From the NCBI GenBank assembly GCA_964016885.1, contig OZ024740.1, positions 299,894,001 through 299,958,000 on the forward strand: DNA of 64,000 nt. Reading direction: 5' to 3'. A model generated the notes under the pieces. That model ran no database searches, had not been told where the DNA came from, and saw nothing but the letters and a program-made list of their open reading frames with translations. Positions 1-64,000 of the stretch are shown piece after piece. Every line of letters starts with the position of its first letter. Within the stretch, counting starts at the first letter, position 1. The stretch comes from Eledone cirrhosa. Its lineage: Eukaryota. Made by a program: the position numbers and the translations under genes.

Positions 1-420
1 ACGGACACAAATTAGTATTGGAGAACAACCACTTTCTCTTTGATAACGCACTGTATTTATAAATAAAAGGAACGGACATGGGCACCAAAGTAGCCCCGAC
101 ATATGGAACATTCGTTCTGGGTCACCTAGATGAAAAATTAAATTCTCGATCAGCACACCCCTCACATAGCAACAGCAACATTCCGGTGAAGCTCATCAAT
201 ACCACCATCTCCAGCCCCAGAACGTCTCAGCGACTTCACTGAGAAAAGCAAACCAACAAAATAAAAGGGAAAAAACAGTTATCCTTTTGTCCTCACTCAC
301 AATCCAAGGAACCTCAACATTTTGGAAGCCGCTAGACCGTATCTCCTCATCCCCCAGCAGTCCCCGAAAATGATACTCATAAAAGACTCAACATTAATAT
401 ATAATAGACGCTAAGCACCT
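1..420 (+). mobile_element. Penelope-like element (PLE) reverse transcriptase fragment, degenerate
   Basis: Frame from nt 9 reads KLVLENNHFLFDNALYL*IKGTDMGTKVAPTYGTFVLGHLDEKL, matching the PLE RT GxxMG..AP motif. Downstream it reads PFVLTHNPRNLNIL. Has stops and deletions; ends at (TA)n. Confidence 0.85.
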
Positions 421-525
421 ATATATATGTATATATATATATATGCATATATGTATGGATATGTGTATGTATGTATATATGTATATATGTATATATATAT
501 ATATGTATATATATATCTATATATG

Positions 526-601
<76 letters not shown>

Positions 602-636
602 CACACACACATATATATATATATATAAATATATAT
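421..636. repeat. (TA)n/(TATG)n microsatellite
   Basis: Direct reading; explains the YIYI ORFs. Many similar tracts occur through the window. Confidence 0.98.
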
Positions 637-890
637 ACGATAAATTAACGGAGGCATAGGCCGTCGTTATTCCCTGTAAATAATGTGCTCAAAGGGGAAG
701 AGATCCTGAGCCCTTTAAAATATAATATGTTGAGAAGGTAACACACCAGAGAGAGATATATAGTGCGTTATCAATAATACAGGGAAAAAACCACCAGTGT
801 ATGGAATCTATAACCTATGAAAGGCAGACTATAGACACGATAATTAAAAATATAAATTAAAGCGTAAATAAATACCTTTATAACTATATA

Positions 891-969
891 ACACACGTAC
901 AAATCCAAAGATATGTTTCACCAGAAAATTTGTTGAAAGAAATGGTAGTCTCGGTTCATCAGCGTGTGT
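891..969 (-). ncRNA. Type I hammerhead ribozyme
   Basis: Minus strand: ACACACG-CUGAUGA-ACCGAGA..UCUGGU-GAAA-CAUAUC UUUG GAUUU-GUA-CGUGUGU. Stem I is 7 bp; stem III has one mismatch. Confidence 0.9.
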
Positions 970-1429
970 AAGGCTATACATTTCAGACAACACTAAGAGA
1001 ATTTTACAATTGACTGTCCAGCTACACGTGGGAGAGAGAAGTCACAGCGTGTTTAAGGGCAGTTAACCAGTGGCCTCTGAGAGACGAACTGCTAGAAAGG
1101 GCAGCCCAAAGCCACTCAGAGAAGAGTGCTCAACCAAACAGAGATAGGAAAGACTGTTGTTAGGAGCGAAATATCACGATAAATTAACGGAGGCATAGGC
1201 CGTCGTTATTCCCTGTAAATAATGTGCTCAAAGGGGAAGAGATCCTGAGCCCTTTAAAATATAATATGTTGAGAAGGTAACACACCAGAGAGAGATATAT
1301 AGTGCGTTATCAATAATACAGGGAAAAAACCACCAGTGTATGGAATCTATAACCTATGAAAGACAGACTATAGACACGATAATTAAAAATATAAATTAAA
1401 GCGTAAATAAATACCTTTATAACTATATA

Positions 1430-1508
1430 ACACACGTACACATCCAAAGATATGTTTCACCAGAAAATTTGTTGAAAGAAATGGTAGTCTCGGTTCATCA
1501 GCGTGTGT
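1430..1508 (-). ncRNA. Type I hammerhead ribozyme
   Basis: Same as 891-969 but stem III is fully paired (ACAUAUC/GAUGUGU, UUUG loop); GUA cleavage triplet. Confidence 0.93.
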
Positions 1509-1756
1509 AAGGCTATACATTTCAGACAACACTAAGAGAATTTTACAATTGACTGTCCAGCTACACGTGGGAGAGAGAAGTCACAGCGTGTTTAAGGGCA
1601 GTTAACCAGTGGCCTCTGAGAGACGAACTGCTAGAAAGGGCAGCCCAAAACCACTCAGAGAAGAGTGCTCAACCAAACAGAGTTGGGAAAGACTGTTGTT
1701 AGGAGCGAAATATCACGATAAATTAACGGAGGCATAGGCCGTCATTTATATATATA

Positions 1757-1942
1757 GGAACATTTTTGACCCCGACGGCAGAGCTCAAGCCGTTTCGACG
1801 GTTTCCGGCAATAGTCGTCGAAACGACTTGAGCTCTGCCGTCGGGGTCAAACATTTTCCTATTACCCACTTTACTACCCTAAGTATTGAGCACTCTGGTG
1901 CGTTATGGTCCATCTGGTTCCTTATCACTCTTCCTTCGTTTT
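1757..1942 (+). mobile_element. Short fold-back insertion of the 3' end of a PLE pLTR (family A)
   Basis: Inverted gaccccgacggcagagctcaagccgtttcgac arms plus a tail; homologous to the ends of the PLE at 35752-38325; flanked by TA. Confidence 0.8.
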
Positions 1943-2163
1943 ATATATATATATATATATAATATATAAGATCAAAAGATGGTTAAAGGAATTCCATGTA
2001 TTTTATTATGCGCATTTCAAAAACAAACATCATCATGCAATAATATTTGCGTTTTCATCAGATAAAACAGGAGGACATGATATGAAGGCTAAAAAACACT
2101 TGTGGATAGTGCAGTTTTAAATCAACATATGAAAAGTAATTTTAGATTGATGTGTGATATTGG

Positions 2164-2602
2164 GAAAAATATTTTATTTAGAGAGGGGGGTGGAAAGGAT
2201 GAAAAAAGGGGAGGAGATGAGAGTGAAGGTGGAGAGGGAGAGATGGGTGATAGAGAGAAAGAGATAGTTTTTATAACTGAGAAAAGATATACTGTTTTAC
2301 ATAGAGAGGTTGAAAACCGTTGGAAGATAATGTATAAATTAAAAGAATTTGAAAATTAACGAAGGGTAGAATATGTACGAGGAAAAATATTTTATTTAGA
2401 GAGGGGGGTGGAAAGGATGAAAAAAGGGGAGGAGATGAGAGTGAAGGTGTGGAGGGAGAGATGGGTGATAGAGAGAAAGAGATAGTTTTTATAACTGAGA
2501 AAAGATATATTGTTTTACATAGAGAGGTTGAAAACCGTTGGAAGATAATGTATAAATTAAAAGAATTTGAAAATTAACGAAGGGAAAAATATGTACGAGG
2601 AA
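2164..2602. repeat. Tandem duplication, ~218-bp purine-rich unit x2
   Basis: gaaaaatattttatt..agagagggggtggaaaggatg at ~2164 and ~2382. Confidence 0.9.
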
Positions 2603-2741
2603 GGAGAGGGAGTTAATATGTATTGAGATTAAAAAGTTTCATGATAGAGAGAAAAAATAATAATTGCGGATGAATATTCTAACGTAAAAAAAAAGGGTGT
2701 ATGTTTACAAGTATTATGGCAATTTCAAAATTAACGAAGAG

Positions 2742-3077
2742 AAAAAATTATTAAGGTTTGTGTATTGAAGGATTTGAGAAAAATAATGTGAAGTTAAGGT
2801 TTGTATATTGAAGGAATTGATAATATGTGCGAAGAAAAGAGTTAATATGTATTAAAAAATGATTAAGGTTTGTGTATTGAAGGATTTGAGAAAAATAATG
2901 TGAAGTTAAGGTTTGTATATTGAAGGAATTGATAATATGTGCGAAGAAAGAGTTAATATGTATTAAAAAATTATTAAGGTTTGTGTATTGAAGGATTTGA
3001 GAAAAATAATGTGAAGTTAAGGTTTGTATATTGAAGAAATTGATAATATGTGCGAAGAAAGAGTTAATATGTATTAA
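2742..3077. repeat. Minisatellite, ~112-bp unit x3 with an internal sub-repeat
   Basis: ttaaggtttgtgtattgaaggatttgagaaaaataatgtgaag recurs with a period of ~112. Confidence 0.9.
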
Positions 3078-3079
3078 GA

Positions 3080-3125
<46 letters not shown>

Positions 3126-3412
3126 CTGTGTGCATGTGTGTGTGTATATATGTATGTATATATAAGTATATATGTGTGAGTGCATGTGCATGTGTAAATA
3201 TATGGGTATGTATGAATTGGAATAATTATATGGGCTATATGTATGTTTATATGTGGGGAAGTAAATATGTGAGCTAGCATGATCCCACCCCCCACTTCCC
3301 CTTACAAACCAATATCCAAAACATACATTTCTATCAACAAATATTAAAAAACCAACCTTATTTGTCTCTTTACTGTCATCCCATTTTTTATAAAAAAATA
3401 TGTACCCTACAC

Positions 3413-4290
3413 CCTGTGGCGTAACCAGCTTTTAAAGCTGGGGGGGGGGGGTTCGATCTAAAGGGGGCCCACCAATTCCATACGCTCATTTCCATCGACT
3501 GCAAGGAAATATTTTCATACACACATATAGAATAGATAAAAATTTATAATAGAGTAGACAGCATCACAGATTACAGAATTAGCCTGTCCGTGAACACTTT
3601 ATTAACTGCGAAGACGGTGGTCTATCTTCAGAAAAAAAACAACATCCAATAAAACTAGTTTTGCAATCGATTATTCACCAACAAAAATTCGTATGTACAA
3701 CAAATCGTCCATCTAAAACTTTACTTTCACATTCGAGCACATCACTTGTTCTACAGTTCTAATTTGCGATGTTTTACTTTAGAAAGTTTTCAATCACGAT
3801 GCTGAAGTCAATTTTTTCAGCGTACATCATTGCCAGAGCATTCAATCGCTCTTCACTCATGGTACTACGCAAATAATTCTTTATCAGTTTGAGCCTGCTG
3901 AAGGTTCGCTCAGCCTGCGCTGAGCTAACCGGAATAGTTATGAACATTTTGTATTAGGCAAACACGTTCGGAAAGGCTCTATCTAAGTCATTAGAAATCA
4001 TAAACGGAACGATCTCAGAACTCGACATGGATTTATCTAAACACACTTCCTTGTAAAAATCTGTGAATGATAAATACTCGTCGAATATAGTGTCATTTTC
4101 GATGTGACCCTCGTAGAATTTCACATGATTATCGATTCTCTCTCTATTGCATGTGTCGTCGTCGTCGAAGTGCGCCGGTATCAAGCACGAAAAATCCTTC
4201 ACTAGATCGTGCAAGTCGGCAACACGTTCGTTAAAGCTACTAATGATTCTATCTAAGATAGTGTATTAAACTTCCCGTTTAAAATACTGA
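3413..4290 (-). mobile_element. hAT DNA transposon 3' part (transposase dimerisation domain) with probable terminus
   Basis: Minus strand reads AFPNVFA*YKMFITIPVSSAQAERTFSRLKLIKNYLRSTMSEERLNALAMM (hAT C-terminal motif). A ctgtggcgta TIR-like end lies near 3413. Confidence 0.88.
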
Positions 4291-4639
4291 CTCATCATGA
4301 TGACACCTCATTAACCACACCAAAATTCAACTTTTATATAGAAGATTGTTGAAGTATTTCTCTATAAATTTAAGGTAGTTGATTCAGCTATAAGAAAAGA
4401 ATTTGAAAAGCATCTGACCATTATATATTATTCACCAAAGGACATCTTTTGAAATGGAACCAGCAGGAGAGAACTTTCACAATTCCTTTCTAAAACACCC
4501 CATAATAACCTCAACATCTCCGACCTCTACCCTCAATCAATTATCTTGCTTTTACAAGTCACCGTTTTCTTTCAGCTCTTGTGTGTGTATACATATATAT
4601 GCTTTAATTCATTTAAATCTTCATCAACACTCCTTTACT

Positions 4640-4900
4640 CTCACCCTCATTAACAAACCCCAGCACGGACAGACCCAAATCTCGTATAGATTCACACATC
4701 ACAACCCAACCTGATCTCAACTTGACAATCGCCACCGACGAATGCGAGAAAGTTCTCCAAGAAAGTTAACCAGGAATCTTAAAAAAATCTCCCCACCCAA
4801 GTTAACGAAGAGCTTATTAGATCTACAAAACCAAATTGTAAGATTATAATATTATAAAATTAAATTGTTAAGAACTGCAAGTAAAGTAATTCTTTTCCTT
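4640..4900 (+). mobile_element. Possible I/Nimb-type LINE 3' end, highly degenerate
   Basis: Weak resemblance to the C-terminal HTRLTH..LT..ECxK region. Confidence 0.3.
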
Positions 4901-5010
4901 TTCTTACATACATTTTCTTTCTAACTGTACGAAGGATTACATGCATTTTCCAATATATGTATATATGTATATACATACACAGGCACACACACACACACAG
5001 CCCCCCCCCC

Positions 5011-5050
<40 letters not shown>

Positions 5051-5502
5051 AGGTACATGGGTTAGTGGTTAGGGCATTGCGATTGCAATTTGGGTTTGTG
5101 TGTTCGATTATCGGGTGATGCATTGACACTTCATTTCAGCAAGGCAAGTTATTACACGTTGTAGAAAAGAGTTGCGACGTCACTGGTGCTAAGCTGTATA
5201 GGCCATCGCATTTCCCTTGAACAACCTCGGTGACGTGAAGAGGGGAGACGGTAAGCATGGTGACTGCTGGTCTTCCATAAACACACCTTGCTTCGGTGTG
5301 CCAAACCAAATTCATTAGTGACCGATGGGGCTCATTAAAAAAATACATATAAAGATACATAGGTGTGTGTGTGTGTATGTGTGCAATATATATGTACCCA
5401 GGTTTTGTTACGCCTGACAACGAATAAATATGATTAACATAAATTCTCCTTCATTACACACAAACATACCCCATCCGGATTGATAAATATATAGACAGAC
5501 AG

Positions 5503-5538
<36 letters not shown>

Positions 5539-5623
5539 AGATATAAACACGATGCCGCTTACTTAACATTCGATCATCTTTACTTGTATGTATATAGACA
5601 CGTATGTATGTGTGAGGGAGAGG

Positions 5624-5704
<81 letters not shown>

Positions 5705-5814
5705 AGAGAGAGGGAGAGAGGGAGAGAGAGGGAGGGAGAGAGATAGAGAGCAAGAGAGAGAGATTAATAGGGATGTCAGAATCTACCATGGAACGTACTT
5801 ACACACTTGCCATT

Positions 5815-6003
5815 GTGAATTGGCAGTATCGGTAGAGGGTCGGACACCATGCTTTACAGTATAGTTACATCCCTTTACGGTCTGAATTCAAATCCCGTCG
5901 AGGTTAACTTTGCCTTTCATCCTTACGGGGTCGATAACATAAAGTACCAGTAATGTACTGGGTAATTGCTGGCCTTGTGCCAAAAGTAGAAACAATTATT
6001 TAT
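5815..6003 (+). mobile_element. tRNA-derived SINE with Nin/Deu-like core
   Basis: A-box-like tggcagtatcgg, B-box-like attcaaatcc, core gcctttcatccttacggggtcgataa..agtaccag, and a (tta)n tail. Confidence 0.85.
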
Positions 6004-7422
6004 TCTATCTTAGGAAAGTAACAATACTGCCTATCTGTATCCTTATCTATCTGTATTTCAGCGATGATCTTGATACATATCTATCTGACGATTCATAAAT
6101 TGGTGTAAGACATTATTCTTCGCGGCGAGCACTAAGTGTCCTATAATAGAGTCTTTTAAAACTCCCACATTTTGAATTTAGACAGCTTTGTACGTTTTAC
6201 CTCCTTACAAACATATGCATAAAGAAATATTTGTTTCTTTTTATTGAATGGATTCCGTCAATAATATATGTCAAATTGCTGGCATTACTAAACCTTTTTC
6301 ACTGCTCTGCTGAAAATCTTTATTTGTTCTCGATTTACATTGCTACATCCTCATTCCCCGCTCCAATTCTAATTTACTGTACGTTCCTCACTTCTTTTTG
6401 GAATACCTGTATTCAGCATTGTTACTTCTTATTTTACTTCTTTCACTTCTTACAAGCTATGTTGGATTTAAAAAAAATATATTTTGTTAGAACTCTTTTG
6501 TTAGTTGTTCAGGCCAATGTCACTTTCATAGTTTGTGTTTATTTCATTTCAATCTAATTTCTATTTCCTTCAGTCAACGCCTTAGTAACAGTTAATCTTT
6601 TGTGGCATTGTTACGGGAGTAGGTTGATTAAATGGATCAATTTGAAATGATTTGTAATATAAAATTGTGACAAAACTGTCGTGAAATGAACATGGTATGT
6701 TTCGAAAAGAATTCATTTCCTTCATTGAAATTTCGAGAACCAAATTAACAAACACATTCCCAAATAAATGCATAAACACACACACGCACGCACCTATTTA
6801 TAAATAGACGCATACTGATGTATCTCCTGAACAAATGTGAAGACAAAGATAATGTAATTTTTTTCTCCAATTTCTGACAGAAATTCCACGCCAGCAAATT
6901 GACTGCCATTATTGTCTGAAATTGAAATCGGAATCAAGAATCCGATAAAAGGAAACAAAAATAGAAAGCAAACAAACAAACAAACAAATTCAATTAAAAA
7001 TTAAAGAAATATTTGACATCTTTATTTGTATTTAAAGCTATGTTGAATGTCTTTTCTCTAACGAAAACGTTAGTGGTTATGATATATATGCAAGTCGAAT
7101 GGTAGTCTCGCTCAAGTATAAGACTGTAATGTCACGTAAGACCGAATGTATTGTATCCATTCTATGAACAATCATATTATTTGAATCGTATTACTATTTC
7201 ATTGTAATGTTAAAATCTTGTATAGTCATTCTCATGTGCAAGGAACAGATATATATATATATATATATATTGTTATACTTTGGGAGGGTCATGTTGCCAA
7301 TAAGAAACACACGCACCAGTTGCTTTCACTTCAATTTATTATTATTATAAATTTATAATAAATTTATAAATTTATAAATTCCTGGTTGGTTGGTTCCACA
7401 ACCAGATAGTTGTTTATATATT

Positions 7423-7465
7423 GTCATAGTTCTTTCGTCACACACTCTGTGACCTCTTCAGTGAC
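7423..7465 (-). ncRNA. Minimal type I hammerhead (family B)
   Basis: Reverse complement of the 7567-7609 motif. Confidence 0.7.
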
Positions 7466-7566
7466 TGGGGATTCCTTTCTTTGTTTCTGTGCCTCTCCTT
7501 TGTTCTGTCCAAAATGGCGTAGGACAGAACAAAGGAGAGGCACAGAAACAAAGAAAGGAATCGTCA

Positions 7567-7609
7567 GTCACTGAAGAGGTCACAGAGTGTGTGACGAAAG
7601 AACTATGAC
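7567..7609 (+). ncRNA. Minimal type I hammerhead (family B)
   Basis: GUCA-CUGAAGA-G-GUCAC..GUGAC-GAAA-GAA-CUA-UGAC. Stem III is only 2 bp. Confidence 0.7.
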
Positions 7610-7825
7610 AATATATAAACAACTATCTGGTTGTGGAACCAACCAACCAACCAGAAATTTATAAATTTATAAATTTATTATAAATATATTATAATAATAA
7701 ATTGAAGTGAAAGCAACTGGTGCGTGTGTTTCTTAGTGGCAACATGACCCTCCCAAAGTATAACAATATCGGTTTCAACAGACGATTTCAGATAAAGAAT
7801 CTTGCTAAACAAATTCAGAAACGAA

Positions 7826-7862
<37 letters not shown>

Positions 7863-7878
7863 GGAAACATATATATAT

Positions 7879-8073
7879 AGGAAAAAGTATGACCCCGACG
7901 GCAGAGCTCAAGCCGTTTCGACGGCTATTTATGGAGTCAAGAAATAGCCTTCGAAATGGCTTGAGCTCTGCCGTCGGAGTCATACTTTTTCCTATTTCGC
8001 ACTCTGCTACCCTAAGTATTGAGTACTCTGGTGCGTTATGATCCATCTGGTCCTTACCACAATTGCTTTGTTA
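7879..8073 (+). mobile_element. Short fold-back of family A pLTR end
   Basis: Same inverted arms and tail as 1757-1942; in (TA)n. Confidence 0.8.
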
Positions 8074-8107
8074 TATATATATATATATATATATATTCTG
8101 TACCATT

Positions 8108-8292
8108 TAATTGTTTCTACTTTTAGCACAAGGCCAGCAATTATTACAGTACATTACTGGTCCTTTATTTTATCGACCCCGTAAGGATGAAAGGCAAAGT
8201 TAACCTCGGCGGGATTTGAACTCAGACTGTAAAGGGACGTAACTATGCTGGAAAGCATGTCGTCTGACCCTCTACCGATACTGCCAATTCCT
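8108..8292 (-). mobile_element. tRNA-derived SINE
   Basis: Reverse complement of the 5815-6003 family; possible TSD ctgtaccatttaat at ~8098 and ~8297. Confidence 0.85.
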
Positions 8293-8829
8293 CGCCCTGT
8301 ACCATTTAATAATTGGCAAATTGAATTTGAAGGAATAATGTCTAAAAGGGTCAAACTACATCTTACGTCACAATCGTTTTACGTTGAAATGTAAAACAAG
8401 TACTCGTGAACTTTGGTAAAGGGAATGCCCCTATATTTGAAATAAATACAAATGAACATATTTATAGGTGAAAATTTTTCTCATATTTACTTTTGTAACT
8501 TTTATAATCATTAGTATACTTATAGAATACATCTTAACTAGTCAGGTGCTATCTAGCATATCTTAATGGTAGCATTTGCAGCGTTCGAAATATGTAAGCA
8601 GTACTCCTTTGCTGGGGGTTTATGTACTTCACAGAATGTCAAATACTAATCGGTCTGAATTGGGTGATGTTGCTTCAGTTCTCCTCTTTCGGGATGCATA
8701 TAGCTTAGGCACTCATCCATTGTCGCACATTCTAAAGTTCTTTCATGCAGACCTCACCATTTCTTCATCATTGCATTTCATGTTGATCCAAAAGCATATA
8801 TGGTCTTTACTGATATACGATAACAACTC

Positions 8830-9830
8830 TAATAATATGGAGATCATGGAGACCAAAATCAACAACCACACAAGGTGGTGGCTTGGTTTCCCACTTAATC
8901 TCAGTGACGATGCAATCTACGTTCAGCAGGCCAAGCTTATGGTATCTCTCAAATTCATCGGTGAGGAGAACACATTCGAAAAAGCAAGGCTTTGACCAGA
9001 CTGGAGAACTCGGAAGACAATATCATGGTCAATCTAGCCCAAGCTGAAGACAGACAGAAAATGGAAATTCCAGGAAGCTGTGTCTATAGCCAAGTTGTGG
9101 GCGTAACAAATAAATGGAACGGTGGTCAGAAGCCCACGAAGAGTTGTAGAAAGATCTGATTATGCAAGTGGTTAGCCAGAAGGGGGTTCCAGAGGATTCC
9201 ATAAGGCAGTTCAGCAGAGCCAACAGGGTCAGTGGACGACGTGGGAAGATACACTCCAAAATGTCTCATTTAGAATGATATGTAGCATATGGCGCCGCTT
9301 AGAATCAGTATTCTCTCCAGATCTGTCTGTTATCTCCTGCTCTCAAAGACGAATTTAGTGCTGTTCGGCAAATCATATAATCTCGAGTTCCCACTCTGCC
9401 ATAGTGGACAGACAGTGATACAAGTTCTGATCTCTTGCAGGGTAGCACTATCCAAAGGAAGATACATGTGGAGACAATCAGCTGCTTAATGAGATCGTAT
9501 ATCTCATAACTACGGCAAACTTAAAACCCGTAGTATACGACAAGAGGTAGCATATCAGGGCGTGGAACAACTATGCCATACAGGGCTTGGGAGTCGAGTC
9601 TTCTGAGAGTTTCAGTCGACTGTGAGTGTTCAGTAGACCTCCCAGTATCAACAAAACAACCCGAAATCATCAGAAGAATCCCTTGAGGTCGGATATCGGT
9701 CTCAATTCCAGTTCATCAAAACAGCTGATTTTGGTCGAACTTATCATTCCAGAGAAAAAGAAGCACACAAGACAGAAAAATACGCCAGTTTGGCCAACAG
9801 TCTGATGGAACCTGACATCCAGGTCAAATT
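8830..9830 (+). mobile_element. Hero/NeSL-like RLE non-LTR retrotransposon relic (3' part)
   Basis: KINNHTRWWLGFP, KWKFQEAV, QQGQWTTWE, MAPLRISILSRSV..PLCH..VLISCRVALSKGRYMWR (Zn knuckle remnant) and RSDI..KQLILVELIIP (PD-(D/E)xK remnant). Confidence 0.8.
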
Positions 9831-10984
9831 TCTCTCATATGTAGTTACTAAAATTTAGCTTCAGTTAAATGGTCTGCCTTTCACATTTCCTTAGGATATA
9901 ATTTTTGATTCCTTGTTTATGGAAACATTGCTTGTGGTGTGACATCAATTTGTAGACGATGAAAGTGTCATGCATTTTGAAATTATTTGTACTTAAGCAT
10001 GTGTTTGGAAATCAACATCAAACAGATTAATGAACAAATATACATGAGTGTATGAGGAATTTCAAGGTATGACTGGTTCGATCGAATATGTAACACAGGT
10101 ATCTCAGCGCATGTGTAATCACATCATCTGGGCAAATATGCTATGTAGGGGATGAGGGATAAATTACGTTCAAACGCGGCATGAGATTTCAAAGGAGAAT
10201 CTCATGCAAATCACAGTCGAATTATTAATTGATGTGATGTAAAGCCCATTAAATGGTCTCTGACATAGAAGAGTATCTTTCCAGTCAGTTTGAATTTGCA
10301 GTAAAGTTATCGGTGAACACTTAGAAAGGAAAGAGTCTGAGGTGGGCAAATAAATACTATACATGCGAAAAGACTCCAGCCACGAGCGAGGATATCATTT
10401 CGCACCGCTGATAGAATAATCGCTTATGACGTTATCAATATGTTTGGACACCAGTACTATTCCTCAGGGAAAATATTACCTCTGGCCTCTGTCATTGTTA
10501 GTGTCATTATAGAAACACGTGTACAGATGAAACCAACGTGTCGTGTCCATTTTACTCACAGTGAGTGGCTGCAACACAATCCGATCCGTGACATAAATCA
10601 GGAACCTAGTATGAAACCGAGTGGCATGTCACACGTCCCAAAAAGGCAGGAAGTACCGATATATGGGACGCAAATCAGAAAATATTAAAAATGTTAAAGA
10701 TAGAAAGTATAAACTTCACACCAGCAATGTCTTCTTTAAGAATATGAAACAAAATTATTGAAAGTGTGAGTTAACAATGGTACGAACACAATATTTTATT
10801 CTATGTTCGTCTAAATACAGCGAGGCAGAAATAGAATGTATATGTGTATAATGCATGGCATGTGTCTCCCAACTCATATAACATTTATGTCTCAAATGTC
10901 ATCTTTAACAATATCCATATTGTCCATGGTATCAACGCGGTCCCAGAACCACCCTAAATGACACGATTTCAAATAGGAGCAAAT

Positions 10985-11071
10985 AGAAGAAGAAGAAGAA
11001 GAAGAAGAAGAAGAAGAAGAAGAAGAAGAAGAAGAAGAAGAAGAAGAAGAAGAAGAAGAAGAAGAAGAAGA

Positions 11072-11102
<31 letters not shown>

Positions 11103-11120
11103 CTTCTTCTTCTTCTTCTT
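10985..11120. repeat. (GAA)n directly abutting (CTT)n
   Basis: Direct reading; the switch is at 11072/11073. Confidence 0.97.
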
Positions 11121-11555
11121 GAGAGGATCGTTGGGGAAGAATGCTCAAATCCTCATTCCAGCGGGTCCTGTTAGACCTAACCCTCTCCAACTAATCCGGC
11201 TGGATCCACAAGTGGGAGCAGATGAGCTCATGCATGTTATCCTACCATCTGGCTCGGGGTCAGGGTCTACCTATAGGTCTCTTGATGGTTGGTTTTGCTC
11301 CGTCATATCTGTCTTGTGATTCTTTCCTCTGACATTCTAACCACATGCCCATATTACCGGAGCTGTGATCTCTCAAATCAGAGAAGTAGCGGCTCTTCAT
11401 GAATCGAATCTCTGATGTCCGCACTACGCACTCTATCAAGCAACGTTACTCCAAAGACCCTTCGGAGGTACTGCATCTCAGTCGCTTTAATCGTGATTGA
11501 ATTCTTTGGGTTATTGTCCAAGATTCAAGACAATATATAAGTAAGAGTTGGCACG
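11121..11555 (-). mobile_element. RTE-clade LINE 3' fragment with (GAA)n tail
   Basis: EPLLL..ERSQLR*YGHVVRMSEERI; same family as 21925-22610 and 55340-55640. Confidence 0.75.
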
Positions 11556-11699
11556 AATCCTCAAAACAATTATCAGAAACAAATAAATCTTTGTTTTTAT
11601 GTTGAAGCTACAAACTCATTGTAAAAATAAAATTACAGCAGCATAATTCTCAACGTCAGTAGAAATGGCACTGGCGTTGGCGTTCGTGTGCTCGCTCTC

Positions 11700-13260
11700 T
11701 ATATTTTGTGGCACCAGGATTTGTACTAGCAAATTTTGTCACATCTCATATCCAGTTAGAAAATTCAGTTGTACATACACCTCACAGAACGGCCATTGCT
11801 TCTTCAGTCAGCTTTTGTGTCAGCATATGAAAGTCCCTTCTGTTTATGGAGAGGCAGTGGATATATATATACAGGCATAAGGATCTGTCTCGTCTTACAG
11901 CTTTCTCATACGATTTGATATTTTCCTGGATTCGACTCCTGACTCACGCCTCTGTCTGCAGGTCTGCATTTTTTTTAGGCTGGACCTCCATCGTATTAAC
12001 TCTCCATACTCTTCGACCATTGCAATAACTATGGCATGATGACTATGTGGCTGGTCCATTTTCCATATTTATTTTGTTGTTCTATTTCCGAGATACAACG
12101 GATACATTACATATTACAGTGAGGTGCAGGGCTTTTTTTCATGGTAGCAGACTGCCATGAATCTCCTGTAATTCTAACCTCTTGATATATAGTATATACT
12201 ATTATATAGGGCACATCTATACCTGTAATGAATTGGGGTATTCCACTTTCCTGTTTCCTCTGATAATACATCAGTATAGAAGTTGAGGGCTGAAAAACGT
12301 GCTTGGGGGCTCCTTTTCTGAAGCTCTTCTGATACCCAGCTCTCAATAGAGTTTCTTACTATTTTAGCAACGTTTTGTTTCTATGTGTGTTTCGATGGCT
12401 TTTCTGATGGTGTCACTAATTTCTTTTTCTGCCAACATCACAATTGAAGATCGAACTATATCATTTTTATATTTCTTAATTATTTCACTTTTTATTTCGA
12501 GGGAATTTCCTCCCCAAACAGCGAATGCTTTGACGGAAAAGAGGTTATTTTAGGTCACTGGGCTAGTACTGTTTTCGTCGATGACTGTGGTGATGATGGT
12601 GGTGGTGGTAGTGGCAGTAGTGGTCTTGTTTTTGTTGCCCTGTGTGGTGTCACTATTGGCGATCTTGCAGTTTATAATGTTATTGTTATAGTTATTTTGC
12701 TGGTTATCTTCTATAGCCATTGTTGTTGTCCTTGTTGTTATTGTTCTTACTTTTCGCTTTTTCGCTGTTGTTGTAGTTGCAACTGTCCTGGATGCGTTTT
12801 GCAGCCATGGTATCTCTGTTGTTACGTCGGAACGAGTATCTTCCACCTCAAACAATCCTACTCGAAGGAATGACAGCGAGAAAGACGCACTGGAGCAGCC
12901 ACTTCACCTCATGAGCAAGCTAACCCTGCTCCGATTGCCGTTAGCAGTGATGTTGTATAGGGACCAACAACGCCGGACTTCTCCACTTCTAAAGGCTCTA
13001 GATAGATGGTATTGCTGTTATCTTTTGTGATATTGATGGTGTTGTTATTGTTGTTATTGTTGTTAGCTTTGTCTTGGCTACTTTCTATAACTTTAGAGAA
13101 GCGAATGGCAACTTCCAGCCTACTAGCCTTGCTGCTGATGCTCTGTGTAATAGGAGACATGGCAGACACGTTGACATCTGTGACCGCTACTTTCTCCTCG
13201 AAAGCTGAAGTGGCCATTTTACTTTTTCGAAAAGTTGGCAGTTTCACACTTTTCCGTTAT
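11700..13260 (-). mobile_element. Possible degenerate ORF1 of a Tx1/L1-like LINE
   Basis: Thr/Asn-rich low-complexity ORFs like ORF1 at 16925. GIDVPYII weakly resembles AINIPWLM. Confidence 0.35.
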
Positions 13261-14087
13261 AACAATACTAACTTTGCCATTTTGTAGGCTTTTGTTGTTG
13301 AATAAAAGTATTTTTTATTCAATTATAGATTTGATGCTTTGGCGACATTCTTAAAGGACTATTCTTTATTGCCGTCTGACAATATCTAAGCTATATAGAT
13401 TTTCCAATTGATTTTTTTTCTTCTGTTTATGGCTTTCGAAATGGGGAGTCGTTGTCTCAGTTAATCTTAATATTTCTTTGACCCTCTATTCAATGTACTT
13501 GTTAACTCATTGATATAAATGTGAAGAAAGAAGTAATTGTTGGTTATTTATTCACGCCTCTTTCATGAGGTTAAATATCTTGTAGAAAACATCCATCGTT
13601 ACTATTATGTTAGGTTGATCATAAAAGATAATGAATAATACGGAAGACATTTTGAGTACAATGTAAACATAACCATCTCTATGCAGTTATTTAATGTTTA
13701 TCTACCAGTATACAACTTTCCTGGTTGATTGAAAAGGTTAATGTGTCCTCTTTACAATGTATACGTGTTCATGTACAAATATACACAGCGGAATACGTGT
13801 GTGAATTGACGTCATTGTGGTCAGTATGGTGCAATCCAATTCTAAGAATAAAACTTGGCTTTACGACAGCACTGCTAATGTACATAGGAAAACATATACA
13901 TGTCATCCAAAATGATGCGTAGGTGGAATCAGTGATCCCAATTTACATTAAAGAAGGTTGAAGTATTTAAAATCTCATTAAGTTAGTATTGGATTATAAT
14001 ATCCATATACATATCAACAAAATACACAACATCCACGCCTGAAATATTATATCAAGCTCTTCTTTTTATTATTCTTGTTATTATTAT

Positions 14088-14250
14088 TCGCCGAGGTTAA
14101 CTTTGGCTTTCATCATTAAGGGGTCCTAAAATAAAGCACCAGTAAAGTAATGGGGTCGAATTAATCGACCCCCCCCAAAAAAAAAAAAAAATTACTGGCC
14201 TTGTGCCTATACTACAAATTATTATTATTATTATTATTATTGTTGTTATT
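14088..14250 (+). mobile_element. SINE 3' half with (TTA)n tail
   Basis: cgccgaggttaactttggctttcatc..ctggccttgtgcc..ttattatta. Confidence 0.8.
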
Positions 14251-14968
14251 CTGTGAATCTCAGTCATTGATGTTGGTTAACTGGAAAGTCCGTTGGAATG
14301 AATATCAAGCCACAACCTGCAGCCTCAGATATTCAGGACGTATCGGAGGGTTCTTGCTGTTCCAAGCAAGCATGCCTTTTGAAGCGTTCCAAAAAGCGTG
14401 AAGGGGCCGATTTCTTTAACCATCCCTGGAAACTTTTGGAGATAGTCCCCAGTGCGCCTATGACAATCGGGATCACTTTGACTTCATGGCAGTTCCAAAT
14501 CCTTTTCACCTCCCACTTTTGGTCTTGGTATCGGTTAATTTTCTCCCTCTCCTTCTCTTGCACTCTCGTGTCGAAAGGGCAGGCCACATCCACAATCAGA
14601 CACGATCTTTTTTCTTTGTCCACAACCACCAGGTCAGGTCTATTGTGTTCCAATTTTTGTCCGTCTGTATCCTAAAATCCCACAGCACCTTCACCTGATT
14701 GTTCTCCATCACCGCCTCTGGCCTATGCTCATACCATTTCTCAGAATGTGGTAAATTGTTTACTTTGCACAGGTGCCAGTGGATCACCCTGCCCATCACA
14801 TCGTGTCTCCAGCCCTTATAGTGGGTCTGGGCTAGGTGTTTACACTCGGACACAATGTGAGCCACAATCTCCTCTCTCTCTCCACAGATCCTGCACAGTG
14901 GGCTAGCCTCCTCCTTGTAAATATGGTGCTTCAACCACTTCGTTTTGAGGGCCTGCTCCTGCGCAGCG
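14251..14968 (-). mobile_element. R4/Dong-like RLE LINE, 5'-truncated copy 1
   Basis: AAQEQAL, CRICGEREE..HIVSEC (CCHC), RHD, WDF..HNRPDL..IVDVACP (RLE), VIPIVIGALG; 3' end in (TAA)n. Confidence 0.92.
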
Positions 14969-15191
14969 GTGGTCAGGGTCACTGTGGCTTTTTAATGGGC
15001 TTTCTCCACGAATGTCGCTCGGAAGTCTCCCCCCTATTGGGGAATTTTTTCATTGTTCTATTATTACATCGTCTGTTTCTTGTTTTTTTTTTACACGCAG
15101 AAATGCCCTTTTGTACCGTTCTGTATTGTCCTGTACTGTCCTTAATGTATACTTTGTATAAACCCTTGTGGTTAATAAAGAAAGCATTATT
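14969..15191 (+). mobile_element. 3' UTR fragment of the Tx1-like LINE
   Basis: Matches 21650-21850; ends gttaataaagaaagcattatt. Confidence 0.88.
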
Positions 15192-15262
15192 TACCAGTAA
15201 TGCACTGGGTAATTGCTGGCCTTGTGCCTAACGTAGAAACAATTATTATTATTATTGTTATT

Positions 15263-15936
15263 GTTCTTTGAGTCTCAGTCATTGATGTTATTTAACTGGA
15301 AAGTTTGTTGAAATGAATATCAAGTCGCTACCAGCAGCCTCAGATATTCAGGACGTATCGGAGGGTTCTTGCTGTTCCCAGCAAGCATGCCTTTTGAAGT
15401 GTTCCAAAAAGCGGGGCTGAACTAACTTTCTTTAACCATCCTTGGAAACTCTTTGAGAAAGGACCTAGTGCGCCTATCACAATCGGGACGACTCAGACTT
15501 CATGGCAGTTCCTTTTTACCTCCCACTTTAAGTCCTGGTATCGATTAATTTTTTTCCCTTTCCTTTTGCTGCACTCTCGTTTCGAATGGGCAGGCTACAT
15601 CTACAATAAGGCACGATCTTTTTTGCTTGTCCAAAACCACCAGGTCAGGTCTATTGTGTTCGAGGTTTTTGTCTGTCTGTATCCTAAAATCACACACCAC
15701 CTTCACCTGATCGTTTTCTATCACCGACTCTGGCTTATGCTCATCCCACTTCTCAGAATGTGGTAAATTGTTTATTTTGCATAGGTGCCAGTGGATCACC
15801 CTGCCCATCACATCATGTCTCCAGCCTTTATAGTGAGTCTGGTCTAGGTGTTTACACTCGGATACAATGTAAGCCACAGTCTCCTCTCTCTCCCCACAGA
15901 TCCTACACAGTGGGCTAGACTCCTCCTTGTAAATAT
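15263..15936 (-). mobile_element. R4/Dong-like LINE, 5'-truncated copy 2
   Basis: Same motifs as copy 1; bounded by (TTA)n. Preceded by a SINE tail at 15192-15262. Confidence 0.92.
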
Positions 15937-15959
15937 GATTATTATTATTATTATTATTG

Positions 15960-16666
15960 TTCTTTGAGTCTCAGTCATTGATGTTATTTAACTGGAAAGT
16001 TTGTTTAATGAATATCAAGCCACTACCTGCAGCCTCAGATATTCAGGCCGTATCGGAGGGTTCTTGATATTACCAGCAAGCATGCCTTTTGAAGTGTTCC
16101 AAAAAGCGGGGCGGGGCCAATTTTCCCTGGAAACTTTTTGAGATAGTACCTAGTGCGCCCATGACACTCGGGACCACTTTGACTTCATGGCAGTTCCAAA
16201 TCCTTTTTACCCCCCACTTTAAGTCCTGGTATCGGTTAATTTTCTCCCTCTCCTTCTCTTGCAATCTCGTGTCGAATGGGCAGGCTACATCCACAATCAG
16301 GCACGATCTTTTTTCCTTGTCCAAAACCACCAGGTCAGGTCTATTGTGTTCCAGTTTCTTGTCCGTCTGTATCCTAAAATCCCTCAGCACCTTCACCTGA
16401 TCGTTTTCTATCACCGACTCTGGCTTATGCTCATACCACTTCTCAGAATGTGGTAAATTGTTTACTTTGCATAGTTGCAAGTGGATCACCCTGCCCATCA
16501 CATCATGTCTCCAGCCTTTATAGTGAGTCTGGGCTAGGTGTTTACACTCGGATACAATGTGAGCCACAGTCTCCTCTCTCCACAGATCCTGCACAGTGGG
16601 CTAGCCTCCTCCTTGTAAATATGGTGTTTCAGCCACTTCGTTTTGAGAGCCTGCTCTTGTGCAGCG
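15960..16666 (-). mobile_element. R4/Dong-like LINE, 5'-truncated copy 3
   Basis: Same motifs; (TTA)n on both sides. Confidence 0.92.
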
Positions 16667-16924
16667 ATTATTATTATTATTATTGGTATTATTATTATTA
16701 TTATTATTATTGGCTAACTACATAGGAAATCGTATTATCGCGAGCTCCGCAAAGGTTTGTTGTTTTCAGTTTTTTCAAATTGCCAGTTACGGAAAATTTT
16801 AGTTGTTAAGTGTTTATAAGTTCACATATATTGCTTTCTGAAAAGGACACTCAATAATATTGGGGCCTTGAACCCAAAATTTAAACTTATTATTTATCAA
16901 ACAAAATATTTCTTTGAAAAAAAC

Positions 16925-18891
16925 ATGGACGACAAATCTCATGTTTCTAACAGACTGGCATCCCCCACCCCATCCCTATTGTGAACCTTGCCACGGTTGC
17001 CAACACTGAAAATGTAATTAATGGCAGTCTCAATTATTTGAATTTGCCGCATACAGACGTGGATTTCCCGCCATTACCAGCAACTGCAGGTGTTAAAGCC
17101 GCCACCCCACCAACACAAATGTTAAAAAGAACAACCAATACCACTGATAGCACCACCACCACAGCGACAACAGAAACAAAAAATAAATTATTATGTCGTG
17201 ACATCGAAATGGATTCACCGAGAATCGACTCTTCCACGCCGAATACCACTGACACCACCACCACCACCAACAACAACAACACCACCACCACCACCACAAC
17301 TGAAACTAAAAATAACAATAACAACAACAGCAACAACAACAATGAGAATAACAACAACAACAACATCAACACCAGCGCAAAGCAAAATGTGTCGTTGGCC
17401 AAAGCAGCCAAGTAAAGCGTTACAATCGAGGTAAGCCAGGATGAATTGAATGAAGCCAATCGAATGGTAAAAAAAATATGGGTACATGGTCAGCCCCCAC
17501 ATCTAATAAAATGGACCATCGGCGCCTATGCACCACGTCATATCGGACGATAAACACAGAATCGCACCGAGTGGAACGGGCATCCGAGTCCCAGATACAA
17601 AAAGCTTTAGGACATGTGTGGGCAAAAAAAACCCCACAACACACGTGGGCAGAACTATGGAACCATGGACGTGTGCTTTGGAACCCCACCGGAAGCCAGA
17701 GAGCAATTTGTGGCCCCATTAAGAAGTGCGAGTTCACACTCGTCCCAAGCTATTGTGGTCAGAGACTAGTGAAGATCAGGGTGACCCACGTTCCGTCGGC
17801 CATCAACATTCCCTGGCTAATGGCTGCCGTCCTCGCCGACATTGAGGCCAACACTAAAATAATTGAAATAACAAAAGAAAAGCAGGAGAACTGGTCCAGA
17901 CCTGGGATGGAGCTCCTGACCCAAGCGGACCAAAATGACATTGAGGAAATTCCAGAGGCGATGGACTTCAATGACGGCAAGTACCTCCCCGTAATCGTTG
18001 AGGGTAGAAGGCCTAGGTGTGTCGTTTGTGGCGAAGGAACCCACCTAAAGGCTTTCTGCCCTCAGGCTAAAACGTTGAGGCCAACTCTCCTAACCACCCC
18101 AGTAACTCAACCATCAAGAGCACCAGCAGAAATGGCAGCAGCAACATCAGAAGCAACTGTAGCAGCAACAACCCCAGCAACTGTAATAGCAACAGTAGCA
18201 AAACCACCATCACCCACCGCGCCAGAATTAGCACCAGCGCCTCCACCATCCACTTCGCCACAACCAAAACCAACGCCTGTGGCGGATTTTTCAGTCCCCG
18301 ACCTATCGCAACTGGAGACAGATTGTGACGACGAAGAGGAGTTGGAAATGGTATCAGAAAAAAAAAATGAAAAAAATCCTCTTCCTTCGCCCTCAACTAA
18401 CAAAATGCAGGGTGAAATGAGCAAACAAACAAAAGAGTTAAGACAGCTATGCCACCACCCACACCAGCATCACCAGCCCCATCACCACAAAGACCAATAC
18501 CATCACCATCATTAACCCCAACACCATAAAAATCACCAACAAGTGAAACAGAAACAAACCCACAACAAACACAAACATAACAAAGCAACCAAAACAATAT
18601 ACACTACGACAGCATTACATTTTGACAACAACCAATTATTACACTACATCCAACACAACACCAGCATCACAGAAAAAAGACTACACAACACCCCAAAATT
18701 TCACACCACCTCCACACATACATATCACTCGCATCACACAGAAAATGTACACGACACTAAAATTAAAATTCCCCAAGGACATCGGAGACTTCCGACAAAC
18801 ACTGTCCAGGAGAATTTATAAGGACATCCTTCCGAAGGAAGCCACAAGCAGTGAGAAGGATGGAAAAACCCCCTACCTCCACGAGAAGTGA
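16925..18891 (+). pseudogene. Tx1-like ORF1 (gag-like, CCHC knuckle), frameshifted
   Basis: VIVEGRRPRCVVCGEGTHLKAFCP zinc knuckle; Thr/Pro-rich tails. Confidence 0.8.
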
Positions 18892-18931
18892 GGTAAGTGG
18901 TCTTTCCCATCTTTTTCCACTCCTTTTCAAC

Positions 18932-21620
18932 ATGACCTCACTCAGAATAGGCAGCATAAAAGCGCGTGGTCTGGGGTTGTTTATGGAAGCAGGGCCACCT
19001 GCACAATGACCTCAGGTCACTAAACATAGATGTGGTGGCTATCAGCGAGACCAGAATCTCCGAAGCACGACCCTTCGCAGCGATCTTCCGTGGCTACGAT
19101 GTGTACGTATCTTCCAGCCGTCCAGGATCGGGGGAAGGAGTTGCTGTGCTTTTTCGGAGAGGTTTGGATATCGCCATACGGGACATTTTCCTGGACCCAG
19201 AAGGTAAGTTGGTGGTGCTGGACCAGCGGAGACGGGCAAACTTTCAGGCTAGTGGCCGTCTATATTAACATCAGACTGGGAAAAGCCTGGGGAGCATTGA
19301 ATTCAATGGAAAAGATATGGAAATCAAACCTGTCGGCCAAACAGAAAAGGAATTTCTTCAGAGCTGCTGTGGAATCTGTGCTTATTTATGGCTCTATCAC
19401 TTGGACGCTAACGTCGAAACTGGAGAAAGAGCTAGACGTGGCATACGCACATATGCTCCGCGCTGCTTTAAACGTGTCTTGGAGGGAACACCCAACAAAT
19501 AAGGATCTCTATGGCAATATACCACCTATCAGCAGGTCAATACGTGGACAGAGACTCAGATTTGCTGGTCACTGTTGGCGCAGCAAGGAAGAAATAGCAG
19601 GTGATGTGTTGTTATGGAGTCCATCTCATGGAGCAAGAAACGCTTGTCGTCCCAAGAAGACATACGTCAAGCAACTTGAGGACGATACTGGATGCACTGC
19701 GGAAGAACTGGCAAACGCTATGAGAGACAGAGATGGATGGAGGAAACTTGTCGTAGAAAGACGAGCAAGCTCAACCTGATGATGATAGCCGTCTATGCCC
19801 CGAGAGGAGCAGGGCGGCCTAATTTCTTCCGACATCTGGAGACCATTCTTAGAACATCCCGCTCTTTAATATTAGTGGGTGACTGGAACGTGATATTAGA
19901 TGCACGCTGGAGTGTGTGGGATTAGCGGATAGGGGAGGAGGGTGTAAAAGCCTCGCAAACCTGCTCAGACGGTTTCAACTGTCTGACAGGTACCGCCTGG
20001 ATTTCCCGAATGTGCCAGTGGGGGCATGGACAAACCGCATCGAGTCATCCATATCATATCTAGATAGGGTATTTTCTAGTGAAATCGATAGGTCTCATTT
20101 CAAAATAGTCGACTACACGGACCACAAATTCGTGATCTGTGAGGTTGAATTAGATAGGCTTCATAGACAGGGACCCGGTTACTGGAAGCTAAACGCGTCG
20201 ATAACAGCGCGCAAGAACTACAGAGACCGGATTAGCGAACAAGTTAAGCGGGCATTGACGGGGGTCGTCGTCAACAACAAATGGTGGTTTGCTCTGAAAA
20301 GAGCGATTGAATAATGTCCATTAGGTTTAGTAAGGCTTTAGCAATAGAGAAAAATAGAGCAGAGGGAGAACTAGTTAGAAAATTAGACGAGGCGCTTAGC
20401 AAAGGCATTTCAACCGACGTACTTGACCAATTCTTCAATGCAAAGGACGAAGGTTGCGTTGTCAGAGCTAGGGTGCGTGCTCTCAGCCACGAGGGGTCGA
20501 AATCCGTTCAATGGGCCTGAGTGGCGGAGACGCGTCGTGGCAACAAAGCCCCGATCCGGTCTTTGGTGGACCACGACGGGCGCATGCTACTCGATCCCAG
20601 CAAATGTGTGAAGCTTTTCAGCGACACTTCTCTCAGCTGTTCGGGGGCCGCGGCGGGCCGGATCAAGGGATGGACTTTAGTGCCTACCTCGACGGACTGC
20701 CGCGGCTCTCGGCCACTGAGGCGGAGTGTTGCGAAAAGCCGATAACGGCCGCTGAATTACGGGAGGCAATGACTAGCTGCACAAGGGGTAACTCGCCTGG
20801 TTTGGGTGGTCTGCCCTATTAACTTCACGTACACATGCCAGACTTGTTCGGAGGCCTCTTGGCGGACGTCTAATGCAACTGGCAATAGAACGGGAGAATT
20901 CCCAGCTCTGCTAAACACAGAGTTCAAGATTTTGGCCAAGGTGCTAGGAAAGAGGTTGGCGCTTATCGTTGGTGGTCTGATGGGAGAGGCGCAGACACGG
21001 TGGAAACTCCACGTTGGTGTTCTATAGAGGATTAGTATAGGGGAAGAGCAACGACGTACTTAGAGAAACTCTAGGCGTCGACGAAAATCAACTAGCCAAT
21101 CTCTTCGGAAGAAATTTTGGACCGAGGCCTATGGACAACTTCCAGAAATCCCTGACCTGGCAAGGCTACCGAGGAGCTTTGCCAGTTCGGGATAAACTCC
21201 GCAGGCATGAAGATGCCGTCAGCTGGGCATGTCTGAGATGCGCGCATGACAACGAAACCCTCCTGCACGCACTCGTCCAGTGTCCGATCATTGTCGAACA
21301 CCTGCTGTCGCGTGTAGGACGGATCCCCCTATCAGCTGAGTCTATCGTGAGGATTGCCGCACCCTCTTCGATTAGCCGGGAAGGGCAGTAAGTCTTTATC
21401 TGCCTGGTGGCCATGGCGAAAGAGATAGTATGGTGGACGCGTTTGAAAGGGCTGAAGACGAGCACTTACCTCTTCGGTGATGCTCTGATTAACTTTTTCA
21501 AATTTCATTTGAAAAGGAAAATCATGGAAGAGAGGGAAGTGTTCTCTTCCCCGCATTTTGTTGAAAGATGGGTGAGAGAAGCGAGAATGGCCCGAGTATG
21601 TGTCTGTAAATTGAAGGTGG
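18932..21620 (+). pseudogene. Tx1-like ORF2 (APE endonuclease, RT start, C-terminal Zn finger); RT core deleted
   Basis: IGSIKARGL, DVVAISETR, LVAVY|AP, LVGDWNVILD, SYLDRV, YTDHK, GPGYWKLNAS, SPGLGGLPY, LLNTEFKILAKVL, then a jump to CLRC..ETLLHALVQC. Confidence 0.9.
19264..19787 (+). mobile_element. 5'-truncated RTE LINE nested in the Tx1 endonuclease, with 9-bp TSD
   Basis: RLGKAWGA..AVESVLIYGSITWTL..LRFAGHCWR; (TGA)n tail; gccgtctat at 19255-19263 and 19788-19796. Confidence 0.93.
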
Positions 21621-21924
21621 AAAACTGGGAGAGGACAATTGCCCTCTGTGGTCAGGGTCACCGTGGCTTTTTTTTAATGGGCTTTCTCCACTATGGCCCT
21701 CGGAAGTCTCCCCCCTATTGGGGAATTTTCCATTGTTTCGTTTTTGTTACATCCTCTGATTTTGTTTTTTTTACGCGCAGAAATGCCCATTTGTACTGTC
21801 CTTAATGTCTTACTTTGTGTAAACCCTTGTGGTTAATAAAGAAAGCATTATTATTATTATAATTACTATTATTATTAGTATGATTATTATTCCTCCTACT
21901 CCTCCTCTGACTACTACTACTACT

Positions 21925-22610
21925 TCTTCTTCGCCCACTTATTCCTAAGAGGGTCGTGCAGGCAGAGTCCTCAGTCCCAGCACGTCCTGTCAGAAGCAAC
22001 CACGACTAACAGATCCGGCTGGATCCCAAAGTGAGACCAGCCAAGCGCATGGATGTTATCCAACTATCTCTCTCAGGGTTTACCCCTGTGACTCCTGAGC
22101 GTTGGTTTTACCTGAAAATCTGTCCAGGAATTCTTTCCTGAGACATTCTAACCCCATAGTGTTGGAGCTGTGATCTCTCAATTCGGACAATTAGTGGCTA
22201 CTTGGAATGAATCTCTGATGTTTCAGCTTCGCACTCTATCGAAAAATGTTACTCAAAAGACCCTTCGGAGGAACCCCATATTTGGCCGCCTCTATTCCCG
22301 ATCGTATTCTTACGGTCATTTCCAAAAATTCATGACAATGTGTGAGGGTTGGCACGAAATGCTAATTGAGGACAGCAAGTTTGGCTTTTACACCTACCTC
22401 CCTTCTTTAGATTACCGAATTCTGAAGCTGTACCAGCTCCTGCAATTTTTGCTTTTAATTCAACCTCTTGCCTTCCATCACTTGTGAACACGACCCCGAG
22501 ATACTTGACTTTCTCCAACTTCTTCAGTTAAACTCCATTCACATGTAGAATTCACTGTGGATGTGTTCTTGAGGGGACGAATGTCTCAGTCTTTGCAGCA
22601 TTGATTTGAT
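21925..22610 (-). mobile_element. RTE LINE 3' fragment
   Basis: EKVKYLGVVFTSDGRQEVEL, IERSQLQ; homologous to 11121-11555. Confidence 0.8.
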
Positions 22611-23789
22611 ATGAAGTTATCTAACCAAATTACAATACGTTGATATCCACCTGATATGCTAACACACCAATACCTTACGTATTACAACATGCCTCATTCG
22701 ACTGCATCTTATATTGCTCCCCGCTTTTGAGAAATTCAAGATTATGTTACATAAACATATTTGATATATTCCATTTATTTCCCATTTCTCTGTTTATTAA
22801 ACCAACAATAACGTTATGCGCATAGTGATGTCAGATTCTGCCAGCTTCAGTACATTCTATTATTCACTCCTCTGCACTACAGATGTTTGTGGAAGAAATT
22901 AATTAGACACAAAGAATCGCACACATTCATACGTATCTATGTATTTGTGTTTGTTTGTGTGTTTGTGTGTGTGTGTGTGCATGGTTGTCGTAATGTGGAT
23001 TGTGTATATAGTACGATATAAAATAAATAGGAAATTATAAACGTATATACAGAGGGAGCGAGAGTGAAGCAAGCGGTTTCGTTGGCATTGTCAAATGAAC
23101 AATATAAACTCCCACTGAACAACATTGCTAGTTACTATCGCAAATGTAAAATCAGTAAACCATGGGAATTAGTAGTCATGATAGTGCTATCATATGTAAT
23201 GTGGTACATATAATTAATTCATAATAATCATCTAGTTGGTGAAAAACATTACCAAAATGAACAATATCATTTTGATCAAATTTTCCCAGCTATGGTTGAC
23301 AACGCCCGTCTTATTTCAATTTCATCAAACCTCCTCATGAAATAGGAATCCTCTAAGCACACGCGAAAGTATTGGCAAACTCATCTCTATATTGATGTAA
23401 AATCATCTACAAAATGAAGCGTGTACGATTCTGGAATTTAAATTTAAATTTTTGATCATTTATTTAATACAGGAATCATCAAAATCCAATCTGAATTAAT
23501 TGTCAAGTGCGTACATAATCAATAAGTTATATTATTTAATGTTGTTGCATATGACATATAAAAATGTGATGCGATGGTTTCTTATTTTCAGTTCATGGTT
23601 ATCTAACTGGAAAGGGAAAATGCATGGTTAATCGACAAAAATATACGTAGAAGGTAATGCAATCTTTGTCAAAGGAGGCGAATTTCTCTTTGAAATTGTT
23701 AGAAACTCGTTACAAATGTAAAGATATATACACTTTTAATATTTCTTTAACAACTTTTCTTTTTCAGATATATGAATACGGGAGCTGAT

Positions 23790-24632
23790 TTGAAAAGGTC
23801 TGACCGCTGGAACAGGTCTAACCACTGGTAGTCCATCAGAAGTAAAGAGCAGTAATCGACAGAGTAACACGTCTAAACTTTCACCAAAAATGTAAAAATG
23901 AATTCAAAGATAAAGTTTATACTACAGCAATGTGTGTAGATGGATCAGTTGACCAAGACGATTTGGGAAATTTAATCTTAGCAGACATGTCTCCTAGTGG
24001 CCACCGTCAACTTCTGTCAACCCTGACAACGTAGAAAATGCAGACACTTTAATCAGAGCTGACAGGCGCATAACCAATGTTCAGCTAGAGATATCCATGG
24101 TAGTGATCCCAATATTATTGATCCACTTAGATATTCAAAAGTGAGAGCCCACTGCGTCGCAAGACAGATAAGCACATGACTGAAAGGGATAACATGTAGA
24201 CAGTCTTTAGGATGCCCAAAGTGTTATTCTTATGGACTTCTTACCAACTCTGAAGCATACATTGTGACTTAGAACTAGAATCCTTCAAGTAAGATTAAAT
24301 TTTGAGATGAATGAAGTTCGTCTTGAACATGACAACGTCAGGCCTCACTCAACCCTCAGAAAAAAGCGGCGGGGGCAGTCACTACTTTCGAGTGGACAAC
24401 TCTGTCATATCGCACCTACGTATCTGGCTTTGCGCACTCAGACTTCCATCTCGTTGGTCCAATGAAAGAGTCACTGAGGATCAAACGATATGGGTGAGAT
24501 GAAAGTGTGAAAACTGCTGTGAGTCATTGGCTTCCACAGCAGCAAGTTGAGGTTTACGAAGCTGGCATACATTCTCGTATTCGTAGATGGAACACTGCTG
24601 TAGAACTAGGTTGTGACTGTGATAGAAAGTAG
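23790..24632 (+). mobile_element. Mariner transposase relic
   Basis: PSTSVNPDNVENADTLIRADRRIT, HDNVRPH (HDNARPH), SDFHLVGPMKESLR, RWNTAVELG. Confidence 0.88.
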
Positions 24633-24679
24633 AGATGCGAATCTGTAATGTATAGCTATATCTTCACGTACATATTTCT

Positions 24680-25005
24680 TATAGAATTGTTACTACTTTT
24701 GGCACAAGGCCAGCAATTACCCAGTACATTACTGGTACATTATTTTATCGACCCTGTAAGGATGAAAGCCAAGTTAACCTCGGCGGGATTTGAACTCAGA
24801 CCATATTTCTTATATAATGCTTTCTGGTTTAGGCACAAGTCCAACAATTTGGGGAAAAGGGAAAGTCGATTAAATCGACCCCAGCGCGTTATAGGAACTT
24901 TATTTTATCGACCCCGAAAGGATTACAGGCAAAGCTAACATCGGCAGGATGTGAACTCAGAACATAAGGGCCGCAAAGCATGATGTCTGACGCCCTACCC
25001 ATACT
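24680..25005 (-). mobile_element. Two adjacent SINE copies
   Basis: Two tttatcgaccc..aaggat..aaag..aac.tcggc.ggat..gaactcag cores. Confidence 0.8.
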
Positions 25006-27051
25006 TCCTTATATTTTTTTTATATAATAAAATAAATTGCATTATGTTTTGACTCGTCCTTATACGCTCAGTTTTCACAATTTTATTCACTTGTTATCCG
25101 TTATTATAGTGTTTCATTGCAATGTTTATCTTGTATTGTACATGATACGTCATGGAGAACTCTTCTATGGAGTCGAAACTTCGTTACGATGAAAAAAAGG
25201 TTAAATGTGTTATTTTCTAAAAAGGTCTACAGTGTTGGACTATGTAAAAAAAACACATTTATATATTTCGCACAATTTTATATAAAAAATATTTTTTCCT
25301 ATTGATGAATACTTATGTTCTTATAATTAAATTTATCTTTTTATAAAAAAACATTCTGAAAATAAATTGAAGATATATTTCATTTTACGATTTGCGAATA
25401 TGAATTTAAATTGGAAAAAGTTCTTAGAACGTATTTATATATGTTTTAAGAATATGTTTTTCTATAAATTATATATCAACTAATATGTTTTCGCTCAATT
25501 TGTCTGTAGATCAGTTTGTTTCTGTACAAATATATATATCTAGGAAAATATATTTCTGCGAATATGTATAGCAACCAATTTATTGTTCGATCAGTATATA
25601 TTTTAAACGATAAGTTTTCGATGGATGTGCCTCATACTGATTTAGAAACGTGATCCAGAAATAAATAAAATATTAACATCAACACAATTTATGTAGGAAT
25701 CATTAAAATAATATCTAGAAGTATTTAATAATTAAATATATTTCATTATATACAAATAGCGCCTTAGGTTTTGCTAACATATCCAACTTACTGAATCAGG
25801 CATTGAGCAAACAAGCTTTGTAGAGCTTACCACGACCCTCACTATGTAAATGCAATGATCATTACATCTTATAGTGCTACTGCTACATGTAGCAATGAAT
25901 TCCTTTGATGCATATATTTAGAGCAATGAATGTTGTGCTATGTGAAGGCTAAGTGCGTTGACCATAAAGAAAACCGTGAGTACCAATATATGAAGTAAAG
26001 AGTCAGACAGTTCATTGCATCAAATGTTCATACTTCCTCATTTTATAGACATATAAATGTTCATTTTACATTCTAGGCACATGTTTAGTGGCAAGTGTTT
26101 TGGATATGCAAGCATACAGTCACAGTTAGATTCCTGGACCAGACCACGCATTGTGGTCTTGAACAAAGTAAATACACAAACTTCTGTACGAAGTTCAGCT
26201 GAAGAATTCATAGGCTGTCTAAGACATACTCATGGAAGATGAAATGAAATTTATTTTTAAACAGAATCCCTGGAAGAGAACAATGCAGTTATTGATAAGA
26301 AAGGTTGAAATGTATGCATTATCACAGCTCTAGCATCACAGCTTCATATTCAGCCTATGAACGTTTCGGTCGACCCATTCACACATTTTTATATTCAAAA
26401 ACAAATAGACGCTTTATCTATACATGTAAACATTCAGCTAAGAATATATATGATTATGTCATATATATTCACCGTATTAATATGGGTCATGTATTCTGAT
26501 CCCACGTGATAGATGTATGTTGTAGGAGGTGCTCATATTTACCCACAAATTAGACCAGATCGAAAAGTCTGTGATTTAAAAATGTACCCCAAATATATTG
26601 GGACACAGTCTATTCTGGATAACGGTTCTTCGCTCGGTTTAATGTGATGTATCCTGGTGCTTTAACTGGTGTTTCAATTCATAAGAATTAAATATTATAA
26701 AAGTATACTGAGACAGCTGATATATACATACAGGCACATAGCTTTTGAAACATGATAAAAAGTACTTGTATATCAAAGTTTAGTGTTGTGTCGGAGAAAA
26801 CACTTCTTAAAGGTCTTCTAAAATCAGCAGAATATTCCAATTTATACATATTTTCTTATGCTTTTAAAAATGTTTTTCACAACAAATATCAAACTAGTAT
26901 TTCTGTATCAACTAAAAGCCAGAGTTAGGATGCGGGGGTATTCGTAAGCATCTCCCATATCAAATTAAGCAAGTTCTCAGTTCAAATTTACTATTTTCAT
27001 AACCTAAATGAGTGGTGTGTCGAATATATTTTGCATAATTTTTATACAGTA

Positions 27052-27999
27052 CTAGCAGTAAAGCCCGGCGTTGCTCGGGGTCGCTCAGTAGCTGTGTTAA
27101 AGTTACAATGTTAAGTTTCTTTTTTGGCTTAAAAACTGTAGTGTCTACTGTGCAGACTTGCATGTGGTGTTTTTGATTAATATTCCCTCAACCAACAATA
27201 TGCCTTATGAAGTTAAGAAAACATAACGATAACCCGAATGTTATAACAAAAGAGGATGCTGGGGATAAAAACTGCACTGGTTATTTATTAACAAAGATCG
27301 AAAATGTAAACACTGCAACGCAGAGAAAAACATTAGCGTAACCAAATTATCAGTTATGTCTGTCTGCACGCCTATATCACCTCTCTGCACGACTGTCTGT
27401 CTGCACGCCTATATCACCTCTCTGCACGACTGTCTGTCTGCACGCCTATATCACCTCTCTGCACGACTGTCTGTCTGCACGCGTATATCACCTCTCTGCA
27501 CGACTGTCTGTCTGCACGACTGTCTGTCTGCACGCCTAACGACGAAATATTTGCTTGTTTTACGTAGTCTTTAAATAGACTTGTTTTCAAGTAAAAATAT
27601 TGTTTTAAAATGCTTTTAAATGGAAATGAAGCAAAACGGAAGCCTAGTGTTCGAACTGATGAATTTTGCAGGTCAATATTTTGCTGGCTCGACAACTGTT
27701 CGTGTATTGTATTAATGTCATTTTAAACGCTGAGAAAGCCAGCGTAATTTTTTACGTAAGACGCTCAATGTAAACAGAACAAAGGGAAATAACTGATAAC
27801 TTACGCTTAAAAATCGATACATTATATTCGATTTCGTCACATAGGGTGGGTCAATTTGAAATATTTTTTTTCCGATGTCTTCGCTAGGGCTCAATGTACA
27901 AGTATAGTAATTTCGGTGCAATTCCGTGAGAGATTCTAAGAGGAGATGTGTGCCAAAAATCGATAGACAGACAGACAACCTCAGTTTTATATATATAGA
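27052..27999 (-). mobile_element. Non-autonomous Helitron
   Basis: Minus strand begins TCTATATATATAAAA and ends with hairpin CCCGAGCAACGCCGGG plus CTAG; inserted between A and T with no TSD. Confidence 0.88.
27357..27537. repeat. 37-bp minisatellite inside the Helitron
   Basis: tgtctgtctgcacgcctatatcacctctctgcacgac, ~4-5 copies. Confidence 0.95.
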
Positions 28000-28533
28000 T
28001 TGCAGAATATATCTCTAAATTCTAAAAGATTATGTAGACACAAATTTAAGCCCCTTGCGTTTATAAACAAAATCTCTATATGCTTATCTGCATATAGAAA
28101 TTTATCTACATAATGAGAGAGCAGTCGGGTTTTTTTATGAAACTCCTGTCTTGATGAAATTTCAACAACAACTAGATACACACTTTAAACATCCACGGAT
28201 GAAATGCTTATGAACCCACTTTTGCTATGGACCAATATGAGCGCAACAGTGCTAACACATGAGTAATTCCTTACTCTATCTGTAAGCCAAAAACAGTCAT
28301 ATATGCAACTTGCTCTGTTCGGTTTATTTAAAACCTTATTAATAATGAATTTGTAAATAATGACTTGAGAGACAGCTGAAGAAAATAATCAGGCTTTGGG
28401 GACGGAAGTACAGAAAGAAATCATTTCTCTCGTTGATGGTATTTATGTGAAATACGAGATTATGTATTACATAAACTTACGTGTTATATCCTACATAGGA
28501 TATAAAACATGGTGTTAATGCTCTCAATAGATA

Positions 28534-28682
28534 GAGTGCTGGCTGTAAGTTTATAGATATATTCAGTGGAAAGTATTTTATTAATGATATATGCACGGTA
28601 CTAAGTCTCTCAATACATACAGTGCTGGCTGTAAGTTTATAGGTATATTCAGTGGAAAGTATTTTATTAATGATATATGCAG
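28534..28682. repeat. Local duplication, period ~87 bp
   Basis: agtgctggctgtaagtttatag..tcagtggaaagtattttattaatgatatatgca occurs twice. Confidence 0.9.
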
Positions 28683-31600
28683 CGGTCAAGTACTGATGTC
28701 AGTTTAATCGACTGCTTTAACAAAAAATAATAAAAAACGTGTAGATTCGTGTCATACTTAAAAATCAATATTATCCACAAATTGATAATCGAATTTCAGA
28801 GTTTTCTTCTATATCAAATATTCAGAGACTAGTATTTACCTGTACCCCTATACACACACGTACACACGCACAAACACACACACATACATACATACACACA
28901 ACCTGACACAGAATCAGATACACACCGACACACACTCAGAAACACACACATATATATATATGTATATGTGTGTGTGTGTGTGTGTGTAAGTGTATGAGTG
29001 TGTCTGTGTATGAGTAGATGTAGCATATATATTTCTCAAAATGGGTGAACATCTATTGAAATATCTAACTAACTATATCTAACTCAAAAGCAAATTTTTA
29101 TGGTATCATGTGTGAGGAATTTTATCTGATATATCGTCATAAATATATGTAGAATATTGTTCTATTAATGTTACCCGTGCTCTGATGAAACTGACCTTAT
29201 GTATTGCACATTTCTTTGAAAATTAGCAATAGTAGCAGTCGTATTATAACTACAACATATATAACATGATGAGAAACAAATTGAGTTTTTCATATATCAC
29301 ACTATATTACTGTGTACTGCAAAATATCACTGTATATATACACACACACATATACACATACACACTCTCTCACACACACACACATATATATATATATTAA
29401 TATATATATATATACACACACTATGAAATCCAATAAGATTAGCATATATCATATATGGTATGAAATTAAATGAATATCTACTATATAACTGGGGAGAAGA
29501 ATAAGTATGTTGAATGTAACATAATATTAAACTTATTGGTTTCATTTAGTCTCTGCATATAAGCGTATATATTAATGGAAGGGTCTCAGATCCTAAGTCC
29601 TCACAGCAAGCTACAACCGATGCGGATGCCTTCCCATATTGCTATACATTTAGATTTTTCTCGATACCATTTACTTAAATCATTTATTAATACGTACAGA
29701 AAGGCAGAACGGTTACCTAATTTGCAGTAAAGACCAAATGTCGTTATGAATAGAATTAGAACTAAGATTTATATTATCTTTCACTATTTATCCATTGCCA
29801 AACACGGTTACATATATAATTATCGCAAAAGCTAGACAGGAATATTCATATCAATAATACGTTATGATATAACATGAGCATCATTTAGGTTATAGTTGGT
29901 GGTGTGGTACCCATATAACATCAAGCTAACCCTGATTACGCAGGCCAATAATCGTACATCTTTTATCCATGAATACATACGTATTTATTCTTATGAGATA
30001 CTACGGACCAATGTCAGAAAATATTGGCATATATTTATAGCTTGTCTGGTGACCGCGTATCCCGGGTGAATTATTATTATTTTCTTTTTCTTTAAGTGCA
30101 AAGTGATGATAGATCTCCAGCCTTAATAAGCATTTCATAGTATATAACTTTGTTCTATCTTACTGAACCTTTTAGGTATTCAACAAGATTTAGGTATGTA
30201 GAACGTAGGTAGATCACATAGCAATAATGAGGAAGAATGCATTACGTTGTTTAATATCCACGAAATGAGAGTCCTGAAATTCGAAGGACGCAGTCAGTTA
30301 TGTATATAATACATTTTAAACGTCAGTGTGATTCTGACTAGAACAACTACGATCATGGATCTGTTTTACCACTGCTAACTCTGTTAAAATCCGACCGTAG
30401 CCTACTGTAGTAGTAGACGTAATCCAGCGTCAGATTTAAAACCTCCACTTATACCTGGAGTGTGTTAAGAGGCATTTCGCCTGTTGCATGCATTTGGGGT
30501 AGATGTGCAGTTTGAGGACCTATTCCTAACACCCACTCACACTGGTCTCAGAAGCATTGAAAGTGTAAGCAATAATATTTTCTTTTAGGCTGAACTTGTG
30601 AAACGACAAAACATTAACTCCATTAAAGAAAATATTACTAAACTATCAAATGGCTGCAGCTGAAGAATTTGCGCCTCTCCCCATCAAAACAAGAAACATC
30701 TAAACTGTCGGAAATCATTTCATTTTTATTTTTCATTAGCATATGTGATCTACGGTGCTAACAGATATGTCTGTTTTATTTCTCAGTTACTTATATGCAA
30801 TCATAAACGAAGCACAATGTTTAAATCTTTTAACGGCTTATAATACAGTATAGGAAAGAAAACGGAGAGAAAAAGTTACAAAAGTTGTGATTTGCTGGGA
30901 AATCATAACATATTGAATATATTGAGACACTCTCACTTTAGAAGAAAGGTTAGATCACCACAAGAAATGTATTGCAATGTATAGATTCACAAATCTACAT
31001 TCTGATATCTAATTGACTATATACAAATGACGACAAAATATATACAAATAATACGATGGTCGCATAGTTTGAAACTGTAATGATTCCCAATTATATTTGA
31101 CGATATATCTAGTCAGAATATGAATACGTCGATGTGCTTGAAATGACATGAACGTTTCTTTCAAACCAACACAATTGAACGGAGAAGGTAACAAAATATA
31201 GGAGCGATCACAACCACAAAATATTTGAATATCAGTCTGCTCGTTTAGAAGGGTTACTGAGCAATAAGAAATAAGGGCAGCAATAAGAAAGCATTATACA
31301 TTTCTCTTCAGTAGGAGACATCCTATTCACTGTTTCAAAATCCGAAAGAATCGATTTCGGTTTGTGTCACTAAAAAGTAGATGAAATATTTAGATGTGAT
31401 ACAATGTTTAATGATGTAGATTACACCTTTATACGCCATTGGTATGTAAAAAAATAACAGTCTTTCTTAGATCTAAAATACATTTTGAACACCTAGACAT
31501 GACTGACACGCAGGTAGTTAATGAATTCTGCGAGACAATTTTCATTGCCAATCGAAGGTAGTTCCTTCACGCACGTGGCTGATGGTATTCAGGAAAGGAA

Positions 31601-33747
31601 GGAATACCATATAGTTCCATAATAAGGCTAAAATAGCGTTGTTCTTAAGTAGACCAGCAACGTTTCTTTCTTTGATTTCTCCTGTATCTCAGTGCAAAGC
31701 TAACACCAATAATCTCTCTTGAGAATCTGGAGGCTTAAATAAACACTGATTTATTTTAGATATAAACAAAGCACTCTCACTTTTATTTTATTTCTGACGT
31801 TTTACAAAGTCTTTGAAGATTAACTCTATTATTAATCTCCATGCTTATTTCCATAAACATTCTGTAACCCTTTTACTCTTTCTGAAATATTTTACGACAG
31901 ATGTTGAAGAAATATACATTTTGTAGATGTATATTTTTAAATTTGAAAATTATTTTAAGTGAGATGAAAATAAATATCTTTCAATAAATACAAGTATTAT
32001 TATATAAAATATTTGAATCTAGTAAACAAACTATATTTATGGCTTTCAAATAAAACAAATTAGATATTTGATGTTACCAAATATTTGAATACAAACTTTG
32101 TTAACATGGTGATTATATTTTAAATAATAAATAACAAAGGAGACTTGCGAATTATTGTTTCAATTTGAAAAATAATGCCATATTCGTGTGTCTTGGTGAA
32201 TATATTTAATTAAACAGAAACGATAACTTAACTAGTATTTTGTTCATCAATCACGGGGTAAAAATACAAGTTAGCACTAGTGCGAAATTGAATATAATAC
32301 AACTATATTTCTATGTTCTATCATTTCCCCCTGTACACCCATTTACACAAAAGTAGGGTTTTAAAACGGCGGCCTCACAAAACCTCCACACACTAAAGAA
32401 AATCACATTCATAGAATCATGTATGCGTGCGCACACATTTTAAATGTTGAATACATACACACATCAATACACGGCCACAGAATGGCACATGCAGTACCAC
32501 TATATTTTGATTTAAAATCTTGCAAGTATCCGCATCTTTCAACTATGAAAAGTGAAAACAACGAGGCGTGGTCACAACGTGGTCATTCGGATTGCTAGAA
32601 ATAGCGGAGGAAATCTCTTTTAAATTAGTTCCCAATATCTTGAAAATATATAGCAGGCACTGGATAACGTCTTATTATATATATTGAACCTAAATCAAAT
32701 ATGAGACGGTACCACCTGACTGAAATATCTTTGCTCAGAGCCCTATTTATGTTCACTTACCCAGATTTAAACACTTTCAAAATTAGCATCAATAGAACCA
32801 CAAACAGCATCAATGTTAAACACATCCCTCCCCTCCCAATAATTTCACCACGACTACCTGATAAAATACATACGAGTCATGTATTATTGTCGAAGACATT
32901 ATTGACTACACAAATCTGTAACTTGGTACTGAAATAATAAATATTTATTAGTGATAAATATTGAATATTATTTTCCGTGTATAAAGTCTCTCAAATATAT
33001 AAATTATTATTAAATACTATTTTGTTAGATTTTTTATTGCAGAAACCTTACAAGTGTGCTAATAGTTAATGTTTTATGAGGCCATACAATCTCTTTTTTA
33101 ATCTCGTAGATTTCGTGGCATTACGCTTATATTTTTCTTTGTATAATTCATATGAAATATATGTTTTACGAAAAAGGTATCAATTTATTATGAAATATAT
33201 GTAAATGTGTGACGTCCAAACGAATATCCTCCCCTCCAACTACATTGCCCTCTTCCTCCGGGTTTCGGTCGACATTATGTAGAATTCCTTGCTTGCCCCG
33301 GGTGATGGCGAGGGAGACGCGCTACAACAGCCATGCCACCTCGTGCTGCATGCAATTGCGGGCAGCCAAATTTGCTCCCATACTGTCTTACGATAGGGGA
33401 ATGTGTACTGCTACAATGATTTGACATTCCAGTCTTCGAGACTAATTTTTTATTTCAGGGCTTTGTGTATCACTCGAAAGGCATATACGTCTAATTGTAA
33501 AGGTTATAGGCTTCTCTCCTGCTTTGGGTCCCTACACTATATTTATTCTGTGGCAAAGATATTCCCCCCAAAATGGTTATAATTACATATTATAGTTGGT
33601 TCGCCGTATTGTCAAGTTTTACATTAACTTCAAATGCAGAATAGCATAGCGCGAAATAGTCTCAAAAAAAAAGAACGTTTTGCTAATTGGTTCTAGGCAC
33701 ATTGTACCTGAGGAATAGTGCGGGATCCTTACAATATCTGTGCATTT

Positions 33748-33986
<239 letters not shown>

Positions 33987-35516
33987 CGTATATATATTCA
34001 CTCTAAACAACATAAGTAAAATATTGTATATTCACGTAAATACATTTCCCTGTTATGCAGCTAGTACGACGCTGTTGATAGTGATACGATACAATATACA
34101 TAAGGATTTCCTAATTCGTATATGATTATACAATAGAATATTTCATAAAAGCATATATACTGGATTAACAATTTTAGTTGTATCCCACTTTTGTTTTGAT
34201 AAACAACGTCTAAATCCCATGAAATATCTTGTGCTGGATCCTCAATAACGTTTTCAGTATATTGTTCCCAATTTAAACAAAGTGATTTTAATTTCATCCT
34301 TTATTCATCTTAGTGTGGATTATATAGCTATTTCTGAGTAGCTCAAATTTAGTATGTTGGATAATCTGTTGATTGAATATTTCAGACGACAAAATTAGTT
34401 TCCTGAGATTGAAGAAATACATCAAATATTAGTTCCAGTACTAACAATATATATATATATATATATAAAGAGTTGACAAAATATATAATTAGATATAATG
34501 AAATACCAATCTAATTTTTTATCACAAATCTCAGCGAGTAATTAAAATAACAATATATAGAAAATAGTGAGAAACAGATAGTTATCAGATTTTAGTGGTC
34601 AGTTCACATTCAAATTCCATTGGTACTTTTTATATTTTGTGTAGAAACTGCAATTGTATAAATACCATGAAACTTCATTTCTCACATGGTATGAAGCCTG
34701 GTATCTCTTTTTTACTCCCCACTTTACACCATTTAACTCTCCTCCAATTCGCTCTCTCACATTCCTCTCCCATTAAAGGAGATTGCTTTTCACAAAACAA
34801 TCTTAATCCGGCAGAGCGAAATATTTAAAACATTCTAAACAACTATAAACATACATATTGAGGTGTATTTTAATTGTTTTTTAGTGAATTCTGTTATATT
34901 ACTTCTGAAAATACACAATCTTTGAAAATGACTATATCGATTATTTTCCAGTTGTTTATATGTGGTACTAACATATATATTAATGCAGGTAAAGACCTGT
35001 GTCGAAAGTGGTTAAGCAAGGGAGACGCCTCAGGCGAATTCAGACCACAACGTATTAAAATATTTGCCTGAAACAATTTCCCTTATATCATTAATGTTTT
35101 TCCAATATTACTTTTCTTAAAAATCTATCATTCAGGGGATCTAACATTCTCTAAAAGGAGAGTTGTTTGTTTTGTAGATTTTTATCAACACGAAACTCAG
35201 ATTTTGATTAAACTGTAATTATCTACTAAGTGAACATGTCACTCCATTAGACAGGTTGGTCAGGTACTCAACATAGAATAAGTTAAAGATTCTAAATAAC
35301 CTTAAGAGTCAGTCAAAATAGTTCATTTTTAAAGACAACTGTAAAATCCTAAACTGTTACCCCTTAAGCAAAATACATGGTGACAAACATTACTATCATC
35401 CACATTCGGGATTACGTATTCATATCCATGCGCCATATATATATATATATATAATGGTAGAACACTGGAAGGGAATATCCGTAGTGGTAGAGCACACAGT
35501 CCATGGGACCAGGTAG

Positions 35517-35691
35517 GTAGAAGTGGTTACACAACAGTTAGTTCACCATAGCGAGAACAATTGTTTCACCTGAGCTCGTAATTGACAGGGTTATACAGCC
35601 CGTTCTGTATAACCATGTCCATTACGAGCTGAGGATCCGCTAAGGTGCAACAATTGTTCTCGGTATGGGGAACTAACTGTTGTGTAACCAC

Positions 35692-35696
<5 letters not shown>
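35517..35696. mobile_element. Fold-back element with two damaged hammerheads
   Basis: Inverted arms about ~35600. Plus arm 35625-35662: CGAG-CUGAGGA-UCC..GGU-GCAA(A13>C)-CAAUU-GUU-CUCG. The minus arm keeps GAAAC but lost part of the core and stem II. Confidence 0.75.
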
Positions 35697-35755
<59 letters not shown>

Positions 35756-35839
35756 CAAAGGAATTGCGGTAAGGAAACAGATATACCATAACGCATCAGA
35801 GTACCTAATACTTAGGGTAGTAGAGTGAGAAATAGGAAA

Positions 35840-35947
35840 AAGTATTTCCCCGACGGCAGAGCTCAAGTCGTTTCGACGGATATTTCTGGACTAAATTAGA
35901 ATTTTTAGCCTGGTGAATAAATAGCCGAACTTGTCAAGGGGGTACTT
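35840..35947 (-). ncRNA. Hammerhead with U3-A8 core in left pLTR
   Basis: AAGUA C CCCC-UUGACAA-G..long stem II..C-GAAA-CGAC..GCC-GUC-GGGG AAA UACUU. Confidence 0.7.
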
Positions 35948-36357
35948 CCATAAATGGGAAGATTGCAGTTGTCAAAAGAATTCGTTAAAATTTGTTGTAA
36001 ACACAAATACGTCTATCATGGCATTTGGTGGGAGGTAGGGGTGGCTGAACTTGCCTGTAGAACTATAGGGGAGTGAGTGGAGCGGTCAAGCGTTGAAAGT
36101 GATATGTATACAGCATATTCTAAGGATAGTGTATGAAGTGGAGGAGGGAGGTTATAGAATAGGTAAATCGAATGAGAGTAGGAGACAATAAAAGATAATA
36201 GAAATAAATAAAAAATAAATATAAAATTAGATAGTGAGAAATGAATAAAAAATCACAATGCTATCTTACAATTACAGGTTAATAAGTTGAGAATAGAAAA
36301 AACTTGTCGAAATTGAGTAGTAACAAAACTGATACAAAATTAAAGGGGTTTAACAGT

Positions 36358-37528
36358 ATGGGCGCGAGGGATTCAGCCGAGGTCACATATTTTATAGGAT
36401 TATTCCTACTATTTAAACTCACCGAAATGTTTCCTGCATTCGGCGGTGGATTGTACCGGGATGATGAGCTCCTCACCCTCAAAGGGTACAACCCCAGTAG
36501 TACAGACCTGGCCCGTAAACAACTAATCAACTTCTCCCGGGACTGGGGATTTAAAATCACCCTACAATCGTCCCTAACGCTAGTCAATTTCCTGGACGTT
36601 ACCCTTAACCTCGAAAATGATCTGTACTACCCATACAGGAAACCAAACGACAGCCTGCACTACATCCACAGCCGCTCTAACCATCCTAGAAACATCACCA
36701 ATAACCTGGTTAAAAACAACTCCCTCCGCATATCTCGTTTGTCCGCTAATGAGCAGATATTCGACGAACACGCGCCTCAAGCGGAGTGGCCTCCGGGAGG
36801 AAATATCCTTTTATCCAGCCTCCCTTAGCGGAACCGGCAGGCGACACCGCCGATCACGCCACGTAACGTGGTTCAATCCTCCCCATAATGCTGAGGTGGC
36901 AACACCTATCGAGAAAATCTTCTTTAGACTCCTCGAAAAACACTTCCAACTACAACACTGCTACCACAACATAATCAACAGAAACACCATCAAACTCTCC
37001 TACAGCGCCACACTTAACTTCACACAAAACATCGTCTCGTCAAACTCAACCCCTATGGAAGAAATAATCTAGACATCAGTGGAGAGCCGACCAGGAGGTG
37101 TAACTGCCCTGATAGTTCTACGTGTCCCCTCAACAACAGATGCCGAGAACGTAACGTGATCTACCAGTGCAACGTGAGGACGGACACCTCCAACAAAGCT
37201 TATATAGGATTAACCGCGTGTGACTTCAAGACCCGGCTCTACCAACACCGACATACTTTCCGAAACCAGGTCCGGCGACATGCCACTACACTTTCGGGCC
37301 ACATCTGGGACCTGAAAGATAATAATATAACCTACAATTTCACTTGGAGCTTACTGTCCAGAGCTAACTCTTACACGGGAGGACGCCGTCCGTGTAACTT
37401 ATGCTCGGAGGAAACATTACAAATACTGATTTCGAAGGACCAACTCCTAAACAAGAAAGACAAACTGGTAAACACAGATTGCGTAGGACATACCTCGCCT
37501 TCAAACCCCATAACGACCCGTCTAGGTA
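36358..37528 (+). pseudogene. PLE RT (3' half) + GIY-YIG endonuclease, frameshifted
   Basis: MGARDSAEV, GLYRDD, NFLDVTLNL, YRKPN, SNHP, WFNPP, CNC..CPL..C, VIYQC..AYIGLT..FKTRLYQH, CNLCSEE. Confidence 0.92.
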
Positions 37529-38212
37529 GACAAGGGCTGATACCCCCCCATTTGGCGAATAAGTTAGGGGAAACCCCAGCTTACATAGGTAGATGTATCT
37601 CTTTTCTTTTCCTCTGTGTCTTCTTCTTCCCCCTATCTCATCCTATCACTTCTTTCCACTCCCTATTTTCTTCCTCGTCTGCTTTCCCCTTTCGCCTACC
37701 CCGACGCAGCCCATCATGCCTCTGTACTATCAGTTCCCCCACCCCTGTAATTTTAAGAAAGAATTGGCCGAATATGTTTTACTAACTACTTATAGCAGAT
37801 GTGTTAAACCCCTTTAATTTTGTATCATTTTTGTTACTACTCAATTTCTACATGTTTTTTTACTATTCTCATCTTATTAACCTGTAATTGTAAGATAGCA
37901 TTGTGATTTTTTTTATTCATTTCTCACTATCTAATTTTATATATTTTTTTTATTTCTTTCTATTATCTTTTATTGTCTCCTACTCTCATTCGATTTACCT
38001 ATTCTATAACCTCCTTCCTCCACTTCATACACTATCCTTAGAATCTGCTGTATACATATCACATTCAACGCTTGACCGCTCCACTCACTCCCCTATTCTT
38101 CTACAGACAAGTTCAGCCACCCTATCTCTCACCAAATGCCATGATAGACTTATTTGTGTTTACAACAAATTTTAACCAATCTTCTTGACAACTACAATCT
38201 TTCCATATAAGG

Positions 38213-38320
38213 AAGTACCCCTTTGACAAGTTCGGCTATTTATTCACCATGCTAAAAATTCTAATTTAGTCCAGAAATAGCCGTCGAAACGGCTTGAGCT
38301 CTTCCGTCGGGGTCATACTT
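38213..38320 (+). ncRNA. Hammerhead with U3-A8 core in right pLTR
   Basis: AAGUACCCCU-UUGACAA-GUUCGGCUAUUU..AAAUAGCCGUC-GAAA-CGG..CC-GUC-GGGGUCAUACUU. Confidence 0.75.
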
Positions 38321-38364
<44 letters not shown>

Positions 38365-38517
38365 ATAAATGCTCTGAAATAGCGATATATATGTGAATAT
38401 AGACATAGAATATTCGAAAATATTCTGTATGTTTATAATAAACATTTTGAAGACCTAATCGCTATAGAATAGAATACGTCACGTATTACAATTAGATTCT
38501 CGATAAAAGCAAGGGAA

Positions 38518-38560
38518 GTAATCTACGCGTTTCATTCTCGTTAGAAATCATCAGGACTAC
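38518..38560 (-). ncRNA. Minimal type I hammerhead, first of 7 minus-strand copies (period 310, last at 40378-40420)
   Basis: GUAGUC-CUGAUGA-UUUCU AACG AGAAU-GAAA-CGC-GUA-GAUUAC; palindromic stem III ACGCGU. Confidence 0.92.
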
Positions 38561-40771
38561 ATATCCAGTGCTTTTATCGAGAATGACACAGCTAGAGACT
38601 TATAGAATACTTAGCTGTGTACAGGAACTGGTTTGAAAGAGCGGTTGCCGGTCCGGCAGAAATTAGAAATTGGAATAAATGCTCTGAAATAGCGATATAT
38701 ATGTGAATATAGACATAGAATATTCGAAAATATTCTGTATGTTTATAATAAACATTTTGAAGACCTAATCGCTATAGAATAGAATACGTCACGTATTACA
38801 ATTAGATTCTCGATAAAAGCAAGGGAAGTAATCTACGCGTTTCATTCTCGTTAGAAATCATCAGGACTACATATCCAGTGCTTTTATCGAGAATGACACA
38901 GCTAGAGACTTATAGAATACTTAGCTGTGTACAGGAACTGGTTTGAAAGAGCGGTTGCCGGTCCGGCAGAAATTAGAAATTGGAATAAATGCTCTGAAAT
39001 AGCGATATATATGTGAATATAGACATAGAATATTCGAAAATATTCTGTATGTTTATAATAAACATTTTGAAGACCTAATCGCTATAGAATAGAATACGTC
39101 ACGTATTACAATTAGATTCTCGATAAAAGCAAGGGAAGTAATCTACGCGTTTCATTCTCGTTAGAAATCATCAGGACTACATATCCAGTGCTTTTATCGA
39201 GAATGACACAGCTAGAGACTTATAGAATACTTAGCTGTGTACAGGAACTGGTTTGAAAGAGCGGTTGCCGGTCCGGCAGAAATTAGAAATTGGAATAAAT
39301 GCTCTGAAATAGCGATATATATGTGAATATAGACATAGAATATTCGAAAATATTCTGTATGTTTATAATAAACATTTTGAAGACCTAATCGCTATAGAAT
39401 AGAATACGTCACGTATTACAATTAGATTCTCGATAAAAGCAAGGGAAGTAATCTACGCGTTTCATTCTCGTTAGAAATCATCAGGACTACATATCCAGTG
39501 CTTTTATCGAGAATGACACAGCTAGAGACTTATAGAATACTTAGCTGTGTACAGGAACTGGTTTGAAAGAGCGGTTGCCGGTCCGGCAGAAATTAGAAAT
39601 TGGAATAAATGCTCTGAAATAGCGATATATATGTGAATATAGACATAGAATATTCGAAAATATTCTGTATGTTTATAATAAACATTTTGAAGACCTAATC
39701 GCTATAGAATAGAATACGTCACGTATTACAATTAGATTCTCGATAAAAGCAAGGGAAGTAATCTACGCGTTTCATTCTCGTTAGAAATCATCAGGACTAC
39801 ATATCCAGTGCTTTTATCGAGAATGACACAGCTAGAGACTTATAGAATACTTAGCTGTGTACAGGAACTGGTTTGAAAGAGCGGTTGCCGGTCCGGCAGA
39901 AATTAGAAATTGGAATAAATGCTCTGAAATAGCGATATATATGTGAATATAGACATAGAATATTCGAAAATATTCTGTATGTTTATAATAAACATTTTGA
40001 AGACCTAATCGCTATAGAATAGAATACGTCACGTATTACAATTAGATTCTCGATAAAAGCAAGGGAAGTAATCTACGCGTTTCATTCTCGTTAGAAATCA
40101 TCAGGACTACATATCCAGTGCTTTTATCGAGAATGACACAGCTAGAGACTTATAGAATACTTAGCTGTGTACAGGAACTGGTTTGAAAGAGCGGTTGCCG
40201 GTCCGGCAGAAATTAGAAATTGGAATAAATGCTCTGAAATAGCGATATATATGTGAATATAGACATAGAATATTCGAAAATATTCTGTATGTTTATAATA
40301 AACATTTTGAAGACCTAATCGCTATAGAATAGAATACGTCACGTATTACAATTAGATTCTCGATAAAAGCAAGGGAAGTAATCTACGCGTTTCATTCTCG
40401 TTAGAAATCATCAGGACTACATATCCAGTGCTTTTATCGAGAATGACACAGCTAGAGACTTATAGAATACTTAGCTGTGTACAGGAATGAAACGCGTAGA
40501 TTACTTCCCTTGCTTTTATCGAGAATCTAATTGTAATACGTGACGTATTCTATTCTATAGCGATTAGGTCTTCAAAATGTTTATTATAAACATACAGAAT
40601 ATTTTCGAATATTCTATGTCTATATTCACATATATATCGCTATTTCAGAGCATTTATTCCAATTTCTAATTTCTGCCGGACCGGCAACCGCTCTTTCAAA
40701 CCAGTTCCTGTACACAGCTAAGTATTCTATAAGTCTCTAGCTGTGTCATTCTCGATAAAAGCACTGGATAT

Positions 40772-40814
40772 GTAGTCCTGATGATTTCTAACGAGAATGA
40801 AACGCGTAGATTAC
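40772..40814 (+). ncRNA. Minimal type I hammerhead, first of 3 plus-strand copies (also 41082-41124, 41392-41434)
   Basis: Same motif; stem I is extended by a 16-bp helix AUUCUCGAUAAAAGCA/UGCUUUUAUCGAGAAU. Confidence 0.92.
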
Positions 40815-41563
40815 TTCCCTTGCTTTTATCGAGAATCTAATTGTAATACGTGACGTATTCTATTCTATAGCGATTAGGTCTTCAAAATGTTTATTATAAA
40901 CATACAGAATATTTTCGAATATTCTATGTCTATATTCACATATATATCGCTATTTCAGAGCATTTATTCCAATTTCTAATTTCTGCCGGACCGGCAACCG
41001 CTCTTTCAAACCAGTTCCTGTACACAGCTAAGTATTCTATAAGTCTCTAGCTGTGTCATTCTCGATAAAAGCACTGGATATGTAGTCCTGATGATTTCTA
41101 ACGAGAATGAAACGCGTAGATTACTTCCCTTGCTTTTATCGAGAATCTAATTGTAATACGTGACGTATTCTATTCTATAGCGATTAGGTCTTCAAAATGT
41201 TTATTATAAACATACAGAATATTTTCGAATATTCTATGTCTATATTCACATATATATCGCTATTTCAGAGCATTTATTCCAATTTCTAATTTCTGCCGGA
41301 CCGGCAACCGCTCTTTCAAACCAGTTCCTGTACACAGCTAAGTATTCTATAAGTCTCTAGCTGTGTCATTCTCGATAAAAGCACTGGATATGTAGTCCTG
41401 ATGATTTCTAACGAGAATGAAACGCGTAGATTACTTCCCTTGCTTTTATCGAGAATCTAATTGTAATACGTGACGTATTCTATTCTATAGCGATTAGGTC
41501 TTCAAAATGTTTATTATAAACATACAGAATATTTTCGAATATTCTATGTCTATATTCATATAT

Positions 41564-41619
<56 letters not shown>

Positions 41620-42255
41620 GGGAGAGAGGGAGAGAAAGAGACAGAGAGAGAGAAAGAGAGTAAATGACCGATACGTTTTTTAAGAGTCGGTACAATGCGG
41701 TAGAAAATACAAAGCAAGTGATGGTAAATGAAACAAAAGAAACCATGGTAAAGTCATGTTTTAGCCAGTGTATTTTGACAGATATTATTGGGCTATTACC
41801 TTCTCACAGTTAGAGAAAAAAACTCAAATCATTCGTTTCATTTATCTTGGAATTTTTCAGCTCTGCATCGAGAAAAGGGTTATAGCCCTGAAATATGCCA
41901 TAATACACTAGGTAGAATATTAATTTACATTGTTTTATTTCATTTACCTCATTTGACCATCTTATTTTCAACCGCTTTGTATCAGTTGTCTATTTTAGAC
42001 ACGTATCAATATATTTATTGATTTTCATGCATAATTGTTTGTAAATCTCTGGTGGTGTCACACATGATGTTGCATAGCAGCCACACACTGTTACGGACAT
42101 GCACGTGTTACATTTACTACGTAAGCACACAAGCCAGTCTAAGCGTTTGTTCGTATAGCAGTATTCCGACGTGTAAGACGCTATCCATTTTGTTAATACC
42201 AAAGTTTGTTGATTGAAATGAAGCAGACATGACTCAGAAATATAAGCTTGAATAA

Positions 42256-42286
<31 letters not shown>

Positions 42287-42371
42287 GTAATAATAATAAA
42301 TTTGAAGACTAAAATCCAAAGAGGGCTCGATAAGGATAAATATATATCTAATATATAAGAACAGTAGAGCA

Positions 42372-42938
42372 AATATTTATTAAAATAACAGATTAAAGTT
42401 TAAGCAAAGAATCGCTGCTTTCACCCTTAACGGAATCTTCTGAAACTAACAAAGTCAATCTGTAAACCCAGAGTGGATATTTCAAAAAACGTTGCAACCG
42501 GAAATCATTCGGTTTCCTAGTTAGAATTTTAGTCTACGACTTCAGCTATACCATTTACGTGGTTTTGTCTTTGCGTGCAATTGTTCTCCACGCTCCACAT
42601 ATGACGTATTATCTTCGTTTTTTCCGTTCGTTGCCAGAGAACGTCTCTATGAACCACCTAAGAGACTACCACTTCTTTTATACCATAAACGTGGTCCTGT
42701 CTTTGCGTGTAATTGTTTTTCACCGCTTCTATTAATGACGTATTATATTCGTTTTTTCCCCGTTCTTTGCCAGGGAACGTTTCCACGAACCAAAGTATCG
42801 TCTTCCTGTCTTCCTCCAGTTGCAACGTTTTTTGAAATATCCACTTCTGCGTTTACAGATTGACTTTGTTAGTTTCAGAAGATCCCGTTAAGGGTGAAAG
42901 CAGCGATTCTTTGCTTAAACTTTAGTCTGTTATTTTAA

Positions 42939-42945
<7 letters not shown>
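42372..42945. mobile_element. Fold-back element, ~130-bp inverted arms, internal ~130-bp diverged direct repeat
   Basis: Arms 42372-42502 and 42815-42945; tatacca..acgtgg..gtctttgcgtg at ~42548 and ~42679. Confidence 0.85.
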
Positions 42946-43009
<64 letters not shown>

Positions 43010-43935
43010 ATGTGTGTGTGTGTGTGTACGTGTGTGTATGTGTGTGGGTGTGGGTGTGTATATATATATATATGTATGTGTGTTTGTGTGCGAGTGTGTG
43101 TGTGCAACTATCGATCCATATAAAAGCCTACACACACATGCACACAACACACGCAGACCCATATATACATTTCTGCATGTTTTTATGTCTGGCTTTGTTA
43201 TTTATGTCTTATTTGTTTGTAATTTATTTATCTAATAGAATACATATGATATTTTTATCCTACATCCTATATCCATTTCAGCTGGATACAATGTGTTTGA
43301 ATAGCAACGTAAATCTTAAAATACAAAATGCATGAAAGAAAGAGTGAATCATAAAAACAGGCATTTATAGACTGTGCAAAAACATTGATATGAAAATTTA
43401 CCATTATAAAAAATATTGTTTAATATCTGCACGTTTTAGGTAAATACTTATATTTCAACAACTAGACACAATCTTTAAATACATTTGGAACGTGCCTACG
43501 AAAATAGAAAATCAAAACTTAGCTATAATTTTTGCGACTAGATGTTAGAGAATAACGACGTTAATTAGACTGTTGATACAGACAAGTTACATTAAGCACA
43601 ACCAGAGATTTATATTTCAATAAAAATGTTTCTGGTGTGTTTTCTTTTCTTTTTGCTGCAATTGTTGTATTGATAGTTTATATTTTGTTCTGGCTGATAT
43701 TGTTGTTAGCACGCCGTGTCTTACAGATAGCTGTCCACTTTGATAGAACAATAGAACAATGTAGTAACAAATGAAATAACATCATCAGTTTGTCATGGGA
43801 CCTATGGCGGACTGTGTCTATGGCACCATCACTTTGAAATTACCCAGTCCAATTATTTATTAATCTATTTCACTAGGCGGTTCATATCGCCAACGTAAAA
43901 AGAGTAACGTTAGATATATATCGAGTTGAAATAAT

Positions 43936-43985
<50 letters not shown>

Positions 43986-44030
43986 CTCTTTTACCTGTTT
44001 CAGCCATCCGGCTGAGGCCATGCTGGGGCA

Positions 44031-44419
44031 CCAGATTTAGCAATGGCCAGATGGCCAGCAGTTGTCCATCTGGCCATTGCTAAATCTGACCTTTATAAAA
44101 TAACCCACTCCCCCAAATAACTCCTCATTCACTACCAGAAAGGCACACAGCAGTCAACTTGCTGCTACCAAGATGAAAACTACTATGAAATCCCACACTG
44201 AATTTTATACTTGAATTTTCAAATCTCAAATTTTAACTCTTCTTATTATTAATTTTCTTAATATTAATCAACATTTGAAAAGATGGCTTTTGCAGACCCA
44301 TCGAAACCGGTCATTTTGTATACCCTTTATTATTTCCTTACCTTATAAAATTATATGTTTTTTCACAAAAAAGTATTCTGTCTCTTATATATTCCATGTG
44401 CCATTACCAACCTCAATTT

Positions 44420-44420
<1 letters not shown>
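44031..44420 (+). mobile_element. Short pLTR-like insertion: 5' hairpin plus hammerhead
   Basis: cagatttagcaatggccagatgg/ccatctggccattgctaaatctg hairpin followed by an HHR. Confidence 0.65.
44269..44318 (+). ncRNA. Hammerhead with U3-A8 core
   Basis: CAACAU-UUGAAAA-GAUGG..CCAUC-GAAA-CCG-GUC-AUUUUG; stem I has one mismatch. Confidence 0.7.
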
Positions 44421-44450
<30 letters not shown>

Positions 44451-46662
44451 GATTTAGACAAGTCCAGCCTCCTGTTATTTTATTATAATAATTAACTCCC
44501 TACCAACTACACAAACGAAGACGGGTGAGCTGCATTACGTTGAGTACTCTCCATAATATTACATCGAGATTGACCATACAGAATGACCAACTCTATCCAG
44601 TGGTGAACCAACAAACCTAAATAAATAATGCTCCAGAAATTTTGAGCGCTTTCATATGTAATAATGAACAGCGGCACTGACTCCAGTGTACAGCTATCAC
44701 CAGCATGGGATTAACTGATCTAATTACCATTCGGATTTTGGCTGCTCTGTGCTTTGTCTACCGCCCATCTGGTCCAATGCTGCTTCCCTGTCCGGAATAT
44801 TCAGACTTCGACAAAATTCTACGGATTATACTATAACCTGTATGGTATTGACTGAATTCTCTACCCTATACTTCAGGGCTTTTGTGATTCACACTGAATT
44901 CTGAGACTCGAACATACATTAATATCACCTGATACCATTCCATCTCTTCCATCCTCTATATCTATATGTATTTCTAACTGCAACTTGATCTATATTGTAT
45001 TTACCCTGTGTTTTGATTTCTCCGATATGTTCTTATATACTTCCGTTTTACTCCATCACCGCCCTAGCTATAACGGCATTTTATTTATGCATTTTTACTT
45101 TATTAATGTATTTTTATCTTTGTATTCTGCTTTTATCTATTTATGTATTTTTGCTTATTATTCCTTTTATTTAGGTTTTTACTCGCTTTACTCTCATTAT
45201 GTACTTATCATTGTACTCATTAGCACACGACACTAGAATATTACTCTCTGTACCCTTATATCTCCCCCTATCCACCAAAGAACCACACTACTTATAACCC
45301 GGACTAACTGGGGACTTAAATATAGTCTATTTGCGCATTTCATCGGGTTTTACCACTTTCAACCACACATCACGGGTGTGAATATATAATAATCGTTCGG
45401 TTACACGTGATGATCTGACTGATGTGGTGGCTTTCCCGGCTGCGCGCCTGGCGCTCTGGTGCATAAGCCTTCCTTGAGTGCTTGGAAAAATAAATTTCCT
45501 CTTCTTTCGGTAAATGAAACTACTCGAATCGGTTGCTTCGCCCCGGGCGGGCCGCGCCGCCGGTTTTGACCACCATATAGTACCTTTAAATTCTAGGCCT
45601 AATCATAACTATTAGCTGTATCATGCCTCCCTCTACTGGCACGTAAACCTGTGTGAATTAATAGTATTCGTTTGGTATAGCGATGGCCTGACGACGATGG
45701 CAGACTTCCCGCTAACACACCCGAATCCTAAGACAGTTACATTCCTGGAGTACTCGGAAAAATTAATTTCCATCTCTTTCGCTAGACGATATCACTCGGA
45801 ACGGGTGAGACGTGGTTAGGAAGGGCTGGCCGGAGTCTGCAGTCGTCGCGTGTTATTGACTGCTAAACAAGGGCTTAATCTTCACTCTATATCCCACCCT
45901 GAAAACTTATCGAGAATCTCTATAATGCACTTAAACATTTTCATAAAAAGACTCTCTCTGTAAATTCTTTAACTAAATCTCGCAACCCAAACCTTAAACT
46001 TTTTTTAATTTTTTAATTTTTTTAATTTCATCCTATAACTCTAAACATGAGTTTAACGTTCCAATTTTCTGTTCATACATTATACCATACAGACGCCCAC
46101 TATATATGCCTCTGTTAGGATTTAGATTCTTTGGAAAAACATTTTTCGCGGCAATTTCTAGCCTGATTGTAGCATGACCTTAACGCTGACTTTTCTTCTT
46201 ACTTCCTTTCTTCTTTTTTTCTCTTTGACGGGAAGGTAGTAGCACATTATAAGCTTCGCCCCCTCACCAGATGGTCATAAGTAGAACGAATAGCCAATAC
46301 TTGAGGGCGACCGACTAAAGTAGAAGACGCTAGATGGTCGGTCGTGCTCTTGTCTATGATTTTCAGCCCCATGGATTTTATCTGTTATATTCCTTTGTTA
46401 TATTTCGAATACCTGATGATATCAGCGGATTCATACGGAGCCCGGTCATTGAAATGATCATAGTATAATAAACCTTTCAAGGATTTACACAAGTCCAGCC
46501 TCCTGTTATTTTATTATAATAATTAACTCCGTACTCGCACCACCAACTACACAAACGAAGACGGGTGAGCTGCATTACGTTGAGTACTCTCCATAAGATT
46601 ACATCGAGACTGACCATACGGAATGACCAACTCTATCCAGTGGGGAGCCAACAAACATAAAT
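44451..46662 (+). mobile_element. 2.03-kb non-coding hammerhead element with ~175-bp terminal direct repeat
   Basis: gattta.acaagtccagcctcctg.. at 44451 and 46482 (period 2031). HHR plus AATAAA just before the second copy; (TA)n flanks; no credible ORF. Confidence 0.85.
46409..46466 (+). ncRNA. Type I hammerhead (stem II degenerate)
   Basis: AUAC-CUGAUGA-..-GAAA-UGAUC-AUA-GUAU, then AAUAAA; palindromic stem III AUGAUCAU. Confidence 0.8.
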
Positions 46663-46671
46663 ATATATATA

Positions 46672-49600
46672 TATAAACGTTTGGAGTTAGAAGGCCAGAA
46701 CAAGGTAGGTATGGATATAGAATATAAATACAAATGCAAAAGATATTGCTGACAATTAGTCTTTTACCTTAAATTTATTTGAATATCCTTAATTTTCGAG
46801 ATAATATCTATTCTTCGGGAAGTAAAGGGAAGTAAAGGGGTTAATCCAGTGTTCTAATAACCTTGCCAAGTCATACTGACAGAAAAGAGTATAGAAATTC
46901 CATTCTATTTCTAATGTCAAAGAGTGAAGGTTAGGTGGAGAAAGGGTTGTCTCCCTTTAAATAGGTTTGGACATGTATGTCTAAGTGTGTGTGGGAGAAT
47001 ACGTGAAGGTGTAAGCATGCGTGTGTGTGTGTGTGTGTGAGTGTGAGAGGATATGTTTATATGTAAATGTGGAGGCTCTATCATGTTAAAACTGGTCTAT
47101 ATATGTGTATGTGTGGGTGTGAGAGAGAATAAGTGAAGGTGTAAGCGTGTGTGTGTGTGTGTGCGTGTGTGTGTGTGTGAGATGGTACGTGGAGGTGTAA
47201 GTGTGGGGGCTAGGTGCTCTATCATGTTAAAAATTGGGTGTTGAGTTCTAGTCTGGTATTGATTGGTGGTTGTGTTTTGTCTAAAATTACTGCTTCTTTA
47301 ATTCTAAGATTGCCGAGGTTTCTTTCCTTAGCGTCTATCCTAACTATTATGTTTTTGTCGGTATTTATGCATTTCACTAGGTGTTTCTTAAATGAGGAAG
47401 CATTAGTGTTGAGGTGTTCTTTTATTCTAATGTGAAGTGGTCTGGTGGTGCTATGTATGTAGAAATTGCTGCACACTTGTCGCACTCTAGTCTGTATACG
47501 ACGTAAGCCTGGTGGCATAGGTGTGTCATCGATGGGGCAGTTGGCTCGCCTGCAGCGGATGTCATGTCTGGTAGAGTGTCTGTCGGTTAGCTGTCCGCGT
47601 AGAGAAGGTCCTGAGTGGGCTAGCTGGATATTTAGTCCCTCTCGTCTGATAGCTCTGCGGATGGCTGTTGGTGTTTCGTCACTGACGTGTGGGAGCTTTA
47701 GGAAGCAGGTGTTAGTGCCTCGGGTGTGGTGTCCTCTGTTGTTTCAGGCATGGTTCGCGGTGGACGTCGGGTATCTGTTCAGTTTAAGTACTTCCAGGAA
47801 ATGTGTGGTGTGCGTGTCTCGGTCTCTTGTGTCGGTGCATTTGTTCCAGATACGTGTTAGTACGCTCCTTATGTATCCGAACTTAGCGCTGACTGGGAGG
47901 GCTGATCTGAAATGTACCAACAGGTCCCTGCTGGCGGCTTTTTTATAGAAGCAGGTGTGGATGTCGCCTTCCTCTGTTACCCTGAGTTGGAAGTCCAAAA
48001 GGGATAGGGATCCGCGGTCATCGGGATGTTCCATGCTGAAGTTTATATTGGCGTCCATGCTGGAGAATGTCATGTATATTTTATCCGCTTCCTCACAGGA
48101 TGATGTAAGGATGAGTAGGTCATCTACATATCGGGTGAAGAAGGTATAGGAATGGCAGGTGTTGAGGGCTCGGCATTCCAGCTGGTTCATATAAGTGATG
48201 GTCAGCAGGCCCGATAGGCTGGATCCCACGGGTAATCCTGTTGTCTGTCTGTATGTGTGGTGCTGGAAGGTGAGGTACGTGTTGTCCACTGTGAAGGACA
48301 AAAGCTGGTGTATGTCTGTCGGATGGAGGCCGTAGCAGTAGAGGTCTTCTGAAACCATTCAGTCCGTCAATAAATCGAGAGCTGGATGAGCGGGGACTGT
48401 AGTGTAGAGGGAGACAACGTGGAGGCTAAAGGCGTAACTATTTAGTTTAAGTTGTTCTGGCTGGAGTTGCTGTAGTCTACGCATGACCTCGTCAGAGCTA
48501 CTGACATGCCCGGAAAAGGTGGAGAGTAGAGGCTTGAGGATCTGGGAGACGAGCCAGGAGAGTTTGTATAGGGGACCTTCTATGCTAGAGATGATGGGTC
48601 TTATTTGTGTTTAGTAATATTCTTTTGGGTCTTGATGAGGTGATAGAAAGTGGGCAGTCTGCTATTTCTAGTGGTGTAATTGAACTTAAATTTATTTGGG
48701 AGTTGTCTTCTACTACAGATGTCGAACCAGATGGAGTTGGCCTGCTTTTCGATCTTGGCTGCAGTTATGTCGGGGACCTCTCTATACAGTTCGTTGTCGC
48801 TTAAGTGTTCAAATGATAGCTTGAGAGATGACACAAAACTCGTTACCTTTGTCGGATGGTAAGTATATGAGTTCCCTATTCCGCAGGTTCTTCAGGGCGA
48901 GTTGTTGCGTCCTGGAGAGGTTTGGCGCTATCTTCTTCTGTTTCCGTAAGATGTTAAATATTGAATGTTTTAATTTTTCTTCCAGCTTGTGGTTGGCAGA
49001 CGGTGGACAGAGTGGGTAGTCCAGTTGGTATATCGGGAATCTGGTTGTGTTAGATTCCGTGGTGTTGTTGCCCACGGTCGATATCCATTTTAGTTGGTAG
49101 GCGGCCCGACAGAAATTTGTTTCTATGTCGAGCCATAATTTGTCGTCCAGACTCTGTTTCAATATGAATTTGAGACCCAGGCTGAGGAAGTCTAGTTCAT
49201 CTCGGGAGAGGGATCCTGTCAAGTCTGTGACAAGGTGTTTTGCGTCAGGTTTGTTGTAGGTGGGGGCGCCGCTAGGTTCGATGTTGGTACCGTCTTGTTC
49301 GCCTCTGTTGGTGCTTAGAGTTGGGTTGTTGTTAGGACGGTCAGCCGTGTTGAGCTTGATACATTTTTTGCTTTAGTCGTATTTTCTTAAAATCTCTGCG
49401 ATGGTGGAAGGACCTGTCTATAGCGGCGAAAATTACTCTGTGCAGAGGTTCTGGGGTTTCAGCGAGTCGTGGTACTAGGCTGGAAATTGTCCGTATGTGT
49501 TGTTGCAGCGTGCAGTGTAGGTGTTGTATGAGTTTTCTTATGCAGAATTTTTTGTATGTAGCTAAGTAATCGTTTGAGGCCTGGTGATTGGAAGCATGTT

Positions 49601-49897
49601 GGTGGGTGCAGATTATTGATAGTTTTTGGCATGTTGTTATTCAGGCACCGTTTGAGGAAGTTTACTTAGCAGCCGGCTTTGGCGCGCCTTTCAGATAGCT
49701 TGAAGAGTTTCTTTACAGTTGTAACCTGGGCCTGGCTTAGGAGTAAGGAAAGGAGGAAATTGTATTTACGTGAAGCATTGGGTAGTGAGGTATAAACGTT
49801 TGGAGTTAGAAGGCCAGAACAATGCAGGTATGGATATAGAATATAAATACAAATGCAAAAGATATTGTTGACAATTAGTCTTTTACCTTAAATTTAT
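46672..49897 (-). mobile_element. Full-length degenerate PLE (Penelope/Poseidon-like) with direct terminal repeat
   Basis: tataaacgtttggagttagaaggcc..ccttaaattta (~105 bp) at ~46672 and ~49791; inserted in TA. Confidence 0.9.
47222..49790 (-). pseudogene. PLE ORF: N-terminal domain, RT, GIY-YIG
   Basis: FLKRCL, LSLGLKF, PSDKG, FYHLIKT, GLPVGSSLS, RYVDD, SLLDF, FYI.STTRPLHIRIKEH, IKEA..PPIN; several stops and frameshifts. Confidence 0.93.
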
Positions 49898-50148
49898 ATA
49901 TATATGTATGTATGAATGTAAAAGGTAAACAGAAATAACAACACAATCAGTACAATATATGGAACGAATATATTAGGTTAATGCTTGAAATAGCAGGAAG
50001 AGGGGTTAACGTTTAGGACGCTAATACTTCATCAAAAGAAATAATGAGAAATAAGATAGATTGAAGGGACGGATGGGGTGGAATTAGAAAATATGACTTT
50101 AGATAAAATTAACAGGTCCATTATGTTGACATCTTTTATATATATATG

Positions 50149-50221
<73 letters not shown>

Positions 50222-50225
<4 letters not shown>

Positions 50226-50478
50226 AATAATATTAAAAGCCATACAATGCATTAGAAAATGAAAGCTGCCATGATAACAGTATAATCTTATATTAGCAAA
50301 TACAATAATCCCATCTCCAATCGATCCTTTAAGACCTTTACAGGGATACTCTCTTGGTAATGGGTTTTTAAACCCGAAAATATTTGGGATTATTAAATTT
50401 GCTAAGGTAAGCTTCTATTGCTACCTCGGCATCTTTAATTTTCTAATGCATTGTATGGATTTTAGAATTATTTAAATT
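50222..50478. mobile_element. Diverged fold-back with damaged U3-A8 hammerhead (50349-50389, +)
   Basis: Inverted atttaaataat..catacaatgcattagaaaat arms; CUCUC-UUGGUAA-U-GGGUUU.UAAACCC-GAAA-AUA-UUU-GGGA (A6>G). Confidence 0.6.
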
Positions 50479-50678
50479 TATATTTCCTAATCAACAATGC
50501 TTCAAGCAAACTACAACACACACTCTCTCTCTCTCTCTCACACACACACACGCATATATATATATGATTCCAGTTCCTCAGTGAAATAACAACCCAACCA
50601 GGAACTGGGCATATCAGAGTATTGACAACATTATACACCTCAACAACATATGTACTTGTCTATACCACACTAATTCGG

Positions 50679-50733
50679 ACTGCCTGAAGAGGTCACAGCC
50701 AAAGATGGCTGTCACTGAAATATATATAGCAGT
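50679..50733 (+). ncRNA. Type I hammerhead in short TA-flanked insertion (~50566-50785)
   Basis: ACUGC-CUGAAGA-GGUCACAGCC..GGCUGUCACU-GAAA-UAUAU-AUA-GCAGU, then AAUAAA. Confidence 0.88.
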
Positions 50734-50778
50734 AATAAACGAAGCTAAATTTTAAACATTTGACTTTTTATTTAACTT

Positions 50779-50852
<74 letters not shown>

Positions 50853-51394
50853 CCTGGATACTGACCACATCATAACGCCTAATATAACCAGGATATCCTA
50901 CGTGAAGTTGAATCTCTTAGTTAAACTACTATTTCTTTTATATTGACTTACTGTGATATACCATGCTTTCTGTAAATCCTGAAGATATTACACTCCAGAA
51001 CAATCATTATTATCAACATCCAATATATGTATGGCAAATATTAACATCAATATAAAACATAGCATGAAGTATAAGAACCATAACTAAGCTTACGCAAATT
51101 TCCACATTAGTGTGATTTATATTATAGACCAGATATGGATGCGGGATAGATGCTACTCAGTAGGAATCTGAAAGACTAATATATATAATATAATGTTAGG
51201 TTTTTACTCTACACTTTTGCTTTCCTTATTCCTAAAACTCCTCCGGAGTTCATATTACCGCTATATTGACGTACAGCCTATCTTGGGCATTTTAAGCCTG
51301 ACTGAGTCTATCCCGCTCCAGACCTGAGTACAGTAGATATCTTCAGGAGAAGGATATAAAGTTAGGGAGAAGAAGTGCGAAAGTGATGCAGAGG

Positions 51395-51545
51395 AAAGAT
51401 CGACCCCAGTACTAGACTGACACTTTATTTCACAACCTCAAAAGGATGAAAGGCAAAGTTCCCCTTGGCGGCATAATGAACTCAGAGAGCAGGAACGAAT
51501 TCCATGAAGCACCCTATCCGACGTTATAATGATCCTGCCAATTCG
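51395..51545 (-). mobile_element. SINE, diverged
   Basis: tcgaccccagtac..aaggatgaaaggcaaagt..gaactcagag. Confidence 0.7.
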
Positions 51546-53649
51546 ACACATTATAACCATATGTTACTAAAAGTCAGTAAAAAATAGTTGCATTTTACTT
51601 CAAAAGAACTGAATGAAAGGCAAAATATATTTAGTCTAACACCTTAATATATTTGGCAGACAAAATGTTCAATAAATAGCAGTGCTAATGAATATAATGA
51701 ACAATATGTTGCATTTCGAAATTCCTTGTCTACAGTTTAATTTATTATAAACATCGAGATAGATGAAACGAAATTATCGTTGAGAAGGTTTAACTTCTCG
51801 ACGGCAGAATATATTGTGAGTAAATTAAGATAATCAAATCAACTAAAAACCGAAACAATGCTGGTATATCAACATTCGTTTGAGAGAAAAAAGATATTTA
51901 CCAATATAAGAATAAACCTAATAACTTTGCAAATATGACAAACATATATTTATAACTATAATAATATTATTCGGAAAAAATGCCGCTGGTAAATTAATAT
52001 ATTTAGTTATTATCTAATTGATATAATTTGCTTTTGAAAACATAAATGCGCTTAATAAAATGAAGTGCTACACCTTGTTATCTCTTGTTTTTTATGTGAA
52101 GATATCGACCAGCAGATGTACCTAAATGTAATAAAACTGCAACAGTATAAAGAAATTGGATGGGTCAGAATGTGGGGTGGGTAAAGTGCGGCGAGTAAAA
52201 GAAAATAGTAATTTCTAAATAATAGCTATAATTATACTATACTTATAAACTTATCAACACCAAATATCCAAAATTATTATTGTAAACACAACTTCGGAAT
52301 GATAATCAGCCATTTAAGCAATGGTTTTAATGCCATAAATGTAACAAACGTAACACAAAAGAAAAGTATTGTTAACTCCTTAGTCCATAGACCATTTCTC
52401 ATTCACCATCTCCAACAAAATAAACAAAATATACACTAGAATACACTAGAATAAAAACACAATCACCGATTAGACGCAGCCCCACAACTGCTCAATTGGT
52501 AAATCTGTGGTGCGACATCTAGAGGATAAGATAATAAACCATACACTATTTGTAGTGAATGGTTTGTCTGTTAGATGTGGAGCTTGCATTTTCATGAATG
52601 TGAGAATGACAGAAGTGATAACTGGTAATTGTAAAGTTTAAAATTTGCAGCAACCTTTTAATTCGTGTTAGGTAGGATTAATACCAACGATGAGGAGCAA
52701 GATTGTTTCTTGGATATGTGCAGTGACCTTGTCCTTATGCTGTTGAAGGAGATCAGAATGCAATTCCCCACTGCAGATTATTTTTGAGGTTGCAGTTTTA
52801 CAGAAATAGCGCAGGTTTGACGTGGCTTTTCTGCTTTGCACGTGGATGACGATATTTCAGAAGATGGAAATGTCATACCATCACTGTAGTAACCTTTGTG
52901 AGGTAAAAGTATGCCTACGTTGTTAATGCAGAGAAGGACAGTAAAAATAACATAACCATAACATCTGAGCCTCAGTTTTGACAAAATGCGTGTCAGCAAA
53001 AGACTCACTATTACACATTTTGATGGTATGAATAACTAGTATTCATTTGAAGTTATGAGATTACCAAATATAGTTAGCATAAAATGGGGGTGTACCGATA
53101 CTGATTTAATTTGACATAGGATTCAGAACGTGGAAGGTTTTCCCAAGTATACAGATATGTGGTGGCTAGCCATCCATTTGCAATCATCGGACATTTTCAT
53201 ATATAATTGTAATTTGTTAAAAGCTCACGTTAGATATAAATAATTTTTCGAAAGTGTTTTCACGTGAACATGTGTTTGTATATGCATGCATATACGTGTT
53301 TATACGTTTTCAATGTCTAAGGGTATTTTATCAATTCCCTCAACTATTATTTATAGTGATCGATTGAAACAAACAGTTATTTACTGCGCTTCGTACACAC
53401 ACCTTCAGATTTCAAACACTCCCAGCAGATCAATAATTGATATTGTGTGAATGGGGGTGTTTGTGTATCTGTGTAAACATAGACATGTGTAGTTTGAGAA
53501 GCATATTAACAAGCTTGTGTATAGTATATCAAGATGTGGAAATCAAATCATTGTTATCATTCATGACATCTATCTAAAAGTAACTATTTAGCCTTTATCG
53601 TTTAGGTATTCATAATATATTCGAAACCGTAAATATATTTGACTTATAA

Positions 53650-54790
53650 TCGCAGGGATCGCTGTTGCGATTCTGCGTGCCATTCGAGAATGCAGGCTGA
53701 TCCGGTTCTATGTTACCTTGATCGCCTCGAATGCTCCGAATACAATAAGTTCCGTATAGACAAAAGAAATTCCGACAAGGCCAGTGAGACTAGTTATCAC
53801 AGAATGAGGCCAAGTATCAGACGAATAATGTATTCTGTTGCAATTAAGTGTCATCAAACTGGATATTGCATATCTCTTCAGTAGCTTGTAGTATAATGAC
53901 ATATTGTTAGGGAACACCTGCACCCGGTTGAGTAATGGTCGCGTGCCCCTGACAGAAGCAGCAAAGCTACCTGATTCCTATTTGAGGTTCACATGTTATG
54001 ACTTGTATGGGAACCTCTGATAGAGATCGTGCCAAACAAAGTTTGCGGGCCCACCTACCGTCAAAGGATCCAGGTGCCAGACGTTGAGAGTTGCCATGAT
54101 GCTCAAAGTAACGTTGTCTACCTCGAGAGCGACGAGGATGCGCGCCCAAAGTATGACACTTTTGAACGTCGGTTGGAAATTCTATGACCTTTTCCACAGT
54201 GAGGATCAGGCTCGTTGATCCTCACGCCAAGCAGCCAGTTAATATACGCACTGGACTCCACAATATCAAGCAAAAGCAGGTGATTGTAGTGCAGCTTGTG
54301 GAATGTATTTCTAATGTCAAGCTTGACTATGCAGTGTCTAGACTCACTCTGCATCGGTTCGGGCAGACGTACATTGGAGAACAGTCTAACGGAATCGGCA
54401 GCAACAAAAACCCACTGGCCACACTGACCCACAAGCTGCACAGGGTTGAATTCCTCGTTCAATTTAGGTGCAATAGACTTGCAGATAGCTTTGTTGGCAT
54501 GCATCCAGAAGACTTTGCCTACAGAGATGGGTCATATGCAGCCTTGTTTTATACCGTGAGTGGTTCGGCGGGCCAAAAAGGAGAGTCCTCAAGAATAAGG
54601 GTCGAAGCTGTGATGGATGAACTTGTTAATGACTGCTAGAATTGCGCCCAGAAGGCAGTTCTTGGCCTCATCTGTGAGGGAGACATGAAGTCTTTGTGAT
54701 GGTTGGTGGATGGGGGGGGGGGGGGGGGTCATCGGCATCTTCACTAATACTGACAGGGAAACACCTCGGAGAATAGAAGCATCATTTGAA
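53650..54790 (-). mobile_element. CRE-like RLE non-LTR retrotransposon RT relic
   Basis: PISVGKVFW..K..PVQL..AADSVR..IVKLDIRNTFHKL resembles the CRE RT motifs RPIAVG, PxQLG and KLDFxNAFN. Confidence 0.7.
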
Positions 54791-55339
54791 TACGACGTCA
54801 GCGAAGAAGAAGAAGAGATCCGGATTCACAAGAGACGTAGTATAGATATATAATTGATGAGTAGAATTTTTTATCTATCAGCTTTTCAGGTTTCATTTAT
54901 CTATTTATGAACAAAACTAACATTATATATATTTTCGTTAATTTCCTACCATGTTTTATTTTTCTTATGGGAACTTTAATCATATTTCATTACTTACTAA
55001 ATACATAAATATACATTCATTTCTCCTGCTCTTCATTTATTCGGAAAGGGAATTCTAATATACTTACTTTCTTTTTGTGGGGTATGGTATGGTTTGGTCG
55101 TAATTTTGGTATAGATAGAATTGTGATACTGATCAAATTACTGAATTTAAATTATAATTCATATAAACATTTTAATAGCAGAACTCGTTACAGCTATGAC
55201 GATTTTTTAAAAGAAAAAAAAAACCTGAAGTTATCATGCATATTGTGTTGTTAGTAAAAAGGATGTGGCGTGAAAGGAAGATGAAGTAGCCAAACACTTA
55301 TTTCTCCTTTGTCCCCACTTTGCTTTTCCGGAGTCTCTG

Positions 55340-55640
55340 TCTTCTTCTTCTTCTTCTTCTTCTTCTTCTTCTTCTTCTTCTTCTTCTTTTTCTTCTTCTT
55401 CTTCGTTTTCGCTCACTTATTCCTGAGAGGGTCGTAGGGGCAAGCTTCTCAAGCGGGTCCTGTCAGAAGTAACCGGTTTCCAACTGAACCGGCTGGATTC
55501 CCAGCCGAGCTCATGGATATTCTCCAACCATCTTGCTTGCGTATGTCTGTGTGTGAGGGCTGCTTGTCTACCCTTGGGTCTCGTGCCAGTTGGTTTTGCT
55601 CGTAAAATCCGTCCAATGTTTCTTTCCTGAGACATATTCT
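55340..55640 (-). mobile_element. RTE LINE 3' end with (GAA)n tail
   Basis: RMSQERNIGRILRAKPTGTRPKGR..RWLENI. Confidence 0.8.
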
Positions 55641-56349
55641 AATTACAAGCTACCTGATGAACAGTTCATTATTTTAAATCTCTGTCTCCCATAAAATATA
55701 TATGTCAACTAATGATTTGAAAGTATGATATAGAGATGTACAGGTAACTTATTGACGTACACACTTATAGGGTTGAAGTGTGTAAATATAGGAAAACACA
55801 TGACAAACACAGAGATATGTTGGAGGTGCATGTGTGTTTGGCTGTGTGTATGTTTGCTAAAGACGAAAGAAAATAGGTCATTACAATTCGAACTCAATAA
55901 CTTGATATGTGATGTTTTTCCACTTCAAATGGAAATAGGACACTGTGATGTAAATGAGGTTACAAATAACTAGTTGAATCGATAAACAAACAACTGATGA
56001 GAGAATATGGAAATAAGAAAATCTGTATCAGGAAAACTAACATTGAAATAGCAAATGATTATTTTAGTTTATTTAGATATAATTAGTATATTATGGCCGA
56101 AGATTGCCAAAGCCCAAGGAAGTACTATTAAAGAAGAAAACCAATGAAATTTAAAAAAATATAAATAAGCCCAACATATCTTCAAATATATTAGCACAAT
56201 GAAGACATCGGATATAAATTTAGAACAGAAAGATGGTAAAAGAGAGACTACTAATACGGCGACGACCTCTACCACCAACCACCTCCACAGCCACTGCTGC
56301 TCCTGCTGCTGCTACTACTACTACTACTTATAATAATAATAATAACAAT

Positions 56350-56525
56350 AATTGTTTCTACTTTTGGCATAATGCCAGAAATTACCCAATGCATTACTGG
56401 TACTTTATTCTATCGACTCCGGAAGGATGAAAAGCAAAGTTAACCTCGGCGGGATTTGAACTCAGATCAGGGAGGTAACTCTATGCTTCAAAGCATGGCA
56501 TCCGACCCTCTACCGATACTGCCAA
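56350..56525 (-). mobile_element. SINE, near full length
   Basis: Reverse complement of the 5815 family. Confidence 0.85.
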
Positions 56526-56534
56526 TCCAAATAA

Positions 56535-56837
56535 TAATAATGATGCTTTCTTTATTAACCACAAGGGTTTACACAAAGTAGACATTAAGGACAGTACAGG
56601 ACAATACAGGACGGTACAAATGGGCATTTCTGCGTGTAAAAAAAACAAAAAACAGAGGATGTAACAAAAAAGAACAATGAAAAATTCCCCAATAGGGGGG
56701 AGACTTCCGCGGGCCATCGTGGAAAAAGCCCATTAAGAAAAGCCACGGTGATCCTGACCACAAGGGCAAGTGCCCTTCCCCGTTTTCCTCCTTCAGTTTA
56801 CAGGCATATACTCAGAGTTGGTCCATTCACTCGGGCC
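56535..56837 (-). mobile_element. Tx1-like LINE 3' fragment ending in the TTA/TAA repeat
   Basis: Reverse complement of ~21590-21855. Confidence 0.88.
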
Positions 56838-56935
56838 TAATAATTACTTATCGCAAATCCCAGGAAACCCGCGGATAGAAGAAATAAAAAAGATAGTACT
56901 AATGGGAACTGCCCATATACTGAGGAAGTCTAAAC
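56838..56935 (+). mobile_element. R4/Dong-like LINE extreme C-terminus
   Basis: NYLSQIPGNPRIEEIKKIVLMGTAHILRK. Confidence 0.7.
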
Positions 56936-57064
56936 ACCTAAAGATGCATGTGTGTGTGTGTGTGTGTGTATGCTCTTTCTTGAATATGGCGGACCTTGTT
57001 GTCTCTTGAAGTCACTGGTTCTGACTTGGTGATAACTCGTATGAACAGAAAGCAAAAATATTAA

Positions 57065-57170
57065 TAATGGTTTCTGATTTAGGCACGAGGCCAGCAATTT
57101 TGGTGAGGGGGAAAATCGATTAACTTCGGCGGGATTTGTTTTTGAACTCATAACGTAAAAGGCCGTAACT
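57065..57170 (-). mobile_element. SINE fragment
   Basis: ggcacgaggccagcaatttt..cggcgggattt..gaactca. Confidence 0.7.
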
Positions 57171-59041
57171 CTAATAATAACAACAAAAACTGCAATGACA
57201 ATAATGCCATTTTAATTATTAACACTGTTTTAATCTTAGATTATTAAGGTCGAATAAATATTGGTGCTTAAGCAAATTAGGATATGCTGCAAGAAGATAA
57301 CTCAATGATAAGGAAGATGAATACTTAAAAGAAAAGTGGGCCGAGAAGGAATAGGATACTGTTTAGTGTAATGAAAGCAACTAGTATTGTGGCTCTTCCA
57401 GCACGTCAATCTCGCTGTCCTAGGGACAATTTATCTTCCATCCTATCGGCCGTGAGCCTGAGTCGGGGGGTAAGTTAGTTGGAGTTGGAGGATACTGGTT
57501 TGGACGTCACGTTCTCTTTATTTCTTTAAAACTTTTTTTTTAAACGAAGCCAAATTAATCAGGATAGGATAGTGACAAATTTTAATGTCACAGACAAGCA
57601 TTGCTAACATTAGGATATGACTTGATATACTAGACATCAAGAACATAACGATTGTCATTAAATCTAATACTATTACTCATTTCAAGTACAGATTTAATTC
57701 ATTGAACATTTGTTTAGAATCACTGCATTTTTAAAACAATATTAGCTTGTAATTTAGTACATATTCTTTATATAATAGATAGAGACATTTAGAAATATAA
57801 TATCTGTATTTCCTTACCATGACAGTTTCTTTATTTCATTCCGTTGACGCTTTGATCAAAATGTTTGAAGAAGTGCTCTACTTTAATTCTGTAACACACG
57901 AGAGAGTCATAGGAGCGCCGTAATCACATGGCGCGTTTCTAGGACACTTTAAAATCTGGTGGAGCCAATCCCTATGAGAGTACAAATATTATTTTTTCCT
58001 GGATGGTTTCGTTTTAGCTACTTGTCAGTCTAGTAGAGGGTTGTTGTCAGACTATTGTCATGTACATTGCTAGTTGCCACCTCTTCTATTTCAAAATGAA
58101 ATTATCATATAATATTGCTCAACAGTGTTTGTGTATATACTCTGAACATTGTAGTATTCATTTAATCATAGGTCTGCCTCATCAGATGACAGCAACAAAA
58201 ATATTTGTTCGAGTAGCCAATAGTTGAAAGTCACGGGAGATAAGTTGCGAGAGAGAGAAAGAGAGACAGACAAACAGAGAGTGTTTGTGTTGGTGTGTGT
58301 GCGTGTGTGTGTGGGTGTGTGTGTGGGTGTGAGAGAAAGAGAGAGAGAGAGATGGATGTAGGATAATTTACCAAGAGATAACAATGCAAGCGTCGTAATC
58401 TGAACACACCAGAGCATGACAATCATACATTAGTTAATAAACGGAAATCTCCTGTGGAAGAAAGCCCCAGTGGATCCCATGCTGATAATTGACTCCAGTC
58501 TGTGTGTGTATGTGCGTATCTTTATGTGTGTGGGGGTGGGTGGGGGGGGGGGGGGGTGTAAGTGTGTGTATAGCGAAAGGCGGGATGTAATAACATCAGC
58601 AGTCAGAATACTGCCAACAAAAATAACAAACAGAATCAAGAAACACAGAAGCAAACATTTTATTCAATCTGACCAAACTACAACAATTACATTGATAAGA
58701 TTGGAAACAACAGCAACAAAAATGTACAACAATCAAAAGAGCAGCCGCACTAGCAGCAGTAGCAGCAACAATGAAATATTAGCAGTATAAACATTAATCA
58801 AAATAGCAAATGACAAGGAATAACATCATGCATATTAACGACATAAAACTCTTAAGGAACGGCGACAACAGTAATAACAATCATAGCCGCAAATATTACT
58901 TTAACAAACGACATCAACCAAAGCAGCAAACCAAATGTCACATGACTAACGAATCGTTTAATGATAAATACAGCTGACAGTAACACGCTATGATTGGAAA
59001 AAAAAATCTCACCGTTTCATTATTTGTGTACAGAAAAGAAG

Positions 59042-59081
<40 letters not shown>

Positions 59082-59745
59082 GATTTTTATATCAAAACAT
59101 CTTTTGCGCAATGCGATTAATGAAAGGGCTCAATAAAAGTGGTAAGACTCAGAGTTATGGGGATAATATTTACAATCGTACATCTAATACGAAAAAAAAA
59201 TTGGAAATGAAATAAAACAATATATCAAAATACTTATAAACAGGCATTATATCGCAGGGCACATTGAGTTTGTGATAGATATATATTTATAAAAATCTAT
59301 TTTCAAAAGATGCTTTCGCCATTGTGACTACAAAGATATATGTAGGTGCACTATATCATTAATGTACAACTTCTCACAGGAATCGAAAGACTAAATACGA
59401 CAAATTTCATACGTCACCACCAGCCCAGACAAAGAAATAAGGGGCGCGCTCAAGTGCCGAAATTTACATAAAAAATGTAGTTGAAATTTAAGTTAGGGAA
59501 TGAGTCGATGTAGTAATTACGCCAACAGGTATTTTGTAGTTATATCATACTAATGTTTTTTGGAAAACACTTTTAGTGAGATGGGTTAATTAAACTGAGG
59601 TGAATCAGATTTTGAGTGATGATATACACATTGATGCTTGGATACAGTTGATGCGATAAGACACATGAAAAAAAAGCCACTTATCAAAATTTACAATTTT
59701 GTTAGAAAATACATAACATTGTATATATATATATATATATATATA

Positions 59746-59940
59746 GCGTAGGACAGAACAAAGGAGAGGCACAAAAACAAAGAAAAGAATCCCCAGTCAC
59801 TGAAGAGGTCACAGAATGTGTGACGAAAGAACGTTGACAATATATAAACAACCATCTGGTTGTGGAACAACCAACCAACCGGAAATTTATAAATTCCTAA
59901 ATTTATAAATTTATTATAATAAATTGAAGTGAAAGCAACT
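59746..59940 (+). mobile_element. Family B fragment with hammerhead 59796-59838 (cleavage site mutated)
   Basis: Homologous to 7518-7720; GUCA-CUGAAGAG-GUCAC..GUGAC-GAAAGAACGU-UGAC. Confidence 0.8.
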
Positions 59941-60002
59941 GGAGGGTCAGTGGTTTTTCTCACATCTGTGAGAAAAACCACTGACCCTCCATCTCAACTC
60001 TA

Positions 60003-60038
60003 CTTTTGAAAAGCAGAAGAACTGCGAAACCGGTAAAG
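60003..60038 (+). ncRNA. Minimal hammerhead with U3-A8 core, after a long hairpin (59940-59991)
   Basis: CUU-UUGAAAA-GCAG AAGAA CUGC-GAAA-CCG-GUA-AGG, then AAUAAA and TA. Stem I is only 3 bp. Confidence 0.62.
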
Positions 60039-60104
60039 GAACCAAATAAATATATATATTTAAAAAAAAATAAGACTCCAGTTGCATTTTCGATTTCATC
60101 TTTT

Positions 60105-60153
<49 letters not shown>

Positions 60154-60637
60154 ATTTATTTATTTATAGATGTATGTATGTATGTATGTATATGATTTGT
60201 GGACAGGTCTTTCACAGGCTTTCAGGACTCAAAGACCATTTGGGCTCACGTGCTAGGTAGAAACATACTTATTGCAAGAAGTGGTAATCCGTACATCACG
60301 TTGTCTATTCTTTCGGAAGAGAAATCGACAGAGATTTAGGTAACAAACTCGAATCCATCGTAATATTTCTCTCTCTACATATCTTTAACCATTGTAGCTG
60401 TGGCTACATACATTTTTAGCACACGCTATGCTTTGTTATTATCATTATCGGTATGATTTGTATTCAGCATTTAATTTACTGTATTATTCCATCTACCTGT
60501 TCATATTCAGGGTACTAGTTATCATATATTTTCTTCTGGATTCCCTCAACCTAATAAAAACAATTACATTGCTACCAACGATACAACAGGAGTCACAACC
60601 ATACGCAGAACATCAATAAGATTAACAACCCAACAGT

Positions 60638-60818
60638 GGAAGAAGAAGAAGAAGAAGAAGAAGAAGAAGAAGAAGAAGAAGAAGAAGAAGAAGAAGAAGA
60701 AGAAGAAGAAGAAGAAGAAGAAGAAGAAGAAGAAGAAGAAGAAGAAGAAGAAGAAGAAGAAGAAGAAGAAGAAGAAGAAGAAGAAGAAGAAGAAGAAGAA
60801 GAAGAAGAAGAAGAAGAA

Positions 60819-60855
<37 letters not shown>
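60638..60855. repeat. Long (GAA)n (~60 units) followed by (GAC)n
   Basis: Direct reading; source of the poly-E/D and poly-S ORFs. Confidence 0.97.
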
Positions 60856-60860
<5 letters not shown>

Positions 60861-61459
60861 AATGACGAATTAGTAGAGTAAAGTAAAAATAAGAAGAAGC
60901 AGGGGTAAGAGGAGTACGAAACAGTATATATTAATACTAATAGAAACACATTTTAGAAATTTATAACCGAATAGAATATTTATGATAATAACAAAAGCAA
61001 TTTTTCATTCTATATAGAAATTTCTTTGTGTGTGAAGTTTGTCTATGACAATAAAATAATCTATTTCCTGACTCACAGCAGAATGATAAAATGCCGTAAG
61101 CACAATCAAAATTGAAAAAAAAATTACATCACACATAAATAAACATTGCTTGTAAAGTAAATAAACGTGCCGATCAGATGGTGAATTCTATTGTCTCGTT
61201 GAAATACATGAAATGTATAAAGACCATCGGATTTTCATTTAAGCACACGTTCTTATTCATACATACCCAATATATAATATAGATCAATATGGTATATACA
61301 TTACCCGCTCTCTTCTCTCTGACTACTACTTTCTCTAAACGCCCCATACAAATGAGTATATGTGTATATATCTATAAGTTTATTTCACACTCAAAATCTA
61401 TCTCCCACCCCCCTCTCTCTCTCTCACTCTCTCTCTCCCTCTCTCTCTCTCTATTTTCC

Positions 61460-61494
<35 letters not shown>

Positions 61495-61537
61495 TATATA
61501 TTATATATATATATATTTATATATTTATATATATATG

Positions 61538-61601
<64 letters not shown>

Positions 61602-61606
61602 TATAC

Positions 61607-61652
<46 letters not shown>

Positions 61653-61832
61653 GTCATTATATGTATACGTCATTTCACATAACACAATCTTGTATATAAT
61701 GTAAGATATCAAACAGTGTGTTAAATATAACCCTTGAAGATATGACACGTAAATAAATAGTTAAATAGTATGTATGTATGTATTGTATGTATGAATATAC
61801 GCATACATGTTTCTCTCGCTTTCTCTCTCTCC

Positions 61833-61992
<160 letters not shown>

Positions 61993-62704
61993 CTGTTTGT
62001 GAGTAAGTGAATGTGTGCTGAGTGCGGGCGTACATATGTGAGTAGGTGATTGTCTTTGTTTCTGTGCCTGAAGTTTCGTCAAACTATGCCTGTGTGCGTA
62101 AATTGTAAAAAAATATAGATAGGTGTATTGACATTTAGAAATGCTACAACCAGTCAGAAAATGGAGAATCAGGGAAGTTTTAGTAGTAGATATATCATAC
62201 ATATTACAATGTATTACTGGGCCAATTTCCTGCTTGATGTTTTTGTTTTTAATAAACGACATGTATAACCAATATCTATCTCCTACACTTCTTCCTTTTC
62301 CATCAATGAGATTTTCACGTTTTTCCATTGCTATTATATTCACTAGAATATCAGGAATCTCAGCCAAACTATTGTGGCTTAATATAATTTCGATACTATT
62401 TTCACGGCACCCATCTATATTCGACATTGTTTATTTTAATTTTTGTTTTGTACATTGTATTTGGCAACAATGTCATTTCATTTCTGTCACTCTCTCTCAT
62501 ACGCTCTCTCTCACGCACTTTCTCATTTTCTCATTCTTCCTCTCCTTCTCTTATTCCCTCCCACTATCTCGCATTACCTCTATATTTCATGTACATATAC
62601 ACGTATATGTGTATGTATGTGTATATATATACAGACACACACACACACATATATATATAGATATATATACATATATATATGCTGTATATATATATATATA
62701 TATG

Positions 62705-62840
<136 letters not shown>

Positions 62841-62915
62841 GGTTATACTTTGGGAGGGTCATGTTGCCAATAAGAAACAAACGCACCAGTTGATTTGACT
62901 TCAATTTATTATAAT
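62841..62915 (-). mobile_element. Family B terminal fragment
   Basis: gttatactttgggagggtcatgttgccaataagaaac, as at 7272. Confidence 0.85.
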
Positions 62916-63538
62916 ATATTCTTACCCATACGAAGTCGTCCTCTGGCTAGCTGGATTCGAACTTTGATAATACGAAAATACGAATTTCATTGGTCAATGA
63001 ATGAGTAAGGAAACGACTGAAGCTATGTACGTTCTATTTAAGATGGTGTTTATCTTATCAAATAAAAATGAAATACATTTAAAAGAATTCAATCTTTACG
63101 AATTTTTTTCTATCTCTGCTGTCGGCAGATCAATTTTCTTTACAATTCAATTTTTGGAAATCGTTTGGATTTTATGAACGGATTTCATATGTTTCTCATT
63201 TCTTCATCCATATTTTGTTATTGCTTGACTGGCTACGTTTCTTTATATTTCTTTGTTGGAAGATCCCTACAGGTATCTATGGATTACTTGTTGCATCATC
63301 TTTCATGATGTTTACAAAGACTTTTCACTTAATATGCGTAGGTTTTAATTTAATGCAACCATTTGCAAAGTTTGAAAAAACAGTCTTTATTGAACATAAC
63401 ATACCAAGTGATCGGCTCATATATATATATATATATAAGAGAGTATTGAAGTTTGCTTGAAGCATTGTGAAATAATAAATAAATATCTTTAAGTCGTTTG
63501 GAAGCCTCGACAATGCAAATATAAATATAAATATATAA

Positions 63539-63620
<82 letters not shown>

Positions 63621-63623
<3 letters not shown>

Positions 63624-64000
63624 AACCAGTAAGACCCCGACGGCTGAGCTCAAGCCGTTTCGACGGCTAATTCTGGACCGCATGGTGCGGGTGAAATGAA
63701 TTGAGCTGAGCGGAAAAGTCTGGATACGGCGTGGTAGGGTCGGAAAGTGCTCTACTACGGGAGTAGGAGCTAGATAACGAAGGAAATGTGGTAAGGAACC
63801 AGGTGGACCTAACGCACCAAAGTACTCAATACTTGGGGTAGTAGAGTGGGTAATAGGAACCAGTAAGACCCCGACGGCTGAGCTCAAGCCGTTTCGACGG
63901 CTAATTCTGGTCGGGGTCTTACTGGTTCCTATTACCCACTCTACTACCCCAAGTATTGAGTACTTTGGTGCGTTATGGTCCACCTGGTTCCTTACCACAT
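63621..64000. mobile_element. Family A insertion: 234-bp partial tandem plus inversion at ~63910
   Basis: aggaaccagtaagaccccgacggc at 63621 and 63855; inverted arm from ~63910 to the window end. Confidence 0.85.

Follow-up and report, generated by a model that had tools for sequence, protein, structure and literature searches.

A large family of hammerhead retrozymes in Eledone cirrhosa carries an integration footprint like that of Penelope-like elements

An array of 310-bp hammerhead-ribozyme (HHR) units was analysed in a 64,000-nt stretch of Eledone cirrhosa DNA (contig OZ024740.1, positions 299,894,001 to 299,958,000; the whole stretch is called the window). From its sequence the array is a non-LTR retrozyme with a predicted self-cleaving RNA. 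This class is known, but the array and its relatives bear a very regular integration footprint that is unreported for retrozymes, in which two divergent arms, each with its own fixed outer end, lie in a (TA)n target. Double-ended priming by an enzyme of the Penelope-like element (PLE) type very probably accounts for this footprint.

Results

The array and its ends

Unit positions were counted along the RNA-sense strand from the first base 3' of the predicted cleavage site, so that window position 40809 is unit position 1. Outer ends are of two types, E130 (unit positions 130-139, ambiguous owing to AUAUAUAU there) and E165 (163-172). Window coordinates, strand and description of each feature are as follows.

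38325..38360, no strand: left (TA)n target repeat, seen in the sequence
38359..40487, minus (RNA-sense): left arm, 6.87 identical 310-bp units that include 7 hammerhead cores and run from unit position 207 at the inner (5') end to 165 at the outer (3') end
38359..38393, minus: 35-nt "tail", unit positions 131-165, at the left end only; its length and placement match the PLE tail (PMC8557442, PMC11167929)
40485..40487, no strand: inversion junction, a GAA overlap of 3 nt at unit positions 297-299
40485..41558, plus (RNA-sense): right arm, 3.46 identical units that include 3 complete hammerhead cores and run from unit position 297 at the inner end to 130 at the outer (3') end, where T replaces C131 ahead of (AT)n
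41558..41600, no strand: right (TA)n target repeat, then (AG)n
40809..41118, plus: one predicted monomer, from one cleavage site to the next, unit positions 1-310
40748..40836, plus: complete type I hammerhead, identified by motif, fold and covariation, with a 16-bp stem I extension, 6-bp stem I, core at 40778-40808, U.U at the base of stem II, the palindrome ACGCGU as helix III and predicted cleavage after GUA at 40808
40867..40953, plus: conserved domain at the first initiation site, in which a closing stem (unit positions 59-64 with 140-145) encloses a hairpin at 95-120 (z -3.0)

A preliminary description of this DNA had reported a 310-bp array of ten complete hammerheads with a central inversion and no differences between units. 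This was borne out by an exact periodicity of 310 in the left (38359-40487) and right (40485-41558) arms, with 0 mismatches in either, and the right arm is contained, letter for letter, in the reverse-complemented multimer. The ten cores, CTGATGA-N14-GAAACGCGTA, are identical; seven are on the minus strand (38524-38554 to 40384-40414) and three on the plus strand (40778-40808, 41088-41118 and 41398-41428). The arms are joined 5'-to-5' and overlap by GAA, the microhomology that had been claimed for the join. Their outer ends differ in phase within (TA)n, as also described, with 165 on the left and 130 on the right each abutting the repeat. The absence of any difference across 3.2 kb implies a divergence below about 0.1% and hence a recent insertion, with the caveat that polishing may mask differences and so exaggerate unit identity; unit counts in identical repeats may also be off.

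Ribozyme motif and predicted fold

The type I hammerhead core elements CUGANGA, GAAA and UH are present, with helices I-III in type I order. The predicted fold of 40744-40840 has an energy of -31.9 kcal/mol (z -5.7), which was reached by 0/200 shuffles, and includes both the 6-bp stem I and the 16-bp extension that had been proposed for it. Helix III is formed by two pairs around the palindrome ACGCGU and is able to pair between two unit copies; a helix III of this form is described for canonical metazoan HHRs, and such pairing between copies for dimeric ones, in the text available from PMC4209133. The base of helix II (10.1-11.1) is unpaired here (U.U), A-U is fixed at this place in 20 loci, and G.U is found in 95 copies among the matches listed. 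A U.U at the helix II base is known from the axolotl HHR_Amex2 (PMC7229834). Rfam returned no family at gathering score within the window, and a search of 40600-41000 at E<=10 yielded none of the hammerhead families; the ribozyme call is based on motif, fold and natural covariation.

A circular monomer gave a folding energy of -67.8 compared to -49.5 ± 4.8 for 200 shuffles (z -3.8), with 60% of its bases paired versus 56% in the shuffles. The unit had been called highly self-complementary; this holds for the stems that were named and is overstated elsewhere. The element tgccggtccggca has a 1-nt centre, which makes full pairing impossible. The loop of the hairpin at 95-120 is UUCG in the window's family and GCAA in family B, and the domain around it is, from its sequence, a candidate protein-binding element.

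The longest ATG open reading frame (ORF) of the unit is 30 aa, and the RT plus GIY-YIG ORF of an autonomous PLE is absent. The features of non-LTR retrozymes are present, namely dispersed tandem units 150-400 nt long that each hold one type I HHR, lack an ORF and have GC below 50%.

A large and young family under selection on RNA structure

A pattern search of the genome with a 32-nt core gave 4,225 exact matches (0 for the reversed control). The same kind of search counted 1,196 (TA)n-joined E165 ends (165/167) and 1,158 such E130 ends (130/139), and these counts are a lower bound on the number of insertions. A tail pattern common to the window's family and a related family had 16,142 genome matches. 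All units were identical in 25 of the 57 arrays having four or more full units, and the window's haplotype was the commonest (20/72 arrays). The retrozyme family is thus large, young and non-coding. Older relatives B (321 nt), C and D align with it across the whole unit, with a near-invariant block spanning the tail, and family B has both end types and the inversion, as in the window's family.

The pattern of variants indicates, at the level of sequence, that RNA structure is under selection. Inherited variants keep 8 helix pairs and break 2, while sporadic variants keep 8 and break 18 (Fisher p = 0.011). The inherited variants sit at N7, loop II and the U.U pair, and at position 10.1, at the base of stem II, 95 of the 99 listed G/C variants are G, the pairing base. 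The core was hit by 0/35 inherited versus 8/137 sporadic variants, a difference that is not significant alone. Stem II and the hairpin preceding E130 both show compensatory changes in the comparison with families B, C and D; covariation, with both sides changed, was seen in 5/21 pairs from only six related sequences. In family B the C3-G8 core has become U3-A8, a known hammerhead covariation (PMC4209133). Selection on the ribozyme suggests that cleavage matters to propagation.

The unit was detected among sequencing reads in six runs of unrecorded kind (four studies, four organisms). Short-read contigs of run X3 had loose ends at 40947 (10 contigs, with a TA-repeat consensus) and at 40978 (1 contig), corresponding to unit positions 139 and 170. 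No strand-switch joints across the inversion were listed at the 3% threshold among the four runs examined. Runs X1 and X2 each contained one self-closing 340-nt contig, which a circle and a tandem array fit equally well.

Paired ends and the inversion rule

After parsing 111 stretches and dropping one duplicate, we compared 110 loci, nearly all on C1: the window, 10 found by the core, 20 by the E165 end, 20 with an unpaired E165, 19 with an unpaired E130 and 40 known pairs. End statistics are therefore enriched, since 40/110 loci entered as known pairs and a further 59 through a single end motif; among the 70 not picked as pairs, 57 were two-armed. Two arms were parsed in 96 loci and were divergent in all of them, and every complete one (91/91) had one E130 and one E165 end. 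For six loci cut at the stretch edge, extension revealed the complementary end in 6/6, which brings the count to 97/97 with one of each end. The preliminary description had presented the window's array as a one-off insertion. A single event at the locus still stands, and the inversion with its two fixed paired ends is a rule of the family (97/110 loci). The remaining loci comprised 12 that were single-armed or nearly so, with the arm 5' end joined to the other TA flank (one had a 7-nt second arm), and one interrupted by an assembly gap.

Among the first core matches listed, 9/10 other arrays were inverted. From coordinates alone, 61 of the 89 listed E165 ends on C1 face a divergent E130 within 20 kb, and an E165 partner was found for none. 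The lone candidate for an E130-E130 pair was rejected, as it is really two adjacent arrays. Two loci on C2 agree with the paired-end rule, and the minus-then-plus order was also seen on C3, C4 and C14. By eye, (TA)n is found on both sides in all of the 91 complete loci but L032. Candidate target-site duplications of 43 nt (L032) and 25 nt (L088) were found among these 91 loci, in which (TA)n hides duplications.

The arrays therefore show features of PLE type: an inverted 5'-truncated copy, a tail of ~35 nt between two fixed ends and a (TA)n target bias. PMC8557442 describes PLE insertions as partial tandems with a bias towards (TA)n, a 5'-truncated copy in inverted orientation and, at one end, a tail of 30-40 bp; its available text calls the origin of such tandem, inverted, tailed insertions undefined. 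A purified PLE protein, a predicted dimer, cuts each of the two strands and extends it, and its two internal start sites bound the tail (PMC11167929). The two fixed paired ends ~35 nt apart, together with recurrent inversion, point to a Penelope-like enzyme.

Penelope-like elements in the window and genome

A PLE neighbour lies beside the array and outside it.

36286..38325, plus: broken Hydra-like Penelope element with RT thumb, CxCx5C linker and GIY-YIG
38218-38312, plus: hammerhead-like motif of this element with a U3-A8 core; the element ends in the left (TA)n of the array

The neighbour's family, PLE-A, had 63,210 first-look candidates, some with open frames of 700-790 aa, and its insertions in (TA)n are inverted and two-ended like the arrays, with a tail of 79 nt. 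At L076 it has the Hydra-clade motifs RWR, DKT, CNCPDRSIC, CNLC and CKH, a C-terminal GIY-YIG and insertion in (TA)n; the single Cys between GIY and YIG is unlike the description in PMC8557442, so far as its available text goes. By these sequence motifs PLE-A is assigned as a Hydra-clade PLE. Pfam recognised 1/7 PLE pieces.

The tails of the PLE families examined measured about 43, 67, 79 and 83-90 nt, and none was 35. Ends of about five PLE families from fetched loci, compared with the units of the window's retrozyme family (A) and of family B by blastn, nhmmer and local alignment, showed no similarity (highest z 1.8). Two patterns that exclude family A returned retrozyme variants only and no homologous autonomous PLE. 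A resemblance between stem I of the unit and the pLTR of a PLE at 47-49 kb of the window was rejected as not significant. The partner is most likely one of the genome's TA-targeting PLE families, which are abundant and share the architecture of the arrays.

Template of the insertion

The majority haplotypes of the two arms agreed in 61/72 arrays, compared to 12% by chance, and 9 of the 11 disagreements were sporadic changes in short arms. Seventeen variants were each confined to one locus and fixed throughout that array (e.g. in 25/25 and 22/22 passes). Such array-wide private variants need a bottleneck of a single unit, for which one unit read many times is the simplest account; sporadic variants mostly stay unspread within arrays. 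The window's array had been explained as a single recent insertion primed at both target ends and joined by microhomology, with many units copied off one template, and the family data agree. It had further been attributed to multi-turn reverse transcription of a 310-nt circular RNA. Here a monomeric circle is fairly likely to be the main template, and two loci require a multimeric one.

At the first of these (L095/L164), each arm, followed inward from its outer end, has two units of subfamily variant X ahead of variant Y, and at L117 a one-unit variant is common to both arms at the matching place. A monomeric circle cannot give these patterns without a simultaneous switch, so both ends began in the same unit of one multimeric template or switched together. 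At L061 a variant change is present in one arm only. Irregularly repeated recurring variants in L050, L052, L053 and L172/173 (a 45-unit arm) suggest later duplication, meaning that arm length is not wholly polymerase run length; very long arms probably grew after insertion.

The same double-ended priming by a PLE might instead usually act on a multimer, linear or a large circle, that was transcribed from a parent array and left uncleaved; both ends would prime within or close to one unit, and the arms would be read in parallel with no rolling circle. We regard this as unlikely to be the usual route. It would explain the shared variant order at L095/L164 and L117, and sporadic variants are common to both arms at L052 and L088, though at different places. 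The weak helix III and U.U pair could leave transcripts uncleaved, and uncleaved RNA was the dominant substrate for the anole PLE (PMC11167929). However, only 2/40 non-fixed variants were common to both arms in 166 same-position unit pairs (L095 excluded, being cut there), the array-wide private variants would still require a one-unit bottleneck somewhere in the lineage, and selection on the ribozyme implies that cleavage matters for propagation.

Junctions and priming

Junctions were scored at 94 loci, with L042 and L053 set aside as complex, and were divided into 59 with overlap, 15 blunt and 20 with inserted bases. An overlap of at least 2 nt occurred in 43 of the 74 insert-free junctions, compared to 18.5% by chance (p = 4e-14). 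Eight overlaps of at least 12 nt arise from the unit's palindromes and mismatch-tolerant alignment, and without these the count is 35/66. The 187 arm 5' ends were evenly spread over the unit (chi-square p = 0.17), and those of E165 arms were uniform, with no cluster at the second priming site (p = 0.76). A cleavage site was crossed by 178/187 arms, and 4/187 ended within 5 nt of one (6 expected). The lack of a pile-up at the cleavage site and the many arms running past it argue that the template was not a cleaved linear monomer. Stopping after whole turns, or at the cleavage site, was rejected for the arms. The window's junction had been described as lying next to the GAAA of an HHR, and its GAA is indeed two bases before the core GAAA; because arm 5' ends are evenly spread, this placement is due to chance, and a tie between junction and HHR was rejected. 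T replaced C131 in 62/101 E130 ends, as expected if the (TA)n primer lies across C131.

An RTE/CR1/L1-like enzyme that works by LINE-type twin priming, or primes on two separate RNAs, would also give divergent arms with microhomology at the junction, which are the signature of twin priming (PMC2837659). L1 twin priming resembles the arrays in its two cDNAs from both target strands and their 5'-to-5' join, and the L053 junction captured 272 bp of a LINE-like element. This origin is nevertheless very unlikely. Twin priming produces only a minority of L1 insertions, its second site varies and its arms do not overlap; in the arrays inversion is the main outcome, both starts are fixed, the arms cover the same template sequence, poly(A) is absent and E165-arm 5' ends are uniform. 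Two independent RNAs would match in haplotype at ~12%, far from the 61/72 seen. The L053 insert clusters on C25, and a PLE identity for it was rejected.

An origin at the DNA level is more improbable still. A short insertion would have undergone satellite expansion, with the inversion arising by fold-back repair or recombination and gene conversion homogenising the units. Later duplication is visible in some arms, and satellite-style expansion is proposed in bioRxiv 10.64898/2026.07.22.740005. This origin fails to account for two different fixed outer ends in 97/97 loci, for non-mirror junction positions and for selection on RNA structure that is seen in inherited variants only, with sporadic variants mostly unspread. 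An assembly or read artefact (fold-back chimera or collapsed repeat) is scarcely credible. Units may be miscounted where repeats are identical, but a fold-back chimera would show one end together with its flank in mirror image. Here ends and flanks differ, about a hundred loci share the pattern while differing in their junctions, and the X3 contigs have the same TA-joined ends.

Discussion

The insertion was probably a single event in which a PLE protein nicked both (TA)n strands and primed from both ends on one 310-nt RNA, itself probably circular. Self-cleavage of the transcripts, probably by hammerheads that dimerise at the ACGCGU palindrome, would be followed by ligation into circles. A dimer of the PLE protein may bind the conserved hairpin domain and nick both strands of the (TA)n repeat. 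One target end would prime at 130-139 by pairing with AUAUAUAU and the other at 163-172, and both polymerases would run round the template. The two cDNAs would stop at random, to be joined 5'-to-5' by repair with microhomology. A minority of insertions may have used a multimeric template or a template switch, and some long arms may owe their length to later growth by tandem duplication. In its fullest form, which we put forward tentatively, the PLE dimer would carry out double-ended rolling-circle reverse transcription on one ribozyme-made circular RNA, with a fixed start for each strand, 35 nt apart, and a head-to-head join.

The metazoan non-LTR retrozymes described by Cervera and de la Pena 2020 (PMC7229834) and by Li et al. 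(bioRxiv 10.64898/2026.07.22.740005) are alike in their tandem non-coding units of 170-400 nt, which are low in GC, number in the thousands and each carry one type I hammerhead, and in that PLEs have been proposed as mobilisers. They differ in that central inversion, microsatellite target, tail and fixed ends are absent from the available text of their descriptions, and in that expression and circles have been demonstrated for them, while the array here is known from DNA. In vitro cleavage failed for 8/9 predicted Xenopus retrozymes in the preprint. Its link between retrozymes and PLEs, as far as the text extends, consists of co-occurrence and pLTR similarity; the link made here is the integration footprint, and none of the PLE families compared showed pLTR similarity to the unit. 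A search of main texts turned up no account of retrozyme insertions with inversion and tail, and figures or supplements could show such arrays. Inversions and tails go unmentioned in the available portions of the preprint and of the review PMC7761336.

PLEs, and notably those of the Hydra clade (Craig et al. 2021, PMC8557442; Frangieh et al. 2024, PMC11167929), are like the arrays in their partial tandems, in a 5'-truncated copy that is inverted, in a tail of 30-40 bp at one end, in their (TA)n targets and in a hammerhead upstream of two internal starts. Unlike them, the arrays have no ORF, and a 310-nt unit is copied up to tens of times. The rule of one of each end is strict in the arrays, whereas the in vitro study (PMC11167929) found the two strands alike in their start sites. 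The non-autonomous Chlamys elements (Craig et al., PMC8557442) also have head-to-tail copies and are described there as lacking canonical hammerheads.

Since the arrays carry the PLE integration footprint itself, they bear on which enzyme moves animal retrozymes. About 1,200 young, ORF-less 310-nt insertions form a natural mutational record of the start sites, the one-of-each rule and the candidate binding element. Some loci show both ends reading one template, and together the loci define a minimal substrate for an in vitro assay. Read-through of an inverted array could yield long dsRNA (up to 1.07 kb here), which may be a built-in silencing trigger. If the rolling-circle reading is true, the same geometry would underlie the inverted, tailed insertions of PLEs generally, and the arrays would be the first genomic record of a circular RNA as a direct integration template in animals.

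Hammerhead repeat families and array junctions

A hammerhead repeat family with a unit of ~490 nt, unrelated to the 310-nt retrozyme (family A), was found in other stretches of the same genome (L045, positions 1900-5550; also L037, L040, L097 and L103). Its unit contains an internal (TA)n, and its array is likewise centrally inverted and lies in (TA)n, so the centrally inverted architecture extends beyond the 310-nt family. The older related retrozyme families B, C and D (L046, L097, L170, L171, L182-L193, L033 and L096) gave 2,191 matches in a pattern search that excluded family A. Several C-type ends continue into (CA)n or (TACA)n, not (TA)n.

At two loci the junction between divergent arms was unusual. 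In L053 it holds 272 bp (3099-3370) captured from a LINE-like element, dozens of copies of which are clustered on one contig (C25, 19-24 Mb); in L042 (4843-5020) it is a double fold-back, with four segments of alternating orientation. In the ~14.9-kb array of L172-L173, one arm has 45 units and variants recur irregularly, which suggests that the array expanded after insertion.

Penelope-like elements and LINE fragments

Features of the window are as follows.

14271-16600 and 19030-21805: several fragments of broken LINEs, identified by their motifs as RT pieces or RTE-like endonuclease ends
36286-38325, + strand: broken Hydra-like Penelope-like element (PLE), immediately upstream of the 310-bp array
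44275-44312, + strand: isolated hammerhead-like motif with a U3-A8 core and an ACCGGT palindrome
46675-49372, - strand: copy of a second PLE family (also in L089 and L102), ending in (TA)n

The upstream PLE carries a hammerhead-like motif 17 nt ahead of its end, with a U3-A8 core, a long stem II, a GAGCTC palindrome and a GUC site; the core and palindrome are shared with family B retrozymes. The isolated motif resembles a short, inverted PLE-type family with a 67-nt tail (L075, L078 and L083). The two ends of the second PLE family are ~43 nt apart; a pattern search of its copies found no hammerhead, and their similarity to the 310-nt unit was not significant.

Elsewhere in the genome, a young Hydra-like PLE (L043/L083, 1750-7050) has a 590-aa open frame, an inverted copy 98.8% identical and a canonical hammerhead with a AUGCGCAU palindrome 43 nt ahead of its end. 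It is a candidate active element.

Target sites

In the flanks of two other loci, repeats of 43 nt (L032) and 25 nt (L088) that lie within imperfect microsatellites are possible target-site duplications. If such duplication were general, every insertion would add to the supply of (TA)n, and this lengthening would explain the nested stacks of PLEs and retrozymes.

Follow-up and report, generated by a model that had tools for sequence, protein, structure and literature searches.

A duplicated, predicted structured RNA motif within a non-autonomous Penelope-like element

Results

The locus and the element that carries the motif

The window, the 64-kb stretch of DNA analysed here at its full length, contains one insertion of a non-autonomous Penelope-like element that harbours two copies of a predicted structured RNA motif between a terminal repeat and a minimal hammerhead (Table 1).

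Table 1. Features of the element insertion, in positions of the window
Feature	Position	Strand	Remarks
One insertion of a non-autonomous Penelope-like element	44451–46675	+	Unit of ~2.04 kb plus terminal redundancy, between (TA)n tracts, without a long ORF
Upstream terminal repeat (leader/tail piece)	44451–44627	+	90% identity to 46482–46667
Predicted splice donor, GT at 44525–44526	44522–44530	+	GTGAGT in older lineages, a weaker site in younger ones; predicted from sequence only
Motif copy A, short type	45418–45581	+	Stalk apparently rebuilt in a shifted register after 17–19 nt were deleted from the 3′ strand
Core of copy A, predicted three-way junction	45476–45525	+	Closing helix GAGUG/UACUC; hairpin GGAAA-6 nt-UUUCC (45484–45499); pyrimidine linker; hairpin UUUCG-5 nt-UGAAA (45505–45519)
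Motif copy B, long type	45670–45868	+	Rod of ~200 nt, basal helix GUUUGG/CUAAAC, −70.5 kcal/mol
Core of copy B	45748–45797	+	Same predicted three-way junction as copy A
Predicted branch point, polypyrimidine tract and YAG (splice-acceptor-like module)	46180–46242	+	Multiplied in young lineages; prediction as for the donor
GC-rich hairpin, conserved, upstream of the hammerhead	46303–46349	+	Folding retained across lineages, z −3.7 versus neutral simulation
Minimal type I hammerhead motif (predicted)	46409–46466	+	4-bp helix I, CUGAUGA, long helix II that begins with U-U, GAAA, the palindrome UGAUCA; cleavage predicted 3′ of 46462
AATAAA and leader/tail	46467–46675	+	Copies stop at two fixed points, about +50–69 and +190–229 from the predicted cut

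Judged by its sequence, the host repeat is a non-autonomous Penelope-like element or retrozyme, a known kind of element, with a hammerhead, tandem and inverted insertions, two 3′ ends and no coding capacity. All motif and repeat counts given below refer to the one animal genome searched (3.0 Gb, with animal-type repeats). The 461-bp motif region gave 1,807 first-look candidates in this genome, of which the 40 scored were 86–93% identical, and a 27-nt piece of the hammerhead gave 5,287 exact matches (control, 0). Minimal type I hammerheads of such design are known from Penelope-like elements (PMC4209133); the Rfam search gave the hammerhead motif of the window no score. Insertions occur as partial tandems and inverted arms flanked by (TA)n. 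Copies retrieved through the hammerhead are mostly 5′-truncated, and among the matches listed, those that are long enough contain the motif core and have no ORF inside the element. The 3′ ends of 280 distinct copies concentrate at two places behind the predicted hammerhead cut (123 at 50–69 nt and 113 at 190–229 nt), a pattern like the two-start-site tail described for Penelope elements (PMC11167929). The different 3′ end at L066 was ruled out as a variant terminus, being a separate insertion.

No reverse transcriptase or endonuclease frame was found in any unit examined. Three old-lineage copies carry a related open frame of ~120 aa (119–176 codons) in the 5′ body, on minus strands (L337:2421–2948, L361:2509–2871 and L364:2309–2665), which is broken in other copies and gave no Pfam or database match, the databases having been compared at lengths 65–209 only. 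The genome holds 62,702 first-look Penelope candidates; two ORF-bearing Penelope families lying nearby were compared with the element, and their ends are unrelated to its terminal repeat, leaving no autonomous partner found among them. The element family is present in three sequencing runs of unspecified kind and in one DNA run, which have no bearing on expression, and the sequencing-run search listed no RNA run as holding it. Five near-identical old-lineage copies (L338 and L342–L345) lie within 25 kb at G000:C4:77.586–77.611 Mb, probably as a result of DNA-level tandem expansion.

The window also includes repeats of other kinds. Two opposed arrays of a 310-bp unit occupy 38352–41600, each unit with a hammerhead motif of another family, which is also found at L350. 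An inverted-end element at 35832–38328 contains broken pieces of a Penelope-type ORF that match P0001 at 40–42% (36355–36768 and 36821–37066). A reverse transcriptase fragment on the minus strand (47747–48358; Pfam RVT_1, E 2.6e-10) is unrelated to the element, and three more hammerhead-like cores at about 7566 (+), 7466 (−) and 2066 (−) belong to other repeat families.

The two motif copies

The initial annotation described two copies, 272 bp apart, of a ~165-nt structured motif with a shared core. The copies and the core are borne out: a 66-nt block occurs twice with 76% identity (45470–45535 and 45742–45807, 272 nt apart), and a covariance model of the motif detects only these two copies within the 64-kb window. 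The size agrees with the extent of copy A but not with that of copy B, which is longer (Table 1). The minimum-energy fold of copy A (z −3.5; 0 of 200 shuffles as good) contains all three helices named for it. For copy B, the helices ACGAC/GUCGU and GCAGACUU/GAGUCUGC are found in the fold, whereas CACCCG/CGGGUG is private to the window copy, CGGGTG occurring, of 30 aligned loci, only in L001, which is the window; cut at the bounds of the initial annotation, this copy does not stand out in folding (z −1.4; 19 of 200 shuffles as good).

The closing helices of the two copies had been taken for covarying counterparts, but they are not homologous pairs. Because the copy A lineage lost 17–19 nt of the 3′ strand and its pairs shifted, the difference between the copies is one of re-registration rather than base-for-base covariation. 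Likewise, the motif is present twice, as had been said, but not through local duplication: it is part of a high-copy mobile element.

Lineages and duplication history

A genome-wide search for exact matches to the core pattern gave 1,743, and one with the reversed control gave none. We gathered 210 distinct motif copies in 67 clusters, most of the loci having been retrieved through the core. The tests described below used 26 long-type and 13 short-type rows; the 28 clusters omitted were mostly chimeric, truncated or single damaged copies. In a tree of 33 rows, the first (A) and second (B) copies part on one branch (support 100/99) and the lineages are arranged like a ladder. The A and B copies of the oldest lineage are 92% alike and lie within a 360-nt tandem duplication, and the unconstrained fold of each is a rod of ~205 nt with a three-way junction at its tip (z −3.2 and −4.7; 0/100). 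On this tree, the A/B pair is the product of one ancestral duplication.

The junction consensus of 53 copies, which is also the RNAalifold result, comprises GAGUR/YACUC, a 3-nt linker, GGAAA-AAUWRA-UUUCY, a pyrimidine linker and UUUCG-SURRR-YGAWA. Between four lineage consensuses, identity in the core is 86–94% for A and 77–86% for B, compared with 40–89% (mostly 40–79%) in the stalk and 45–70% in the outer flanks, so that the core is conserved 20–40 points above neighbouring sequence. To escape the search bias toward the core, 30 loci were picked by an unrelated 5′-body pattern; 29 of these units contain the core (two cores in 24, one in 5), and the single coreless unit departs from the others where copy A begins. 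Among 28 complete units, 22 have two cores, 5 have one and 1 has three, and lineages without B often carry A twice (L038, L043, L068 and L210). The distance from motif to hammerhead ranges from 570 to 1,540 nt across units, a variable spacing that fits a position-independent element.

Tests for selection on the fold

The covariation that seemed apparent from the two window copies lies within a tree-aware null among homologues: 21 compensatory pairs were counted against 18.5±3.2 (104 of 400 as high; not significant), and 20 pairs changed on both sides against 17.2 expected (82 of 500 shuffles as high). The core helices are uninformative on pairing because they are nearly invariant, and could be DNA sites. 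Paired cells make up 77% compared with 68±2% in the null and 31–49% in slid controls, with a pair list derived from the same sequences.

Folding energy departs from neutral expectation. In tree-aware neutral simulation, the 26 long rows have a mean of −65.5 kcal/mol against −56.6±2.3 (0 of 40 as low), the simulated long set being slightly lower in GC (0.49 vs 0.52), and the 13 short rows have a mean of −65.7 kcal/mol against −55.3±2.4 (0 of 40 as low). Applied to individual copies, the neutral-simulation test gave z of −2.5 for A and −2.9 for B; as controls in the same test, three body regions gave +2.3, −0.3 and −0.3, the leader −2.2, the hammerhead −1.5 and the hairpin before the hammerhead −3.7. 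The sense strand is better in z for 17 of 20 consensus rows and has 79 consensus pairs against 48. Motif pairs include 233 G-U and 98 A-C cells, a count that rests on folding of the same sequences.

The clearest sign of selection on the fold appears to be the rebuilding of the stalk in new registers after deletions. Short-type A rows reach −65 to −72 kcal/mol, whereas long rows given the deletion in silico reach −49 to −59, a contrast that is favoured by the comparison of consensus rows with long rows that are mostly single copies bearing post-insertion changes. Two B lineages were likewise re-paired after deletions. The initial proposal of an RNA-level structure kept over sequence is upheld as to the folding, which is retained while the sequence changes, but not as to column covariation. 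Taken by these model-based measures, the motif is probably an RNA structure kept by selection, whatever its function.

The junction lies within the unconstrained best fold in 13 of 20 rows only. In copy A of three related lineages (c10–c12; L033, L053 and L182), a rival hairpin is 3–6 kcal/mol more stable than the junction fold, the 5′ stalk carrying a mimic of the 3′ strand of the core. Possibly, copy A of these lineages could act as a two-state switch.

Splice-like signals and a probably edited copy

Both motif copies sit between donor-like and acceptor-like sites. The module of branch point, pyrimidine tract and YAG is repeated several times 110–380 nt upstream of the hammerhead in units of young lineages (L063, L064, L067, L078, L175, L186 and L261), in which the donor-like site decays. 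We infer that the ~1.7-kb body is intron-like and is retained in genomic copies; no copy with a spliced junction was found among 8 genome-wide pattern matches and 372 loci. The intron reading is weakest in young lineages, L210 included, because the donor decays there. Penelope elements are described as retaining introns by a mechanism for which either an antisense or an unspliced sense template has been considered (PMC3846280), and the D. virilis Penelope is described as having a splice donor close behind its start (PMC2377424).

One copy, L210 (G000:C1:27331500–27337000, minus strand), differs from L043 by 121 A>G, 11 T>C and 4 G>A changes over 1,725 nt, and the A>G changes cluster in the 5′ half, across the two motif copies. 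This copy likely records ADAR hyper-editing fixed by reverse transcription, in which case the template would have been sense RNA of the motif's strand. An ADAR footprint in ordinary copies was rejected: a stalk excess of A>G (3.3% vs 1.9%) vanished when only private changes were counted (A>G 0.87%, T>C 0.82%).

Relation to known RNA families and elements

In line with the initial annotation, the motif matches no catalogued RNA family: Rfam has no gathering-score match in the window and, at E≤10, no hit that overlaps the motif there. Among the old-lineage loci, the only Rfam hit overlapping a motif copy is HTH-XRE at E 8.9. The motif has no tRNA likeness and no SRP match. A 5S origin, considered because of a resemblance, was rejected, since for 37 of 39 rows more than 7 of 300 shuffles scored as high against the host's own 5S gene; in a profile search, 5S did not rank above shuffles. 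Membership of three further classes was also rejected: box H/ACA RNAs (the box words overlap the basal helix, are not single-stranded and are lost in lineage c40), IRESs (no conserved start codon and ORF downstream) and CR4/5 (the loop is S-U-R-R-R, the second hairpin has 5 bp and the boxes overlap the helix).

Of 71 other loci searched with the covariance model, 58 belonging to two ORF-bearing Penelope families, none gave a significant hit; given its absence from those 58, the motif is no general Penelope solution. Two motif patterns gave no match in viral contigs, and searches of metagenomes and prokaryote genomes gave one match, inside an apparently bacterial coding sequence, and four matches, respectively, none significant by the covariance model (best E 0.12). 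A host gene as the source of the motif was rejected: the 17 matches to a pattern excluding the first hairpin are all family copies. With the first hairpin left unconstrained in the pattern there were 1,369 matches, the hairpin being present in all 100 that were listed. A U6-type promoter was likewise rejected, as 17 units contain no canonical octamer, the variant ATTTACAT occurs in 5 of them at unrelated places, and the only alignments are AT-rich chance ones. The host U6 genes (L315, L316, L317 and L330) carry a TATA box at about −30 and, at about −77, a word resembling the octamer.

Animal non-LTR retrozymes and non-autonomous Penelope-like elements, in the parts of their descriptions available to us, share with the element the lack of an ORF, a minimal type I hammerhead in a terminal repeat, partial-tandem and inverted insertions, a two-end tail and (TA)n targets, but a duplicated inner structured motif is absent from the same parts (bioRxiv 10.64898/2026.07.22.740005; PMC4209133; PMC8557442). 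The element further differs in its unit of ~1.9–2.6 kb, whereas the scan in the preprint extends to periods of 1,000 nt (bioRxiv 10.64898/2026.07.22.740005), and in occurring mostly as 5′-truncated copies, single or with two arms, instead of forming long arrays, without a U6-type promoter. In the literature searched, no description of such a motif was found and the inner motif appears to be new, while the host element is of an already known kind.

The HIV RRE stands beside the constitutive transport element (CTE) as a structured element in the retained intron of an RNA that is copied unspliced. The CTE loop contains the word AAGACA, which occurs in only 6 of 39 motif rows. The CTE of MPMV and NXF1 intron 10 is described as a structured element inside the retained intron of an RNA needing unspliced copying, with a conserved core on a long stem that is doubled in a mobile element (MPMV) (PMC4338338); the motif shares the core, the stem and the doubling, and may lie in a retained intron as well. 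In contrast, the core of the CTE is a loop within a stem that does not branch and that of the motif an apical three-way junction, and the element has no Rev-like ORF. The motif was rejected as a member of the CTE family, because it lacks the family's inner loop, which binds NXF1 and is conserved with homology in primary sequence.

Discussion

Alternative explanations

Several readings of the conserved core and its stalk can be weighed against one another. It is very unlikely that the motif has no function, being an ancestral GC-rich stretch carried along whose conservation is an artefact of search bias. Most loci were indeed retrieved through the core and the covariation is not significant, but the core is present in 29 of 30 units chosen by the unrelated 5′ pattern and is more conserved than its neighbours by the margin given above, and folding is retained beyond neutral simulation. 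A second catalytic RNA, of a new class, is highly improbable. Its junction nucleotides are invariant, and retroelements often carry ribozymes; against this, the motif resembles no known ribozyme family, the two fixed 3′ ends do not fall on it, and the element already has a hammerhead, so that the ribozyme role suggested by the initial annotation finds no positive evidence. An element acting as DNA, in which the core would consist of inverted transcription-factor sites forming an internal enhancer and the GC-rich flanks would fold as a by-product, is improbable. It would account for core helices that are nearly invariant inverted repeats and for a motif that is position-independent and duplicated, and internal regulatory DNA downstream of the start is described for Penelope (PMC2377424). 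However, stalk folding survives divergence and deletions, with strand asymmetry and a G-U bias, the three helices are nested in a geometry with fixed linkers, and there is no octamer or TATA box like that of the host U6 promoter.

Two other roles suggested at the outset were translation control, against which stands the lack of a conserved downstream ORF, and recruitment of the reverse transcriptase. The latter is less likely because the fixed 3′ ends lie behind the hammerhead (50–230 nt downstream of it), far from the motif (600–1,500 nt) and at variable distance. In its most specific form, the motif would bind the Penelope reverse transcriptase directly, in a topology like that of the CR4/5 junction (P5, P6 and P6.1) that binds telomerase reverse transcriptase; this we consider quite unlikely. 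The motif and CR4/5 of telomerase RNA share a three-way junction on a long stem and a short hairpin with a 5-nt loop (PMC8480181), U occupies loop position 2 in 52 of 53 copies, and Penelope reverse transcriptases are placed as sister to that of telomerase (PMC8557442). Yet the helix corresponding to P6 is only 5 bp long, G or C opens the loop in place of the conserved U-U, neither a template nor a pseudoknot is seen, the boxes are not single-stranded, and the two ORF-bearing Penelope families have no motif match. Moreover, an active Penelope is described as having its protein-binding and start region just behind the hammerhead (PMC11167929), like the two fixed ends of the element, and protostome telomerase RNAs are described as lacking CR4/5 (PMC8480181).

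A docking function comparable to that of Alu, a 7SL-derived dimeric SINE, in which the RNA, through its dimeric fold, would stay at ribosomes and capture newly made Penelope protein, is unlikely. Both are non-coding passengers with a head-to-tail dimer of structured RNA, which in the element persists through the ladder of lineages, and single-copy units remain viable, as Alu monomers can still move (10.1101/2024.05.03.592410). On the other side, the motif has no 7SL homology and no SRP, tRNA or 5S likeness, it is internal in a 2-kb RNA, ten times longer than Alu, rather than a small Pol III head, and the element ends in Penelope fashion without a poly(A) tail. Rather improbable is a processed small RNA, with each rod excised as a ~200-nt RNA (intron-encoded, H/ACA-like or a VA-like decoy) that would blunt Dicer, ADAR or other defences. 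The ancestral form has paired 5′ and 3′ ends, the motif lies between predicted splice sites, and ANANNA or ACA follows many copies; but the boxes overlap the basal helix and are absent in one large lineage, the basal helix itself is replaced in several lineages, there is no tRNA-like gene and no Rfam snoRNA match on the motif, and stalks show no excess of private A>G changes.

Proposed function

We tentatively propose that the motif is a docking element for a host protein, acting in cis in the stability or export of a full-length RNA with a retained intron-like body, in the manner of the CTE or RRE. This reading is suggested by a motif that is position-independent, doubled and built as a conserved core on a stem whose pairing outweighs its sequence, with no conserved ORF after it. 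Terminal repeats alone are described as sufficient to mobilise unrelated inner DNA (PMC3846280), and conservation inside the element would therefore need a cause other than recognition by the reverse transcriptase; together with start points behind the hammerhead, this makes it probable that the motif is not a priming signal.

Under the docking proposal, transcription would start from the terminal repeat, and an intron-like body of ~1.7 kb, with its donor in the leader and its acceptor before the hammerhead, would hold both motif copies. A host RNA-handling protein may bind at the three-way junction, with the variable stalk serving as a scaffold, and the second copy could bring a gain in avidity, an effect also proposed for the MPMV CTE with its doubled loop. 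Docking would protect or export the full-length, likely unspliced RNA, such that the Penelope enzyme receives it and copies it in trans, beginning at the two start points that follow the hammerhead.

A more far-reaching claim, which we hold to be doubtful, is that the motif represents a new class of structured RNA through which the intron-retaining sense RNA of a Penelope-class passenger would pass nuclear quality control and reach the transposition machinery, the first module in this class resembling the CTE/RRE or telomerase CR4/5. If so, the motif would come with an evolutionary series built in, of one duplication and repeated deletion and rebuilding of the stalk, and the edited copy would speak for an unspliced sense template in the question of sense versus antisense.

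Significance

Should the motif turn out to act as a DNA enhancer, or as a stability element of minor effect, its significance would fall to that of a well-described new repeat family. The motif is small and natural variants are at hand, making its fold, partner, export and transposition directly testable. In a passenger with thousands of copies, the core has been kept and the long stem apparently rebuilt through many lineages. Terminal repeats are thought to be sufficient for such passengers; a kept inner core of 60 nt on a rebuilt stem points to a second requirement.
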